Shown: positions 1-64,000, numbered from the stretch's first letter. The stretch is 64,000 bases of DNA from Sphingorhabdus sp. (GCF_041737645.1 NZ_JBGSRI010000036.1:7154-71153), one strand, 5' to 3'. Program-made: numbers and translations. Notes: generated by a model not told the origin, from the letters alone.

Positions 1-46
1 CCTGTAACTGCGCCACTTGGTCCACGCCGTATAAATTTGGGTCGGG

Positions 47-664
47 ATGTCATGGGCCACGACCTGTCGCCGATTGTTTGACGGCTGCGACCTTTGCCCT
101 TATCGATTTCAAATGCCTTATGAAGCGCCGGATCTGGCCACGTTAAACCTTGCCGAAATTGCCGATCTCGTTGCGGCACGCAAATTGCCCGCCGTCGAAA
201 GCTGGCAGCCAACGGACATTGGCGACAGCGAAATGCGGATAACTTCTGACGGGAAATGGTATCATCAGGGTGGAGAGATCAAGCGCCCTGCTATGGTACG
301 CGCTTTTTCCGGCTTGCTCAGACATGATGCCGACGGAACATACTGGTTGGTAACGCCGCATCAAAAATTGTCTATTCTGGTTGATGATGCGCCGTTCATG
401 GCCGTCGAAATGCAAAGCGAGGGTGAAGGCAAAGACCGCAAAATTGCATTTCGTTTGAACAGCGACGATTTAATCATGGCCGGTCCAAATAACCCTATCG
501 AGGTTCACAACGGCCTTCTTTACCTGCAGGTCCGGTCAGGTTTAACCGCAAAAATCGCGCGCCCGGTTTATTACGAGCTGGCCGATATTGCCCTGGAAGA
601 AAGCCCTGATGCTCCTGTCGTCTGGAGCAATGGTGTATCGTTTTCTATTGGTTCGTCTGAATGA
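47..664 (+). CDS. DUF1285 domain-containing protein
   Basis: 205-aa ORF with family-typical stretches (ITSDGKWYHQGGEIKRPAMVRAFSGLL; YWLVTPHQKLSILVDDAPF). ATGA stop/start overlap with the next gene. An alternative ATG lies at 113. Confidence 0.7.
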   Translation: MSWATTCRRLFDGCDLCPYRFQMPYEAPDLATLNLAEIADLVAARKLPAVESWQPTDIGDSEMRITSDGKWYHQGGEIKRPAMVRAFSGLLRHDADGTYWLVTPHQKLSILVDDAPFMAVEMQSEGEGKDRKIAFRLNSDDLIMAGPNNPIEVHNGLLYLQVRSGLTAKIARPVYYELADIALEESPDAPVVWSNGVSFSIGSSE

Positions 665-1233
665 GCTGGATCGAGCACATCACGGCTGCACTTGACCCTT
701 CGCGCCGCATTGATGTCGAGGATGAGCGCAGCCTTGGCGAGGTCACCCATCGTCCTGCCGCCGTGCTCATTCCAATAACCGAACGCGCGGAACCCGGTGT
801 AATCCTGACGCAAAGACCCGACTGGTTGCGCAGTCACGCAGGGCAAGTCGCGTTTCCGGGCGGTAAAATTGACGATACCGACGCCGACGAAGTTTTCGCC
901 GCATTACGTGAGGCGCATGAAGAATTGAGCATCAATCCCGTTGATGTGAAAGTCATCGGCGTTGCGGACACCTATTACTCCGGAAGCGGATATCGCATCG
1001 CACCCGTCGTCGGAATCATTCCGCCGGACCTTCCACTATTGGCAAACCCGGACGAGGTCCAAGACTGGTTCGAGGTTCCTCTGTCCTTCTTGCTTGACCC
1101 TGCCAATGCGATGAAGAAAGAAGCGAACTGGAATGGGGAATTGCGGACCTATTATGATATGCAATGGCATGACCGCCGAATCTGGGGCGTTACCGCCGGA
1201 ATCATTGCAAATTTGGTGCGGCGTCTGACATGA
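661..1233 (+). CDS. CoA pyrophosphatase (Nudix hydrolase)
   Basis: Nudix box GGKIDDTDADEVFAALREAHEELSI is preceded by the CoA-pyrophosphatase-type signature LTQRPDWLRSHAGQVAFPGG. Translationally coupled on both sides (ATGA overlaps). Confidence 0.8.
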   Translation: MSWIEHITAALDPSRRIDVEDERSLGEVTHRPAAVLIPITERAEPGVILTQRPDWLRSHAGQVAFPGGKIDDTDADEVFAALREAHEELSINPVDVKVIGVADTYYSGSGYRIAPVVGIIPPDLPLLANPDEVQDWFEVPLSFLLDPANAMKKEANWNGELRTYYDMQWHDRRIWGVTAGIIANLVRRLT

Positions 1234-2456
1234 CGTCAACGGTTGCTGATACCGAATGGTTTCGTGCCGATAGCTTGCGCCACGTTGTCGACGCACTGCG
1301 TGATGAACATGGCGGCCCTCGCATAGTCGGTGGCGCGGTTCGGGATACTTTACTCGGTGTTTCCGTGACTGACATCGATCTGGCGACCCCGTTGATTCCG
1401 ACCACTGTAGTCGACCGGCTTGAAGCTGCGCGCATCAAGGCTGTGCCCACCGGTATTGATCATGGCACCGTGACCGCAGTTGTTGATGGCAAAAACTATG
1501 AAATCACAACTTTACGACGCGATGTTACGACAGATGGCCGGCGTGCAACGGTCGCATTTTCAACCGATTGGCGCGAGGATGCGGCACGACGCGATTTTAC
1601 CATAAACGCCCTTTATGCCGACGCGGAAAGTGGTGAAATTTTCGACTATTTTAACGGTCAAACAGATCTCAAGGCGGGAATCCTGCGTTTCATTGGCGAT
1701 GCAAACCAGCGGATTGCCGAGGATTATCTCAGAATATTGCGCTATTTCCGGTTTCTCGCCCGTTACGGCAATGGCTATGTCGATCCTACAGCTGTGATTG
1801 CGTGTAAAAACGGGGCGCATGGTTTAACGGCGCTATCGCGTGAGCGGATTGCACAGGAACTGACACGGTTGATGGTGCTGCCCGATCCGGTACTTGCTGT
1901 GCAGTTGATGGCCGATAACGGAATATTCGCGCCGTTTCTGCCGGAACTCAAAGACGATGCCCCGAAACATTTGGCGCAGCTTTCAAAACGCGAAAACGTG
2001 CATGGCCAGAAAATTTCACTGCCTGCACGGTTGTTGACGCTGGTGCCACGCGACGCGAATGTCGTGGACCGTGTTGCGGCACGTCTGAAACTTTCCAATC
2101 GGCTGCGGGAGCATTTGGCCAAGAGGGTGAGTGACCCTGACCCCGATATATTGAATATCAGGGAAATCGCCTATCGTAACGGCATTCAATGCGCCACGGA
2201 TGCGGTGATGCTTTACACCGACAACGCAACCTTGCCAGAGTGCCTTACAAAGCTGAAAGATTGGACTATTCCGGGTTTTGGAATAAAAGGGGGCGACTTG
2301 ATTGCGCTAGGGCTGCCGATTGGCAATGTCGTGGCAAAGACCTTGGTATCCGTCGAAGCAAAATGGGTCGCCGAAGATTTCCCCCCGCGCACCCGTCAAA
2401 TGGAAATCGCGCGTCAGCTTGTCGGAACGCTTCTGTCCGCATCCAAAAAGGCATAA
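1230..2456 (+). CDS. cca: CCA-adding tRNA nucleotidyltransferase / poly(A) polymerase family protein
   Basis: N-terminal GGAVRDTLLGVSVTDIDLAT and RRDFTINALY motifs of the PolyA_pol head domain. 408 aa. Confidence 0.8.
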   Translation: MTSTVADTEWFRADSLRHVVDALRDEHGGPRIVGGAVRDTLLGVSVTDIDLATPLIPTTVVDRLEAARIKAVPTGIDHGTVTAVVDGKNYEITTLRRDVTTDGRRATVAFSTDWREDAARRDFTINALYADAESGEIFDYFNGQTDLKAGILRFIGDANQRIAEDYLRILRYFRFLARYGNGYVDPTAVIACKNGAHGLTALSRERIAQELTRLMVLPDPVLAVQLMADNGIFAPFLPELKDDAPKHLAQLSKRENVHGQKISLPARLLTLVPRDANVVDRVAARLKLSNRLREHLAKRVSDPDPDILNIREIAYRNGIQCATDAVMLYTDNATLPECLTKLKDWTIPGFGIKGGDLIALGLPIGNVVAKTLVSVEAKWVAEDFPPRTRQMEIARQLVGTLLSASKKA

Positions 2457-4153
2457 GCCGCCTCACCCGTCATTGGCCGGGCGAAATAATAACCCTGACC
2501 AACCGAGCAACCCAAGCGGCGCAAAACTTCTGATATTTCGCTGCTTTCGATTCCTTCGGCGGTTGTTTTCATGCCCAAGGCGCGGGCAAGTGACAGCACC
2601 GTGCGGACAATCGCACGCTTGTCCTTGTTGACCATCATTTCCGATACGAAACTGCGGTCGATTTTGAGCACGTCGATCGGCAATTGCTGCAAATAGGCCA
2701 AATTGGAATAACCTGTTCCAAAATCATCCATTGCCAAATTGGTGTCCAGCGCCTTCAGATTGTCGAGCAATTGCTTTGCGCCGATCGGATCGTTGATGAA
2801 CGCGCTTTCAGTAAGTTCAAGCGTCAGCCGGTTGCCCGGTATTTTTGCCCCCCGCAGGGCTTCTGCGACGGCTTCGACGACATTATCGCGTTGAATTTGT
2901 ACGGCAGACATATTGACCGAAATCCGGAAATCCTGTTCGCCGATCAGGCGGGAATCCCATAATGCGATGGTCTTGGCCGCCTCTTCCAGCGCCCACCGAC
3001 CCAAAGGAACAATCAGGCCGCTTTCTTCTGCGACGGGGATGAAATCAACAGGGGAAATGGCCCCGAGATCCGGATGATGCCAGCGTGCGAGGGCCTCGAA
3101 ACCGCTAAGCGACCCTGTGTCCAGATCGACCAAAGGTTGATAATGCAGTTCAAGTTCACCCATTTGCAAAGCCCGGCGTAAATCGGTTTCCATGCTGAAC
3201 CGACGACGGGCGGTATCAACCGTGCCCGGTGTATAAAGTTCGAAGGCCTTGGAATTTTTAGCCTTTTTCAGCGCGATCTGGGCATGACGCAGCGTGTCCA
3301 TTGGATCATCGCCGCCCACGGTGCCAATAGCAGCGGCCGCGGCGCAATCAACCTGGATTTCAAGGCTGGAAAGCTGGCACGGCGTTGCAAAGGCATCCAT
3401 CAACCGGTCTGCGATCCGCCGCACATCCGAACAATCATTGCCCAACTGAACAAACAAGGCAAATTCATTGCCCCCCAGCCTGCACAGGATTTCATTGCTT
3501 CGCGTTCGCGAGTTCAACCGGCGGGCAACGGTAATGATAAGTTCATCACCAACCATCGCGCCTGCGGATTCGTTTATGCGGCTAAATCGAGCTAGGTCGA
3601 TCAGGATGATCGCATAAGCTTGGTCCGACCCGCTATCTGATAGCGCTTCAATTCTTGCTTCGATTTCTTCTTCAAACCCTGTTCGGTTACAAAAACCGGT
3701 AAGGCTGTCGCTGAGCATTTCGCGGCGGAGATTGAGGCGGCTGGTTGCTTCTGCTGTGCGGTCGACCATAGACAACAAGATCATGGTCCCGTTCGCACCG
3801 AAACGCGCGATGCTGATTTCCAATTCCCGTTTGTTTACAGGGTCCGGCGATTGCCAACATTCAAAATGGGTATCTCTGCCGTTTTCCACCATATTAAATG
3901 CGCGGTCGGCCAGTGTTCCGAGATCCAGCCCCGCTTCCCGTTCAAAGCCGAGTGCCAGATCGTCGAATTTCGGGTTGCTCAGGACATATTCTACCCGATC
4001 ATCTTTCAACCGAAAAATCGCACCGGCAATCGGCAGCGACGCCAACCAGCCAAATTCGAGACGTGGATCAACCGGATTTAGCTGCGCAACCTTCGTCAGC
4101 TTGGCGCTGAAAGGGGATAACTCGGCAGTATCGCGTCGGATAATATGCTTCAT
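2414..4153 (-). CDS. GGDEF (degenerate, GGNEF) / EAL domain c-di-GMP phosphodiesterase-type protein
   Basis: GGNEF at residues 227-231 (nt 3461-3475). The EAL domain shows FEALARW, DDFGTGYSNLAYL, KIDRSF and EGIES motifs. There is an N-terminal sensory region with no obvious TM segment. Confidence 0.85.
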   Translation of the reverse strand: MKHIIRRDTAELSPFSAKLTKVAQLNPVDPRLEFGWLASLPIAGAIFRLKDDRVEYVLSNPKFDDLALGFEREAGLDLGTLADRAFNMVENGRDTHFECWQSPDPVNKRELEISIARFGANGTMILLSMVDRTAEATSRLNLRREMLSDSLTGFCNRTGFEEEIEARIEALSDSGSDQAYAIILIDLARFSRINESAGAMVGDELIITVARRLNSRTRSNEILCRLGGNEFALFVQLGNDCSDVRRIADRLMDAFATPCQLSSLEIQVDCAAAAAIGTVGGDDPMDTLRHAQIALKKAKNSKAFELYTPGTVDTARRRFSMETDLRRALQMGELELHYQPLVDLDTGSLSGFEALARWHHPDLGAISPVDFIPVAEESGLIVPLGRWALEEAAKTIALWDSRLIGEQDFRISVNMSAVQIQRDNVVEAVAEALRGAKIPGNRLTLELTESAFINDPIGAKQLLDNLKALDTNLAMDDFGTGYSNLAYLQQLPIDVLKIDRSFVSEMMVNKDKRAIVRTVLSLARALGMKTTAEGIESSEISEVLRRLGCSVGQGYYFARPMTGEAAYAFLDADRSVPTS

Positions 4154-4236
4154 TCCAACAATTCATAAGAGGAAGATGTAAAAAATAGTCTCTTAGATTT
4201 TGGTGGATATTTGGTTAATTTTCGACAAGCCGATTG

Positions 4237-6561
4237 TTAGTCAAACCGGTTATTACGCGGAAATCCTTGGGGAGGGAGTCTTCCCGCCGCCCCCCGCGCC
4301 ACGCGCCAGAGCGACATGTCATTCTCGGTCCGCATCCGCCCACTCTCGCCACCCATAGCCCAGCTCAGCCCTTCGCTCAGAAGGAAGCACATGGCGTCGG
4401 CAAGACCGCCATCTTTATACCGTTGCAGCGTCACACCCTGCCCCTTGGACATTTCCGGCACCTCGCTCAACGGGAAAACCACGAGCTTACGGTTTTCGCC
4501 GACGACAGCGAGATACTGGTCCTTCAGCACCGCTTCATCTTCGGTTTCAGGCGGCGCAGGTCGCACAACCTTCAACCGCACACCAGGTTTCAGCGTCACG
4601 ACGCCGCGTCCCTTGCGGGTCTCGGCAATGACGTCCGCCATTTTTGCGATAAAGCCTTTGCCTGTCGACGCCGCCAGCAACATCCGGCCATTGGCCGTTG
4701 CCGGAAAGACAGAAACAATGTCATTACCCGCTTCAATATCGATCATCGACCCGACGGGCTCACCAAAGCCGCGCGCGCCGGGCAATTTGTCGGCACCCAC
4801 TGTGTAGAAACGGCCATTTGCCGTGGCGATTAGTATCTTGTCCGTCGTCTGGGTATGGAATGCGAAGGCGAGGCTGTCGCCTTCCTTGAACTTATAGTCC
4901 GCTTTTGCCGACAAGTCCGCATGACCCTTCATGGCCTTGATCCAGCCCCTCTTCGACATAATGACCGTCACCGGTTCGCGCTCGACAAAGGCTTCGAGCG
5001 AAATTTCCCTCGCCTGTCCGGCTTCTTCCAACGACGTGCGACGCCGGCCCAATTCGGTGTCCTCGGAATAGCTTTTGCGTAAAGCCGCCAAATCCTTTTT
5101 AAGCCGCGTCTTTTGTCGCACTGGGCTTTCAATCAGCTTCACCAATTCTTCGCGTTCAGCCTGCAACTCGCCAAGTTCACGGCGAAGCTCCATTTCTTCA
5201 AGCCGACGCAGCGACCGCAGCCGCATGTTCAATATGGCTTCGGCCTGTCGGTCGTTGAGCTGGAATTCTTCCATCATCGTAGGTTTGGGTTCATCTTCGG
5301 TCCGGATGATCTCGATAATCCGGTCCAGATTGAGGAACGCGATGATATAGCCTGCAAGCAGTTCCAGACGGGCATCAATCTTGTCGAGGCGGTGCTGTGA
5401 CCGGCGTACCAATACTTCAAGCTGATGGTGCAGCCAGTGCCGAAGCACCTCACCAATGCCCATGACCCGCGGCGTACGCTCTGCATCCAGGACGTTGAGG
5501 TTCAGCGAGAAGCGGGTTTCCAGATCGGTCAGGCGGAACAGCGCGTTTTTCAGGTCATCCGGGTCGACATTGCGGCTTTTGGGAACCAAAACGATCCGGA
5601 TCAGTTCGTCACTTTCGTCGCGAATGTCCTCCAATATCGGCAATTTCTTGTCGGCAATCAGTTGGGCGATCTGCTCGATCAACTTGCCCTTTTGAACCTG
5701 GTAGGGAATTTCCGAGACCACAAGTTGCCATGTGCCGCCCGACTGTTTTTCAACGCCGGTTTGTTCCCAATTCCCCGCCTCGTCCCGCCCGGTCGAGAAC
5801 CGAGCCCGGACACGCATCGCGCCGCGACCGCTTGCATAGGCGGCGCTGATGACGTCCTTGCTGTCCACCAACAGGCCGCCCGTTGCAAAATCGGGGCCCT
5901 GCACGATGTTCATAATTTGCTCATGCGTGGCTGATGGTTCGTCAATCAACAGGGTCGCGGCATCAATGATTTCCGCTACATTGTGCGATGGAATGCTGGT
6001 CGCCATGCCCACGGCGATGCCACTTGCCCCGTTGGCTAGCAGATTGGGGAAAAGCCCCGGCATCACCTCGGGTTCTTCATCTTCCCCATTATAAGTTGGG
6101 CGGAAATCCGAGGCGTTTTCATCAAGACCATTCATCAACTCGATGGCGGTCTTGGTCAGGCGGGCCTCTGTATAGCGATAAGCCGCCGCATTATCGCCGT
6201 CGATATTGCCAAAATTTCCTTGCCCGTCGACCAGCGGATAACGGAGCGAAAAAGTCTGCGCGAGACGCACCATCGCGTCATAGACTGACTGGTCACCATG
6301 CGGATGATATTTACCGATAACGTCACCCACAACGCGGGCGCATTTCTTGTAGCCCTGCGACGGATCAAGTTTCAACAAACGCATCGCCCATAACAGGCGC
6401 CGGTGCACGGGTTTCAGGCCGTCGCGCAAATCCGGCAAAGACCGCGCGGTTATTGTCGACATCGCGTAAATCAGATAACGTTCCGACAAAGCAACATCAA
6501 AAGGCGCATCGACGATGGCGTCGAATGGATCTTCGGGTAATGTATCAACTATATCAGACAT
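4237..6561 (-). CDS. parC: DNA topoisomerase IV subunit A
   Basis: GKYHPHGD and the active-site [10 protein letters not shown] motif are present. The 774-aa length fits ParC rather than the longer GyrA. Confidence 0.8.
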
Positions 6562-6687
6562 TGCAGCCCCGATAGCGGCGGTTACGCACAGCGCAAAGTG
6601 GCGAATTCAGCAATCCACAGATTTGTTATCAATCGCTTGCTCTGCTAACGGGGCCCCGACTCTGATATTCTGCTGAAAGCTGCGCCC

Positions 6688-7998
6688 ATGATCCCTCGTT
6701 ATTCCCGCCCCGCCATGACCAAAATCTGGGAGCCGGAGAACCGATTTCGAATCTGGTTTGAAATCGAGGCCCATGCCACGGATGCCCTTGCAGAATTGGG
6801 CGTAGTCCCGAAGTCCGCGGCGGAAGCATTGTGGGCGTGGTGGGCGACAAACCCGGCCATCGATGTGGCGGCAATTGACGCCATCGAAGCGGTTACCAAA
6901 CATGACGTTATAGCTTTCCTGACATGGGTTGCCGAACAGGTAGGCGACGAAGCGCGCTTCATGCATCAGGGTATGACATCCTCGGATGTGCTGGATACGT
7001 GCCTTGCCGTCCAGTTGACACAGGCGACGGACCTTCTTCTGGCGGATATGGACGCGCTGCTCGCCGCCCTGAAAACGCGGGCGCTGGAGCATAAATTCAC
7101 ACCGACCATTGGCCGAAGCCACGGTATCCACGCCGAACCGGTTACCTTCGGCCTGAAACTGGCTCAGGCTTATGCCGAATTTGCACGGGGACGTGAACGT
7201 CTGGTTGCCGCACGGGCCGAGATTGCAACTTGCGCGATATCGGGTGCCGTTGGAACATTTGCCAATATCGATCCGAAGGTCGAGGCCCACGTAGCCGCAA
7301 AGCTAGGCCTTTCGGTTGAACCGGTGTCCACACAGGTCATCCCCCGCGACCGGCATGCGATGTTCTTCGCGATACTGGGCGTCATCGCCTCGTCCATTGA
7401 ACGGCTCGCCGTCGAAATACGCCATCTGCAACGCACCGAAGTGCTGGAGGCAGAGGAATATTTTTCACCAGGGCAAAAAGGCAGCTCGGCCATGCCCCAC
7501 AAACGCAACCCTATCCTGACGGAAAATCTGACCGGCCTTGCCCGTATGGTTCGCAGTGCAGTGACCCCCGCGATGGAGAATGTGGCGCTTTGGCATGAGC
7601 GGGATATTTCGCACTCCTCGGTGGAACGCTATATCGGCCCCGATGCGACCATCACGCTGGATTTTGCCCTCGGTCGATTGACCGGTGTTGTCGAAAAACT
7701 GCTGGTTTATCCAGCGCGTATGCAGAAAAATCTAGACCGGATGGGCGGACTTGTTCATTCGCAGCGCGTTCTGCTCGCGCTCACACAAGCCGGTATAAGC
7801 CGCGAAGACAGCTATGCCATCGTCCAGCGCAACGCGATGAAAGTATGGGAATCCGATGGCGCATTGTCGCTTTTGGAACTGCTCAAAGCCGACCCCGACG
7901 TGGCGGCAAAAATGAGCGCTACCGAGATGGAAGACCGGTTTAATCTCGATTATCATTTCAAATATGTTGATACGATTTTTGATCGGGTGTTCGGTTAG
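6688..7998 (+). CDS. purB: adenylosuccinate lyase
   Basis: 436 aa with the fumarate-lyase signature GSSAMPHKRNP and a typical PurB N-terminus (RYSRPAMTKIW). Confidence 0.9.
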   Translation: MIPRYSRPAMTKIWEPENRFRIWFEIEAHATDALAELGVVPKSAAEALWAWWATNPAIDVAAIDAIEAVTKHDVIAFLTWVAEQVGDEARFMHQGMTSSDVLDTCLAVQLTQATDLLLADMDALLAALKTRALEHKFTPTIGRSHGIHAEPVTFGLKLAQAYAEFARGRERLVAARAEIATCAISGAVGTFANIDPKVEAHVAAKLGLSVEPVSTQVIPRDRHAMFFAILGVIASSIERLAVEIRHLQRTEVLEAEEYFSPGQKGSSAMPHKRNPILTENLTGLARMVRSAVTPAMENVALWHERDISHSSVERYIGPDATITLDFALGRLTGVVEKLLVYPARMQKNLDRMGGLVHSQRVLLALTQAGISREDSYAIVQRNAMKVWESDGALSLLELLKADPDVAAKMSATEMEDRFNLDYHFKYVDTIFDRVFG

Positions 7999-8061
7999 GT
8001 TATTCCCCCTACCCAAGCCGACAAACATTCCATAAGGTAGAGCAAAAGGAGCCTACCCCCC

Positions 8062-8364
8062 ATGCGATTTCTCAAAACACTAATCTGGGTAACCGCGATA
8101 GTGGGCCTGATCGTGTTTGCGATGAACAATTGGGTTCCGGTTTCGATCAGTCTTTGGGGCGGTATGCGTCTCGACACGAAATTGCCGGCTTTGGTAATTG
8201 CGGCCTTCTTTTTGGGCTTTTTTCCGCTTTATTTCATTCACCGAACGCTTTTATGGCGAATGAGGCGGCGCATTTTGACGCTGGAGGGAAATCAGCGGAC
8301 CATCACTCCGCCCCCGCAAACCGCCGCGCCCGGCCCTAGCTACGCTTCAGGAGATGCGATATGA
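8062..8364 (+). CDS. LapA-family (DUF1049) inner-membrane protein
   Basis: 100 aa with two predicted TM helices followed by a basic RRR stretch. ATGA overlap with pyrF. Confidence 0.6.
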   Translation: MRFLKTLIWVTAIVGLIVFAMNNWVPVSISLWGGMRLDTKLPALVIAAFFLGFFPLYFIHRTLLWRMRRRILTLEGNQRTITPPPQTAAPGPSYASGDAI

Positions 8365-9035
8365 GCAACCCGCTTTTTGTCGCTATTGACACACCCTATC
8401 TCGAAACTGCGCTGGAACTTACGCGCAAAATCAAGAACCATGTGGGCGGTGTTAAACTGGGCCTCGAATTTTTCTGCGCCAATGGTCATCATGGTGTGCA
8501 TGAAGTGCAAAAACTGGGGTTGCCCATCTTCCTTGACCTGAAATTGCATGACATTCCCAATACGGTTGCCAAGGCCATGCAGGCGATCCACGCACTTGAA
8601 CCAGCAATCGTTACCATCCACGCGGCCGGCGGTCGCGCGATGATGGAGGATGCAAAGGCAGCAGCAGGGGCGCATACCAAAGTTGTCGCCGTGACGGTAT
8701 TGACCAGCCTCGACGATCATGACTTGAACCGCGTCGGCGTGGCAGATAGCCCCGATGTTCAGGTCGCCCGCCTCGCCGCTTTGGCGCAAGAGGCCGGGCT
8801 GGACGGTATCGTGTGTTCCGGCCATGAAATAAAAGCGGTCAAGAAGCTCTGGAAAGACGGCTTTTTTGTCGTCCCAGGCCTGCGCGCTGAGGGTGGCCTT
8901 AGCGGTGACCAGAAACGTACGGTCACCCCGCGGCAGGCCCGCGACGATGGTGCCAGCATATTGGTGGTGGGCCGTCCGATTACCAAGGCTGAAAGCCCCG
9001 ATGACGCAGCGCGGGCTATCGTCGGGACGCTGTAA
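8361..9035 (+). CDS. pyrF: orotidine 5'-phosphate decarboxylase
   Basis: Motifs FLDLKLHDIPNT and ILVVGRPIT; 224 aa. Confidence 0.9.
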   Translation: MSNPLFVAIDTPYLETALELTRKIKNHVGGVKLGLEFFCANGHHGVHEVQKLGLPIFLDLKLHDIPNTVAKAMQAIHALEPAIVTIHAAGGRAMMEDAKAAAGAHTKVVAVTVLTSLDDHDLNRVGVADSPDVQVARLAALAQEAGLDGIVCSGHEIKAVKKLWKDGFFVVPGLRAEGGLSGDQKRTVTPRQARDDGASILVVGRPITKAESPDDAARAIVGTL

Positions 9036-9038
9036 GGA

Positions 9039-9509
9039 ATGACCGTAAGCTATCGGTGGGCCGATTCAGCCGATTATGATGTCCTCGGCGAAGTTATCTT
9101 TGACGCCGTTAGAAACGGCCCCAGCCTTTATGATGAAGCCCAGAGACACGCTTGGCTTTCAGCGCCAAAATCTGGACCTGATTGGCATCAACATTTGGCG
9201 GTACAATCAGTCGCTGTGGCCGAAACATGCGACACTATCGTGGGTCTGATGAGCCTTACACAGGATGGGTATCTAGATTTTGCTTTTATCCGACCGGCTT
9301 ATCAAGGCACCGGAATATTCAGAAAACTGTTTGCCATGATCTTCGAATTGGCCGTATCGCAGAGACATTCAAAGATTCTTGTCCATGCCAGCCTTATGGC
9401 CCAACCAGCATTCTCCGCGATGGGCTTTGAAAACCTAAAGAAGGAAACCGTAGATTTGAATGGGCAGGACCTTGATCGATTTGAAATGCAACTTTTTATC
9501 GTTCGATGA
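9039..9509 (+). CDS. GNAT family N-acetyltransferase
   Basis: 156 aa with an acetyl-CoA-binding-type motif (FIRPAYQGTGIFRKLF). ATGA overlap with trpF. Confidence 0.7.
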   Translation: MTVSYRWADSADYDVLGEVIFDAVRNGPSLYDEAQRHAWLSAPKSGPDWHQHLAVQSVAVAETCDTIVGLMSLTQDGYLDFAFIRPAYQGTGIFRKLFAMIFELAVSQRHSKILVHASLMAQPAFSAMGFENLKKETVDLNGQDLDRFEMQLFIVR

Positions 9510-10153
9510 GTAAGTTCACCCAAATCAAAATTTGCGGTCTTAATGACTCGGCGGGTGTTGATGCCGCAGCGCGGGCGGGGGCGACCCATATCGGGCTTAA
9601 TCTCTATGCCAAAAGCCCTCGCTACGTCCCGCTTGAACAAGCCGCCGCATTACGGATGCGGACGCCGGAGCAGGTGAAGGTTGTACTATTGCTCGTCAAT
9701 GCCGAGCCGGATTTTACCGCAAAAGCGATGGAAATCGTCAAGCCAGATGTCCTGCAATTTCACGGCGATGAAACACCCGAATGGCTGCGTATACAAAAAG
9801 ACGCGACGTCGGTTGAAATATGGAAAGCTCTTGGCATCAAGGATGCTGAAACCTTGAGGCAAAGTGCGCGTTTTGTCGGCGCAGTCGACCTGTTGCTGTT
9901 CGATGCCCCTGCTCAGGCGTTGCCCGGCGGAACCGGGATGCGGTTTGACTGGTCGCTTCTGGCCGATCACCGCCATGAACTGCCTTGGGCGTTGGCCGGT
10001 GGCTTGACATCTTCCAATGTAGCCGAAGCGCTCCGCCAGACGCGCGCACCAATGGTGGATACTTCTTCCGGCGTAGAATCTGCGCCGGGCATCAAGGATA
10101 TGGACAAGATTGCCCAGTTCTGCAAAGCGGTGCACGATTATGACAACAGCTGA
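9506..10153 (+). CDS. trpF: phosphoribosylanthranilate isomerase
   Basis: IKICGL N-terminus, LQFHGDE motif and GGL..SNV C-terminal motif. Lies upstream of trpB-trpA. Confidence 0.9.
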
Positions 10154-11381
10154 CCCCACCCCAAATTCTTTCCGCAACCAACCCGACGAGCGCGGCCATT
10201 TTGGCCAGTTCGGTGGTCGTTACGTCGCCGAAACACTCATGCCACTCGTGCTGGATCTCGAACGCGAATACAGGCTGGCCAAAACCGATCCGGCTTTTCA
10301 GGCGCAATTCGACGATCTGCTCGAACATTATGTCGGGCGCCCTTCCCCACTATACTATGCAGAGCGACTGACCGAGGACGTACGCAAGACAGCACCGGAG
10401 GGCAAAGGCGCGCAAATCTGGTTCAAGCGCGATGAGCTTAACCACACCGGCGCACACAAGATCAACAATTGCATCGGACAGATTTTGCTCGCGATCCGCA
10501 TGGGCAAGACTCGCATCATCGCCGAAACCGGCGCGGGGCAGCACGGCGTTGCAACGGCAACCGTCTGTGCCCGCTTCGGCCTGCCCTGCTTCATCTACAT
10601 GGGCGCGAAAGACATTGAACGGCAGCAGCCCAACGTGTTTCGCATGCGCTTGCTTGGTGCAGAGGTTATTCCGGTAACCAGCGGCGCGGGCACGCTCAAA
10701 GACGCCATGAACGAGGGCCTGCGCGACTGGGTCGCCAATGTGCATGATACGTTCTACATCATCGGAACAGCCGCCGGTCCGCATCCTTACCCCGAACTTG
10801 TGCGCGATTTTCAAAGCGTGATCGGCAAAGAGGCCCGCGCCCAGATGCTCAGCCGGACTGGGCGTCTGCCCGATTTGCTGGTCGCCGCCATCGGAGGTGG
10901 ATCGAACGCCATCGGTCTGTTCCATCCCTTCCTCGACGACAAGGATGTGGCAATGCTGGGCGTCGAAGCCGCCGGACATGGTCTGGAAAAGGAACATGCT
11001 GCAAGTCTGGCTGGCGGACGCCCCGGCATTTTGCACGGTAACAAGACTTATTTGCTGCAGGACGAAGACGGCCAGATCGCCGAAGCGCATTCGATTTCGG
11101 CAGGGCTGGATTATCCCGGAATAGGACCGGAGCATAGCTGGCTAAAGGAAATCGGCCGCGTCCGCTATGACAGCGTGACCGATGTCGAGGCGCTTAACGC
11201 ATTTCAGTTGCTGTGCCGCACCGAAGGTATCATCCCTGCCCTCGAACCCGCCCACGCCATCGCTGCGGTGGAACGCGAGGCCAAGAAAATGGACCGCGAC
11301 CAGATTATCCTGGCGAATCTGTGTGGCCGTGGGGACAAGGATATCTTCACCGTTGCCGAGGCGTTGGGGACGGTGATTTGA
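10140..11381 (+). CDS. trpB: tryptophan synthase beta chain
   Basis: HTGAHKINN (PLP lysine) and GGGSNAIG motifs. I chose the ATG at 10140, which overlaps the trpF stop; the longest ORF starts at 10110. Confidence 0.95.
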
Positions 11382-12163
11382 CCCGCCTCTCTGCCGCCTT
11401 CTCAAAACCACACGCCGCACTTGTCACCTTCATCACCGCTGGCGACGGAGACACCGCTGCTAATCTCGACGCGCTGGTCTCGGGCGGGGCGGATGTCATT
11501 GAGCTGGGGATGCCCTTTACCGACCCGATGGCAGACGGACCCGTCATTCAGGAGGCGAATATACGCAGCCTTGGCGCTGGCACCACTACCGCCGACATTT
11601 TCGCTCATGCCACCGCATTCCGCGCCCGTCATCCCGAAACGCCATTGGTGCTGATGGGCTATGCCAATCCGATGACGATCCGGGGCGGGGAATGGTTTGC
11701 ATCCGAATGCAACAAGGCAGGCGTCGACGGGGTGATTTGTGTGGACATACCGCCAGAAGAAGACGCCGAACTCGGTCCGTTGCTGCGTTCTGCGGGAATC
11801 GACCTGATCCGCCTTGCCACGCCGACAACCGACAAAGCACGCTTACCCACGGTACTCGATGGTGCATCCGGATTTCTCTATTATGTGAGCGTCGCCGGCA
11901 TCACCGGCCAGCAACAGGCTGTGCAAACCAGCATTGACGAGGCGGTCACCCGCTTGAAAGCCTATACCGACCTGCCCGTCGCCGTCGGCTTCGGAGTCCG
12001 CACGCCGGAACAAGCCGCCAACATCGCCCGTGTGGCAGATGGCGTAGTTGTCGGGTCCGCCCTTGTAGAACTGGTGGCGGAGCATGGCATTAACGCCGCT
12101 GGCGCTCTGCGCGATTATGTGGCATCCCTGAAACACGCAATCGTCGCAGCTAGAAAGGCCTGA
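11378..12163 (+). CDS. trpA: tryptophan synthase alpha chain
   Basis: [17 protein letters not shown] and [10 protein letters not shown] motifs. The likely TTG start at 11378 overlaps the trpB TGA (11379-11381). The longest ORF (from 11213) would run inside trpB. Confidence 0.9.
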
Positions 12164-12165
12164 AA

Positions 12166-13020
12166 ATGAACTGGGTCACCCGAGTCCGCAACGCCATACC
12201 CTTCATCGCCAAGCGCGAAACGGCCGAAACGCTCTGGCACAAGTGCAAGGGCTGCAACGCGATGATTTTCCTTAAGGAATTTGAGGAAAACCAATCGGTT
12301 TGCCCAAAATGCGACCATCATGGCCGCATCGGACCCGCCGAACGCTTTGCCGCCTTGTTCGATGATGACAGTTACGATGTGCTGAAGCCGCCGGTCGTGG
12401 GCGAAGATCCGTTGAAGTTCAAGGATACCAAAAAATACACCGACCGCATCAAAGCCGCCCGTCTCGCCACCGGAGAGCAAGACGCCATGATCAGCGCCAA
12501 GGGCGAAGTTAACGGTCAAACTGCCGTTATCAGCGTTCAGGATTTTGCGTTCATGGGCGGATCGATGGGCATGGCCGTGGGCGAAGCTTTCGTCGATGCA
12601 GTAAGGGCCGCAATCCGCGCCAAATGCCCCTATATCATCTTCACCGCTGCCGGAGGGGCGCGGATGCAGGAAGGGATATTGTCTCTGATGCAAATGCCGC
12701 GTTCTACAGTGGCGATACAGATGCTGCATGAGGCAGGCCTGCCCTATATCGTCGTGCTGACCGATCCGACCACCGGCGGTGTGACGGCGTCCTATGCGAT
12801 GCTGGGCGACGTTCAGATTGCAGAACCAGGGGCTCTCATCGGTTTTGCGGGGCAGCGGGTGATTGAACAGACAATTCGCGAAAAGCTGCCTGAAGGTTTC
12901 CAGCGTGCAGAGTACCTGCTTGAGCATGGCATGATTGACATGGTCACGCACCGCCACGACCTGCGCGGAGTACTGTCGCAGCTGATTGGATATCTCGCGC
13001 CCGAGAAAAAGGCAGCTTAA
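12166..13020 (+). CDS. accD: acetyl-CoA carboxylase carboxyltransferase beta subunit
   Basis: N-terminal Zn ribbon CKGCNAMIF...CPKCDHH and carboxyltransferase core FMGGSMG. Confidence 0.95.
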
Positions 13021-13034
13021 ACCGCAATTCCCGA

Positions 13035-13064
13035 CCTTGGATCCCCGCCTGCGCGGGGATGACA
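13035..13064 (+). repeat. 30-nt hairpin repeat unit, copy R1 (ccttGGATCCCCGCCTGCGCGGGGATGACA)
   Basis: Internal 8-bp stem ATCCCCGC/GCGGGGAT with a 4-nt loop. Matches the reverse complement of R2 at 29 of 30 positions. Confidence 0.9.
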
Positions 13065-13170
13065 GTGAGAGGGCCGATATCGCGTAAATCTGTAAGTGAC
13101 AAAAGAGTATTGGATGATAAAATCGTTTCGGATCACAAATATGTGACCTTCGCGACCATGACATCCTTTT

Positions 13171-13200
13171 TGTCATCCCCGCGCAGGCGGGGATCCATGG
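13171..13200 (-). repeat. 30-nt hairpin repeat unit, copy R2 (inverted orientation)
   Basis: TGTCATCCCCGCGCAGGCGGGGATCCATGG. Its 26-nt core is the exact reverse complement of 13039-13064. It ends 8 nt before the GIY-YIG start codon. Confidence 0.9.
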
Positions 13201-13207
13201 TCTACAC

Positions 13208-13501
13208 TTGCAACCAACCTACTTCGTCTACATCATGGCCAGCCAGAAAAATGGTACTACCTACATCGGCGTCACCAACGACCTTTATCGCCGTGTGCAT
13301 GAGCATCGCGAAAAACTTTATTCAGGCTTTTCTAGTGAAAATCGCACAACACGCTTGGTATATTATGAACAATATGTTGGTGTGCGGGACGCGATAAAGC
13401 GAGAAAAGCAGTTGAAAAAGTGGAACCGCGCTTGGAAGATAAATCTTATCGAACAAAACAACCCAGAGTGGCGCGATTTATGGTTCGACTTAAACCGGTA
13501 G
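13208..13501 (+). CDS. GIY-YIG nuclease family protein (small URI-domain type)
   Basis: 97 aa: YFVYIM...GTTYIGVTNDLYRRVHEH...Y.E....AIKREKQLKKW, matching the GIY-YIG/URI signature. TTG start. Confidence 0.85.
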   Translation: MQPTYFVYIMASQKNGTTYIGVTNDLYRRVHEHREKLYSGFSSENRTTRLVYYEQYVGVRDAIKREKQLKKWNRAWKINLIEQNNPEWRDLWFDLNR

Positions 13502-13507
13502 TTCCGA

Positions 13508-13537
13508 CCATGGATCCCCGCCTTCGCGGGCGTAACA
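13508..13537 (+). repeat. 30-nt hairpin repeat unit, copy R3 (diverged)
   Basis: CCATGGATCCCCGCCTTCGCGGGCGTAACA matches the reverse complement of R2 at 26 of 30 positions. It starts 7 nt after the GIY-YIG stop. Like R1 it is preceded by CCGACC. Confidence 0.8.
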
Positions 13538-13597
13538 AAGTAGAACAAGTGGATGACTAAGGTAAGTGAAAAGACAAATGTCTGTTGAACCAAACTA

Positions 13598-14935
13598 ATG
13601 CCTGATCACGCAATCTCCACCGACTCTGCCGTTCAAGCACAACTCGACCGGTTGACCATGTTGTCCCCCGGGCGCGATGTTCTCGGGTTGGAACGGATTG
13701 CAGCTTTGCTCGACCGGCTTGGTAACCCGCACCACCACCTGCCGCCGGTGTTCCATGTTGCAGGAACGAACGGCAAGGGTTCGACCTGCGCCTTCCTCCG
13801 CAGCGCAATCGAGGCGACCGGAATGACAACCCATGTCTATTCCAGCCCGCATCTGGTGCGTTTCAATGAACGTATTCGGGTGGCGGGGCGGCTGATTGAG
13901 GATGGAATACTGGCCTCGCTTCTAACCGAAGTGCTGGACCACGCCGAAGGACTGCAGGCGAGTTTCTTTGAAGTCACGACAGCTGTCGCATTCCTCGCCT
14001 TTGCCCGTACTCCCGCAGATGCCTGCATCGTTGAAGTTGGATTGGGCGGTCGGCTTGATGCCACCAATGTTCTCGTCAAGCCTGTGGCGTGCGGTATCGC
14101 ATCCCTTGGCATTGATCACGAAGCCTTTTTGCTTGCTCCCGAAGTTGGCACACCAAACGCGCCTTTGGACCGCATTGCTTTTGAAAAGGCAGGGATCGCT
14201 AAAGCCGGATCTCCCCTGCTTACACAAAAATATACCGCGTCGATGAGCGATACTATTTTGGAAACCGCTGCTCGAACGGGTGCAAAACTAATGGCCCGCG
14301 GAACTCTTTGGGATGCCGCTGCCTATGAAGGGCGCCTGCATTATCGTGACGAAAATGGGAAGCTTACCCTTCACCTGCCCCGCATGTCCGGCTCCCATCA
14401 GGCCGACAACGCCGCACTCGCCATTGCAATGCTGCGCCACCAGACGGCGCTTAATATCCCCGAAGCCGCTTTGTCCGCTGCGATGGAATGGACCCGTTGG
14501 CCCGCGCGTATGCAGTTACTCGCCGCGGGTCCGGTCACAGCGCAGTTACCGGAAAACTCAAACATCTGGCTTGATGGAGGACATAATCCCGATGCAGGTG
14601 ACGCCATCGCAAAAACCCTAGAAAGTGGTCCGCAGGTTCACGTCATACTGGGCATGTTGAAAAACAAGGACGCGATGGGTTTTATCAAACCTTTTGCTGC
14701 AAAAATCGTATCACTTCATGCGGTACCGGTGCCCGGGCACGAACATCATGATCCCGAAGATTTATGCAGACTGGTGCAAGACGAGCTGGGTATCGTCAAC
14801 GCCAGTCCGGTGAATAATGTGTCCACAGCGTTGGCCCGGATTGCAGCTGAAGGTCAGCCGGGCGACCTATTGATCTGCGGCTCGCTTTACCTTGCCGGCG
14901 AAGTCTTGCGCGCCAACAATCAAATTCCCGACTAA
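13598..14935 (+). CDS. folC: bifunctional folylpolyglutamate synthase / dihydrofolate synthase
   Basis: P-loop VAGTNGKGST, Mur-ligase-like middle domain, 445 aa. In the conserved position after accD. Confidence 0.9.
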   Translation: MPDHAISTDSAVQAQLDRLTMLSPGRDVLGLERIAALLDRLGNPHHHLPPVFHVAGTNGKGSTCAFLRSAIEATGMTTHVYSSPHLVRFNERIRVAGRLIEDGILASLLTEVLDHAEGLQASFFEVTTAVAFLAFARTPADACIVEVGLGGRLDATNVLVKPVACGIASLGIDHEAFLLAPEVGTPNAPLDRIAFEKAGIAKAGSPLLTQKYTASMSDTILETAARTGAKLMARGTLWDAAAYEGRLHYRDENGKLTLHLPRMSGSHQADNAALAIAMLRHQTALNIPEAALSAAMEWTRWPARMQLLAAGPVTAQLPENSNIWLDGGHNPDAGDAIAKTLESGPQVHVILGMLKNKDAMGFIKPFAAKIVSLHAVPVPGHEHHDPEDLCRLVQDELGIVNASPVNNVSTALARIAAEGQPGDLLICGSLYLAGEVLRANNQIPD

Positions 14936-14942
14936 CCCCGTG

Positions 14943-14974
14943 GTTGTCATTCCAGCGATAGCGGGAACGACAAC
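14943..14974. terminator. intergenic hairpin between convergent folC and ampG (possible diverged copy of the 13-kb repeat family)
   Basis: GTTGTCATTCC / GGGAACGACAAC form an 11-bp stem with one mismatch and a 9-nt loop. There is no clear U-tract. The GTCATTCC..GCGGGAA core resembles the R units. Confidence 0.4.
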
Positions 14975-14988
14975 ATTAGAGCAGCGGA

Positions 14989-16545
14989 CTAGGCTACCTT
15001 CGCCGGCTGCCCCTTCCACGCCAGTAATCCGCCTGCCACCAATAACGCCGCAAAAATCGCAGTCAGACTATTGGCAAACTCCAACGGTCCCGACAGCAGC
15101 AATCCGATCAGGCCAGCGACAACCAACAGGAATCCGGCAATTCTGATTGGCCCCACCGGTTCCCTCAGCTTCGTTTCATCAACCGCCTCGGTCTGCCGGA
15201 TACCTTGGACAACATAGCCTTTGCTCCACAAAAGCCAGAGCAGGAACATGCCCGGAATCGCCGCGACAATGGTGAATCCCCAGAACCAGAACCAGCCTAC
15301 GTTTTCCGCGATTATACCCGCAGGCCCAGCCATGAAAGTCCGCCCGACCCCCGCGAAGGACGACAGCAACGCGAACTGTGTTGCGGTGTAAGCGATGCTC
15401 GACAGGCCCGACAAGTAAGTCGCAAACACTGTAAGTCCGATACCGCTGGTCAAATTCTCGGTGCAGATCGCCGCGACCATCATCCAGTAACTGTTGCCGG
15501 TTGCGGCAAGAAGCATGAACATGCCGTTCGAAAACATCATGAGCAGGCCGGAAATCAGCAAAGCGCGGCCCATGCCGAGCCAGAGGATAAAGGGCGCGCC
15601 CAACGCAGAGCCAACGATCAACGCGCCAAAACCCCATAGCTTGTTCGCCGTAATATAATCCGTATCGGAAAAGCCCAGATCGACGATCATCGGACTAAGC
15701 ATCGCCTGACCCATCGCGTCGCCGACCTTATAAACCAGCACAAAGCCCAAAATGATAAACGCGCCATGCCGCGTCAGAAATTCGCGAAAAGGGTTCACGA
15801 CCGCTTCCGTCAGCCATTGACCCGGCGTCTTGCCCGCAACATGTGAATAGCGATCGACAAACTTGCCAGGCCCTGCCCACAAAGCGCCGATAATCGCGGG
15901 GATAATGGCAAAGGCTGTCAGGCCGTAGGCTGTCGCCCAACCAAGACCTAGACCCTCTTGCGAAGCAAAATAGATCGTTCCTGCACCAGCAATCAGATTA
16001 CCTGTGCGATAGCCGAACTGGTTGGTCGCAGTGCCGTGTGCAAATTCATCCTCTTCGAGTATTTCAATCCTATATGCGTCGATGACGATGTCCTGCGTCG
16101 CCGACAGGAAGGCCGTAATTAGAGCCCAGACGGCGAACAGTCCCATATTGCCCTGCTGAGGGTTGCTCGCGCCCAATTGCCAGATCGAGAAAAACAGCAA
16201 CGCCTGAATGAAGAACAGCCAGCCTCGCCGTTGCCCGAAGGTTTTCGTCAGAAATGGCAACGGTAATTTGTCGACCAGTGGCGCCCAAAGGAACTTGATT
16301 GTATAAGGGATTCCGAGCGCCACCATGAAGCCGATAGTCGCCGTATCAATTCCGATTCGTGCCAACCAGAAAGTCATCGTGGCGATGAGCAATGTCAGCG
16401 GAAATCCACTCGAAACGCCGAGCAAAAAAGCAATAGCCGGATTTTTGCGTAAATAAGGCCGGAACGTTTTGCTCGTCATCGCGACCATTGCGACTGCGAC
16501 CAATATGCCGACAAAAATCAAGAAACGCATTAAATCGACTGACAT
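14989..16545 (-). CDS. ampG: AmpG family muropeptide MFS transporter
   Basis: Polytopic membrane protein with AmpG-like motifs (GVSSGFPLTL, WAPLVDK, GQRRGW). I chose the ATG at 16545 because GGAGG lies 7 nt upstream; the longest ORF starts at 16587. It carries a C-terminal extra hydrophobic extension. Confidence 0.8.
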   Translation of the reverse strand: MSVDLMRFLIFVGILVAVAMVAMTSKTFRPYLRKNPAIAFLLGVSSGFPLTLLIATMTFWLARIGIDTATIGFMVALGIPYTIKFLWAPLVDKLPLPFLTKTFGQRRGWLFFIQALLFFSIWQLGASNPQQGNMGLFAVWALITAFLSATQDIVIDAYRIEILEEDEFAHGTATNQFGYRTGNLIAGAGTIYFASQEGLGLGWATAYGLTAFAIIPAIIGALWAGPGKFVDRYSHVAGKTPGQWLTEAVVNPFREFLTRHGAFIILGFVLVYKVGDAMGQAMLSPMIVDLGFSDTDYITANKLWGFGALIVGSALGAPFILWLGMGRALLISGLLMMFSNGMFMLLAATGNSYWMMVAAICTENLTSGIGLTVFATYLSGLSSIAYTATQFALLSSFAGVGRTFMAGPAGIIAENVGWFWFWGFTIVAAIPGMFLLWLLWSKGYVVQGIRQTEAVDETKLREPVGPIRIAGFLLVVAGLIGLLLSGPLEFANSLTAIFAALLVAGGLLAWKGQPAKVA

Positions 16546-16655
16546 CCGGACCCCTCCGATAGTATTTGTCCGAATGACTAACGCCATTTTCCTGAATGGC
16601 CAGTGACTTTAACAGTGACGTGACTTTTCAGTCGCAATGCGTCAAAGGCGCAAAC

Positions 16656-17501
16656 ATGGCTAAACCACCGACCAGAGCGCCCGCGCGCGCCGCCAAACCG
16701 CCCCGCCTGCGCTGGGACACTAAAACTGTGCGCAAACCGCGGCCTGATGCTGCCCCATCGAAGGGTGCGCTGGAGCGTGCCGACGGTGAGGAGCGCATCG
16801 CCAAACTGCTCGCGCGCGCCGGTGTTGCCTCGCGGCGGGAAATTGAGCGGATGATTGCCGATGGCCGGATTACCCTGAATGGCGAGAAAGTGGAAACGCC
16901 CGCGACCCTGCTGAAATCGCTGCATGGAGTCGCCGTGGACGGCCAGGCTGTGGGGCAGCCGGCGCCTACCCAATTGTACCTCTTTCACAAGCCCGAAGGC
17001 TGCCTGACTGCTGAACGCGACTTTAGCGGTCGCAAGACGATTTACGATGTGCTGCCCAAGGATCTGCCGCGGCTGATGCCTATTGGTCGGCTCGATCTGA
17101 ATACCGAGGGCTTGTTGCTGCTGACCAATGACGGCGAATTCAAACGACAGATGGAATTGCCCTCGACCGGCGTCGAACGCACCTATCGTGCGCGCTGTTT
17201 TGGCGATGTTTCACAGGACCAGTTGGAAGAACTGATACACGGCATCGACATTGATGGCGTTCGATATGGCAAGATCGACGCCAATCTGGAGCGTCGGACC
17301 GGACGCAATGGCTGGCTGGAAATGACCCTGACCGAAGGTAAGAACCGCGAAGTACGCCGCGTGCTCGAACATCTCGGCCTTGAAGTCAGCCGCCTGATCC
17401 GAACCCGTTATGGCTCGTTTACACTGGGCGAGATGCCCCCCGGAACCGTCGGAGAGGTCCGAAGGGTGGATCTGATCGAATTTCGAAAGACATTGAAATA
17501 A
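16656..17501 (+). CDS. rluB: 23S rRNA pseudouridine synthase, RluB/RsuA family, with S4 domain
   Basis: S4 domain (RIAKLLARAGVASRREIERMI), catalytic GRLDLNTEGLLLLTNDGE, and a basic Pro/Lys/Arg-rich N-terminus. I chose the ATG at 16656; the longest ORF starts at 16596. Confidence 0.8.
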   Translation: MAKPPTRAPARAAKPPRLRWDTKTVRKPRPDAAPSKGALERADGEERIAKLLARAGVASRREIERMIADGRITLNGEKVETPATLLKSLHGVAVDGQAVGQPAPTQLYLFHKPEGCLTAERDFSGRKTIYDVLPKDLPRLMPIGRLDLNTEGLLLLTNDGEFKRQMELPSTGVERTYRARCFGDVSQDQLEELIHGIDIDGVRYGKIDANLERRTGRNGWLEMTLTEGKNREVRRVLEHLGLEVSRLIRTRYGSFTLGEMPPGTVGEVRRVDLIEFRKTLK

Positions 17502-18052
17502 TGCGGATCATTGCCGGCCAGTGGCGGTCACGCCCTTTGGTGGCGCCCAAGGGGGATACAACGCGTCCAACGGCGGATCGCACCCGTGAAACACTGTTTT
17601 CCATGTTAAATAGTCGCCTCGGTTCGTTTGAGGACTTGGCGGTACTGGACCTGTTTGCCGGATCGGGCGCTTTGGGGCTGGAAGCTTTGTCGCGCGGCGC
17701 GGCGCATTGCACATTCGTCGAGCAGGACGCCAGCGCCCTGAAAGCGCTGGAAACCAATATCGACAAGCTCGGGGCCAAGGCGCAGTCCGACATACGCCGT
17801 GGCTCGGTGCTTTCACTGGGTTCGGCCATCAAGCCTTTCGATCTTGTCTTGATGGACCCGCCTTATGCCAGCGGCGCAGGTTCGGTCGCGCTCGACAAAT
17901 TGGCACGCTTGCGCTGGTTTGCGCCATCCGCATGGATTAGCGTCGAGACGGACACCAAGGAAACTATCGACGTCAAAGGCTTTGTGATCGACACCGTGCG
18001 CGATGTCGGAAAAGCCCGGCTGACGCTGCTTCGCCAGGACGAAATAATGTGA
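17501..18052 (+). CDS. rsmD: 16S rRNA (guanine966-N2)-methyltransferase
   Basis: MRIIAG..R, SAM-binding DLFAGSGALGLEALSRGA and MDPPY motifs. TAATG overlap with rluB. Confidence 0.85.
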   Translation: MRIIAGQWRSRPLVAPKGDTTRPTADRTRETLFSMLNSRLGSFEDLAVLDLFAGSGALGLEALSRGAAHCTFVEQDASALKALETNIDKLGAKAQSDIRRGSVLSLGSAIKPFDLVLMDPPYASGAGSVALDKLARLRWFAPSAWISVETDTKETIDVKGFVIDTVRDVGKARLTLLRQDEIM

Positions 18053-18972
18053 CCAGCCCCAGAATATCGGGTGGCGATTGGGGCATCATCATGCTGCTGT
18101 CGCTGATATGGGGCGGTGCGTTCTTCCTGATTGCGCTTGGTTTGCGCAGCTTTCCGCCGATCACCCTTGCCTTTCTGCGGATGGCGCTTGCGGTGCCCCC
18201 CATGCTGATCGCACTGGCATATCTGGGGCAGAAACTGCCAACTGACCGCCGGAGTTGGCAGCAGTTATTTGTGTTGGGCGCGTTGAACGCTGCCTTTCCT
18301 TTCATGCTTTTTTTCTGGGGCCAATCCCATATCAGTACCGGGCTCGGGTCCATATTGAATGCGACGACACCTTTATGGGGTGTCGTTCTTGCCCATCTGT
18401 TCACGCGGCATGAAAAAGCCACGCCGTCGCGGATCGTGGGCGTATTGCTCGGGCTGGCCGGCATCATCGTGATGGTGGGAACCGGCGCGCTCAAGGGGAT
18501 GACGAGCGATGTTCTGGCGCAAGTCGCCTGCCTTTTTGCGACTGTACTTTATGCAGTTGCGGCAATTTACGGGCGCACATTGTCGCAATCAACGATGACC
18601 CCGATTGTGGTCGCCACGGGCCAGGTGTTCACTGCGGCGATTCTCATCCTGCCGTTCATGCTGTTTTTCGACCATCCCTGGACCCTGCCCTTCGCCCGTT
18701 GGGATGCGTGGGTGGGTGCGATTGGCCTAGCCATACCATCAACGGCTTTTGCCTATTTCCTCTATTTCCGGTTGATCGACCGGGCGGGCGCATCCAATGC
18801 CATGCTTGTTGCGTTTATTCAGCCCGTCGTCGCAATCATCCTTGGCGTCCTTGTACTTGGGGAATCCTTTGCGACAAAGGAAATGATCGGTGCCGCGCTG
18901 ATTGCGCTGGGACTTGTCGCAATCGACGGACGGGTGTTTGCAAAGCTTGCGCGGAGCCGTTCCGTTCCCTAA
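18049..18972 (+). CDS. DMT superfamily (EamA-like) transporter
   Basis: 307 aa with about 10 predicted TM helices and duplicated EamA-like halves. The GTG start overlaps the rsmD stop. Confidence 0.8.
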   Translation: MTSPRISGGDWGIIMLLSLIWGGAFFLIALGLRSFPPITLAFLRMALAVPPMLIALAYLGQKLPTDRRSWQQLFVLGALNAAFPFMLFFWGQSHISTGLGSILNATTPLWGVVLAHLFTRHEKATPSRIVGVLLGLAGIIVMVGTGALKGMTSDVLAQVACLFATVLYAVAAIYGRTLSQSTMTPIVVATGQVFTAAILILPFMLFFDHPWTLPFARWDAWVGAIGLAIPSTAFAYFLYFRLIDRAGASNAMLVAFIQPVVAIILGVLVLGESFATKEMIGAALIALGLVAIDGRVFAKLARSRSVP

Positions 18973-18982
18973 CTGTTCGCTG

Positions 18983-21271
18983 ATGCCCGAAACAAGCTTA
19001 CAAAACAACCCGCCATGGTTGAGCGGTCTGAACCCCCCACAACGCGAGGCCGTGTTGACGACGGAAGGGCCGGTCCTCCTGCTTGCCGGTGCCGGCACAG
19101 GGAAAACCGCTGCCTTAACGGCACGCATGGCACAGATACTCTATGCACGGCTGGCGTGGCCATCGGAGATATTGGCCGTCACCTTCACCAACAAGGCCGC
19201 GCGCGAAATGCGTGAACGGATTGGCGCGATGGTGGGCGAAGCGGTCGAAGGCATGCCGTGGCTAGGAACTTTCCATAGCATTGGCGCCAAGCTGCTCCGC
19301 CGCCATGCCGAAGTCATCGGCTTGCAGAGCAATTTCACCATCATCGACACCGACGACCAGATCCGCCTGCTGAAACAGCTGATCCAGTCCGAAGACCTTG
19401 ACGAAAAACGCTTCCCCGCCCGTGGCCTCGCCGTGTTGCTCGACAAATGGAAAAATGCCGGAAAATCGCCGTCAGACCTCGATGCCGCCGATAATGAAGC
19501 CTACGCCAACGGCAAGGGTCAGCGGATGTATGCGCTTTATCAGGCGCGGCTTCTGGCGCTAAATGCGTGCGACTTTGGCGATTTGTTACTGCACGGCTTG
19601 AATCTGCTCAAGAACCACCGCGATATCCTCGAAAAATATCAGACGCAGTTCAAATATATTTTGGTGGACGAATATCAAGACACTAACGCCGTCCAATATC
19701 TCTGGCTGCGTCTGCTGGCGCAAAAGCGTAAGAATATCTGCTGTGTTGGCGATGACGACCAGAGCATCTATTCCTGGCGCGGGGCAGAAGTGGCCAATAT
19801 TCTGCGCTTTGAAAAGGATTTTCCAGGCGCAAAGATAATCAAGCTCGAACAAAATTACCGCAGCACACCCCACATCCTTGCCGCCGCCAGCGGCCTGATC
19901 GACGCCAACAGCGCGCGTCTGGGGAAAACCTTGTGGACCGAACTGGACGAAGGCGAAAAGGTCCGGATCATCGGCGTGTGGGACGGCCCCGAAGAAGCCC
20001 GCCGTGTGGGTGAGGAAATTGAAAGCCTGCAATATAAGAGCGAAAGCCTCGACAGCATCGCCATACTCGTGCGCGCCCAACACCAGACCCGCGAATTTGA
20101 AGACCGCTTCATACAGATCGGCCTGAATTACCGCATTGTCGGCGGTTTCCGCTTTTACGAACGCGCCGAAATCCGCGATGCCATTGCCTATTTGCGGATC
20201 GTCAACCAACCCGCCGATGACCTTGCCTTTGAACGTATCGTCAATGTCCCCAAGCGCGGCATTGGGGATAAGGCTGTGGAAAAAATCCATATCATCGCCC
20301 GCGCCGACCAAGCACCCCTCAGCGTTGCCGCCGCCCGGCTGGTCGGTACGGACGAGCTTTCCGGCAAGGCGCGCAAATCGCTGGCCGACCTTGTCGTCGA
20401 TATAGCCCGTTGGCGGGATGAAGCATCGCGCATGACTCCAGCGGACTTGACCCGCCTGATCCTGGACGAGAGCGGATATACCGCCGTTCTACAGGCAGAA
20501 CGTAGCGTGGAGGCATCCGGACGGCTTGAAAACCTGAACGAACTTGCGCGCGCGATGGAAGAATATGAGACATTGGGCGAATTTCTGGAGCATGTCAGTC
20601 TGGTCATGGACAATGACCGGGGTGACACAGGCGCAAGTGTCACCATAATGACAATACACGCCGCCAAGGGATTGGAATATAATAATATTATTCTTGTTGG
20701 TTGGGAAGATGGTATATTCCCGTCGCAGCGTGCCTTGGACGAAGGTGGCCTTGCCTCCTTGGAGGAAGAGCGCCGCCTTGCCTATGTTGCGATTACCCGT
20801 GCGCGGCGCAAATGCACCATCATCCACGCCGCAAACCGCCGCATCTATGGCCAATGGACATCGAGCATCCCCAGCCGGTTCATCGAAGAATTACCGCTCG
20901 ACCATATCGAGGCCGAACAGACCATGACGGGCGGCGCTTCGCTGTGGCGTGCCAATTGGTCCGAACAATCCGACCCCTTCGCCCATCTCGCCGCCGCCAA
21001 TCAGGGTCGCAGCAATGCACGCGGTCCCGGTTGGCAACGTGCCGCAACCAGCGGGGGCTTTAACCCGCGCCCACAGCGCATCGCCGAAAATACAAAGAGC
21101 GCTGTGAGTTTGGGCAATAAGGGGCGCAGTGACCTGTCAGTCGGGATGCGCGTATTCCACGAAAAATTCGGTTATGGCAGCATCGCGGAAATTGAAGGCA
21201 ACAAGCTGGAAATCGATTTTGAAACTGCCGGGCGCAAACGGGTGATGGACAGTTTCGTATCAATGGGGTGA
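18983..21271 (+). CDS. uvrD: ATP-dependent DNA helicase, UvrD/PcrA/Rep family
   Basis: LNPPQREAV, Walker A AGAGTGKT, VDEYQDTN, and the TIHAAKGLE / YVAITRAR helicase motifs. I chose the ATG at 18983; the longest ORF (18902) overlaps the eamA-like gene. Confidence 0.85.
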   Translation: MPETSLQNNPPWLSGLNPPQREAVLTTEGPVLLLAGAGTGKTAALTARMAQILYARLAWPSEILAVTFTNKAAREMRERIGAMVGEAVEGMPWLGTFHSIGAKLLRRHAEVIGLQSNFTIIDTDDQIRLLKQLIQSEDLDEKRFPARGLAVLLDKWKNAGKSPSDLDAADNEAYANGKGQRMYALYQARLLALNACDFGDLLLHGLNLLKNHRDILEKYQTQFKYILVDEYQDTNAVQYLWLRLLAQKRKNICCVGDDDQSIYSWRGAEVANILRFEKDFPGAKIIKLEQNYRSTPHILAAASGLIDANSARLGKTLWTELDEGEKVRIIGVWDGPEEARRVGEEIESLQYKSESLDSIAILVRAQHQTREFEDRFIQIGLNYRIVGGFRFYERAEIRDAIAYLRIVNQPADDLAFERIVNVPKRGIGDKAVEKIHIIARADQAPLSVAAARLVGTDELSGKARKSLADLVVDIARWRDEASRMTPADLTRLILDESGYTAVLQAERSVEASGRLENLNELARAMEEYETLGEFLEHVSLVMDNDRGDTGASVTIMTIHAAKGLEYNNIILVGWEDGIFPSQRALDEGGLASLEEERRLAYVAITRARRKCTIIHAANRRIYGQWTSSIPSRFIEELPLDHIEAEQTMTGGASLWRANWSEQSDPFAHLAAANQGRSNARGPGWQRAATSGGFNPRPQRIAENTKSAVSLGNKGRSDLSVGMRVFHEKFGYGSIAEIEGNKLEIDFETAGRKRVMDSFVSMG

Positions 21272-21721
21272 CAGGCGGCCTGCGACATGGCCCGGCATGA
21301 CTTCATCCCACCCGGTGCGCGCTTCTGTGATGAACGCCTTCAACCGTTCCCCTTGACGAACCCATGCCGCTTCGGTTTCGCTATTCCAGCTTGCTCCTGC
21401 GGCTTCTGCAACAGTTTCGATGGTTAACGCGATCCAGCTTTCATATTCAACCCACGGCAATTGCCCATAATTACGGTGCGTGAAGGCCAGTTCGGCAACC
21501 AGTGGCCACACCCATTGCTCCTCGTCCTTGGCCAATCCCATCATCATTTCCAGAGTTTCATCGGTCATCCGCCGGGACGCAGCATCAAGGTTCAGAAAAT
21601 CAGCGGGCCTTTGCGGCCATGCAGTGAAAAATTTGTCGAAAAGGGCAAATCGCAATTCCACCCCCGCTTCCGCACCTGCAATCAGGCTAGCTTCCATGAG
21701 TTCAGCGTCTGGCGATACCAT
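21260..21721 (-). CDS. globin-like protein (single domain)
   Basis: About 153 aa from Met104 of the long ORF. The pattern LFDKFF..P....F ... LAFTHRNYG..PWVEY..W...I..V......W..E...AW resembles bacterial or sensor globins with a proximal-His candidate. The longer N-terminus (up to 22030) would overlap the PilZ gene on the opposite strand. Confidence 0.45.
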   Translation of the reverse strand: MVSPDAELMEASLIAGAEAGVELRFALFDKFFTAWPQRPADFLNLDAASRRMTDETLEMMMGLAKDEEQWVWPLVAELAFTHRNYGQLPWVEYESWIALTIETVAEAAGASWNSETEAAWVRQGERLKAFITEARTGWDEVMPGHVAGRLSPH

Positions 21722-21851
21722 GTCGTTCACGCTCTCACAGAACAACGCCGGTGCAAAGGAATATTTAATAGCAGGTCCTGACCCTAAATATCCGCACCAA
21801 ACAGCCGTAAAATCATAAAATATCGGTGGCGAATGTTGAAGCGCCTGAGAA

Positions 21852-22523
21852 ATGGACCATTTCATGGAACTGAACCCTTCGTTGAACGCTGTTTCAACCC
21901 CAATATCGGACGAGGCCCAGCCGGCGAGTGAACGGCGTTCGGGTGAACGCCAGGTTTCGGTGATGCTGACCGCGAAGCTGGAGGCTGGCGGCAGACAACA
22001 GCCATGCCGTATCCTGAATATTTCCGTCAAAGGCGCGAATATCGAGTCACTGATCGAACTTCAGGTTGGACAGCCCATCGAAATAGAGTTTCGTTCGAAC
22101 CTGAAACTACGCGGCGTTGTCCGCTGGGTTCGACAATCACAGGCGGGTGTGGAATTTCAAAACGCAATTGATCTCAATGAAATCTGGAAACGAACCGAGG
22201 CCAGTATCATGCGTATCAAGCCAAGGCCGCCGCGCTTTTGTTGCTTTGCCCCTGCAACGATTGAAACCGCAGATGGCAACCAGATTTGCCAGATTATCGA
22301 TATTTCGGCATCAGGATTACGGGTTATCGACCTGTTTAACATTCCCACCGGAACGACCGTGATGATCGAAGCGGAAGGATTGTCCCGCCACCGTGCTGTC
22401 GTCATATGGTGCAACGCCAATGCGGCCGGACTGAAGCTGTTCAACGCGTATAAATATAGTGAACTCGAATCTTGGTTACTTCGTCAGGAGGGCCGTTCGG
22501 ACGTGGATCGCCATGCTAATTGA
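21852..22523 (+). CDS. tandem PilZ domain protein (predicted c-di-GMP receptor)
   Basis: There are two PilZ signatures: RSGER...NISVKG and RIKPR...DISASG. An alternative ATG lies at 21864. Confidence 0.75.
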   Translation: MDHFMELNPSLNAVSTPISDEAQPASERRSGERQVSVMLTAKLEAGGRQQPCRILNISVKGANIESLIELQVGQPIEIEFRSNLKLRGVVRWVRQSQAGVEFQNAIDLNEIWKRTEASIMRIKPRPPRFCCFAPATIETADGNQICQIIDISASGLRVIDLFNIPTGTTVMIEAEGLSRHRAVVIWCNANAAGLKLFNAYKYSELESWLLRQEGRSDVDRHAN

Positions 22524-23793
22524 AATTACTGCCGAGCAACTTCGGGTCGGAATGTATGTCCATTCACTTGACCTTTCCTGGTATAACCATCCTTTTTGGC
22601 GGCGGAGGTTCCTGATAAATAATAAAGCGGATTTGACGACGCTTTTGGCGTTGGGAACCCGTGTGATTGTCATTGACGATAGCAAAGGTCTGGCTCCTCA
22701 GCCAAAGCATGATCCGGTTCCCGATGTCGCCAGCCTTCCTGCAACATCAGATTTGATCCAGTTCGAAGCGAACCCCGCCAAATCCAAGCCTGCGCCAAAA
22801 AGGCCGGTGCCAAATGGCCCCGATAGCACACCGATACCTTTGGTCGGTGCGGCGCGGAAAACGGAAATGCTGCGCGCTTCAAAAATGTTGTACCGGTCAA
22901 AGACCGAGTTAATGACCCTTTTCGGCAATGCGCGAATGGGAAAAGCTATTTCGACGCGCAAGATAACAAATCTGGTCGCGCAGATTTCGGATAGCGTTAC
23001 CAAAGATCCATCAATCATCCTGAATATCGCACGGCTGAAAACTAAGGATGAATACACGTTCCTGCATTCGGTTTCGGTATGTGCCTTGATGATAAATCTG
23101 GGACGCAAGTTGGGGCTGGATGAGGTAGTCGTGCAAGATCTGGGCATGGCCGGAATGCTCCACGATCTTGGGAAAATGACGATCCCTGATTTGATATTGA
23201 ACAAACCGGCCAAGTTGGATGAAGAAGAATGGCGCATTGTCCGCAGCCATCCGGAAAAAGGCCATGCGATATTATCCTCGGCAAAATGCGGGACCGAAAC
23301 CGCGTTGGATGTATGTTTGCACCATCACGAAAAAATGGACGGCACAGGCTACCCCAATAGAATAAAAGGGGAGGATTTAAGCCTGGCAGCACGGATGGCC
23401 GCGATTTGCGACGTTTATGACGCGATCACGTCACAGCGCAGTTACAATGCACCGCTGTCTGGCGCGGTTGCTTTATCTAAAATGTTAAGCTTGAAAGGTC
23501 ATTTTGACCAATCTCTGCTCCGTAGCTTTATTGAAAGCCTTGGCATTTCGCCAATTGGAACCGTGGTCCAGTTAACCGATGGTAAGTATGCCATCGTCAT
23601 TGGCGAGAATCCTGAAGATTTTTCGCAACCCGTTGTCAGGACATTTCGTGACCCTGAAAATCCGGAGTTATTTGTACCGAAGGACGTCCGCATTTCCAGA
23701 ATAACGGGCACAGTACAAGTTCATGCGATCATATATGATCTGACGCCGGAGTTGGAAGCGAAGGCACAGGACACGTCGGTTTTTGTGTCCTGA
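22513..23793 (+). CDS. HD-GYP domain c-di-GMP phosphodiesterase-type protein (DUF3391-like N-terminus)
   Basis: HDLGK and HHHEKMDGTGYP motifs. The N-terminus LRVGMYVHSLDLSWYNHPF is typical of the DUF3391 and HD-GYP architecture. The ATG at 22513 overlaps the PilZ stop (22521-22523). Confidence 0.85.
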   Translation: MLIEITAEQLRVGMYVHSLDLSWYNHPFWRRRFLINNKADLTTLLALGTRVIVIDDSKGLAPQPKHDPVPDVASLPATSDLIQFEANPAKSKPAPKRPVPNGPDSTPIPLVGAARKTEMLRASKMLYRSKTELMTLFGNARMGKAISTRKITNLVAQISDSVTKDPSIILNIARLKTKDEYTFLHSVSVCALMINLGRKLGLDEVVVQDLGMAGMLHDLGKMTIPDLILNKPAKLDEEEWRIVRSHPEKGHAILSSAKCGTETALDVCLHHHEKMDGTGYPNRIKGEDLSLAARMAAICDVYDAITSQRSYNAPLSGAVALSKMLSLKGHFDQSLLRSFIESLGISPIGTVVQLTDGKYAIVIGENPEDFSQPVVRTFRDPENPELFVPKDVRISRITGTVQVHAIIYDLTPELEAKAQDTSVFVS

Positions 23794-23892
23794 TTACAGC
23801 ACCGGATTTCCGTTAGCGATGTAATCATTACCCTGAAGATAGACAATCAAGTCGATTGCACATCCCCACATTCGTCCATAGTAGGTCAAAGG

Positions 23893-25215
23893 ATGACGGC
23901 AGCCGAAGTCCATCCCCTTTCCATCCCCGATTACCGCTACTTTTGGTTCAGCCGGTTCATGGCTGTCTTGGCGACAATGGGCATGGTCGTGGTCATAGGA
24001 TATCAGGCTTATGACATCGCGCGCAGTGATTATGGAATGTCGATCCGCGAAGCGTCGTTCCAACTGGGACTATTGGGATTATCCCAGTTCATCCCGTTGG
24101 CGTTGCTGACCCCGGTTGCAGGCTGGGCCGCCGACCGTTGGGAACGCCGGACAGTGGCAAGGGTAGCAAATTGCATTGATATGCTGGTCGCATTGGCGCT
24201 GGGTTGGTTCACCTTGCACGACATGTTGACCTTGCCGTTACTCTTTGGTTTTGCCGCGTTGCACGGCGTGGCGCGGGTATTTGTCGGGCCGGCGATGTCG
24301 GCGATTGCGCCCAATATCGTTCCAACTGCGTCCCTGCCCCGCGCCATCGCGTTAAGTTCCATCGCCTGGCAAGTCGGGTCGGTGTTCGGTCCGGCGGGCG
24401 GCGGGTTGTTGTTTGCGGCCAGTCCGGCGTCACCTTATTGGGTGTCAGCTGGCCTATTACTCCTCGCAACCATCAGCCTTAGCTTCGTCAAACCAGTTTT
24501 TCCGCCGCCGATGCACCGAAAGGTGCATCCGGTCAGACAAATGATCGATGGTATCAAATATACTCTGACCGAGCGGTTTTTGTTGGGCGCAATCACGCTG
24601 GATTTGTTCGCCGTTCTTCTGGCCGGGGCAACCGCTCTGTTACCGGTTTATGCCCGTGATATTTTGCAGGTTGGGCCGGATGGTCTTGGGCAATTGCGCG
24701 CCGCTCCGGCGGTCGGGGCTTCGCTGGTCGCTTTGCTCCTGACCCTGCGACCCTTGCGTCATAATGTTGGTAGTAAGATGCTGTGGTCGGTTGTCATATT
24801 CGGGCTAGCGACCATCGGCTTTGGGTTCAGTCATGAAATCGGGACGCGGGTCTTTGACGATGGCCGGATAGGCTGGCTGAACATGGGCGCGGGCATGGCG
24901 GTGGCATTGGTTATGCTGGTCATACTCGGCGCTTCGGATATGCTATCGGTCTATGTGCGCTCCTCGCTCGTTCAATTGAATACGCCCGACGATATGCGCG
25001 GGCGGGTCAGTTCGGTGTCCGGCCTAGCTATTTCGGCCTCCAATGAATTGGGAGAGCTGCAATCAGGGGTGGTGGCGGCATTGCTTGGCCCTGTCGTCGC
25101 GGTTGTTTTTGGCGGCGTCGGTGCCATAATGGTAACAGGCCTATGGGCATGGCTGTTCCCTGAACTGAAAAATGCCCGCACATTCGAACCGCAATACAGA
25201 GGAAAAAGTCCATGA
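23893..25215 (+). CDS. MFS transporter
   Basis: 440 aa with about 12 TM helices and a [10 protein letters not shown] loop motif. AAAGG lies upstream of the ATG. ATGA overlap with cysK. Confidence 0.8.
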
Positions 25216-26132
25216 AAGCCCAATCCATCCTCGAGACCATTGGTAACAGCCCGCACATCCGACTTGGACGGATGTTTCCGGATGCCGAAGTGTGGGTGAA
25301 ATCGGAACGATCGAACCCGGGCGGATCGATCAAGGACCGGATCGGCCTTGCGATGATCGAAGCGGCGGAAAAGGATGGCAGCCTGAAGCCCGGCGGCACG
25401 ATTATCGAGCCGACATCGGGGAATACCGGCGTCGGGCTGGCGATGGTTGCTGCGGTCAAGGGATATCGACTGATCCTTGTCATGCCGGAATCCATGTCGC
25501 TCGAACGCCGCCGCCTGATGCTAGCTTATGGTGCGACATTTGATCTTACTCCCCGGGAAAAGGGAATGAAGGGCGCAATCGAACGCGCGATGGAGCTGGT
25601 TGCGGGAACACCCAATTCATGGATGCCGCAACAATTTGAAAACCCCGCCAATATCGATGTGCACGTCCACACCACCGCGCAGGAAATATTGGCCGATTTC
25701 GCCGACGCACCCATCGACGCCATGATCACCGGCGTTGGCACCGGCGGACATATAACGGGCTGCGCCGAAGTGTTGAAAAAGGCATGGCCTTCAATCAAGG
25801 TTTTTGCGGTCGAACCCACATTGTCCCCCGTCATCAGCGGCGGCCAACCGGGGCCGCATGCCATTCAAGGCATAGGCGCAGGCTTTATTCCCGCCAATTT
25901 GCATACAGCATTGCTCGATGGTGTCATTCAGGTCGACCCGGAAAGCGCAAAAGAAGCAGCCCGCCGTGCAGCGCGCGAAGAAGGTATGCTGGTTGGCATT
26001 TCATCAGGCGCAACATTGGCCGCCATCGCGCAAAAATTGCCCGATCTGCCTTCGGGAAGCCGGATTTTGGGTTTCAACTATGACACTGGCGAACGCTATC
26101 TGTCGGTGCCGGATTTCCTGCCGGTGGAATAA
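25212..26132 (+). CDS. cysK: cysteine synthase A (O-acetylserine sulfhydrylase)
   Basis: PLP-lysine motif [16 protein letters not shown] and GTGGHITG motifs. Confidence 0.9.
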
Positions 26133-26139
26133 ACCAAAC

Positions 26140-26168
26140 GGGCCGGAGCATATTGATTGCTCCGGCCC
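26140..26168. terminator. perfect 11-bp hairpin between convergent cysK and the small secreted-protein gene
   Basis: GGGCCGGAGCA-tattgat-TGCTCCGGCCC. On the minus strand it is followed by the T-rich GTTTGGTTTATT. There is no U-tract on the plus strand. Confidence 0.55.
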
Positions 26169-26204
26169 CGCCTGAAAAGCGCCCCTTGCGACCCGAAGGC
26201 GCCC

Positions 26205-26489
26205 TTATTCAGCTTTGGATTTCTTTTCCATTTGGTCGTCGGGTTTGCCATCCCCATTGTCGTCAAACCGATCGGGCTTGCCGTCGCCATTCACGTCCCA
26301 CGCATCCGGAACGCCATTTCCATCGCGGTCCCAAGCGTCCAATTTCCCATCTTCGTTCGAATCTATCGTCGGAGGCGGCACCGCCCCTTCGGGCGCAGGT
26401 GCCATTTGCGCGACAGCCGCGCTGTGTAAACTAAAAGCTGCAAGTGCCGAAACGACGGCGCTGGCGACCCATTTTTGTTTTTGAGACAT
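26205..26489 (-). CDS. small secreted protein with four Asp-rich DxDG(D/N)G calcium-binding-like repeats
   Basis: Signal peptide MSQKQKWVASAVVSALAAFSLHSAAVAQ, followed by DSNEDGKLDAWD / RDGNGVPDAWD / VNGDGKPDRFD / DNGDGKPDD. AAGGAG lies 6 nt upstream of the ATG at 26489. Confidence 0.65.
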   Translation of the reverse strand: MSQKQKWVASAVVSALAAFSLHSAAVAQMAPAPEGAVPPPTIDSNEDGKLDAWDRDGNGVPDAWDVNGDGKPDRFDDNGDGKPDDQMEKKSKAE

Positions 26490-26636
26490 TGGTTGCTCCT
26501 TAAAAGCCAACCCCCTGTCAACGCCGATAGTCGGCCAAATATAGTGCTCGCACCAGCACCATGCGCTGGTAGGAGCCAGGAAAGAGGCTGTTCGAAAACC
26601 CGCCTCTCCCTATCGCAAATGGGGCGCTGTTGACCG

Positions 26637-28436
26637 TCAGGCTACCGCGAACATATCCGGTGACAGCGCCATTATCGCCTCGCTCCCCGCCTCAATCTTG
26701 CGACGCAACGCGCCGCAATCAGGCAAGAATCGCTCGGCAAAATAACGCGCGGTGACCAGCTTGGTTTCATAAAAAGCCGCGTTTCCGGTCCCTGCATCGA
26801 GCGACCGCTGTGCCGCCTCGGCCATACGCAGCCATTGCAGCCCGAGTGCGACATTCCCCATGATGTGCATATAATGATGTGCGCCCGCGCCGACATTGTC
26901 CGGGTTCGCCATTCCATTTTGCATGAACCACATGGTCGCCGCCTTCAACTCTCCATTCGCCTTTTCAAGGCGACCGGCAAAATCGGCAAGCGCGCCAGAT
27001 TTTGCCGAAGCGCATTCATCGTCGACAACCTTGAAAAAAGCCTGAACCGCACGGCCGCCGTTTTGCGCCAGCTTGCGGCCGACCAGGTCCATTGCCTGGA
27101 CCCCGTTGGTACCTTCATAGATCATCGCGATCCGGGCATCGCGAACATATTGTTCCATACCCCATTCGCCAATATAGCCGTGTCCGCCAAACACCTGCTG
27201 CGCGTTGGTGGCCACTTCATAACCTTTGTCGGTGCCATATCCTTTGATAACCGGCGTCAGCAGTGACAACAGGTCATCAGCCATTTGCCGTTCATCCTCG
27301 GTCTGTGCTTGGTGCAGCAGATCGGCCTGCAACGCGCCCCACAGACACAAAGCGCGCATCGCTTCGGTAAAGGCCTTCGCATCCATCAACATCCGGCGGA
27401 CATCGGGGTGCACGAACAAGGTATCGGCTTTCTGGTCAAGATCCTGAGGACCGGTGAGCGCCCGTCCCTGACGCCGGTCCTGTGCATAATGCACCGCATT
27501 TTGATAGGCCACTTCGGCAATACCAAGTCCCTGCTGTCCCACGCCAAGACGCGCGATATTCATCATGATAAACATGGCCGCGAGGCCCTTATTTTCTTCG
27601 CCCACCAGATAACCGGTCGCACCATCATAGTTCATTACACAGGTCGAATTGCCGTGAATGCCCATTTTATGTTCGATCGAACCACAGGAAAGCGCGTTGC
27701 GTGCGCCCAGCGACCCGTCATCATTGACCAGAAATTTGGGAACGATGAATAGCGAAATGCCCTTCACATTGTCTGGCGCATCGGGCGTCTTTGCCAGAAC
27801 CAGATGAATGATATTCTCGGTCAAATCATGCTCGCCGGATGAAATGAAGATTTTCATGCCGGTAATGCTATGCGACCCGTCCCCATTGGGAACCGCTTTG
27901 GTGCGGATAAGGCCCAGATCGGTTCCACAATGCGGCTCCGTCAGGTTCATGGTTCCACCCCATTTGCCCGAAATCATGTTCGGGGCATATTTGGCCTTTT
28001 GTTCTTCACTGCCCTTCACCAAGATCGCGGAAACGGCGCCGTGGGTCAGGCCGGGGTACATGGCAAATGCCATGTTTGAACTGGCCATATATTCTTCGAA
28101 TGCCATCGAAACGATGTGCGGCATAGCCTGACCGCCAAATTCTGACGGTGCGGACAAGGTGCCCCAACCGGCATCGCAATATTGCTTATAGGCTTCCTTA
28201 AAACCTTCAGGTGTCGTGACGCTGCCATCTTCATGCCGGGTGCACCCTTGCAAATCACCCACCTGATTAAGCTGGAACAACACGCCCTCGACGAATTTCG
28301 CGCCCTCACCCAAAATCGCCTCGATCATGTCGGCGCTGGCATTTTCAAAACCGGGAAGGTTCGCAAAACGTTCGATACCCAAAACTTCATTGATTACAAA
28401 TTGGGTGTCACGAACAGGAGCTTGATAATGTGGCAT
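26637..28436 (-). CDS. acyl-CoA dehydrogenase (long, about 600 aa type)
   Basis: ACAD N, middle and C domains ([19 protein letters not shown]) plus a C-terminal extension typical of large AcdA/FadE-like enzymes. Confidence 0.9.
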
Positions 28437-28469
28437 GATATGTCCTTCGACAGGTAAAGATAAAAGGTT

Positions 28470-28922
28470 TCAGGCCGCGGTCGATTTTTCGGATTCTTCA
28501 ACCCGTTCGACCATAGCGACAAAGTCGGTCAATTCGTTGATCGCGCTTTCGATATCATCACGCTGCGCCTTTAATAAATTGATACGATCCCGGCATTTTT
28601 CGATAGTTACCCGGCGCTGGATATTGCGGCCATCATTCAAGTCATACAGGTCGATCATCTCGCGAATTTCCGCAAGGCTGAACCCGACGCGCTTCGCCCT
28701 CAATATCCACGCCAACCTCGCCCGGTCCCGCTTCGAATAGATCCGCGCCAGACCAAGCCGTTCCGGCGAAATCAGCCCCTGATCTTCGTAAAAGCGCAAT
28801 GCGCGGGCGGTTACGTCGAACTCGGTCGACAAATCCGATATTGTAAAGGAATCGCGATTGAATACATCGGGCGTGTCGATTGTGGCATCGGCATGCCTTT
28901 CATTTTGTGACATATGATCCAT
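28470..28922 (-). CDS. MerR family transcriptional regulator (LiuR-like)
   Basis: HTH FTISDLSTEFDVTARALRFYEDQGLI and a coiled-coil dimerisation helix. Lies immediately upstream of, and co-oriented with, the acyl-CoA dehydrogenase gene. Confidence 0.8.
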   Translation of the reverse strand: MDHMSQNERHADATIDTPDVFNRDSFTISDLSTEFDVTARALRFYEDQGLISPERLGLARIYSKRDRARLAWILRAKRVGFSLAEIREMIDLYDLNDGRNIQRRVTIEKCRDRINLLKAQRDDIESAINELTDFVAMVERVEESEKSTAA

Positions 28923-28960
28923 AGCGACGTTATCCCTCTTCGTTGCACTAACGTCACTAC

Positions 28961-28982
28961 TTTACGTTAGCGTAAACGTCAA
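28961..28982 (-). promoter_or_regulatory. candidate MerR-type promoter/operator
   Basis: Reading the minus strand gives TTGACG (28982-28977) followed directly by the dyad TTTACG-ctaa-CGTAAA (28976-28961), 39-54 nt upstream of the merR-like ATG. Placing the operator dyad in the spacer is the MerR-family pattern. Confidence 0.35.
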
Positions 28983-28997
28983 TTGGGATTTTGCCGA

Positions 28998-29762
28998 TCA
29001 GGTAACTGGTGCCACCGCTGGCGGAATAGTTCCGGGCTGATTGACAGGGACCGCCGGCTCAACCACAGGCGCAACCACAGGCTCGACCTTCGGTTCAGGC
29101 CGTTTCACGGGAGTCAAAATGTTTTGCAACACGACCACTTCCTGCTTCATCTGCGTCGCACCGAACAGTGCTTTGGCAAAGGGATGCGGCAAGCGTATGC
29201 AGCCGTGCGACGCCGGATAACCAGGCAAATGGCCACCGTGCATGGCTATTCCGTCCCAAGTCAGCCGCTGCATATAAGGCATCGGCGCATTGCTGTAGAG
29301 ATTTGATTTATGATCAACATTCTTTTGCAGGATATTGAAATAGCCGGTCGGCGTCTCTTTACCCTTTTTACCGGATGAAATCGTGCTGAAACCCAACAGC
29401 TGGTCATTCTGGAAAACATAAATCCGCTGGATATCCAGCACAATCACAATTTTCATCGGGCCTTCGTAACTGTCGCGCGGTTCCCAGACAAATTGGCCCG
29501 GTTTAAGCGCGTCGACAGGTCCTTTCTTGCGAACCGGTTTTGGAACGGGCTTTACGACAGGCGGGGTTTCAACCGGTTGGGGCGTAGCCACAGGCGGCGG
29601 CGTGACCTGCGGATTCACCTCCTGCTGCAATGGCGGCGCTAAAGGGGGCGACGACGGTTGTTGCACCGCATTACCGGCGCCTACTGCCTGTGCCAACAAT
29701 GGCGCAGCGATTACCAGCGTCAGGCTGGCTGAAAAATTGCGAACGATCGCAAGGAAATGCAT
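28998..29762 (-). CDS. L,D-transpeptidase (YkuD domain) with Pro-rich linkers
   Basis: Signal peptide MHFLAIV...LLAQA and catalytic HGGHLPGYPASHGCIRL, with Pro-rich N- and C-terminal segments. The longest ORF starts at 29903. Confidence 0.85.
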   Translation of the reverse strand: MHFLAIVRNFSASLTLVIAAPLLAQAVGAGNAVQQPSSPPLAPPLQQEVNPQVTPPPVATPQPVETPPVVKPVPKPVRKKGPVDALKPGQFVWEPRDSYEGPMKIVIVLDIQRIYVFQNDQLLGFSTISSGKKGKETPTGYFNILQKNVDHKSNLYSNAPMPYMQRLTWDGIAMHGGHLPGYPASHGCIRLPHPFAKALFGATQMKQEVVVLQNILTPVKRPEPKVEPVVAPVVEPAVPVNQPGTIPPAVAPVT

Positions 29763-29931
29763 GGAAATGCCCCGAATGAAGATTGATACGCGTTTCGCGA
29801 CCCGCTTTATAATGCCATTGTAGCAATATCTGGAGACGCTTTCGACCGGATTTTCGCATGGCGGCAAAATAATCACGCCTAACCGTCCGCAATTTGCGGC
29901 CAAATGCCAGATTTAAGGCTTTCGGCAACGC

Positions 29932-30588
29932 TTGCCAGTCACTATCTCTACTGAAATGACAAATCTCGGGCGTAGACAGTTTTTCCATTCGGCCATCATC
30001 GGTGCAGCGACCTTTGCCGTGCCCGGTTTCGCGAGCGAGATCATTTTCCGTTCCGGCACAGGAAACCCGCAAGGTGATGGTCCCTCGCCTCACTTACTCG
30101 CACGGGCCAAGTCCGCTTTGGAAACACACCGGTCCCGCATCCGTGTTACCGATCGGTTGGCGATTGCGGATTTTTCAAAGCCATCGCGTGAGCCGCGTTT
30201 TTATATTGTAGATCTTAAAAGCGGGAAGGCCACGTCGTTCCTAGTCGCCCACGGCAAAGGGTCTGACCCTTCGCATAGCGGATGGGTTCAAAGCTTTTCC
30301 AACACCCACGGATCGGAAGCAACCTCAGCGGGTGCCTATATGGTCGGCGATACCTATTTCGGCCAATATGGCGAATCCCGCCGACTGCTGGGGCTTGAAC
30401 CGCAAAATGACCAGGCAGAAGCTCGGGCGATTGTCATTCATCCGGCCTGGTACGTGAACAAGTCGCTTATTCAGGAACAAGGGAAAATCGGCAGAAGCCA
30501 AGGCTGCTTCGCCTTCGCCCAAAGCGACATCGGGCACATACTCCAACAGGTCGCGCCGGGGACGTTGTTGTTCGCGGACAAGGCGTAA
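29932..30588 (+). CDS. L,D-transpeptidase catalytic domain family protein (YkuD_2-like) with Tat-type signal
   Basis: A twin-arginine GRRQFF is followed by a hydrophobic stretch ending VPGFA. C-terminal IVIHPAWYV...GRSQGCFAF. Alternative start at 29956. Confidence 0.7.
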   Translation: MPVTISTEMTNLGRRQFFHSAIIGAATFAVPGFASEIIFRSGTGNPQGDGPSPHLLARAKSALETHRSRIRVTDRLAIADFSKPSREPRFYIVDLKSGKATSFLVAHGKGSDPSHSGWVQSFSNTHGSEATSAGAYMVGDTYFGQYGESRRLLGLEPQNDQAEARAIVIHPAWYVNKSLIQEQGKIGRSQGCFAFAQSDIGHILQQVAPGTLLFADKA

Positions 30589-30606
30589 GCTTTTTGTTTA
30601 ACCCAC

Positions 30607-30625
30607 GTTAGGGACAGTCCCTAAC
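30607..30625. repeat. palindrome GTTAGGGAC-A-GTCCCTAAC (GGGACWGTCCC family)
   Basis: Perfect 9+9 palindrome 19 nt downstream of the L,D-transpeptidase stop. It has the same core as three copies at 37414-37463. Confidence 0.7.
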
Positions 30626-30637
30626 CGGCGGCGCCAA

Positions 30638-30742
30638 TTTTTTCGTCAGAAGGAATAAGCGAAAAAGGAAGAAGAAGCTCAATTCTTGACTTTCGTTGCT
30701 GTTCCCTTTTTCCTTATTCATCTTTTTTCTTTTGACGAAAAA
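30638..30742. other. long imperfect AT-rich inverted repeat (about 105-nt stem-loop) in a 243-bp intergenic region
   Basis: TTTTTCGTCA (30639-30648) pairs perfectly with TGACGAAAAA (30733-30742). Inner matches are GAATAAG/CTTATTC and GAAAAAGG/CCTTTTTC. The right arm has a 9-nt T-rich bulge. Confidence 0.5.
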
Positions 30743-30831
30743 TCTTCACAACAGCGCCTTCCCAAGGTGGTTCTTTTGCGCGAAATTTCTGATCGATTAA
30801 AAATAGATGCGGAAACTTCGCACCCAAAACA

Positions 30832-31359
30832 TTATCCCTTAAACACGCCGCATATCATGCGTTTGCCGCTGTTTCCTGTTGGGTCGGTTTTATAATCATC
30901 CGGCTTTTCATGGATTATCAGCGCGGCGCCGTCTGCATCGAGCAAACCGCCATCGCCTTTTAACAGGATTTCGGGCATCCGAAATTCCAATATTACCTTT
31001 TTATCCACACCGGCAACTGCATTGGGAAGATCGCCGCCATGCGCGCCCATCGGGTTGTCGCGTCCATGTTGTTTTACTTCAGGGTTCCAATGCCCACCGG
31101 CACTCGCAAAATCCGGTCCTTCACATTTGCCCACGCTGTGCAGGTGCATTCCGAATGTTCCTGCCGTCGATGCCTGTGCCTTCACATTGAGGAATATTCC
31201 ATCGTTGCGTTTTGTAAGCGTAGCAACGCCAACCGATACCCCATCAGCGCCCATTAAATCCGCCGATATGGTTTCGATTACCGCATTGTTTTGGGTTGAA
31301 GCCATTGTCGAACATCCCGCTACAAGGGGAAGGATACATATCGTTAGAAATTGACGCAT
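30832..31359 (-). CDS. sodC: Cu/Zn superoxide dismutase (lipoprotein-type signal)
   Basis: Lipobox LVAGCS, metal ligand region GMHLHSVGKCE...GGHWNP...HGGDLPN, and C-terminal RMICGV. AGGA RBS. Confidence 0.9.
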   Translation of the reverse strand: MRQFLTICILPLVAGCSTMASTQNNAVIETISADLMGADGVSVGVATLTKRNDGIFLNVKAQASTAGTFGMHLHSVGKCEGPDFASAGGHWNPEVKQHGRDNPMGAHGGDLPNAVAGVDKKVILEFRMPEILLKGDGGLLDADGAALIIHEKPDDYKTDPTGNSGKRMICGVFKG

Positions 31360-31461
31360 GCTGTTTTCCTGTCTTCGGAAATGGACCTGTCGGCCATTTT
31401 GCTATTATTATCAGAAACACTAACCCGTTCAAACCGTTTAGGGTCCCGAACTCGGTCTAAT

Positions 31462-32355
31462 CTAACAATCCGCCCAATTGCCCCGCCCGACACCTTGGGC
31501 ATAGAGCAATGCGGTCAGGTCATTGTGCCGGATCGCGAAGTTGGAAGCCGTTGCCAATACCAGTCGCGGGTGAAATCCGGCCCCGATCCCTCCGCCTGCA
31601 ACAGCAGAAGCGATCATCGGCAGGTCATTCGCACCGTCGCCCACCGCAACCGCCATATCCATCGAAATGCCCTGTCTGGCCGCAGCGGATTCCAAAACCG
31701 CGCGCTTGGTCGCCGCATCGACGATTGAACCGACTAAAGCGCCGGTGAGCCTGCCGTCCATGATTTCCAGAACATTGGCATGAACTTCAGCAAAGCCCAA
31801 AATTTGTGCGACCACATCGGTAAAACTGGTAAATCCGCCCGACACCAGCACGCTGTGCGCGCCCCAATTGGCCATGGTTTGCACCAGAGTCTTGGCCCCC
31901 GGCATCGGGCGCACCCGTTCTTCTAAACAGCGGGCAATGATTTTTTCATCAAGCCCCGCCAACAAGGCGACCCGTGCTGTCAACGCCTCTGCAAAATCCA
32001 GCTCACCTGCCATAGCGCGTTCGGTAATCGCGGCGATTTCGACCTTTATACCGGCATAGTCAGCCAATTCGTCGATACATTCGACTGTAATCATCGTGCT
32101 ATCCATATCGGATACGAGCAACATCTTGCGGCGATGGAGGCTGGATTGACAAATAATGTCAAAATCCGCCTCAAGCGGGGAAAGCGCCAGACGTGCGGTT
32201 GCAATATCACCGGTAAAGCCAATGTCCAACGCTTTGCCGGTGTCGATCCATTCGATCTCGGCCGGGGTGCATCTTGCTTGCGCCAAACGGTCACAGACTT
32301 CGGAAATTACTCCGCTTTCGGTCAAATCTGCTGCTATCAACGTGGCGATGGTCAT
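31462..32355 (-). CDS. serB: phosphoserine phosphatase
   Basis: HAD motif I DMDSTMI and C-terminal GDGANDLPM. I chose the ATG at 32355 (AGGA 6 nt upstream); the longest ORF starts at 32478. Confidence 0.85.
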   Translation of the reverse strand: MTIATLIAADLTESGVISEVCDRLAQARCTPAEIEWIDTGKALDIGFTGDIATARLALSPLEADFDIICQSSLHRRKMLLVSDMDSTMITVECIDELADYAGIKVEIAAITERAMAGELDFAEALTARVALLAGLDEKIIARCLEERVRPMPGAKTLVQTMANWGAHSVLVSGGFTSFTDVVAQILGFAEVHANVLEIMDGRLTGALVGSIVDAATKRAVLESAAARQGISMDMAVAVGDGANDLPMIASAVAGGGIGAGFHPRLVLATASNFAIRHNDLTALLYAQGVGRGNWADC

Positions 32356-33280
32356 ACCGAATCCTGAAACTAAACCGAAGTTGGCGCTTATCGCGGGTCC
32401 AACCGCCAGCGGCAAGACCGCACTCGCGCTGCATCTGGCAAAAACGCGTAATATTGTGATTATCAACGCCGATAGCACGCAAGTATATTCCGATTTACCA
32501 GTCTTGAGCGCGCAACCTTCACCGCAAGAGCTGTCCAGTGCGCCCCATCGTCTATTCGGCTATCGGGATGGGCGCACGCCTTGTTCCGCCGCGGCATGGG
32601 CAGCCGATGCCAAGCTGGAAATCGCACGCGCCCATCAATCGGGTGCTTTGCCGGTGCTGGTCGGGGGCACTGGACTTTATTTGCGAACCTTGCTGGACGG
32701 CATTGCGCCGATTCCGGAAATCGATCCGGTGTTGCGTGCAGCGATCCGCGGACTCGATGTGGCCGACGCTTATGCCCAATTGCAGGAGCAAGATCCGGAA
32801 ATGGCCGCAATGCTATCACCAACCGACAGCAGCAGGATCGCCCGCGCGCTGGAGGTTGTAAGGGCAACGGGTCGCAGCATCGCCGATTGGCGGCGGGACA
32901 AAGTCGGGGGCATAAGCGAGGCCGTAGACTTGCGTCCCGTCCTATTGTTGCCACCGCGTGACTGGTTGTATGAAAGGTGTGACCAGCGCTTTGATGCCAT
33001 GATGAATTCCGGCGCGATACCGGAGGTTTCGGCTTTGCTGGCGCGGCAGATTCCGGGGGATGCGCCTGTTATGCGGGCCATCGGTGTCCGCGAAATATCG
33101 GCCTATCTTTCGGGCGGTTTAACCCGTGAAGACGCTATTGCATTGGGCAAAATAGCGACGCGGCAATATGCCAAACGGCAATATACATGGTTTAGAAACC
33201 AGTCACCGGCGGGTTGGGTAAGGTTTGAAGACATTATATGTATCGAGAACAGAGATAAAATTGAAACAATATTACAATAA
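32348..33280 (+). CDS. miaA: tRNA dimethylallyltransferase
   Basis: P-loop IAGPTASGKTALAL 14 aa after the chosen ATG at 32348, and a TRQYAKRQ.TWFR C-terminal motif. The longest ORF starts at 32156, inside serB antisense. Confidence 0.9.
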   Translation: MVIPNPETKPKLALIAGPTASGKTALALHLAKTRNIVIINADSTQVYSDLPVLSAQPSPQELSSAPHRLFGYRDGRTPCSAAAWAADAKLEIARAHQSGALPVLVGGTGLYLRTLLDGIAPIPEIDPVLRAAIRGLDVADAYAQLQEQDPEMAAMLSPTDSSRIARALEVVRATGRSIADWRRDKVGGISEAVDLRPVLLLPPRDWLYERCDQRFDAMMNSGAIPEVSALLARQIPGDAPVMRAIGVREISAYLSGGLTREDAIALGKIATRQYAKRQYTWFRNQSPAGWVRFEDIICIENRDKIETILQ

Positions 33281-33402
33281 TAATGGTTGACACAGTATAT
33301 TCTAATAACTAGTGGCACCCCTCTTGCTAAATCTATTGCAGCGCAGCATGGCAAAAACCCAAGCTAAGTTGCAATGCAAACATAATCGAACAGGACAACA
33401 AA

Positions 33403-35145
33403 GTGCCCGAAAAATCCGGTGCGGAAATATTGATCGACTGCCTCATTGAACAAGGGGTGGATACCGTGTTCGGATATCCGGGCGGGGCGGTTTTGCCGAT
33501 CTATGATGCCCTGTTTCAACAGAAAAAGATCAAGCATGTTCTTGTCCGGCATGAGGCAGGCGCCGCCCACGCGGCCGAAGGCTATGCCCGTTCCACCGGC
33601 AAACCCGGCGTTGTCTTGGTAACCTCCGGCCCTGGCGCGACCAATGCGGTAACAGGCATCGCCGACGCGTTTATGGATTCCATACCGATGATCGTGCTGA
33701 CGGGTCAGGTTTCCACCACCCTGATCGGCACTGATGCCTTTCAGGAGGCCGATACGGTCGGCATCACGCGCCATTGTTCGAAGCACAATTATCTGGTGAA
33801 AGACCCGGCGGACCTTGCCGCCACAGTCCGGGAGGCGTTTACCATTGCAACCAAGGGCCGCCCTGGTCCGGTTGTCATCGACATTCCCAAAAATGTGCAG
33901 GTCGCCACCGCGCGGACTGACATCAAAAACAATGCGCCCAATCGTTTCCATGCGGCGGGTGAAGCGGACTATGTGGCGATCAACAAGGCGGTGGATTTGC
34001 TCGCCAATGCCAAGGCCCCGATTTTCTATACCGGCGGCGGCATTATCAATTCCGGCCCGCAAGCCAGCGCCGCTTTACGTGAACTGGCCGAATTGTGCGG
34101 TGCACCCGTTACCTCCACGTTGATGGGTCTGGGCGCATATCCTGCCTCTGGCGACGCATGGCTGGGGATGCTGGGAATGCATGGCACCTATGAAGCCAAT
34201 ATGGCGATGAACCAGTGCGACGTCATGTTCTGCCTTGGCGCGCGTTTTGATGATCGGGTCACCGGTCGCCTGGATGCTTTTTCGCCGGACAGCTTCAAAG
34301 TCCATATCGATATCGACCGGAGCTCCATCAACAAGACAATCCGCGTAGATATGCCGATTATCGCCGATGTCGGCACCGCTATCCAGCAAATGATCGATGT
34401 CTGGAAAGCCCGCAAGTACAAGCCGCAGCCGCTGACCGAATGGTGGACGCGGATAAAGGGCTGGCGCGCGGTCGAATGCCTGAACTACCCCGCCAGCACA
34501 GCCGAAATCATGCCGCAGTTCGCCATCGAACGGCTGTATGCCGCAACGAAGGACAAAGCCCCGATCATCACGACCGAGGTTGGCCAGCACCAGATGTGGG
34601 CGGCGCAGCATTTCCACTTTGATGCCCCCAATAAATGGCTGACCAGCGGTGGCCTTGGCACGATGGGCTATGGCCTGCCCGCCGCCATCGGCGCGCAAAT
34701 GGGCCATCCCGATGCGCTCGTCATCGACATTGCCGGTGAAGCATCGATCCAGATGAATATCCAGGAAATGGGCACCGCCACCCAATATCGCCTGCCGGTC
34801 AAGGTCTTCATCCTCAACAATGAATGGATGGGCATGGTCCGCCAATGGCAGGAACTGACCTATGAAAGCCGCTATTCCGAAAGCTATTCGGACAGCCTGC
34901 CCGACTTTGTCGCGCTTGCCGAAGCTTATGGCTGGAAAGGCATACGCTGTGAAAAGCCGGAAGAACTGGACGCCGCCATCGCCGAAATGCTTGCTTATGA
35001 TGGCCCTGTGATGTTCGATTGCCGCGTGTCGAAAACAGCGAATTGCTTCCCGATGATCCCGTCGGGCGCAGCGCATACCGAAATGATCCTGAATTCCGAT
35101 GAAGTTTCGGGCACGATGGACGACGAAGCGAAGGCGCTGGTATAA
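33403..35145 (+). CDS. ilvB: acetolactate synthase large subunit (biosynthetic)
   Basis: ThDP enzyme motifs (GYPGGAVLPIYDAL, GLGTMGYGLPAAIGAQ, NNEWMGMVRQWQ). GTG start. Followed by the small subunit gene. Confidence 0.95.
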   Translation: MPEKSGAEILIDCLIEQGVDTVFGYPGGAVLPIYDALFQQKKIKHVLVRHEAGAAHAAEGYARSTGKPGVVLVTSGPGATNAVTGIADAFMDSIPMIVLTGQVSTTLIGTDAFQEADTVGITRHCSKHNYLVKDPADLAATVREAFTIATKGRPGPVVIDIPKNVQVATARTDIKNNAPNRFHAAGEADYVAINKAVDLLANAKAPIFYTGGGIINSGPQASAALRELAELCGAPVTSTLMGLGAYPASGDAWLGMLGMHGTYEANMAMNQCDVMFCLGARFDDRVTGRLDAFSPDSFKVHIDIDRSSINKTIRVDMPIIADVGTAIQQMIDVWKARKYKPQPLTEWWTRIKGWRAVECLNYPASTAEIMPQFAIERLYAATKDKAPIITTEVGQHQMWAAQHFHFDAPNKWLTSGGLGTMGYGLPAAIGAQMGHPDALVIDIAGEASIQMNIQEMGTATQYRLPVKVFILNNEWMGMVRQWQELTYESRYSESYSDSLPDFVALAEAYGWKGIRCEKPEELDAAIAEMLAYDGPVMFDCRVSKTANCFPMIPSGAAHTEMILNSDEVSGTMDDEAKALV

Positions 35146-35660
35146 TGCATATCAAGGAAGAAATCTCCGAACGGCACGTCCTTACGCTGACCGTCGATAA
35201 CGAAGCCGGAACATTGGCCCGGATCGCAGGGATGTTCACATCGCGCGGATATAATATCGACAGTTTGACCGTGGCCGACATTAGCGAAGACCATACGACA
35301 AGCCGGATAACCATCGTCACCAAAGGGCCGCCGCCCGTCATCGACCAGATTATCGCGCAATGTGAGCGTCTGGTACCCGTGCACAAGGTTACCGACCTGA
35401 CCGAGGCCGGCCCCCATGTCGAACGCGAACTGGCGCTGGTGAAAGTAAATGGATCGGGCGACCAGCGGGTGGAAGCCATGCGACTGGCCGACATTTACCG
35501 CGCCCGCGTCATTGACGCGACGGTCAGCAGTTTTATTTTTGAAATCACCGGCGGACCGGCCAAGATCGACACCTTCGTCACATTGATGCGCGAAGTCGGC
35601 CTGGTCGAGGTTGGCCGCACCGGAATTGTTGGCCTGATGCGGGGCAGCGAAGCGAGTTAA
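35145..35660 (+). CDS. ilvN: acetolactate synthase small (regulatory) subunit
   Basis: ACT domain HVLTLTVDNEAGTLARIAGMFTSRGYNIDSLTV. TAATG overlap with the large subunit gene. Confidence 0.9.
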   Translation: MHIKEEISERHVLTLTVDNEAGTLARIAGMFTSRGYNIDSLTVADISEDHTTSRITIVTKGPPPVIDQIIAQCERLVPVHKVTDLTEAGPHVERELALVKVNGSGDQRVEAMRLADIYRARVIDATVSSFIFEITGGPAKIDTFVTLMREVGLVEVGRTGIVGLMRGSEAS

Positions 35661-35666
35661 ATATAA

Positions 35667-36701
<1,035 letters not shown>

Positions 36702-36726
36702 ACTCTATCGAAGCTTGACTATTCAA

Positions 36727-36767
36727 GGGGAGGCATCAAAATGGTGCCTCCCCTTTTTATTTTTTTG
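36727..36767 (+). terminator. Rho-independent terminator after ilvC
   Basis: GGGGAGGCA (36727-36735), a 9-nt loop, then TGCCTCCCC (36745-36753), followed by TTTTTATTTTTTT. Confidence 0.85.
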
Positions 36768-36778
36768 GAGCATCCCCC

Positions 36779-37408
36779 ATGCGTAAACTTCTTCTCGCTT
36801 TGCCCCTCTTGGCCGCTGTTCCCCTGATGGCACAGAGCGCGCCCCAAATGCCCGGCATCGCCGATGTTAGCCGCGTATCTGCCGGCACATACAAGACCGA
36901 CCCCGGCCACACGCTGATCGGATGGCGGGTCAGCCATTTCGGCTTCAACGATTATTTCGGCATTTTTGGCGATGCCACCGGTACATTGGATATCGATCCT
37001 GCAAACCCGAATGCGGCCAAAGTCGACATCACTATTCCGGTCGGCAAGTTGACGACCGCCAGCGCTGGTTTGACCGGCCATATGCTGCGGGCGGGCAAAG
37101 ATGGCGGCAAAGCCGACTTTTTCGGACCCACCCCTGCGGATGCCAAATTTGTTTCGACCAAAGTTGAAGCCAGCGGCATGACGGCAAAGATCACCGGCGA
37201 TCTTACGCTGAACGGCGTGACAAAGCCGGTTGTGTTGGACGCGAAGTTTTCAGGTGCGGGAAATAATCCGTTCAACAAGAAAGCCACCGTTGGCTTCCAC
37301 GCCACGACGACGATCAAGCGGAGCGAATTTGGCGTATCTTACGGCGTTCCGGTAATTTCCGACGACGTCGCGCTGGATATATCAGTCGCGTTCGAAAAGG
37401 CGTCCTGA
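36779..37408 (+). CDS. YceI family periplasmic protein
   Basis: Signal peptide MRKLLLALPLLAAVPLMAQ and YceI-like motifs (Y..DP.HT...W.V.H.GF; L.GDLTLNGVTKPV). Confidence 0.85.
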   Translation: MRKLLLALPLLAAVPLMAQSAPQMPGIADVSRVSAGTYKTDPGHTLIGWRVSHFGFNDYFGIFGDATGTLDIDPANPNAAKVDITIPVGKLTTASAGLTGHMLRAGKDGGKADFFGPTPADAKFVSTKVEASGMTAKITGDLTLNGVTKPVVLDAKFSGAGNNPFNKKATVGFHATTTIKRSEFGVSYGVPVISDDVALDISVAFEKAS

Positions 37409-37413
37409 TCGAT

Positions 37414-37463
37414 GTAGAGGACAGTCCCCAAGGGGACTGTCCCTTTAGGGACTGTTCCCCTAC
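37414..37463. repeat. nested GGGACWGTCCC palindromes (three copies); the inner pair forms a terminator-like hairpin after the yceI-like gene
   Basis: GGACAGTCCCC (37419-37429), aa, then GGGGACTGTCC (37432-37442) form an 11-bp stem followed by TTT. A third copy, AGGGACTGTTCCCCT, lies at 37447-37461. The outer GTAG/CTAC also pair. Confidence 0.7.
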
Positions 37464-37530
37464 ACCCCTGAAACGAGTTTAGGGTGACGGTGAGGGGTAA
37501 TCATATAAGCAGTGTTTTCAACGCAAAACC

Positions 37531-38502
37531 TTACCCGCGATACACCTTGTCCAGATTGGCTTTTGCCGCGCGATATTCGCTTTCCAGCTGGTCGACAAAT
37601 TCGGCCACGGTCTTTACCGCCTTGACCGCGCCAATACCTTGGCCGGAACCCCATATGTCCTTCCATGCCTTGGCTTCGCTATTGCCGCCGGAACCGAAGT
37701 TCATGGTTGAAATATCGCCTTTGGGCAGGTTTTTGGGGTCCATTCCGGCGCGCTCGATTGACTGGCGCAGATAGTTGCCGCTGACGCCGGTGAACAGGTC
37801 GGAATAGACAATGTCGTCGGCCTTCGCCTCGACGATATTATCCTTATATCCGTCAACCGCATTGGCTTCCTTTGTCGCGATAAAGGCGCTGCCGATATAG
37901 GCAAGGTCAGCCCCCATTGCCTGCGCCGCCAAAACCGATGCACCATGTGCGATCGACCCCGACAAAGCCACCGGCCCGTCAAACCATTCGCGGATTTCGC
38001 GCATCAACGCAAAGGGCGAAGTTACACCGGCATGGCCCCCGGCACCTGCCGCCACCGGAATCAGGCCATCGGCACCCTTTTCAATCGCCTTGTGCGCGAA
38101 ACGGTCGTTGATGACATCATGCAACACGATCCCGCCCCAGCTATGAACCGCTTTATTCAACTCTTCCTGCGCGCCCAAAGACGTAATTGTCACCGGCACC
38201 TGCCATTTGCCGCACATTGCGATGTCTTCTTGCAAGCGATTGTTAGATTTGTGCACGATCTGGTTGACGGCATATGGCGCGGCCGGACGGTCGGGATTGT
38301 CGCGGTTATGCGCGGCCAGTTCCTCGGTAATCTGGTGCAGCCATTCGTCAAGCTGGCTTGCCGGACGGGCATTCAGCGCGGGAAATGATCCGACGACGCC
38401 TGCCTTGCACTGCGCGATCACCAATTCGGGACCCGAAACGATGAACAATGGGGAACCGATAATCGGCAGACGGAGTTTGTCAAAAATTGCCGGAAGAGCC
38501 AT
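37531..38502 (-). CDS. nitronate monooxygenase / NAD(P)H-dependent flavin oxidoreductase family protein
   Basis: 323 aa TIM-barrel FMN enzyme pattern (PIIGSPLF, GADGLIPVAAGAGGHAG, GADLAYIGSAF). Confidence 0.8.
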   Translation of the reverse strand: MALPAIFDKLRLPIIGSPLFIVSGPELVIAQCKAGVVGSFPALNARPASQLDEWLHQITEELAAHNRDNPDRPAAPYAVNQIVHKSNNRLQEDIAMCGKWQVPVTITSLGAQEELNKAVHSWGGIVLHDVINDRFAHKAIEKGADGLIPVAAGAGGHAGVTSPFALMREIREWFDGPVALSGSIAHGASVLAAQAMGADLAYIGSAFIATKEANAVDGYKDNIVEAKADDIVYSDLFTGVSGNYLRQSIERAGMDPKNLPKGDISTMNFGSGGNSEAKAWKDIWGSGQGIGAVKAVKTVAEFVDQLESEYRAAKANLDKVYRG

Positions 38503-38687
38503 AGGTCGAATCCTCTCTTAATTGCGTGTTTAATTGCCGGTTAGCCACAGCAAACCGCCGCTGTCAAATGACGCTTTGGTGGTCCGCCGTGCCGTAACGG
38601 CAAAGAACAGGTGTGACGTTATGCCCCGTCGCAATTGGCGTGACAGGCCCCCTCGACTTCATGCCCCGCCCGATGCAATAAGCAGAT

Positions 38688-39164
38688 ATGACAAAACTGA
38701 CCCATCTGGATGACACAGGCGCTGCACATATGGTCGATGTGTCGGCCAAGGCCGATACCGTTCGCGAGGCCGTTGCCGAAGGCCGCATTTCAATGTCACG
38801 CGACGCGCTGGATGCAATACGCGAAGGCACCGCCAAAAAGGGCGATGTATTGGCCACCGCGCGCATAGCCGGCATAATGGCGGCGAAGAAAACGCCCGAG
38901 CTCATTCCATTGTGCCATCCGTTAATGCTGTCGAAAGTGGCCATCGATTTTGTATTTGAAGAAAGCGGCATCCGCGTTACGGCTCTGGTCCGGCTGACAG
39001 GTCAGACCGGCGCTGAAATGGAGGCGATGACCGCCGTTTCGGTAACGCTGCTCACCATATATGACATGGCCAAGGCGATCGATAAGGGCATGGTTATGTC
39101 GGGGATACAGCTTGTGTCGAAGACGGGTGGAAAATCCGGCGAATGGAGCCGGGCCGGATGCTAA
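38688..39164 (+). CDS. moaC: cyclic pyranopterin monophosphate synthase
   Basis: LTHLD..G...MVDVS.K, IPLCHPL and GVEMEA-like [10 protein letters not shown] motifs. Confidence 0.9.
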
Positions 39165-40339
39165 ATGTAGACGAGGCACAAGCCCGCTTATTGGCTTTGG
39201 CCGATCCACTACCCCCGATCAGCAGGCCGGTTGCCACCTGCGTCGGCCATTATCTTGCCGAACCGGTCATTGCACAACGGACGCAGCCAGCGGCGGATCT
39301 ATCGGCGATGGATGGCTATGCATTTCGCTTTGCCGACCTGCCCGGCCCTTGGAAGGTTATTGGCGAAAGCGCGGCGGGGCGGCCCTTTTCCGGCGATGTA
39401 GGTCCGGGCGAAGCGATACGGATATTCACCGGCGCGCATCTACCAAAAGGTGCCGACAGCATTTTGATACAGGAAGAAGCAACGCGTGATGGCGGCGCAC
39501 TCACCCTCACTGGCGACGGGCCACCCCACATCGGCGCGCATATCCGGCGCAAGGGCAGCGATTTTTCAAAAGGCGATGCACTTTTGGCAACAGGCGAAAG
39601 GTTGAACGCAGGGGGCATCGCGGCCGCGGTTATGGCCGGATTTGGCGCACTGAATGTCGGCGGACGTCCCAAAATCTCGATAATCGCCACGGGCGACGAA
39701 TTGCGACCGGCGGGCGTCGCGTGCGATGATGCCCATATTCCTTCGTCCAACAGCGTCATGTTGGCGGCGATGCTGGCGTCCCTGCCCTGTGACGTTGATG
39801 ACAGGGGCATTGTTGCCGACAGGCTGGATGATGTTGAGGCAATGCTGCGGGCGTGCAGCGGTTCCGACATCATAGTGACCAGCGGCGGCGCATCGGTGGG
39901 TGACCATGATCTGGTTCAACCCGCATTGCGTAATGTCGGTGCCGAGATCGATTTCTGGAAAGTCGCCATGCGGCCGGGTAAGCCGTTGATGGCGGGGCGG
40001 CTCGGGACATCGGTTGTGCTGGGGTTGCCGGGGAACCCTTCTTCAGCCTTTGTTACCGCTTTTCTGTTCCTGTTGCCCTTATTGCGACATCTGGCGGGGT
40101 GCAAAGCGCCGTTTCCAGAAGTTTTTACCTTGCTTGATGAATGCGAACTGCCACCGCCCGGCGCGCGCACGGAATATTTCCGCGCAAAGATACATAATGG
40201 TTATATATCAGATATTTATGGACGTGACAGCGGCCTGATAACACCGCTTTCCCAAGCCAATGCCCTGCTTATCAACCCCCAACAAAACCCGCTCCAAGCT
40301 TCAGCCGAGTCAACAAAATACTATCATCTGCTGGATTGA
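39158..40339 (+). CDS. moeA: molybdopterin molybdotransferase
   Basis: [13 protein letters not shown]-terminus, [14 protein letters not shown]-like ATGDEL, and [10 protein letters not shown] motifs. The ATG at 39158 (GGAG 8 nt upstream) overlaps the moaC stop; the longest ORF starts at 39143. Confidence 0.85.
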
Positions 40340-40385
40340 GTGTTGGGAAAGACGGGTATTTATTGTTCTTGACTTGATCCAATAT

Positions 40386-40411
40386 GTTCCCTAATCGTTC
40401 CTGCCATGTTC
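40386..40411 (+). promoter_or_regulatory. tandem alphaproteobacterial-type LexA (SOS) boxes GTTC-N7-GTTC-N7-GTTC
   Basis: GTTC occurs at 40386, 40397 and 40408 with exact 7-nt spacers, 21-46 nt upstream of the lexA ATG. A TTGACT -35-like hexamer lies at 40369-40374, and a degenerate GTTC-N7-GATC at 40365-40379. Confidence 0.7.
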
Positions 40412-40431
40412 AACACATCGGGAACACGATA

Positions 40432-41118
40432 ATGCTCACCGCGAAACAACATGAATTGCTTCTTTTCATTAACCAGCGCCTGGAAGGCAGCGGTATTTCT
40501 CCTTCTTTTGAAGAGATGAAGGAAGCTCTCGACCTGAAGAGCAAGTCAGGTGTGCACCGATTGATCGGCGCGCTCGAAGAACGTGGCTTTATCCGGCGGC
40601 TTGCCAATCGTGCCCGCGCACTCGAAGTGATGAAAATGCCCGAAGGCGGGGGTAGCAGATCGGCAACGATTGCCAAGCTCACCCCTGCCATCGCTTCGAA
40701 CAAAGCGCAGGTCAATTTGCCAGTGGCCGCCAATGACGTTCTTGAAATTCCGTTGCATGGCAAAATTGCCGCCGGTGTTCCGATTGAGGCGCTTGAGGGG
40801 CAGAGCTCGCTTTCGGTGCCAATGGCTTTGCTGGGCAGCGGAGAGCATTATGCCCTCGAAGTTTCCGGCGACTCCATGGTCGAGGCAGGCATCTTGGATG
40901 GCGACTATGCCCTGATCAAGAAAGCAAACACCGCGCGCGACGGCGAAATTGTGGTCGCACTGGTTCGTGGTGAAGAAGCAACGCTGAAATATCTACGCCG
41001 TGATGGCCAAAGGATACGGCTTGATCCGGCCAATCAGGCATATGAACCGCAATATTTCGAAGCACACGAAGTTGAGGTGCAGGGCAAGCTTGCGGGACTG
41101 TTGCGGCGCTATCATTAA
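40432..41118 (+). CDS. lexA: LexA repressor
   Basis: N-terminal winged HTH ([12 protein letters not shown]...SPSFEEM), cleavage site region AAG, and the S24 peptidase motif GDSM...GD. I chose the ATG at 40432; the longest ORF starts at 40384, which would cover the SOS boxes. Confidence 0.9.
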
Positions 41119-43265
41119 GGGGCGTCTGCCAGCGCCTTTGCGGCGCGGGCGGCCTTTACCCAAGGATAATGGGCGTTGTTGTCATTAACGGTTACAAGCC
41201 TTTGTTGCGGTAAATAGAAGGCCAATCCGCCGGTTTCTGCCAACATCTTCCTATCGGCCTTGATCCATTTAGGTCGACATGAAGATGGCAGCCATCGGTC
41301 GCTGATGACAATATCAACCCGCTTACACGCCGCCGCCATTTCCATCGCCGGTATCGGGTAAGGTGTTCGGGTAGCAAGAATGAGCCAGCGCCGTTTGTCA
41401 CGGAGAATCGATATGATACAGATATCGTCCGAACATCGCGCCCCGGGCCATCGTTCGATCGCGATAGGCTCGGCCGATGTTCCCACCTTCTCCAAAAGCA
41501 TATCCCGCGCAAATTCCCCAACCCGCGACCGCAACAAGGATACATCACCATTGGCATCGGCAAGCGCCAGATGCTGGCCATCCCCTGTAACCAATATATC
41601 AGGTCGCGGTGCCAACACCATCGCGATAAATCCGGCTACCAGGGGTAAAAGCCCGAAGAAACGCAAACGGCTTTTCAACAATCCGGTAATCAGCGCGCCC
41701 CCTAGAATTGCCAGAAACGCCCAGAAAGGCATGGCAGGCAACATCGTGACAGCGCCCGGCAATGCGCTAAAATATCGCGCAATCATCAATATGGCTGCGA
41801 CGCCCTGCCCCGCAACCCACCAAAATGGCGCTCCTAATCCTGCGATATCCGCAATCAAAGCCAACGCTTGCGCTGGCATTATAATGAAGGTGGTCAAAGG
41901 AATGGCGATAACATTCGCAAGCGCGCTATACATTCCGGTGCGATGGAAATGGAACAAGGCAATTGGTGCCAGTACCAGTTCTATGGCTATGCCGGTGACG
42001 ACCAAAGTCACCAATCCGCGCGCCATACGGACGATGAAATTCTCCTCTTTTATTGCTGCCCATTGCATCATCCACGGCGTTTCATGCAAAAGCAAAATAG
42101 TTGTCACCGCTGCAAAACTTAGTTGGAAACTTGGCCCCGCCATAGATTCTGGCCAGATCAGCAATATCACGCAGGCTCCAAAGGCAACCAGACGAAGCGT
42201 CAACGCATCGCGACCCAAAGCCATTGCCAGCAGGATAAGAAGTGCCGCAATACACGACCTGATCGTTGGAACCTCTGCGCCTGCAAGCAACGTATATGCA
42301 ACCGCGCCCAACGCAGCAAAGCTCGCAGATAATAATGGAACGGTAAGCCGAAGGGCGACAGAGGGGATTAACGATAGAGTTCTATTACTCAGAAGAAACA
42401 GGAAACCCACAACCGCGGTGACATGCAAGCCGCTGATGGATAACAAATGCGCCATGCCGCTGTCTCGCATGGCCTGGGCGTCGACCGGATCGATATTCCC
42501 TTGATCTCCGGTAATCAAAGCAGCCCCCATTTCGCCAGTGCCATTGGGCATTTGGCTTATAATATGTCGGGTCAACGTGGTTCGAATGTCACCGATAAAT
42601 ACACCATTTTCAGAGCTTTTATAAACCGAAACCGGGCCTATCGCGCTTCCTGTAGCGCCGATTTGTTGAAACCAGGCACGTCGTGCAAAGTCATATCCGC
42701 CGGGCAATGCCGGTCCAGCCGGCGGCATGAGACGGGCGCGCGTATGGACAATGGCTCCGACCCTGAAATTCTGCTTTTCATATTGCTCGGGCTTAAGGTT
42801 GATCCGGATTTTCCGCGGCAGATTTTGAAGGCTTCCAGTATCCAACTCAAGCCGGACAACGTCGCGTGCACCGAGTATTTCTACTTTTGCAATTCGTCCA
42901 TACAGCGAACCAACCCAGATTTTTCCCAAAACTGGCGCCGCTACCTGTTCCGACTTTATCGCGATTGCGCCGTAGCCGACCGACAGAGCTATGCCGGCGA
43001 CAAAAAGCGAATGGCCCAAGCGGCCGGCAAGTCCAAAATATATTCCAGCAACCGAAACCGACCAAAATATCAAAAAAAGCGGGGTAATTCTGTCCGTGCC
43101 TGTGAGTTGCCAAAGCCCAATCCCTATGCCGATAAGCACAGGCAGCCAAAGCGAAAGCCGATCGCGCTCGATATTAAGCCAACGCTCAACCCTATCGATT
43201 CTACGATTGGGATGGATGAGATTCCCGCGACGTTCGCTCAAATAATTACGGAAAAACCCAATCAT
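41115..43265 (-). CDS. comEC: ComEC/Rec2 family DNA internalisation channel protein
   Basis: 716 aa polytopic membrane protein with a competence-domain pattern ([13 protein letters not shown]). Its stop overlaps the lexA stop (TTAA). Confidence 0.85.
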
Positions 43266-43541
43266 GTCAGAAGCGTAGCATCTATGTCACAGATAACAAA
43301 TATAGCAACGGTGATGCTAAATGCTTTGCCTTGACGACCGTGTAATTTCACACCATTGCCAACAAATAACAAAGCCCGTTTCGGCGATTGGAATAGTGGC
43401 ATTTGAAAAGCCTAAAGCACATATATCTGGCGTTTTTGACGCCTATTGACGAAAATGGGAACTGGTTTGAAAAACAGATTGAACCAGTTGTATTAAATAG
43501 AGACACCGGGCGGACCGGGTGGGAAGTAATGGAGTTTGAAA

Positions 43542-44828
43542 ATGTCTGAAAACAATGCAACGCTGACAATTGGGGATAACAGCTACGCACTGCCTATTAT
43601 GAAGGGCAATGAGGGACCTGACGTTCTCGACATCCGAAAATTATATGGCGTTTCTGACCATTTTACTTTTGACCCGGGCTTTACTTCAACAGCAAGTTGC
43701 GAGTCTGCCATTACGTTTATCGATGGCGACAAAGGCATTTTGCTTCACCGCGGATATTCAATTGAGGAGCTTTCGGAGAAATCCAGCTTCATGGAAGTTT
43801 CCTACCTTTTGTTGAATGGTGAGTTGCCTAGCAAAACGCAGCTTAGCAATTTCAGCCACACTATTTCTCGGCATACGATGTTGCATGAACAACTTGCCAC
43901 TTTCTATCGCGGTTTTCGCCGTGACGGCCATCCAATGGCGATCATGTGCGGTGTTGTCGGGGCTTTATCGGCATTTTACCATGACTCAACCGACATCAGC
44001 GATCCAACCCATCGCATGATTTCGAGCCACCGGTTGATCGCCAAGATGCCGACAATCGCAGCGATGGCTTATAAATATTCAATTGGTCAGCCATTTCTTT
44101 ATCCAGACAATAGCTTGTCTTACACTGGCAATTTCCTTCGCATGACATTCGGGGTCCCTGCAGAACCTTATGTTGTAAATCCGGTCATTGAACGGGCTTT
44201 GGATCGCATATTCATTTTGCATGCAGATCATGAACAGAACGCTTCGACCTCCACCGTGCGTTTGGCTGGTTCTTCTGGCGCAAATCCTTTCGCATGCATT
44301 GCCGCCGGCATCGCTTGTCTCTGGGGACCAGCACATGGCGGGGCCAATGAGGCTGCCCTTAACATGCTTCGCGAAATAGGCACACCCGACAGAATTCCGC
44401 ATTACATCGAACGCGCAAAGGACAAGAACGACCCTTTCCGCTTGATGGGCTTCGGGCATCGCGTCTATAAAAATTACGATCCTCGTGCGACGGTAATGCA
44501 GAAAACTGTTCGTGAGGTTTTGACTGAGTTGAAAGTTAGTGATCCAATTTTTGATGTGGCGCTTCAGCTTGAAGAAATGGCTCTGAATGATCCCTATTTC
44601 ATCGAGAAAAAATTGTTCCCCAACGTCGATTTTTATTCGGGAATAATCTTGTCGGCCATCGGTTTCCCGACCGAAATGTTTACAGTATTGTTCGCCCTTT
44701 CGCGGACCGTCGGCTGGGTCGCGCAATGGAACGAGATGATTTCTGATCCAGGCCAGAAAATTGGACGTCCGCGCCAACTCTATACAGGTCCGCAAATGCG
44801 CCCTTACCCGTCATTTGACGATCGTTAA
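43542..44828 (+). CDS. gltA: citrate synthase (type II)
   Basis: [14 protein letters not shown] and [14 protein letters not shown] motifs. I chose the ATG at 43542 (GGAG 7 nt upstream); the longest ORF has a TTG at 43536. Confidence 0.95.
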
Positions 44829-44832
44829 TCAG

Positions 44833-46182
44833 TCAGGAATTTGGAAGGCGGAGGACGAATTTAGCTCCACCGCCTTCTGAATCTGTAACAAAAAGATCGC
44901 CGCCCATCGCGCACGCCAATCGACGGGAAATATAAAGACCAAGACCACTACCACCGTCTCCAGATCTTCCAAGTCTTTCAAATTTTTGAAAAACTTTTTC
45001 ACGGTCAGCGCCGAATATACCTTTTCCCTGATCACTAACTGTCACTATCGCATATTTATCAGCCGTCTCGGTTTCGATAGTTATAGCTGTCCCGTCCGAC
45101 GAATACCGTATAGCGTTGTTAACCAAATTTAACATAATTTGTAACGTCCGCCGGAACTCGGCGATTGCAACTACATTAGTATCATCGGCAGGTGTATTGA
45201 TTTTAATACGATGATCCGCAGCTTTTAGCGCGAGCAATCCCGCAACTCGCCGCGCAACATCGCCCAATTCAATCGTGTCGCGGGCCGTTTGAAAGTCGAT
45301 TCTTTCGACAGCTTCCAAATCACCGAGATCATCAACCAAAGCAGATAAATGCCGCGCTGCATTGGCTATATCCCTGGCGTAAAGTGCATAATTTTCTCGT
45401 ATTGGTCCCTGCAATTCTCCGCCAATAGTTTCAGCATTGGCAATAATTCGTCCCAAAGGTTGCCTCAGTACCGGTGCCAAATTCTTACCAAAAAGATTGC
45501 CCGCAACATCGCCGTAGTTCGCCTCAACGATCGACAACGGTTTTTCGTAAAGTGGATCGAATCGAAGTCGAAATCCAAAAACAGCCTGCCGCTCGTCATC
45601 GATGATATCGCCGCTAACATCGAACGCTCTCCCGTCTGACTGCCGCTTTATTTGCATTGTCTTGATGCTAACTCCAGTGGACAGGGCGGATATAAGGTTT
45701 GCTAATGGAACTCCGTTCTCAAAGATATTGGTCAGCACTTCCACACCATTTTTACCAAAGTCGGAGGGCACCAAACCATGTGCAGCAATTCCTTTGGCGC
45801 TTATCAAGCGCCCATGGCGGTCAAATACCATCTGGTTTTCGATGCTGTCGGGCATCGATGTGAGTATCAAATTTCTTTTGTTTAAAACTGGCAATGCGCG
45901 CCAACTTAAAATCGAAACCTTCGCGAATTGCAGTGTGGGATGGACTTCAATCCAAAGTTCCAAATGGTCTTCATTGTCTGCAACACGCACGGCGCGAGAA
46001 AGCTTCATTTGCAAATTCAAGGATAGCTTCGCCAATTTGGCGATGGCGGGCACGGCGATCGCGCCACCCTCTACTCCGCCGGCCCTTTGATTCAATCGCA
46101 AAAAAGCTTCGTCAGCTCGCAGCAACTTTCCATCATTGTCAATTTCACCTGAAATAGGCTGGGTTAAATTCGGTCCACTCAT
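44833..46182 (-). CDS. cytoplasmic histidine-kinase-like protein (HisKA-like DHp lacking the conserved His, plus HATPase_c)
   Basis: The ATP-binding domain appears intact: N box LVNNAIRY, G1 DQGKGI, F box FQKFERL, G2 GGSGLGLYISR. In the DHp helix, FGKNLAPVLRQPLGRI aligns with the consensus F....SHELRTPL, which places Pro237 (nt 45472-45474) at the His position. No TM helices. The N-terminal 225 aa or so may contain two PAS-like folds. Confidence 0.75.
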   Translation of the reverse strand: MSGPNLTQPISGEIDNDGKLLRADEAFLRLNQRAGGVEGGAIAVPAIAKLAKLSLNLQMKLSRAVRVADNEDHLELWIEVHPTLQFAKVSILSWRALPVLNKRNLILTSMPDSIENQMVFDRHGRLISAKGIAAHGLVPSDFGKNGVEVLTNIFENGVPLANLISALSTGVSIKTMQIKRQSDGRAFDVSGDIIDDERQAVFGFRLRFDPLYEKPLSIVEANYGDVAGNLFGKNLAPVLRQPLGRIIANAETIGGELQGPIRENYALYARDIANAARHLSALVDDLGDLEAVERIDFQTARDTIELGDVARRVAGLLALKAADHRIKINTPADDTNVVAIAEFRRTLQIMLNLVNNAIRYSSDGTAITIETETADKYAIVTVSDQGKGIFGADREKVFQKFERLGRSGDGGSGLGLYISRRLACAMGGDLFVTDSEGGGAKFVLRLPNS

Positions 46183-47150
46183 ATCGTCTTCCCGGACGCG
46201 AGATATTGCGACCTTTCTGACGCCCAGTAACTAATTTCTTCCAAAGCAGATTCGCGCGTAACTTCCGCGTAGCTAGCCTCAAAAATTCCAAAATCATGCG
46301 CCGAAGTACGATTGCCACTAAATAAGAGCATATTGCGAATGGCATGGTCTTTATCAACAGCGCACGCGGCAAGCATTAACGCGTAAGGAGCAGAGGATTG
46401 TGCATTTAATAAATGTAAGACATGGTCATAATCCAGCTCCAAATGGGCGGACAAAGCAGCCACATGCAAGCGAAGACCCGCAACTTCTGGGTGAAGAAAT
46501 TCTTCAAGTTCAACACCACGGGTGAAATGCACAATTTTTCTTGCAGCATCCAGCGCTCGATCCGCTTCCGAATATTGCGATATGAGAAACTTTGTTGAAG
46601 CGATGATTTCTGGGTTCCTGCCGCCATTAACAATTTCCAGCGCTGCAACAACTCTCCAGCATAACTTGTGTAATAATTCAGGGGGTAACCCAAGGAAACT
46701 ATTGCCCGATCCGAAACGATGCAAGCTTTCCGCTGCTAACAAAGTCTGCGCTGAATCTGCGATGTGACTCTCGGAATTATCCAGTAATTTCGTGGCAAAA
46801 GTCGCGATTGGAAATTCCAAACACGACTCGAGACGGTCTTCTGCGACCCGCGCCAATGTAAAGTCGATTAAGTCTGGCTCTCGCAAAAACCCTGAGGACG
46901 CCAATATTTCCCATGTGATTGACATGCGCGAGTGAGCATTTGGAATTAACTTTTTTTCCAGATCCGATACCAGCTGGATCAGCTTAGTCGACACCTTGCT
47001 AATGATTGCATCAGTTGGAGGATTTAGCGCTTTTGGAAAAATAATTGCCGCTACATCTGTGCACATGGCATGGATATCGCGAGCATGGCTTGCTGCGAGT
47101 TTAGATAACCCAAAATTTTCGTTAAAACCGTGATCCAACGGAATTTCCAA
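46179..47150 (-). CDS. hypothetical protein (predicted all-alpha, no recognised motif)
   Basis: 323-aa ORF whose stop overlaps the kinase-like gene start (ATGA). No family was recognised by eye. Confidence 0.6.
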   Translation of the reverse strand: MEIPLDHGFNENFGLSKLAASHARDIHAMCTDVAAIIFPKALNPPTDAIISKVSTKLIQLVSDLEKKLIPNAHSRMSITWEILASSGFLREPDLIDFTLARVAEDRLESCLEFPIATFATKLLDNSESHIADSAQTLLAAESLHRFGSGNSFLGLPPELLHKLCWRVVAALEIVNGGRNPEIIASTKFLISQYSEADRALDAARKIVHFTRGVELEEFLHPEVAGLRLHVAALSAHLELDYDHVLHLLNAQSSAPYALMLAACAVDKDHAIRNMLLFSGNRTSAHDFGIFEASYAEVTRESALEEISYWASERSQYLASGKTI

Positions 47151-47200
47151 GCTGATTTCAGCGACAATGGTAACCGTTAAAGGTTAACGTCGTTTTAAGT

Positions 47201-48427
47201 CTAATCATTCTTTACATGTTTTCTTTCAGATAGATGCCGTCCTGCGATAAGGAGTAAAAGCTGCGCCAAAACTACGGCTTTTATCCCGATTGAAAATACA
47301 GACATCAAAGCTGCCAAAATCAAACAAATAACGATAAGCGAAGGCGAAAGAAGTAACGCTTTGACCCAATGAGGCAAAGTCAGACTTCGTGCCAGAATGG
47401 CCAACCCAATGACTACTGCCATAAACGAAATCGTGTCTGAACTATAGTAGCTGAGCGAATAAGAGACCACTAAACCAGACGTACACAATATTAGCCAGAA
47501 TATACGATCAGGCCAAGTTCGATTTTTCAGATCAAAATCGTTCCCTTGAACAACAAAATCAAGATAATTACAAAATAGGCAACCAAGTGCCCCGAAAAGT
47601 GCCAAGATCGGTAAGTCGAAAAATGCCAATGCGAGGCACACTAATGAAAGTATGATACCCGAGAAACTAGAAAGCGACAAAAAATTGTCGTTTGACCAGA
47701 TTCTAAGTGCCAACAATTTGGCAAAGGGTGCATAAAAGGTCCGTTCCACCCATCCGCTTGATACCTTTGATCGAAAATTGAGAATCAGGTTATTTAGCTC
47801 GTGTGCCTTGGCTTTGCTGTTTATTTTAGCGATGGCCCTATTTTGCAGGTGAACCTGCGGAACCATCAGGAATTCCAACTTCTCTTGGACTGCCTGGCGA
47901 AGCAATGAAGAAACTAAATTCCAATCATCGGGCAACTCTTTCATTTTGAAAATGACTTCTGCATTCATCGCAGCAAAGCCGGCCCAACGGGTATTGAGAT
48001 CAATTCGTTCAAAGTCCGCATTTTCTTCGCGGCTGTCAATTGCCGCAAGAAATGCTGTTTTATGAGCCATGAGATCGGCGATGAGTTCATCAGAATAAAA
48101 ATGATCCTCTGCCTGAATAATTAATCGCATCCCAGGCCGAACCAATTCCCGAAGATCATTTATATTTCGTGCAAACTCAAGAGACAGTCCTTCTCGCCGA
48201 AACCGATCAACCATTGCAAGAAGCGCACCCGACACATTGTCTACTTCAATTATGAAAAACGAACATCCTGCTCTTCTGAGCGCCATCAACTGAATTTCTA
48301 ATAAGCAATTCCCGGCCACCCTGATAGGCTCAACCGTATTGTGCGTGGAAGATTGCTCTGCGGTGGCATCTGCTGCCGAAAGAAGGGCGACTAAATTATC
48401 TTGATGAAAAGTGACCGGCATTATCAA
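47201..48427 (-). CDS. hypothetical membrane protein: nucleotidyltransferase-like N-domain (degenerate) fused to a polytopic C-domain
   Basis: 408 aa. The N-terminal pattern LVALLSAADATAE..(12)..PIRVAGNCLLEIQLMALRRAGCSFFIIEV resembles NTP-transferase folds but lacks the LAGGxGxR loop. The C-terminal roughly 180 aa has about 5-6 TM helices and no intact DGxxAR CDP-alcohol transferase motif. Confidence 0.55.
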   Translation of the reverse strand: MIMPVTFHQDNLVALLSAADATAEQSSTHNTVEPIRVAGNCLLEIQLMALRRAGCSFFIIEVDNVSGALLAMVDRFRREGLSLEFARNINDLRELVRPGMRLIIQAEDHFYSDELIADLMAHKTAFLAAIDSREENADFERIDLNTRWAGFAAMNAEVIFKMKELPDDWNLVSSLLRQAVQEKLEFLMVPQVHLQNRAIAKINSKAKAHELNNLILNFRSKVSSGWVERTFYAPFAKLLALRIWSNDNFLSLSSFSGIILSLVCLALAFFDLPILALFGALGCLFCNYLDFVVQGNDFDLKNRTWPDRIFWLILCTSGLVVSYSLSYYSSDTISFMAVVIGLAILARSLTLPHWVKALLLSPSLIVICLILAALMSVFSIGIKAVVLAQLLLLIAGRHLSERKHVKND

Positions 48428-48512
48428 AACTGATATGGGCTACGGACCCGCATTGCCAACAATATTATTTACAGCGCCCTGAAAGCAAGACAACTGAGAA
48501 TGTACTTACCAG

Positions 48513-48827
48513 CTACAATAGAATTTCGTGGGTCTCAATTTCGCTGATTGCCGCAACTATTTTACGTAAAACGACCGGATCTCCGGGTGCACCGTCCACC
48601 GCCTCGTCCGCCAATACCATTAGCCGGGTTGCCCCAAAACTTGCGGCAAGACCTTTTAGTCGCCAACTTGTATATTGCCAGTTTGCGTCACATCGCGACC
48701 GGGTGAGCAGGCTCAATTGCCACTTAGCGCTCTCCACAAAAGAAGCGCGAAGTTCAGCAATGAGATCATCATTTTCGCCGGCAGCAGCCTTTAATGCTGT
48801 GTCAAAAGAGCCATAATCCATAGACAT
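48513..48827 (-). CDS. Hpt-like protein lacking the phospho-accepting His
   Basis: 104 aa. WRLKGLAASFGATRLMVLADEAV matches the Hpt core H-x-LKG-s-a-a-x-x-GA but has Trp55 (nt 48663-48665) at the His position. Confidence 0.5.
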   Translation of the reverse strand: MSMDYGSFDTALKAAAGENDDLIAELRASFVESAKWQLSLLTRSRCDANWQYTSWRLKGLAASFGATRLMVLADEAVDGAPGDPVVLRKIVAAISEIETHEILL

Positions 48828-48897
48828 TCAAAACTTATAACGAACATAGAGTTAACTTTGCGTTTCCCTGTGGATAAAATATGGTAAACAGGATTTT

Positions 48898-51198
48898 ATG
48901 ACTGCACGATCAAAAATTGTTGGCCTGACAAGGCCGATAGAAGCGACCGAACTGGCAACAGATTTGCCATACGCTGAAGGCATAGCGGACGGGTCCCCTT
49001 TCATTACGGACGCGGACCTCGAAGGTGGCGATCTCCAATCTGATTGGGACTATCCCAATTCAAGTGCAAGCAGCTGGAAGGAATATATAATTCCATTCAT
49101 TATCCTTGCACTTTCAGTGTCCTGGACCGCCTTTTTTGCTTTTGTATATTATGCAGAAGTGTCAGGTGGACTTGCGATAGAACGCCTGGTTTATCTGGCC
49201 AGTATGTGGGCGACGCCTATGTTGTTTTTGGCGGTTGGCTGGTTACTTACCATGCGGCACAGCAGCGCTGAATCAGTCCGCTTTGGCAATGTCGCCCTTT
49301 CTTTGAGGCAGGAGAGCATGGCTCTTGAGCGCAGAATGCGGACCGTCAATGAAGAAATTTCCATGGCACGTCAATTTCTGGCGCAAAATGCGCTTGAATT
49401 GGAATCCGTTGGAAAAAGGTCATCCCAACATTTGATTGAAGCGGCCGGAATATTGGCCGAGGCCTTGGCCGACAGCGACGAAAAGGCCAAGACTTTGGAA
49501 ACGGTCAGTAATGCCGCGACGACTAATTTAGAGCAGTTACGCAAACATTTGCCTGTCGTCACCAGCGCCGCCAAGGATGTGACAAACCAGATCGGTAGCG
49601 CAGGAAGCAATGCGCAGCTTCAAATCAAACTTTTAATTTCCGGCCTGGAGCGCATCAGCGAAGCCGGCATTTCGACGCGGGAATACATCGACCAGGTTGG
49701 TTCTCGTGCCGATGTTGTTTTCGAGAAACTCCACAAAATATCTCGTGAGAGTGCAGCAACCTTGGACCTTGCAAGTACCGAGAGCGAAAAACGGGCAGTT
49801 GTGTCAGCGGAACTTTTAAGCGGCGCCGCCGAAAATATGGTTCAAAAAGTTGGATCCACTCTAAATAATCTGGATCATTTCGTACAAGAAAGCGCGGAGA
49901 AAATCGGCAAAAATATATCTGAGGTCGAAAAGAGTCTCTCAGGACTTTCCCAACAATCGGAGGAAGAGAGAGGTCGGATTTTTGCTATTATTGGCGAAGT
50001 TGAAAAGCATTTAGGATTGAGCTCGGCTAGAATTACGGAAATTGACCAGGCCGCGACAGACCAGACGGCGAAGTTGGCGTTTGCCGTTTCCGCGCTAAGC
50101 GAAAGCTCACGGGCCGTAGGCGCTGATTTGAACAATAATCAGCATATAACGCAATCACTTATGGAGCTTTCAGGCCGGCTGTTAGCCGCCTTAAATGCAG
50201 TTAACGAGGAAATATCCAACAAAATCCCGGCATCAATTGCTATGATGGACACAAACTTTTCCGCGGCAGCAGAGCAACTTAGCGTCGCGTCAAATAGTGC
50301 GGGTGAACTTGATTCACTCAGCGAAGCACTGATCGACAAAACAAATATCCTTGGCAGCTTGATACATGACCAGCGCGAAAATGTTGAAAAAATTATGGCG
50401 GAAAGCGACGCACATTTTGTTGCTCGCCACGAACAAGTGGAAACACTTACTGCCGCACTTGCCGAAACGCGCACTGTACTTAACGCGGTTACGGAGGAAG
50501 CACAGTCCAAGTTGAACGACTCGCTTAACGGTTTGCGTGAAACTACAAAAAAGGCAGCTAGCGACAGCCGCGAGATCATAGATGCAGAGCTTGTTCATGT
50601 GGCAGACCGGTTGATTGAACAAAATCAACTGTCACTGGCCAAGGCCATCGACGGTCAAATCAAGTCAATGAATGATCTTGTTCAAACCGCCGTTGAACGA
50701 AATCTGTCCTTGTCTGAATCTTCGACTATCGCACTTACCTCGCAGATAAAGGAGCTAGACGAGCTCGCAAACAATCTCGAAAAGCGGGTTACCGAGAGCC
50801 GTAACAGCTTTGAAGGAATTGACGATGACAGCTTTTCTAGGCGGATGGTTTTGCTAACTGAATCATTGAATTCCACGTCTATTGACGTTGCCAAGATACT
50901 TTCCAACGAAGTTACAGATACCGCATGGGCCGCCTATCTAAAGGGTGACCGGGGCGTTTTCACTCGCCGAGCAGTTCGACTTCTGGACGCGGGTGAAACG
51001 CGAACTATTGCAACTCACTATGGACAGGACGCTGAATTTCGAGAGCATGTAAATCGCTACATTCATGATTTCGAAGCAATGATGCGGGTTTTACTTAGCA
51101 CGCGTGATGGCAATGCAATTTGTGTGACACTGCTGTCATCTGATGTCGGCAAGCTATATGTCGCGTTAGCACAGGCGATAGAACGACTCCGCAATTGA
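48898..51198 (+). CDS. membrane-anchored long coiled-coil protein (two N-terminal TM helices and about 640 aa of helical repeats)
   Basis: 766 aa with TM candidates at about residues 63-85 and 97-118. The remainder is Ala/Glu/Leu/Ser/Gln-rich with heptad-like, apolipoprotein-like character. The C-terminal roughly 110 aa is non-repetitive (AWAAYLKGDRGVFTRRAVRLLD...GKLYVALAQAIERLR). Confidence 0.75.
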   Translation: MTARSKIVGLTRPIEATELATDLPYAEGIADGSPFITDADLEGGDLQSDWDYPNSSASSWKEYIIPFIILALSVSWTAFFAFVYYAEVSGGLAIERLVYLASMWATPMLFLAVGWLLTMRHSSAESVRFGNVALSLRQESMALERRMRTVNEEISMARQFLAQNALELESVGKRSSQHLIEAAGILAEALADSDEKAKTLETVSNAATTNLEQLRKHLPVVTSAAKDVTNQIGSAGSNAQLQIKLLISGLERISEAGISTREYIDQVGSRADVVFEKLHKISRESAATLDLASTESEKRAVVSAELLSGAAENMVQKVGSTLNNLDHFVQESAEKIGKNISEVEKSLSGLSQQSEEERGRIFAIIGEVEKHLGLSSARITEIDQAATDQTAKLAFAVSALSESSRAVGADLNNNQHITQSLMELSGRLLAALNAVNEEISNKIPASIAMMDTNFSAAAEQLSVASNSAGELDSLSEALIDKTNILGSLIHDQRENVEKIMAESDAHFVARHEQVETLTAALAETRTVLNAVTEEAQSKLNDSLNGLRETTKKAASDSREIIDAELVHVADRLIEQNQLSLAKAIDGQIKSMNDLVQTAVERNLSLSESSTIALTSQIKELDELANNLEKRVTESRNSFEGIDDDSFSRRMVLLTESLNSTSIDVAKILSNEVTDTAWAAYLKGDRGVFTRRAVRLLDAGETRTIATHYGQDAEFREHVNRYIHDFEAMMRVLLSTRDGNAICVTLLSSDVGKLYVALAQAIERLRN

Positions 51199-51199
51199 A

Positions 51200-51475
51200 T
51201 TAGGTATTAGGCGGTGAAATAAGAAAGTCAAAGCTATCGCGTGTTATCCAACCATAGTTATAGTTCGCATAATAAAGAGCAAAAAGCACGGCTGAAAGAA
51301 TTGTTGTTCTTAGTATAATCACGCCGGGACGGAAATTTCCGGGCGCGCTATCTGCCTGACCGGGTATTGTTTCCAGACCCAATTCTTCATGTGTTTTTAC
51401 GCCTATTGGCAATATTACAAAAGCGCTCATCACCCAAAAAAGCAGATAAATCGCAATGATCGATGTCAAGCTCAT
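51200..51475 (-). CDS. DUF1467 family membrane protein
   Basis: 91 aa with two TM helices and the pattern IAIYLLFWVMSAFVILPIGVKT..E......G...SAP. In the usual alphaproteobacterial position downstream of the nuo/birA/rnj block. Confidence 0.7.
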   Translation of the reverse strand: MSLTSIIAIYLLFWVMSAFVILPIGVKTHEELGLETIPGQADSAPGNFRPGVIILRTTILSAVLFALYYANYNYGWITRDSFDFLISPPNT

Positions 51476-53115
51476 GCCGTTTCCAATATCATAACATCCA
51501 CAATCGGTTTTTTGCCGGTCCAGCTGGTCGCAACGCGGCGGACTGCTAATCTTACAGATTCTCGCAATTTTTCAAAGTCGCCCTTGTTTTCGCGAACCGC
51601 TTTAACAACAGCGTCGGTTGCATCATCAATGAAATCGGCCAAATCTTCTTCGATAGGAATTCCATGCAATCGTATTTGAGGATTACCCAATAATCGATCG
51701 TTGCCATCCAATGCGAACGCGACAGATATCAATCCATACCAGGAAAGCTTCCGCCGTTCGTTGATAGTGGCACCATCGGCCGAGATAATAGTGTCACCGT
51801 CGAGTATCAATCGACCCGTCCGTTCTTTTCCTACAATTTCAGGTTTTCCGGGAGCAAGGCGCACTACGTCACCATTGGATTGGACCAGCGTAGTTTTTAC
51901 ACCATGTGCTTTAGCAAATCTGGCCTGTTCCGCCATATGACGACGTTCACCATGTACAGGAACCAATACTGACGGCCTAATCCAATCATAAAGCATTGCC
52001 AATTCAGGCTGCCCTGGGTGACCGGATACATGCACATGCGCCTGCTTTTCGGTTACGGTTAGAATGTTTCGCTCGGCAAGTTTGTTCATGATGACACCAA
52101 TAGCGATTTCATTCCCGGGTATCTGTTTTGAAGAAAAGATAACGGTATCACCCTCTTCCAATTTAACCGGATGGTTGCCATCCGCAATCCGCGCCAGTGC
52201 AGCGCGCGCCTCACCCTGCCCGCCAGTTGCAACGACCATGACATCCTTAAGTGCCAGCCCGTTAACAGACTCCATATCGACCGTCTTTGGTAGGTCTTTC
52301 AGGTAGCCATTGGCTTGCGCGGCTTCGATAATGCGGTGCAAGGACCGGCCTGCGAAGCATAGGGTCCTGCCGGTTTCACGCGCGACTTCACCCATTGTCT
52401 GCAAACGCGCTGCGTTCGAGGCGAATGTCGTCAACAGCACACGTCCCTTTGCCGCCTTTACAGATTTCAAAAGATCCGCCTTCACACTGCCTTCGCTTCC
52501 GCTATTACCTGAATTAAACGCGTTGGTTGAATCGCATATCAGGGCCAATATACCGTCATTGCCGATCGCTGTGAGTTGTTCGGCGGTGGAAGGCATACCG
52601 ATAACCGGTTGCTCGTCTAATTTCCAATCGCCGGAGTGAAAAACCTTACCATATGGGGTTGATATAACACAGGCACTCATTTCCAGTATTGAGTGCGCCA
52701 GCGTGACGAACTGAAATCCGAATGGACCCAGATCGAAACTGCCTTCCATCGGGACAACATTGAGTTCGACGCTGTCGGCGATACCTTCTTCTTCCAGCTT
52801 GCCGCGTATAAGTGTCGCAGTGAAGGGCGACGCGTATAGCGGCACGCCAAGATCAGCGGCGAAATAGGCAACAGCGCCAATATGATCTTCATGCCCGTGC
52901 GTGAGAACTATACCCAGAAGATCGTCTTTACGCTGCTCGATAAAATCCAGATCAGGCAGAATTAAATCGATGCCAGGATATTCTGAATTTGCAAATGTCA
53001 GGCCGAGGTCAACCATAACCCATTTGCCCTGACATCCATATAAATTGACGTTCATGCCTATCTCGTTCGACCCGCCCAGTGCGAGGAAAAGAAGTTCATT
53101 TTTCGGGGTAGTCAT
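51472..53115 (-). CDS. rnj: ribonuclease J
   Basis: Metallo-beta-lactamase motif [10 protein letters not shown] and beta-CASP/RNA-metabolising motifs. 547 aa. Confidence 0.9.
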
Positions 53116-53897
53116 ATTTTCTTTTCTCGATTCCTGTATAAATACGCCAGCCCCCGCAGCGTCAAATCCGGTTCTACCCGGTCAAATAAATGGCCATGTT
53201 GCTGAAAAAGAATGGCAAGACCACCGGTAGCGATGACCGTAACCGGATTGCCAATTTCAGCCTTCATCCGTGCGATCATCCCTTCGATCATCGCCACATA
53301 GCCCCAATAGATACCAATCTGCATTTGTCCAACAGTTGTCGTACCAATTACACTTTCATTCGGTGGCGGTTCGATTGCAATACGCGGCAACATAGCGGCA
53401 GCGGCATAAAGTGCATCCAGACTGAGATTAACTCCGGGGGCAATGCTGCCGCCGCGATACGATCCATCTGGGCCGATATAGTCAAATGTTGTTGCGGTAC
53501 CAAAGCTGATAACCAACTTATCCCCTGTGGCAATAGCCTGGGCAGCGATTGCGTTTACGGCGCGGTCCGCACCAACGGACTTTGGTTCAGCTACCTGTAG
53601 CTCAATGCCCCATTCCATTGTGCCACGCCCCGCGACCAAAGCTTCACAACCAAAATAATTAACGGCCAATAATTGCAAATTGTGCAGCGCGCGTGGTACC
53701 ACTGTGGCAATAATGACCGCGTTGACGTCACTTCTTTGGAAACCCGACATCTGGATCAATTGATCGAGCCAAACCGCATATTCGTCCGCGGTACGACGCG
53801 CGTCGGTGGCTATGCGCCAGCGCTTCACAAGCGCCCCGCTTTCGTCGACCAGCGCGAATTTAACGTTGGTGTTGCCGGTATCAATTGCGAGCAGCAT
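53112..53897 (-). CDS. coaX: type III pantothenate kinase
   Basis: [20 protein letters not shown] and ATGG motifs. Overlaps the rnj start. Confidence 0.9.
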
Positions 53898-53911
53898 AGT
53901 CAGTCCTCTGC

Positions 53912-54601
53912 TTAAACAAGAAAAACATCGGCAGCATGAATGGCATGGATCGTCCCATCCGCCAAGCGAAGCTGAAGCGCACCCTCTGCTGTTAGCCCGG
54001 CGTAAAGTCCTTCTTCACGCTCGCCATTGGGCAATTGCACCGAAAGCGCCGTTCCGACTGGATGGGCCGCCTTTTGCCAATGGGTCGTCAGCGTTTGAAC
54101 ACCATATTGACGCCACCGCCCCATCCAGATTGCCATGTTAGAGGCTAAAATCTCGGTGACGGCCTGCGGATGTGGCGGCAGGATGACGAGCGTCTTGAGA
54201 TCGGTGGTAAGTCGCCCCGGAATCTCGGGTGACGAAGTCAGATTGATGCCAATGCCGACCACAACCGCGTCGCCTTTCCGTTCAAGCAATATGCCACACA
54301 GCTTTGCACCGTCGGCGGAGAGCAAATCATTGGGCCATTTGATCTGCACCGCGCATTCCGGCGCGATCAAGTGAAGTGTATCGTAAACCGCCAAGGCAGC
54401 GACAAAAGCCAATGTGGGAGCCTGTGGGTCGGAAGGTTGCAGACGAACTATCGTGCTGGCGAACACATTACCGGCAGGACTTTCCCAGTTGCGTCCCATA
54501 CGCCCACGGCCGCCGTCCTGCGCATCGGCACGTAGCCAAAGACCCTCCGGCGCTCCTGCGGCCGCGCGTTGCAGCAGGTCGTCGTTGGTCGACCCGGTCA
54601 A
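53912..54601 (-). CDS. birA: biotin--[acetyl-CoA-carboxylase] ligase (group I, no HTH)
   Basis: STNDDL and GRGRMGRNW motifs. The ORF begins with TTG at 54601, only 24 nt from the nuoN stop. The true start is uncertain because the STN motif lies unusually close to the N-terminus. Confidence 0.8.
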
Positions 54602-54624
54602 TGCAACTTCTTCAAAAATGGGAT

Positions 54625-56067
54625 TCAGAACAGCGCCTTTGCAGCTTGCGCCGAGAGCGCCCCCAGAACCGGTATAGCCAGATAGCCGAGCGGCGAAACC
54701 GCCGCGGCCATTATGCCGCCAGTCCAGCTCAACACCACGTCGTCAGAAGGCGCAATCACATCGGCTGCGTCGTCAAAATACATTACTTTTACGACCTTCA
54801 GATAGTAGAAGGCCCCAATTACCGAAGCGGCAATACCGATAACCGCGAGCGGAAGCAGGTTGGCAGCCACAGCAGCCTGAAACACCACCAGCTTGCCCCA
54901 GAATCCAAATAGCGGCGGAATGCCAGCCAGACTGAACATGAAAATGGCAAAGACTGCGGCCAAAGCGGGACGGGTTTTCGACAAGCCAGCGATATCCCCG
55001 AATGTTTCCCGATAGGACCCGTCATGCGCCTTCAGCTGCATCAGCACGATAAAGCTGCCGAGCGTCATCGCGACATAGATTGCGAGGTAGACCAGCATAC
55101 CGGCAACCCCCTGCTCGGTCCCTGCAGCAAGGCCGATAAGGATGAAGCCGATATTGTTGATGGAGCTATAGGCCAGCAGACGCTTCAAATTCTGCTGACC
55201 GATCGCGCCTACGGCACCAATGATGATCGACATCAAAGCCACAACGATAACAATCTGCTGCCAGACCATCACTTCGTTCCCGAATGCCTCAATAACCACC
55301 CGAATCAGCAATGCTGTGGCCGCAACCTTGGGGGCGCTGGCAAAAAAAGCGGTCACCGGGGTCGGTGCACCTTCGTACACATCAGGCGTCCACATATGGA
55401 ATGGCGCAGCGCTGATCTTGAAAGCAAGGCCGGACAATACGAAAACTATGCCGAAAATCATCCCAAGGCTTATGTCGCCGTTCAGGGCCGTACCGATCGC
55501 GCTAAAGCTAGTCGAACCAGTAAAGCCGTAAAGCAGCGACATGCCGAACAGCAAAATGCCGCTCGCCAACGCGCCGAGTACGAAATATTTTAAACCTGCT
55601 TCAGCCGAGCGCCCGTCATATCGCGCAAAACTCGCAAGGACGTAAGCTGCCAAGCTGTTGAGTTCGAGCCCGATATAGAGCGTCACCAGATCCGTTGCGG
55701 AAACCATGATGCCCATGCCAATAGCCGCAAGCAGGATCAGGACAGGATATTCCGCCCGCATGGCGCCGACTTTTTCAAGGAAGCGCGGGGCAATCATCAA
55801 CGAAATTGCCGCGGCGAAATAAATCAAAATCTTTGCAAAATTGCCGAACGCATCGTTGCCGATCAATCCGTCAAACGCCAAAGCATCGGTACCCGTCGCC
55901 ATAAATTGCACGACATAAGCACCCGCCCCGACCAGCGCGGCAACTGCCAAAATGCTCGCCAACCGACCAGCCTCGCTCCGCCATGCGGCGAGGAGCAGCA
56001 AAACCAGTGCCGAAAAACTGAGAATGACCTCGGGGCGAACGAGGAAAAGCGAAGCGTTAAGGTCCAT
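54625..56067 (-). CDS. nuoN: NADH-quinone oxidoreductase subunit N
   Basis: 480-aa antiporter-like subunit, last gene of the nuo block. Confidence 0.95.
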   Translation of the reverse strand: MDLNASLFLVRPEVILSFSALVLLLLAAWRSEAGRLASILAVAALVGAGAYVVQFMATGTDALAFDGLIGNDAFGNFAKILIYFAAAISLMIAPRFLEKVGAMRAEYPVLILLAAIGMGIMVSATDLVTLYIGLELNSLAAYVLASFARYDGRSAEAGLKYFVLGALASGILLFGMSLLYGFTGSTSFSAIGTALNGDISLGMIFGIVFVLSGLAFKISAAPFHMWTPDVYEGAPTPVTAFFASAPKVAATALLIRVVIEAFGNEVMVWQQIVIVVALMSIIIGAVGAIGQQNLKRLLAYSSINNIGFILIGLAAGTEQGVAGMLVYLAIYVAMTLGSFIVLMQLKAHDGSYRETFGDIAGLSKTRPALAAVFAIFMFSLAGIPPLFGFWGKLVVFQAAVAANLLPLAVIGIAASVIGAFYYLKVVKVMYFDDAADVIAPSDDVVLSWTGGIMAAAVSPLGYLAIPVLGALSAQAAKALF

Positions 56068-57632
56068 TAGTGGAGGCTCCCCTCAGCCTTGTTCTTTTCT
56101 TCATTATGGCTCCCGACCCGATATTTCGAAGTGGTAGGATCATTGGCCTTCAATTTACTGTCACCTAATGGTGCAGCACGTTCAATCCGTGCGACAATGG
56201 TCGCAACGTCGCTGCGTATCGGAGCAAGGAAGCTTTCGGGATAGACCCCCATCCACAGCACCACTGCTGCAATGGGTGCGAGAAGCCACATTTCTCGACC
56301 GTCAATGTCAGGCATCGCCGCCGCATCAGCATTTTTCTGCTCACCAAAGGCGATACGGCGATAGAGAAAGAGCATATAGCCTGCGCCCAAAATGATACCG
56401 GTTGTCGCAATCAAGGTCGCCCACGTCGATACCTTATACGCGCCCGCCAGAGACAGGAACTCACCCACAAAACCACTGGTTCCGGGTAGTCCCACACTCG
56501 CCATCGTAAAGAGCATAAACAGCAGCGCATATTTGGGCATGTTGATACTCAAACCGCCATAACGGCTGATTTCGCGCGTATGCAGCCGGTCGTAAATCAC
56601 ACCGACGCACAGGAATAGCGCGCCTGACACCAGCCCATGGCTAAGCATCACGATAATCGCACCCTCGATACCCTGCTGATTAAAAGTGAACAGGCCGACG
56701 GTCACAATCGCCATATGGGCGACGGACGAATAGGCGATCAGTTTCTTCATATCGTTTTGCACAAGCGCGACCAGAGATGTGTAAACCACCGCGACCATCG
56801 ACAGGCCGAAAACCAGCGGAATGAAATCGGCGCTGGCCTCCGGGAACATCGGCAGCGAAAAACGCAGGAAGCCATAGCCACCCATTTTCAACAAAACGCC
56901 CGCCAGAATGACCGAACCGGCAGTTGGCGCCTGAACGTGGGCATCGGGCAACCATGTGTGCACCGGCCACATCGGCATTTTGACCGCGAAACTTGCGAAG
57001 AATGCCAGCCACAGCCATTTCTGCGCCTCAACCGGGAAATCGGAGTTGAGCAGCGTCGGAATATCGGCGGTTCCGGCGGTCTGGATCATCCACAACATGG
57101 CGATCAACATCACGACCGAGCCAAGCAGGGTGTAGAGGAAGAATTTATATGAAGCGTAAATCCGCTCTGCTCCGCCCCAGATGCCGATAATCAAATACAT
57201 CGGGATCAATCCGGCTTCGAAGAAAATATAGAACAGCAGCAGATCCTGCGCCGCGAAAACGCCGATCATCAGCGTTTCCATAAGCAGGAACGCCGCCATA
57301 TATTCACCGACACGGCTTTGAACCGCGCGCCAGCTTGCCCCGATACAGATCGGCATGAGGAATACCGACAGCATGATGAGCATCAGGGAAATACCGTCAA
57401 TACCCAGCTTCCAGCCAACGGGGCCGAAAAATTGCTGGCTTTCAACGAATTGCCACTGCGCGCCTGCTGGATTGTAGCTGACCCACAGCCATACGCCCAA
57501 TGCCAGATTGAGCAGCGTTGCTCCGAGCGCCAAGAGGCGGGCGGTTTCGGCGCGCGCAAACAGACAGGCGATTGCGGCTACCATTGGGATAGCCAGCATG
57601 ATCGAGAGAATTGGCAGTGCTGAGGCGTTCAT
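56067..57632 (-). CDS. nuoM: NADH-quinone oxidoreductase subunit M
   Basis: 521-aa antiporter-like subunit ([15 protein letters not shown]), in syntenic position. Confidence 0.95.
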
Positions 57633-59635
57633 TATGCTTTCACCATCATCCAGCTCACCGCTGCTACAAGGCCCAAAAGCATGACCAGCGCATAGGTGTA
57701 AAGATATCCAGACTGCATCCGCACAGCCATCCGGCTGCTGAAGTTTACTAACGCGGCTGAACCATTGGGACCATATTTATCAATGATGCCAATGTCCCCT
57801 TGCTGCCAGAAAAGGCGGCCAAGCCAGAAGGCCGGACGGACGAAAATCAGGTTATAAAGCTCGTCAAAATACCATTTATTGAGGAAGAAACGGTATAGCG
57901 GGGCGAACATAGTTGCGACCTTGTGCGGCGCATCGTCGGAGCGCTGGTACATCAAATATGCAACGGTAAGGCCGGTCAGCATGGCGACGGTTGACGACAA
58001 CTTTACCCACAGTGGCACTTCATGCATGGCGTGCATCAAATGTTCGTTGAAATAGAGGGTGCTGTTGGCCCAGAACTCTTTGCCGGTTTCCGCCTCGATA
58101 AATCCACCATGGAATAGAAAACCTGCGAATACAGCGCCAAGAGTCAATACGCCCAGCGGTATGAGCATGGACAGCGGGCTTTCATGCGGATGGTAACCGC
58201 CCGTTGAATCTTCGGCCGTTTCGGGCGTCTTGTGGACGCTGTGCTGGATATGCTCGCTCTGGATCCAGCGCGGCTTTCCGAAGAAGGTCAGGAACATCAA
58301 GCGCCAGCTGTAGAAGCTGGTCAGCAACGCGGCGATAACACCGATAGCAAAGCCGTACATATGATAGGTCGATCCGCTGGCGAAGGCAGCCTCGATAATT
58401 GCATCCTTGGAATAGAAACCCGCAAATCCGCCAACACCGACAATGCCGACGCCGGTAATGGCCAGCGTTCCCGCCATCATCGCCCAGAAGGTGACCGGTA
58501 TATGTTTCCGCAAGCCACCATAATAACGCATATCCTGTTCATGGTGCATGGCATGGATCACCGATCCCGCGCCCAGGAACAGCAACGCCTTGAAGAAAGC
58601 GTGTGTGAACAGATGGAACATCGCCGCGCCATAGGCGCCTGTACCCGCGGCAAAGAACATATAGCCGAGTTGCGAACAGGTCGAATAGGCAATCACGCGC
58701 TTGATATCGGTCTGAACCAGACCGACAGTAGCCGCGAATATCGCCGTCGTCGCGCCGACAATCGTCACAACGTCGAGGGCAAACTGGCTCGTTTCGAACA
58801 AGGGCGACAGGCGGCAGACCATGAACACCCCGGCGGTTACCATGGTTGCCGCATGGATCAGCGCAGACACAGGTGTCGGCCCTTCCATCGCGTCGGGAAG
58901 CCATGTGTGCAGGCCCAACTGCGCCGATTTGCCCATTGCGCCGATGAACAACAGAACGCAGAGCAAGCTCATCGTATCGACGCGGTAGCCGAGGAAACCG
59001 ATGCTCGAACCTACTTTATCCGGCGCAGCGGCCAAAATATCGGGGATCGAAACCGTTCCGAACAGCCAGAACACGCCGAAGATACCGAGCATGAAACCCA
59101 AGTCACCTACACGGTTGACGACAAACGCTTTGATCGCGGCGGCGTTGGCGCTGGGCTTTTTGTACCAGAAACCGATTAGCAGATAGGATGCAAGGCCCAC
59201 GCCTTCCCAACCAAAGAACATTTGGACAAGATTGTTTGCGGTCACCAGCATGAGCATCGCGAAGGTAAAGAGCGACAAATAGGCAAAGAACCGCGGTTGG
59301 TCCGGGTCTTCTTCCATATAGCCCCAGCTATACAGATGTACGAGCGCGGATACCGTGGTGATAACCACAAGCATAACCGCGGTAAGTGCATCGACGCGCA
59401 GTTCCCAGTCAAAAGCAAGTGTGCCCGATTGCACCCAAGTCATAACAGGTTCAACGTAAGCCTTTTCGCCGCCGGTCAGAAAGCCGATGAAAATCGGCCA
59501 GCTGAGAAGGCAGGCGGTAAACAGACCGGCGGTCGTGATCGTCTTGGCCGCAACCGCACCGATGAAACGCTGGCCAAGGCCCGCGATCAGTGCTGCCAGA
59601 AGCGGCAGGAAAACGATAATATGTATCGAAGTCAC
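57632..59635 (-). CDS. nuoL: NADH-quinone oxidoreductase subunit L
   Basis: 667-aa antiporter-like subunit with a C-terminal lateral-helix extension ([22 protein letters not shown]). Confidence 0.95.
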
Positions 59636-59642
59636 TGGATGT

Positions 59643-59948
59643 TCACCCCTTCATCCGGTTGACATCGTCAACGGCAATTGTGCCGCGACCACGGAAATAG
59701 ATAACCAATATTGCCAGACCAATCGCCGCCTCGCTTGCGGCGACGGTCAGAACGAACATCGCAAAAATCTGTCCGGTCAGGTCACCCAAGAAGGCGCTGA
59801 AGGCCACCAGGTTGATGTTCACGGCCAGTAAGATCAGCTCAATCGCCATCAAGATGATGATGACATTTTTGCGGTTCAGGAAGATGCCGAGCACGCCCAT
59901 CACAAACAGGATGGAGCTGACCACCAGATAATGTTCGATGCCTATCAC
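59643..59948 (-). CDS. nuoK: NADH-quinone oxidoreductase subunit K
   Basis: 101 aa with three TM helices, in syntenic position. Confidence 0.95.
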
Positions 59949-60565
59949 AGTTCGACCCCCTGCCCGACCGGCTGATTCACATTGCGCGTCGCATCTTGCG
60001 GACGGCGCATATTCTGGCTGTTGATATTCTGACCCTTTGTTCCGTGGCTTCGGCGGTGGGTCAGAACAATCGCACCCACCATGGCGACGAGCAGGATCAG
60101 ACCGGCGCTTTCAAACAGGAAGATATATTTGCTGTAGAGCAGGTTCCCGATAGCCTCGATATTCGGCACGCTGTTGGAAACCGTCGCCGGTCCAGCTTCT
60201 GGTGTTCCAAGCTTGACCGCTCCTGCGCGATACGCACCGACGCCGAGAATGAGTTCGGCCACCAGTATGACCGCGAGCAACAGCCCGAGTGGTACGTTTT
60301 TGACAAATCCCGCGCGCAGTTCGGCAAAGTCGATGTCGAGCATCATGACAACAAATAGGAACAGCACCGCGACCGCGCCGACATATACGATCACGAGCAG
60401 CATCGCGATAAATTCCGCGCCAATCAGGACCATCAGTCCCGCCGCGTTGAAAAAGGCAACAATCAGCCACAACACGCTGTGCACCGGATTGCGCGCGAAG
60501 ATCACCATCGCAGCAGACGCGATAAGGATACTGGCAAAGAGGTAAAATGAAATGACTTGAATCAC
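59945..60565 (-). CDS. nuoJ: NADH-quinone oxidoreductase subunit J
   Basis: 206-aa membrane subunit, in syntenic position. Confidence 0.9.
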
Positions 60566-60577
60566 AATCCGCGCCCC

Positions 60578-61066
60578 TTACCGATAGGCCGCATCGGCGG
60601 CAAGGTTCGCGGCGATGGCGCGTTCCCATTTGTCACCGTTGGAAAGTAGCTTGTCCTTGTCGTATAGCAATTCCTCACGTGTTTCGGTCGCATATTCGAA
60701 ATTCGGCCCTTCGACGATGGCATCAACGGGACAGGCTTCCTGGCAGAAACCGCAATAGATACACTTCGTCATATCGATGTCGTAGCGCGTCGTCCGGCGG
60801 CTGCCGTCTTCGCGCGGCTCGGCCTCGATAGTGATTGCCTGCGCCGGACACACCGCCTCGCACAGCTTGCACGCAATGCAGCGTTCTTCGCCGTTGGGAT
60901 AGCGTCGCAGCGCATGTTCACCCCGGAAACGCGGCGACAGCGGGTTTTTCTCGAACGGATAATTGATCGTCGCCTTCGGCTTGAAGAAATATTGCAAAGT
61001 CAGCCAGTGCGCCTTGACGAATTCCCACAAGGTGAAGGATTTGATGAGATGGGCGATGGTGGTCAT
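60578..61066 (-). CDS. nuoI: NADH-quinone oxidoreductase subunit I
   Basis: Two 4Fe-4S motifs, [12 protein letters not shown] and [12 protein letters not shown]. The ATG at 61066 overlaps the nuoH stop (ATGA); the longest ORF starts at 61144. Confidence 0.95.
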
Positions 61067-62109
61067 GCAAAATGTCCCGTAAACATGAGATACCCGCTCA
61101 CCAGAAACACCCAGAACAGCGAGATCGGCAGGAATATCTTCCAACCCAGACGCATCAACTGGTCATAGCGGTAACGCGGCACGGTGGCCTTTACCCAAGC
61201 GAAGATAAAGAACATCACGAGGATCTTGGCAAAAAACCAGATGATGCCTGGCACCATATACAGCGGCGCCCAATCGACCGGCGGCAGCCATCCGCCCCAG
61301 AAGAGGATCGCGTTCAGCGCGCACATCAGCAGCACGTTGGCATATTCGCCGAGCCAGAAGAGCGCGAAGGCCATTGACGAATATTCGGTCTGGTACCCGG
61401 CGACCAGTTCGCTTTCCGCCTCGGTCAAATCGAACGGTGCACGTGCGGTTTCGGCCATCGCGCTAATGAGGAACATCACCGCAATCGGAAACAGGAGCGG
61501 GTTCAGCGCATAAGCGTTGATAAAGCCCAGCACATGGCCTTTTTGCGCGGCAATTATACCGCCCATGTTGAAAGTACCTGCCCACAGGACGACGCAGATC
61601 AGGATGAAACCTATGGATACTTCATAGGAAATCATCTGCGCCGCGGCGCGCATCGCGGAATAAAAAGGATATTTGGAGTTGGATGCCCAGCCCGATATTA
61701 CCACGCCGTAAACGCCGAGGCTGCTGATCGCGAGGATATAGAGCAGGCCGACATTGATATCGGCGAGCACCACGCCATCGGCAAAGGGTATGACCGCCCA
61801 TGCCATCAACGCCACGGTAAAGGTGATGATCGGCGCAATCAGGAACAGGCCCCGGTTCGATGCCGAAGGGATAATCGTTTCCTGCAGAAAGACTTTCAAA
61901 CCATCGGCAAAGGACTGAAGCACGCCGAATGGTCCGACAACATTTGGACCACGACGCAGCGCGAAGGCTGCCCACAATTTCCGCTCACCATAAATGACAA
62001 GCGCGACTGCCAGCATCAACGGGAATGCGATCAGCAAAATTCCGGCAATCGTAGCAGTGAACCACGCACCTTCATAGGACATGCCAAGCGATTGGAAGAA
62101 TGAGGTCAT
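61063..62109 (-). CDS. nuoH: NADH-quinone oxidoreductase subunit H
   Basis: 348-aa polytopic subunit (ERK..A..Q.R.GPN motif). Confidence 0.95.
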
Positions 62110-64000
62110 TCCGCAGCCTCCAGAAACTGTTCGCCATGCACCAGTTCAGCCGAGCAGCGTTGCATCGTTTCCGACGCGCGGCAAATGGCGTTGGTGAGGT
62201 AGAAATCCTTGATGGGATAATCGGCGATCTTGCCGCTGACCGTGGCGGGCAGCTTTGGTTCGCCCCAGCCATAAGTGGCCAGACCTTCGACGCCGAGAGC
62301 CGGAACGACCTTGGCCATTTCAGCACGCAGCGCATCGAGGCTGTCGAACGGCAGACGCTTGCCCAAAACATCGGAAAGCGCGCGGAAAATCGCCCAATCC
62401 TCACGCGCATCCCCCGGCGGGAATACCGCACGTTCGCCGCGTTGGACGCGACCTTCGAGGTTCACGTAAGTGCCGGACTTCTCGCTATAGGCCGCACCGG
62501 GCAGGATGACATCGGCATGCCGCGCGCCCTGATCGCCATGATGGCCGACATAGACTTTGAACGTCTTGGCAAAGAGGCCGTAATCGACTTCATCTGCGCC
62601 GAGAAAGAAGGCCAGCTTCGGCGCTTTCTTCGCTAGCGCCTTGATGCCGCCATCAAAAGCGTAACCCAGCATCAGTCCACCCATGCGCGCTGCGGCGAAA
62701 TGGAGGACGTTGAAGCCGTTCCAGCCCTCACGGGCCAGCTTGTATTTCTTGGCAAAAGCCAGCGCCGCGCCATGCACGCCTTCGTAACGAAGCGCGCCTC
62801 CGCCAACGATGATCGCGGGGCGCTCAGCCGCTTTCAAGGCATCCGCCAACGCCTTGGGCGCTTTTGTCAGGGCAGAAAGATCGTCGCCCAGCCATTCAAC
62901 CCTATAGGTGAGGTCGGTTACCGGACCGATGGCAAAGACCTTCGCGCCCTTTTTGCGGACGGCCTTTTGCACCCTGGTGTTTACCAAAGCGGCTTCCCGG
63001 CGCAGGTCGCTGCCGACGAGCAGGATGACATCGGCATTTTCCATGCCGGCGATAGTGGTGTTGAAATTGACCGCACTCAGCGACGAGGTGTCATAGGCTA
63101 GGCCGGTCTGACGACCCTCTAGCATCACCGAACCCGCCAATTCGCGGGCTGCAAACATGGTTTCGCAATCGACCTGATCGCCAGAGAGCACGGCGGCTTC
63201 GCCCGACCAGTGCGCTTTTACAGCTTCAAAAGCCTCTGCCCAACTAACCGCAACAAGCTTACCGTCCTTGCGGACATAAGGCTTGTCGAGGCGCCGGTGG
63301 GTCAAGCCATCGACCGCATGGCGGGTTTTATCGGAGGCCCATTCTTCGTTCACATCATCGTTAATACGCGGCAAGGCGCGAAGCACAGCCCTGCCCCTGC
63401 TGTCGAGGCGGATGTTGGTGCCGACTGCGTCCATGACGTCGATGCTCGGCGTTTTCTTCAGCTCCCACGGCCGCGCTTCGAAAGCATAAGGCTTCGATGT
63501 CAGCGCGCCCACGGGGCACAGATCGACCACATTGCCGGATAGTTCGCTGGTCACCGCCCGCTCCAGATAGCTGGTGATCTGCATATTCTCACCGCGACCA
63601 ATCGCGCCGATTTCCTCGATACCAGCCACTTCCTCGGCAAAGCGGACGCAGCGCGTGCACTGGATGCAGCGGGTCATCACCGTTTTGACGAGCGGCCCCA
63701 TATATTTCTCGGTTACCGCACGCTTATTCTCGTCGTAGCGCGACGCACCACGACCATAAGCCACGCTCTGGTCCTGCATATCGCATTCACCACCCTGATC
63801 GCAAATCGGGCAATCGAGCGGGTGGTTGATCAGGAGAAATTCCATGACCCCTTCCCGCGCCTTCTTCACCATTGGGCTGTCGGTCTTGATAATCTGCCCT
63901 TCGGTCGCGGGCAACGCGCAGCTTGCCTGCGGCTTGGGCGGCCCGGGAGCAACCTCCACCAGACACATGCGGCAATTGCCCGCGATGGAGAGGCGTTCAT
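62106..64000 (-). CDS. nuoG: NADH-quinone oxidoreductase subunit G (5' end outside the window)
   Basis: The Fe-S region [17 protein letters not shown] runs off the window edge; [14 protein letters not shown]-like and [10 protein letters not shown] motifs are present. The ORF remains open to position 64000. Confidence 0.95.

Follow-up and report, generated by a model that had tools for sequence, protein, structure and literature searches.

GPR (Atu1348) of Agrobacterium tumefaciens and RgsE (SMc00190) of Sinorhizobium meliloti are the main structural candidates for the organisation of polar growth in the Rhizobiales, and until now they had been regarded as mostly restricted to these bacteria. 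Both are membrane-anchored polar scaffolds that are required for rod shape (PMC7327166, PMC8262873), and a lipid role has also been suggested for GPR (PMC8262873). The other Rgs proteins were reported to be mostly absent outside the Rhizobiales, and the Sphingomonadales are not among the taxa listed with RgsE homologues (PMC7327166). Precedents for pseudokinases that modulate coiled-coil polarity scaffolds are DivL of Caulobacter crescentus and PsmA of Streptomyces venezuelae; the protein bound by PsmA is DivIVA, a polarity determinant of the coiled-coil type (PMC4211667, PMC12963549).

The cluster described here lies in a 64-kb stretch of Sphingorhabdus sp. DNA (the window) and consists of five open reading frames, whose coordinates and strands agree with those given in an earlier note on this DNA. 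The genes for a pseudo-histidine kinase (44833..46182; 449 aa, soluble), a DUF2336-family protein (46179..47150; 323 aa, all-helical), a nucleotidyltransferase (NTase)-like membrane protein (47201..48427; 406-408 aa) and a pseudo-Hpt protein (48513..48827; 104 aa) are located on the minus strand. For the NTase-like gene, gene callers do not use the TTG as the start but the ATG that follows 6 nt later, which gives 406 aa. The fifth gene (48898..51198, plus strand) encodes a 766-aa protein, named mini-GPR in this work, and is separated from the pseudo-Hpt gene by a divergent promoter region of 70 bp (48828-48897) with two conserved blocks. The ATGA start/stop overlap between the DUF2336 and kinase genes (46179-46182) was likewise found as described in the note, and so were the stop-to-stop junctions with gltA, which ends at 44828 and leaves a gap of 4 nt, and with the DUF1467 gene, which begins at 51200 and leaves a gap of 1 nt. 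All five products are cytoplasmic or inner-membrane-anchored, and the five-gene cluster contains no gene for a REC domain. None of the five proteins matched the PADLOC anti-phage defence models, and the matches to ZorA in the PDB reflect coiled-coil similarity only.

On the basis of the alignments, the 766-aa coiled-coil protein is a short RgsE/GPR homologue, a relationship that was overlooked in the earlier note. Its C-terminal domain of about 120 aa (aa 644-766; 50827..51195, plus strand) is homologous to that of RgsE/GPR: it aligned by BLASTP with residues 1970-2088 of RgsE with 38% identity over 121 aa (6e-19), and its profile matched RgsE at 1e-28. No other part of mini-GPR is as invariant as this domain, for which neither Pfam nor the PDB yielded a family, and 33 invariant columns were observed in a joint alignment of Sphingomonadales and Rhizobiaceae sequences. 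The two proteins also have in common two N-terminal transmembrane (TM) helices and a long cytoplasmic apolipoprotein-like helical body. Hydropathy peaks place TM1 at aa 64-82 (KD 2.19) and TM2 at approximately aa 97-118 (KD 1.53), followed by a basic stretch, and this hairpin pattern resembles the N-terminus of RgsE. The helical region of mini-GPR matched ApoA-IV (5e-10) and PF01442; for the latter, 14 of 31 orthologues gave hits, the best of them at 1.5e-10, and the window protein reached 3.8e-5, below the curated cut-off; the helical body of RgsE accounts for five to six matches to the mini-GPR profile. The two proteins differ in length, 766 aa as compared to about 2,100 aa in RgsE, in which the helical segment is present in about 5-6 copies, and the orthologues of mini-GPR are mostly of 760-930 aa, with a few of up to about 1,050 aa. 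To our knowledge, polar growth is not known in the Sphingomonadales, and the other Rgs proteins were reported to be mostly absent outside the Rhizobiales (PMC7327166); the homologue may therefore act differently there.

The resemblance includes the gene neighbourhood. The neighbour of rgsE in Sinorhizobium and Shinella is a small, divergently oriented Hpt gene, in which the His is retained, and CtrA-like half-sites (TTAACCAT) are present in the intergenic region. In contrast, the Hpt partner in the cluster has lost the His, and the cluster adds the IPCT-DIPPS-like, DUF2336 and pseudo-kinase genes, none of which adjoins rgsE. Profile matches within its family suggest that the Hpt-like protein is a real Hpt homologue: Pfam Hpt (PF01627) matched 38 of 50 family members (best 8e-8), with the window protein itself at 14.2 bits against a cut-off of 24.6, and LuxU was matched in the PDB at 0.035. 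In the motif SWRLKGLAASFGA, Trp takes the place of the His, as had been noted before, and the acceptor position in 93 cluster representatives is occupied by L (24), W (15), A (10), H (8), M (6), R (6), E (5) and others. The loss of the acceptor is thus a property of the family, in which the site is hypervariable and the flanking motif is conserved, including a nearly invariant Ser62 in AASFGA. With 40-93% identity across genera, and 60-93% in most genomes, the pseudo-Hpt is better conserved than the other three proteins encoded in the minus-strand operon. AHP6 of Arabidopsis, a pseudo-HPt considered to work by taking up docking surfaces, is comparable in that an Hpt fold, which is probable for the cluster protein, is combined with a missing phospho-accepting His, although it belongs to a different kingdom and common ancestry is limited to the fold. 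Moreover, unlike in AHP6, the acceptor site of the family studied here is not fixed but hypervariable, and its gene is associated with a membrane scaffold.

The kinase-like protein has also lost its acceptor. Pfam HATPase_c was matched at 1e-23, the match to HisKA starts only past the H-box, and a profile alignment placed Pro237 on the acceptor His of T. maritima HK853. Among 103 family sequences, this site is P (83), R (7), T (4), K (3), L (3), S (2) or V (1), and never His, so that the His-to-Pro change read manually in the earlier note is a conserved feature of the family and not an alignment error. The flanks of the site are replaced as well, the acid at H+1 by Val/Ala and the Thr/Asn at H+4 by Gln. 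However, all four boxes for ATP binding (N, G1, F and G2) are preserved and do not vary within the family (LNLVNNAIRYS, DQGxGI, FEKFERL and GGSGLGLYISR), and the protein still looks capable of ATP binding. The proposal that all acceptor and catalytic motifs of the cluster are substituted was therefore overstated: it stands for the kinase His, the Hpt His and the NTase loop, but of the three folds regarded as apparently dead, the ATP-binding domain of the kinase is not. Long invariant stretches are found in the kinase across the orthologues. The N-terminal domain of about 230 aa is novel, with no PDB or Pfam matches and no PAS or TM array detected, and no TM segment was found in the kinase. DivL and PsmA similarly combine HisKA/HATPase domains with a missing acceptor His, and act via protein-protein interactions in the polarity and cell-cycle machinery. 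The His is replaced by Tyr in DivL, whereas it is Pro (or R, T, K, L, S or V) here; the cluster kinase differs from both in its novel N-terminal domain and fully conserved catalytic (CA) domain, and the sequence relationship found with them is limited to the generic kinase core.

The intact CA domain raises the alternative of non-canonical phosphorylation, in which it would phosphorylate a Ser/Thr or another residue of a partner, with Ser62 of the Hpt-like protein as a candidate, in the manner of GHKL Ser kinases such as SpoIIAB and RsbW. The perfect conservation of the four boxes implies selection for nucleotide binding and could mean real catalysis, and the kinase is co-transcribed with its partners, one of which carries the nearly invariant Ser62. 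We nevertheless regard this explanation as unlikely, because the H-site flanks that assist kinase/phosphatase chemistry are also replaced, the extreme conservation of DHp helix 1 is what would be expected of a binding interface, and there are variant loci in which the Hpt and kinase genes are not adjacent.

The NTase-like membrane protein consists of a cytoplasmic nucleotidyltransferase-like domain and a six-TM CDP-alcohol-phosphotransferase-like domain. Its AF2 model (pLDDT 83.5) gave as the top Foldseek match the IPCT-DIPPS of A. fulgidus (4mnd; full length, 442 columns, E 8e-9, TM-score 0.57), followed by AF2299; the two-domain architecture and the overall fold of both enzymes are shared from end to end. 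In a profile search against the PDB, 4mnd was matched at 5.7e-5 and sugar-1-P NTases at about 1e-4. The GxGxR nucleotide loop is absent, as proposed earlier; the equivalent stretch is variable, with insertions, and it is disordered in the model (pLDDT < 50 for residues 20-29). Opposite LDGCDGEIAR in the alignment with 4mnd, the CDP-alcohol motif D(x)2DG(x)2AR...G(x)3D(x)3D of TM2-TM3 is also missing. The cluster protein thus differs from both enzymes in having neither the glycine loop nor the Asp motif, and only a handful of its residues are invariant in 32 orthologues (Q45, E139, D142 and R176, with R140 nearly so), none of them in the TM domain. In another explanation, the cluster would serve envelope lipids: a divergent but active IPCT-DIPPS-like enzyme would make a head group specific to the Sphingomonadales, and the apolipoprotein-like protein would handle the lipid. 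The full-length fold, the FERID and LLRxA motifs conserved in the cytoplasmic domain, the apolipoprotein-like repeats and the lipid role suggested for GPR (PMC8262873) are compatible with this. We consider it quite improbable, in view of the two missing motifs and the TM domain devoid of invariant residues, an identity between genera of 22-53%, unlike that of a housekeeping enzyme, and the failure of all 32 family members to match a Pfam enzyme family.

Putative regulatory sites were recognised with the Caulobacter consensus of CtrA, which we assume to be applicable here. A perfect box TTAA-N7-TTAAC is located at 47183..47198 (minus strand), within the 50 bp that separate the NTase-like gene from the DUF2336 gene, and it is the only one in the window (0.22 expected). 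Of 72 genomes, 69 have a box with at most one mismatch at this junction and in the orientation of the genes (exact in 34), as compared to 1.3% of 160-bp background windows; conservation is seen in the half-sites but not in the spacer. Moreover, a GCTAnA-like -10 element lies downstream of the box, in keeping with a position of the box over the -35 region of a promoter, and in variants without the DUF2336 gene a CtrA-type box is found directly upstream of the kinase gene. This box is probably an internal promoter for the DUF2336 and pseudo-kinase genes. In the divergent promoter region, the two blocks recur in different genera, and one of them, at 48851-48866 (minus strand), is a degenerate CtrA-like box with the pattern GAAA-N7-TTAAC, which occurs twice in the window (0.63 expected). 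It is a weaker site than the internal box, as only 12 of 58 loci come within one mismatch of the full consensus at this place. The conserved CtrA-type boxes had been overlooked in the earlier note.

The module was found in more than 500 species. The gene order is kept in practically all of the 80 genomes compared (Sphingorhabdus, Sphingopyxis, Parasphingorhabdus, Novosphingobium, Sphingobium and Aurantiacibacter); it is also found in Sphingomonas and in distant metagenomic contexts. Among 80 further, metagenomic loci, the Hpt gene is divergent from the scaffold gene in about 45 of the 50 with enough flank. The neighbourhood survey thus revealed conserved linkage across the Sphingomonadales genera and not scattered orthologues. 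It is important to mention that the linkage seen inside the order proves less than it seems to, because the whole neighbourhood, including the housekeeping genes, is syntenic there; most weight is therefore placed on the Hpt pairing across orders and on the variant architectures. Some lineages have lost the Hpt, DUF2336 or kinase gene, which indicates that a five-protein complex is not obligatory. Decay of an old two-component operon, persisting only through synteny, would account for the missing acceptors and catalytic motifs, for loci reduced to the scaffold and NTase-like genes, and for the real erosion in a freshwater Sphingorhabdus lineage (a 160-bp deletion in the Hpt gene and one of about 690 bp in the DUF2336 gene), but it is effectively refuted by the preservation of the reading frames in many hundreds of species (534 genome matches, confirmed, and 563 metagenome matches), by the high identity of the Hpt-like protein, by the invariant stretches in the kinase and the scaffold C-terminal domain, and by conserved promoter elements and translational coupling.

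No description of the five-gene combination was found in the literature. The statement in the note that this is not a described system therefore holds for the combination, but not for the coiled-coil protein, whose homology to the characterised RgsE/GPR, likewise a neighbour of an Hpt gene in the Rhizobiaceae, anchors the cluster to a known kind of system. The conserved loss of acceptors and the linkage make a non-phosphorylating scaffold, proposed in the note as a pseudo-phosphorelay or scaffold rather than decay, a reasonable reading. The explanation that we favour, with moderate confidence, is a CtrA-controlled scaffold associated with the inner membrane and built around mini-GPR, whose four partners, descended from signalling or enzyme folds without their former chemistry, would most likely be adaptors or regulatory subunits and not members of a phosphate relay. 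We infer from the above a physical complex, its dependence on CtrA and a role at the pole or in the cell envelope. The module would face the cytoplasm, the pseudo-Hpt would serve for docking through the conserved surface xRLKGLAASFGA that it has kept, and the kinase-like protein could use nucleotide binding as a conformational switch, acting like DivL and PsmA without phosphotransfer. At least the DUF2336-kinase pair would be transcribed from a CtrA-type promoter, which would connect the module with the programme of cell cycle and polarity in the Alphaproteobacteria.

More tentatively, the partnership of GPR-family scaffolds with Hpt proteins may be ancient and to date overlooked. As the Rhizobiaceae Hpt keeps its His, polar growth might be wired to a real phosphorelay there, and in the Sphingomonadales the partnership might have evolved into a phosphorylation-independent pseudo-phosphorelay, composed of the pseudo-Hpt, the ATP-binding pseudo-kinase, the pseudo-IPCT-DIPPS and the DUF2336 protein, that links the CtrA circuit to an organiser of the pole or envelope. 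If true, such an organiser would be linked to this circuit in bacteria without polar growth. The Sphingomonadales are tractable and often have a non-essential CtrA. The cluster adds a compact version of GPR/RgsE across this order, and an Hpt partner conserved in both orders provides a concrete regulatory link to gpr/rgsE. In addition, the cluster offers four co-evolving pseudo-signalling and pseudo-enzyme proteins under a CtrA-type promoter, among them a kinase-Hpt pair that would be of a kind rare in bacteria, with both acceptors lost and strong selection kept, as well as a first functional context for DUF2336 and for the new N-terminal domain of the kinase.

The helical protein, which had been assigned to no known family in the earlier note, is predicted from its orthologues to be a divergent member of DUF2336 (PF10098), a family without known function or solved structure. 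The window protein lies below detection and did not match the family model, but PF10098 matched 17 of 47 orthologues (best 3e-8). The orthologues that fit the model are all helical proteins of about 320-370 aa. The AF2 model of the protein (pLDDT 85, pTM 0.86) gave no fold match in the PDB. Sphingobium proteins encoded in the same slot match PF10098, one of them with 37.8 against a gathering cut-off of 34.6, and at one metagenomic locus (L091) the protein bears a precomputed Pfam label DUF2336.

The positions of the five ORFs in the window matched exactly the coordinates given in the earlier note, and the gap of 70 bp between the divergent starts (48828-48897), the ATGA overlap of the DUF2336-like and kinase-like genes, and the stop-to-stop junctions (4 nt from the gltA stop and 1 nt from the DUF1467 stop) were likewise found as it had described them. 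The GC content of the cluster (0.42-0.49) shows no break from the flanks. Since Pfam and NCBIfam scans performed one protein at a time returned little for three of the five proteins, whole orthologue sets were needed. The reading best supported by these sequence comparisons is that the cluster would form a module with a GPR-type protein as its central scaffold. In this module, the accessory proteins would act by binding and not by catalysis, and the genes would be co-transcribed under cell-cycle (CtrA-type) control; both complex formation and the cellular role of the module are inferred. Precedents for accessory proteins acting by binding are DivL of Caulobacter (PMC4211667) and, in Streptomyces, the histidine pseudokinase PsmA, whose binding partner is the DivIVA polarisome (PMC12963549).

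The scaffold protein (766 aa; 48898-51198, plus strand) was identified by its homology to RgsE. Its N-terminus carries a hydrophobic hairpin (aa 64-82 and about 97-118), its middle is apolipoprotein-like and helical over about 500 residues (PF01442 in 14 of 31 orthologues; ApoA-IV, 5e-10), and its C-terminal domain of about 120 residues is near-invariant, with no Pfam or PDB family found for it. A tblastn search of this domain against PLSDB gave a match in an S. meliloti record to a 2,089-aa gene annotated as "kinesin", the size of which agrees with RgsE (SMc00190), which in S. meliloti is the counterpart of GPR, the growth-pole-ring protein of Agrobacterium (PMC7327166). The scaffold and RgsE share 38% identity over 121 residues (BLASTP, 6e-19), the scaffold family profile matches RgsE residues 1976-2087 (1e-28), and the helical middle of the profile matches RgsE five to six times. 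GPR is reported to be anchored by two N-terminal TM helices and to have an apolipoprotein-like cytoplasmic body (PMC8262873). The RgsE homology, taken together with the GPR-like TM hairpin and body, argues that the window scaffold is a "mini-GPR": the two proteins are alike in the N-terminal TM pair, the apolipoprotein-like helices and the homologous C-terminal domain, whereas S. meliloti RgsE has 2,089 aa and the window scaffold 766 aa. RgsE homologues have been reported in Rhizobiales, Emcibacterales and Rhodospirillales, in a survey that does not mention Sphingomonadales (PMC7327166).

The rgsE gene could be reached in a plasmid collection solely because main chromosomes are deposited there as plasmids. 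The S. meliloti match lies on a 3.7-Mb chromosome that was entered under the name "pSymB" (CP090106.1, our locus L088), and several other multi-megabase Sinorhizobium and Shinella replicons are filed in the same way (NZ_CP069303.1, our Shinella locus L090, and NZ_CP104127/31/35). The scaffold profile also picks up a second Shinella ORF (L090 11398-12816, minus strand; 5e-10) some 2 kb downstream of the rgsE homologue, probably through coiled-coil similarity only.

The kinase-like protein (44833-46182, minus strand) matches Pfam HATPase_c (1e-23), and its HisKA match starts only past the H-box. When a profile of 16 homologues was aligned to the T. maritima histidine kinase HK853, "fGkhlaPvlrqPl" was placed opposite FIANISHELRTPL, with Pro237 at the acceptor His. 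The Pro that had been read by eye in place of the DHp His was thus confirmed, and it is a family-wide trait: 118 of the best 120 database homologues have Pro at the acceptor site, and the acceptor column of a profile alignment of 103 genome and metagenome sequences contains P83, R7, T4, K3, L3, S2 and V1, and His in none. The neighbouring residues that serve kinase and phosphatase chemistry are also substituted. His278 (AARHL) was considered as a substitute acceptor and rejected, because HK853 also has a His at that helix-2 position. The proposal that all phospho-acceptor and catalytic motifs of the cluster are substituted therefore stands for the acceptor His and fails for the N, G1, F and G2 ATP-binding boxes, which are intact and invariant in the family. 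From these motifs, the protein is predicted to be a pseudo-kinase at the acceptor, yet with an ATP-binding module that is not dead. This perfect CA domain keeps alive the alternative of a non-canonical kinase acting on Ser/Thr. The N-terminal domain (230 aa) is conserved in the family and had no match in Pfam or, by profile search, in the PDB; no transmembrane segment was found in the protein.

Enzymatic residues are also missing from the NTase-like membrane protein (47201-48427, minus strand), the IPCT-DIPPS fold of which was assigned by profile and model. None of the 32 orthologues scanned matched a Pfam family. The family profile matches the A. fulgidus IPCT-DIPPS enzyme 4mnd (5.7e-5) and sugar-1-phosphate nucleotidyltransferases, and 4mnd is likewise the best match of the AlphaFold model (pLDDT 83.5), over the full length (E 8e-9), with the CDP-alcohol phosphotransferase AF2299 next, in agreement with the fold first guessed from the sequence. 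A variable, disordered stretch stands where the glycine-rich loop would be, and there is no D(x)2DG(x)2AR motif, which supports the earlier description of a dead enzyme; four residues (Q45, E139, D142 and R176) do not vary, and R140 hardly does. A cluster of divergent lipid enzymes is argued against by these missing motifs and by the poor conservation of the membrane protein. The ORF has two possible starts (window 48421-48427), TTG at 48427 or ATG at 48421, the latter being the public gene call (406 aa).

Among the accessory proteins of the proposed scaffold module, the Hpt-like protein (48513-48827, minus strand) matches Pfam Hpt only weakly (14 bits), and 38 of 50 family members match that profile, at best with 8e-8. 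The canonical HxLKGxAxxxGA motif reads SWRLKGLAASFGA in the window, with the Trp already noticed at the acceptor position. HMMER, run exhaustively against 1.84 billion representatives, returned only 124 related clusters, and in the 93 that bear the motif the acceptor position is variable (L24, W15, A10, H8, M6, R6, E5 and others), within a conserved RLKGLAASFGA. A true phosphotransfer protein would retain the His; in this family the surface is retained and the acceptor residue is not. Qipengyuania was the sole organism among the cluster names of distant relatives. A 2,696-aa ORF (P0257) that matched the Hpt-like query (7e-37) through 39 short "Hpt" repeats was rejected as a spurious tandem-repeat ORF, a compositional artefact and no relative.

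The helical protein (46179-47150, minus strand), formerly placed in no known family, is better described as a probable divergent DUF2336: PF10098 is matched by 17 of 47 orthologues and by the equivalent Sphingobium proteins, one of which exceeds the Pfam cut-off, and a distant locus (L091) carries a precomputed DUF2336 label. Its model is all-helical and confident (pLDDT 85, pTM 0.86), a PDB fold search with it gave no match (best E 0.24), and the literature found assigns no function to DUF2336.

The conservation of the cluster was analyzed with the kinase as query in one genome per species and with the scaffold C-terminal domain as query in metagenomes, mostly without taxonomy; each scan covered the 80 loci closest to its query. 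At least 534 kinase relatives were found in the genomes, the best 80 all in Sphingomonadales. Nearly all of these 80 share the order coaX, RNase J, DUF1467, scaffold (divergent), Hpt, NTase-like, DUF2336 slot, kinase, gltA (convergent) and comEC, so that the orthologues are linked and not scattered. A 716-aa ORF upstream of gltA (41115-43265, minus strand; putative comEC, named by appearance) shares the synteny of the cluster in almost every genome, and the conserved block therefore reaches well past the five genes. All five genes are also present in Sphingomonas parapaucimobilis, with two unrelated genes inserted beside the scaffold; this insert (L089 9537-10663), encoding a VOC-family protein and a YafY-family regulator, lies between scaffold and DUF1467 and breaks the 1-nt stop-to-stop junction.

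Since the whole neighbourhood is syntenic, divergent contexts are the more telling evidence of linkage. Contigs with distant Hpt-like genes carry the scaffold, a divergent Hpt, the NTase-like gene and the kinase, with or without DUF2336, amid different flanking genes. The Hpt-like gene is divergent from the scaffold in about 45 of the 50 metagenome loci with enough flank (80 recovered), and some loci (L135, L150, L159) retain this pair alone. All five products are either cytoplasmic or inner-membrane-anchored, part of the cluster is translationally coupled, and three proteins lack the residues that define their family's chemistry. Although the Hpt-like and DUF2336 genes are truly eroded in a freshwater Sphingorhabdus lineage, simple decay is excluded by the conservation of intact genes in hundreds of species, in agreement with the earlier note, which had argued against random decay from the intact, long ORFs. 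In that lineage, three related MAGs (L026, L027, L028) share a 160-bp deletion within the Hpt-like gene, and two of them also have a DUF2336 deletion of about 690 bp, with scaffold, NTase-like gene and (mostly) kinase intact; this looks like stepwise module loss in a streamlined lineage. Two lake metagenome contigs (L096, L097) are left with the scaffold and NTase-like gene alone. A defence-system reading was rejected, with no PADLOC matches.

A small Hpt gene is divergent from rgsE in both Sinorhizobium and Shinella. Its product scores as a true Hpt in Pfam (37 and 35 bits) and has the His in AHRLKG, and no NTase-like or pseudo-kinase homologue was found beside rgsE. Single-domain Hpt genes are rare, and the recurrence of the scaffold/Hpt arrangement in two orders would therefore seem unlikely to be due to chance. 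The Hpt genes of rhizobia and sphingomonads are taken as putative orthologues on the basis of position and generic Hpt profile similarity; BLASTP of the window protein against that of S. meliloti gave no significant match. Literature searches (DUF2336, sphingomonad pseudokinases, SMc00189/Atu1347/Atu1349, SMc00190/Atu1348) gave no description of the module or its Hpt neighbour, in line with the earlier impression of an undescribed combination.

Within the 64-kb window, the CtrA consensus (TTAA-N7-TTAAC) occurs in perfect form once, against 0.22 expected; this site (47183-47198) is on the gene strand, in the 50 bp that separate the NTase-like gene from the DUF2336 gene. At the NTase-like/DUF2336 junction, 69 of 72 genomes carry a box within one mismatch (34 exact; background, 1.3% of 160-bp windows), with conserved half-sites, a 7-bp spacer free to vary, and a GCTAnA-like element 9-10 nt downstream, an arrangement that agrees with Caulobacter CtrA-dependent promoters. 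In variants without DUF2336, a TTAG-N7-TTAAC box lies directly upstream of the kinase gene. The divergent promoter has conserved blocks including a degenerate box, GAAA-N7-TTAAC, within one mismatch in only 12 of 58 loci; an EcfG-type promoter (GGAAC...CGTT) in this region was rejected by eye owing to wrong spacing and a CGTT that is not conserved. One other window site matches the relaxed pattern KAAA-N7-TTAAC (22908-22923, minus strand; GAAAAGGGTCATTAAC). Half-sites of the form TTAACCAT were also found between rgsE and the Hpt gene in S. meliloti (L088 2700-2800) and Shinella (L090 3250-3335), the Shinella region containing an exact TTAA-N7-TTAA, which hints that GPR-family genes may be CtrA targets in Rhizobiaceae too.
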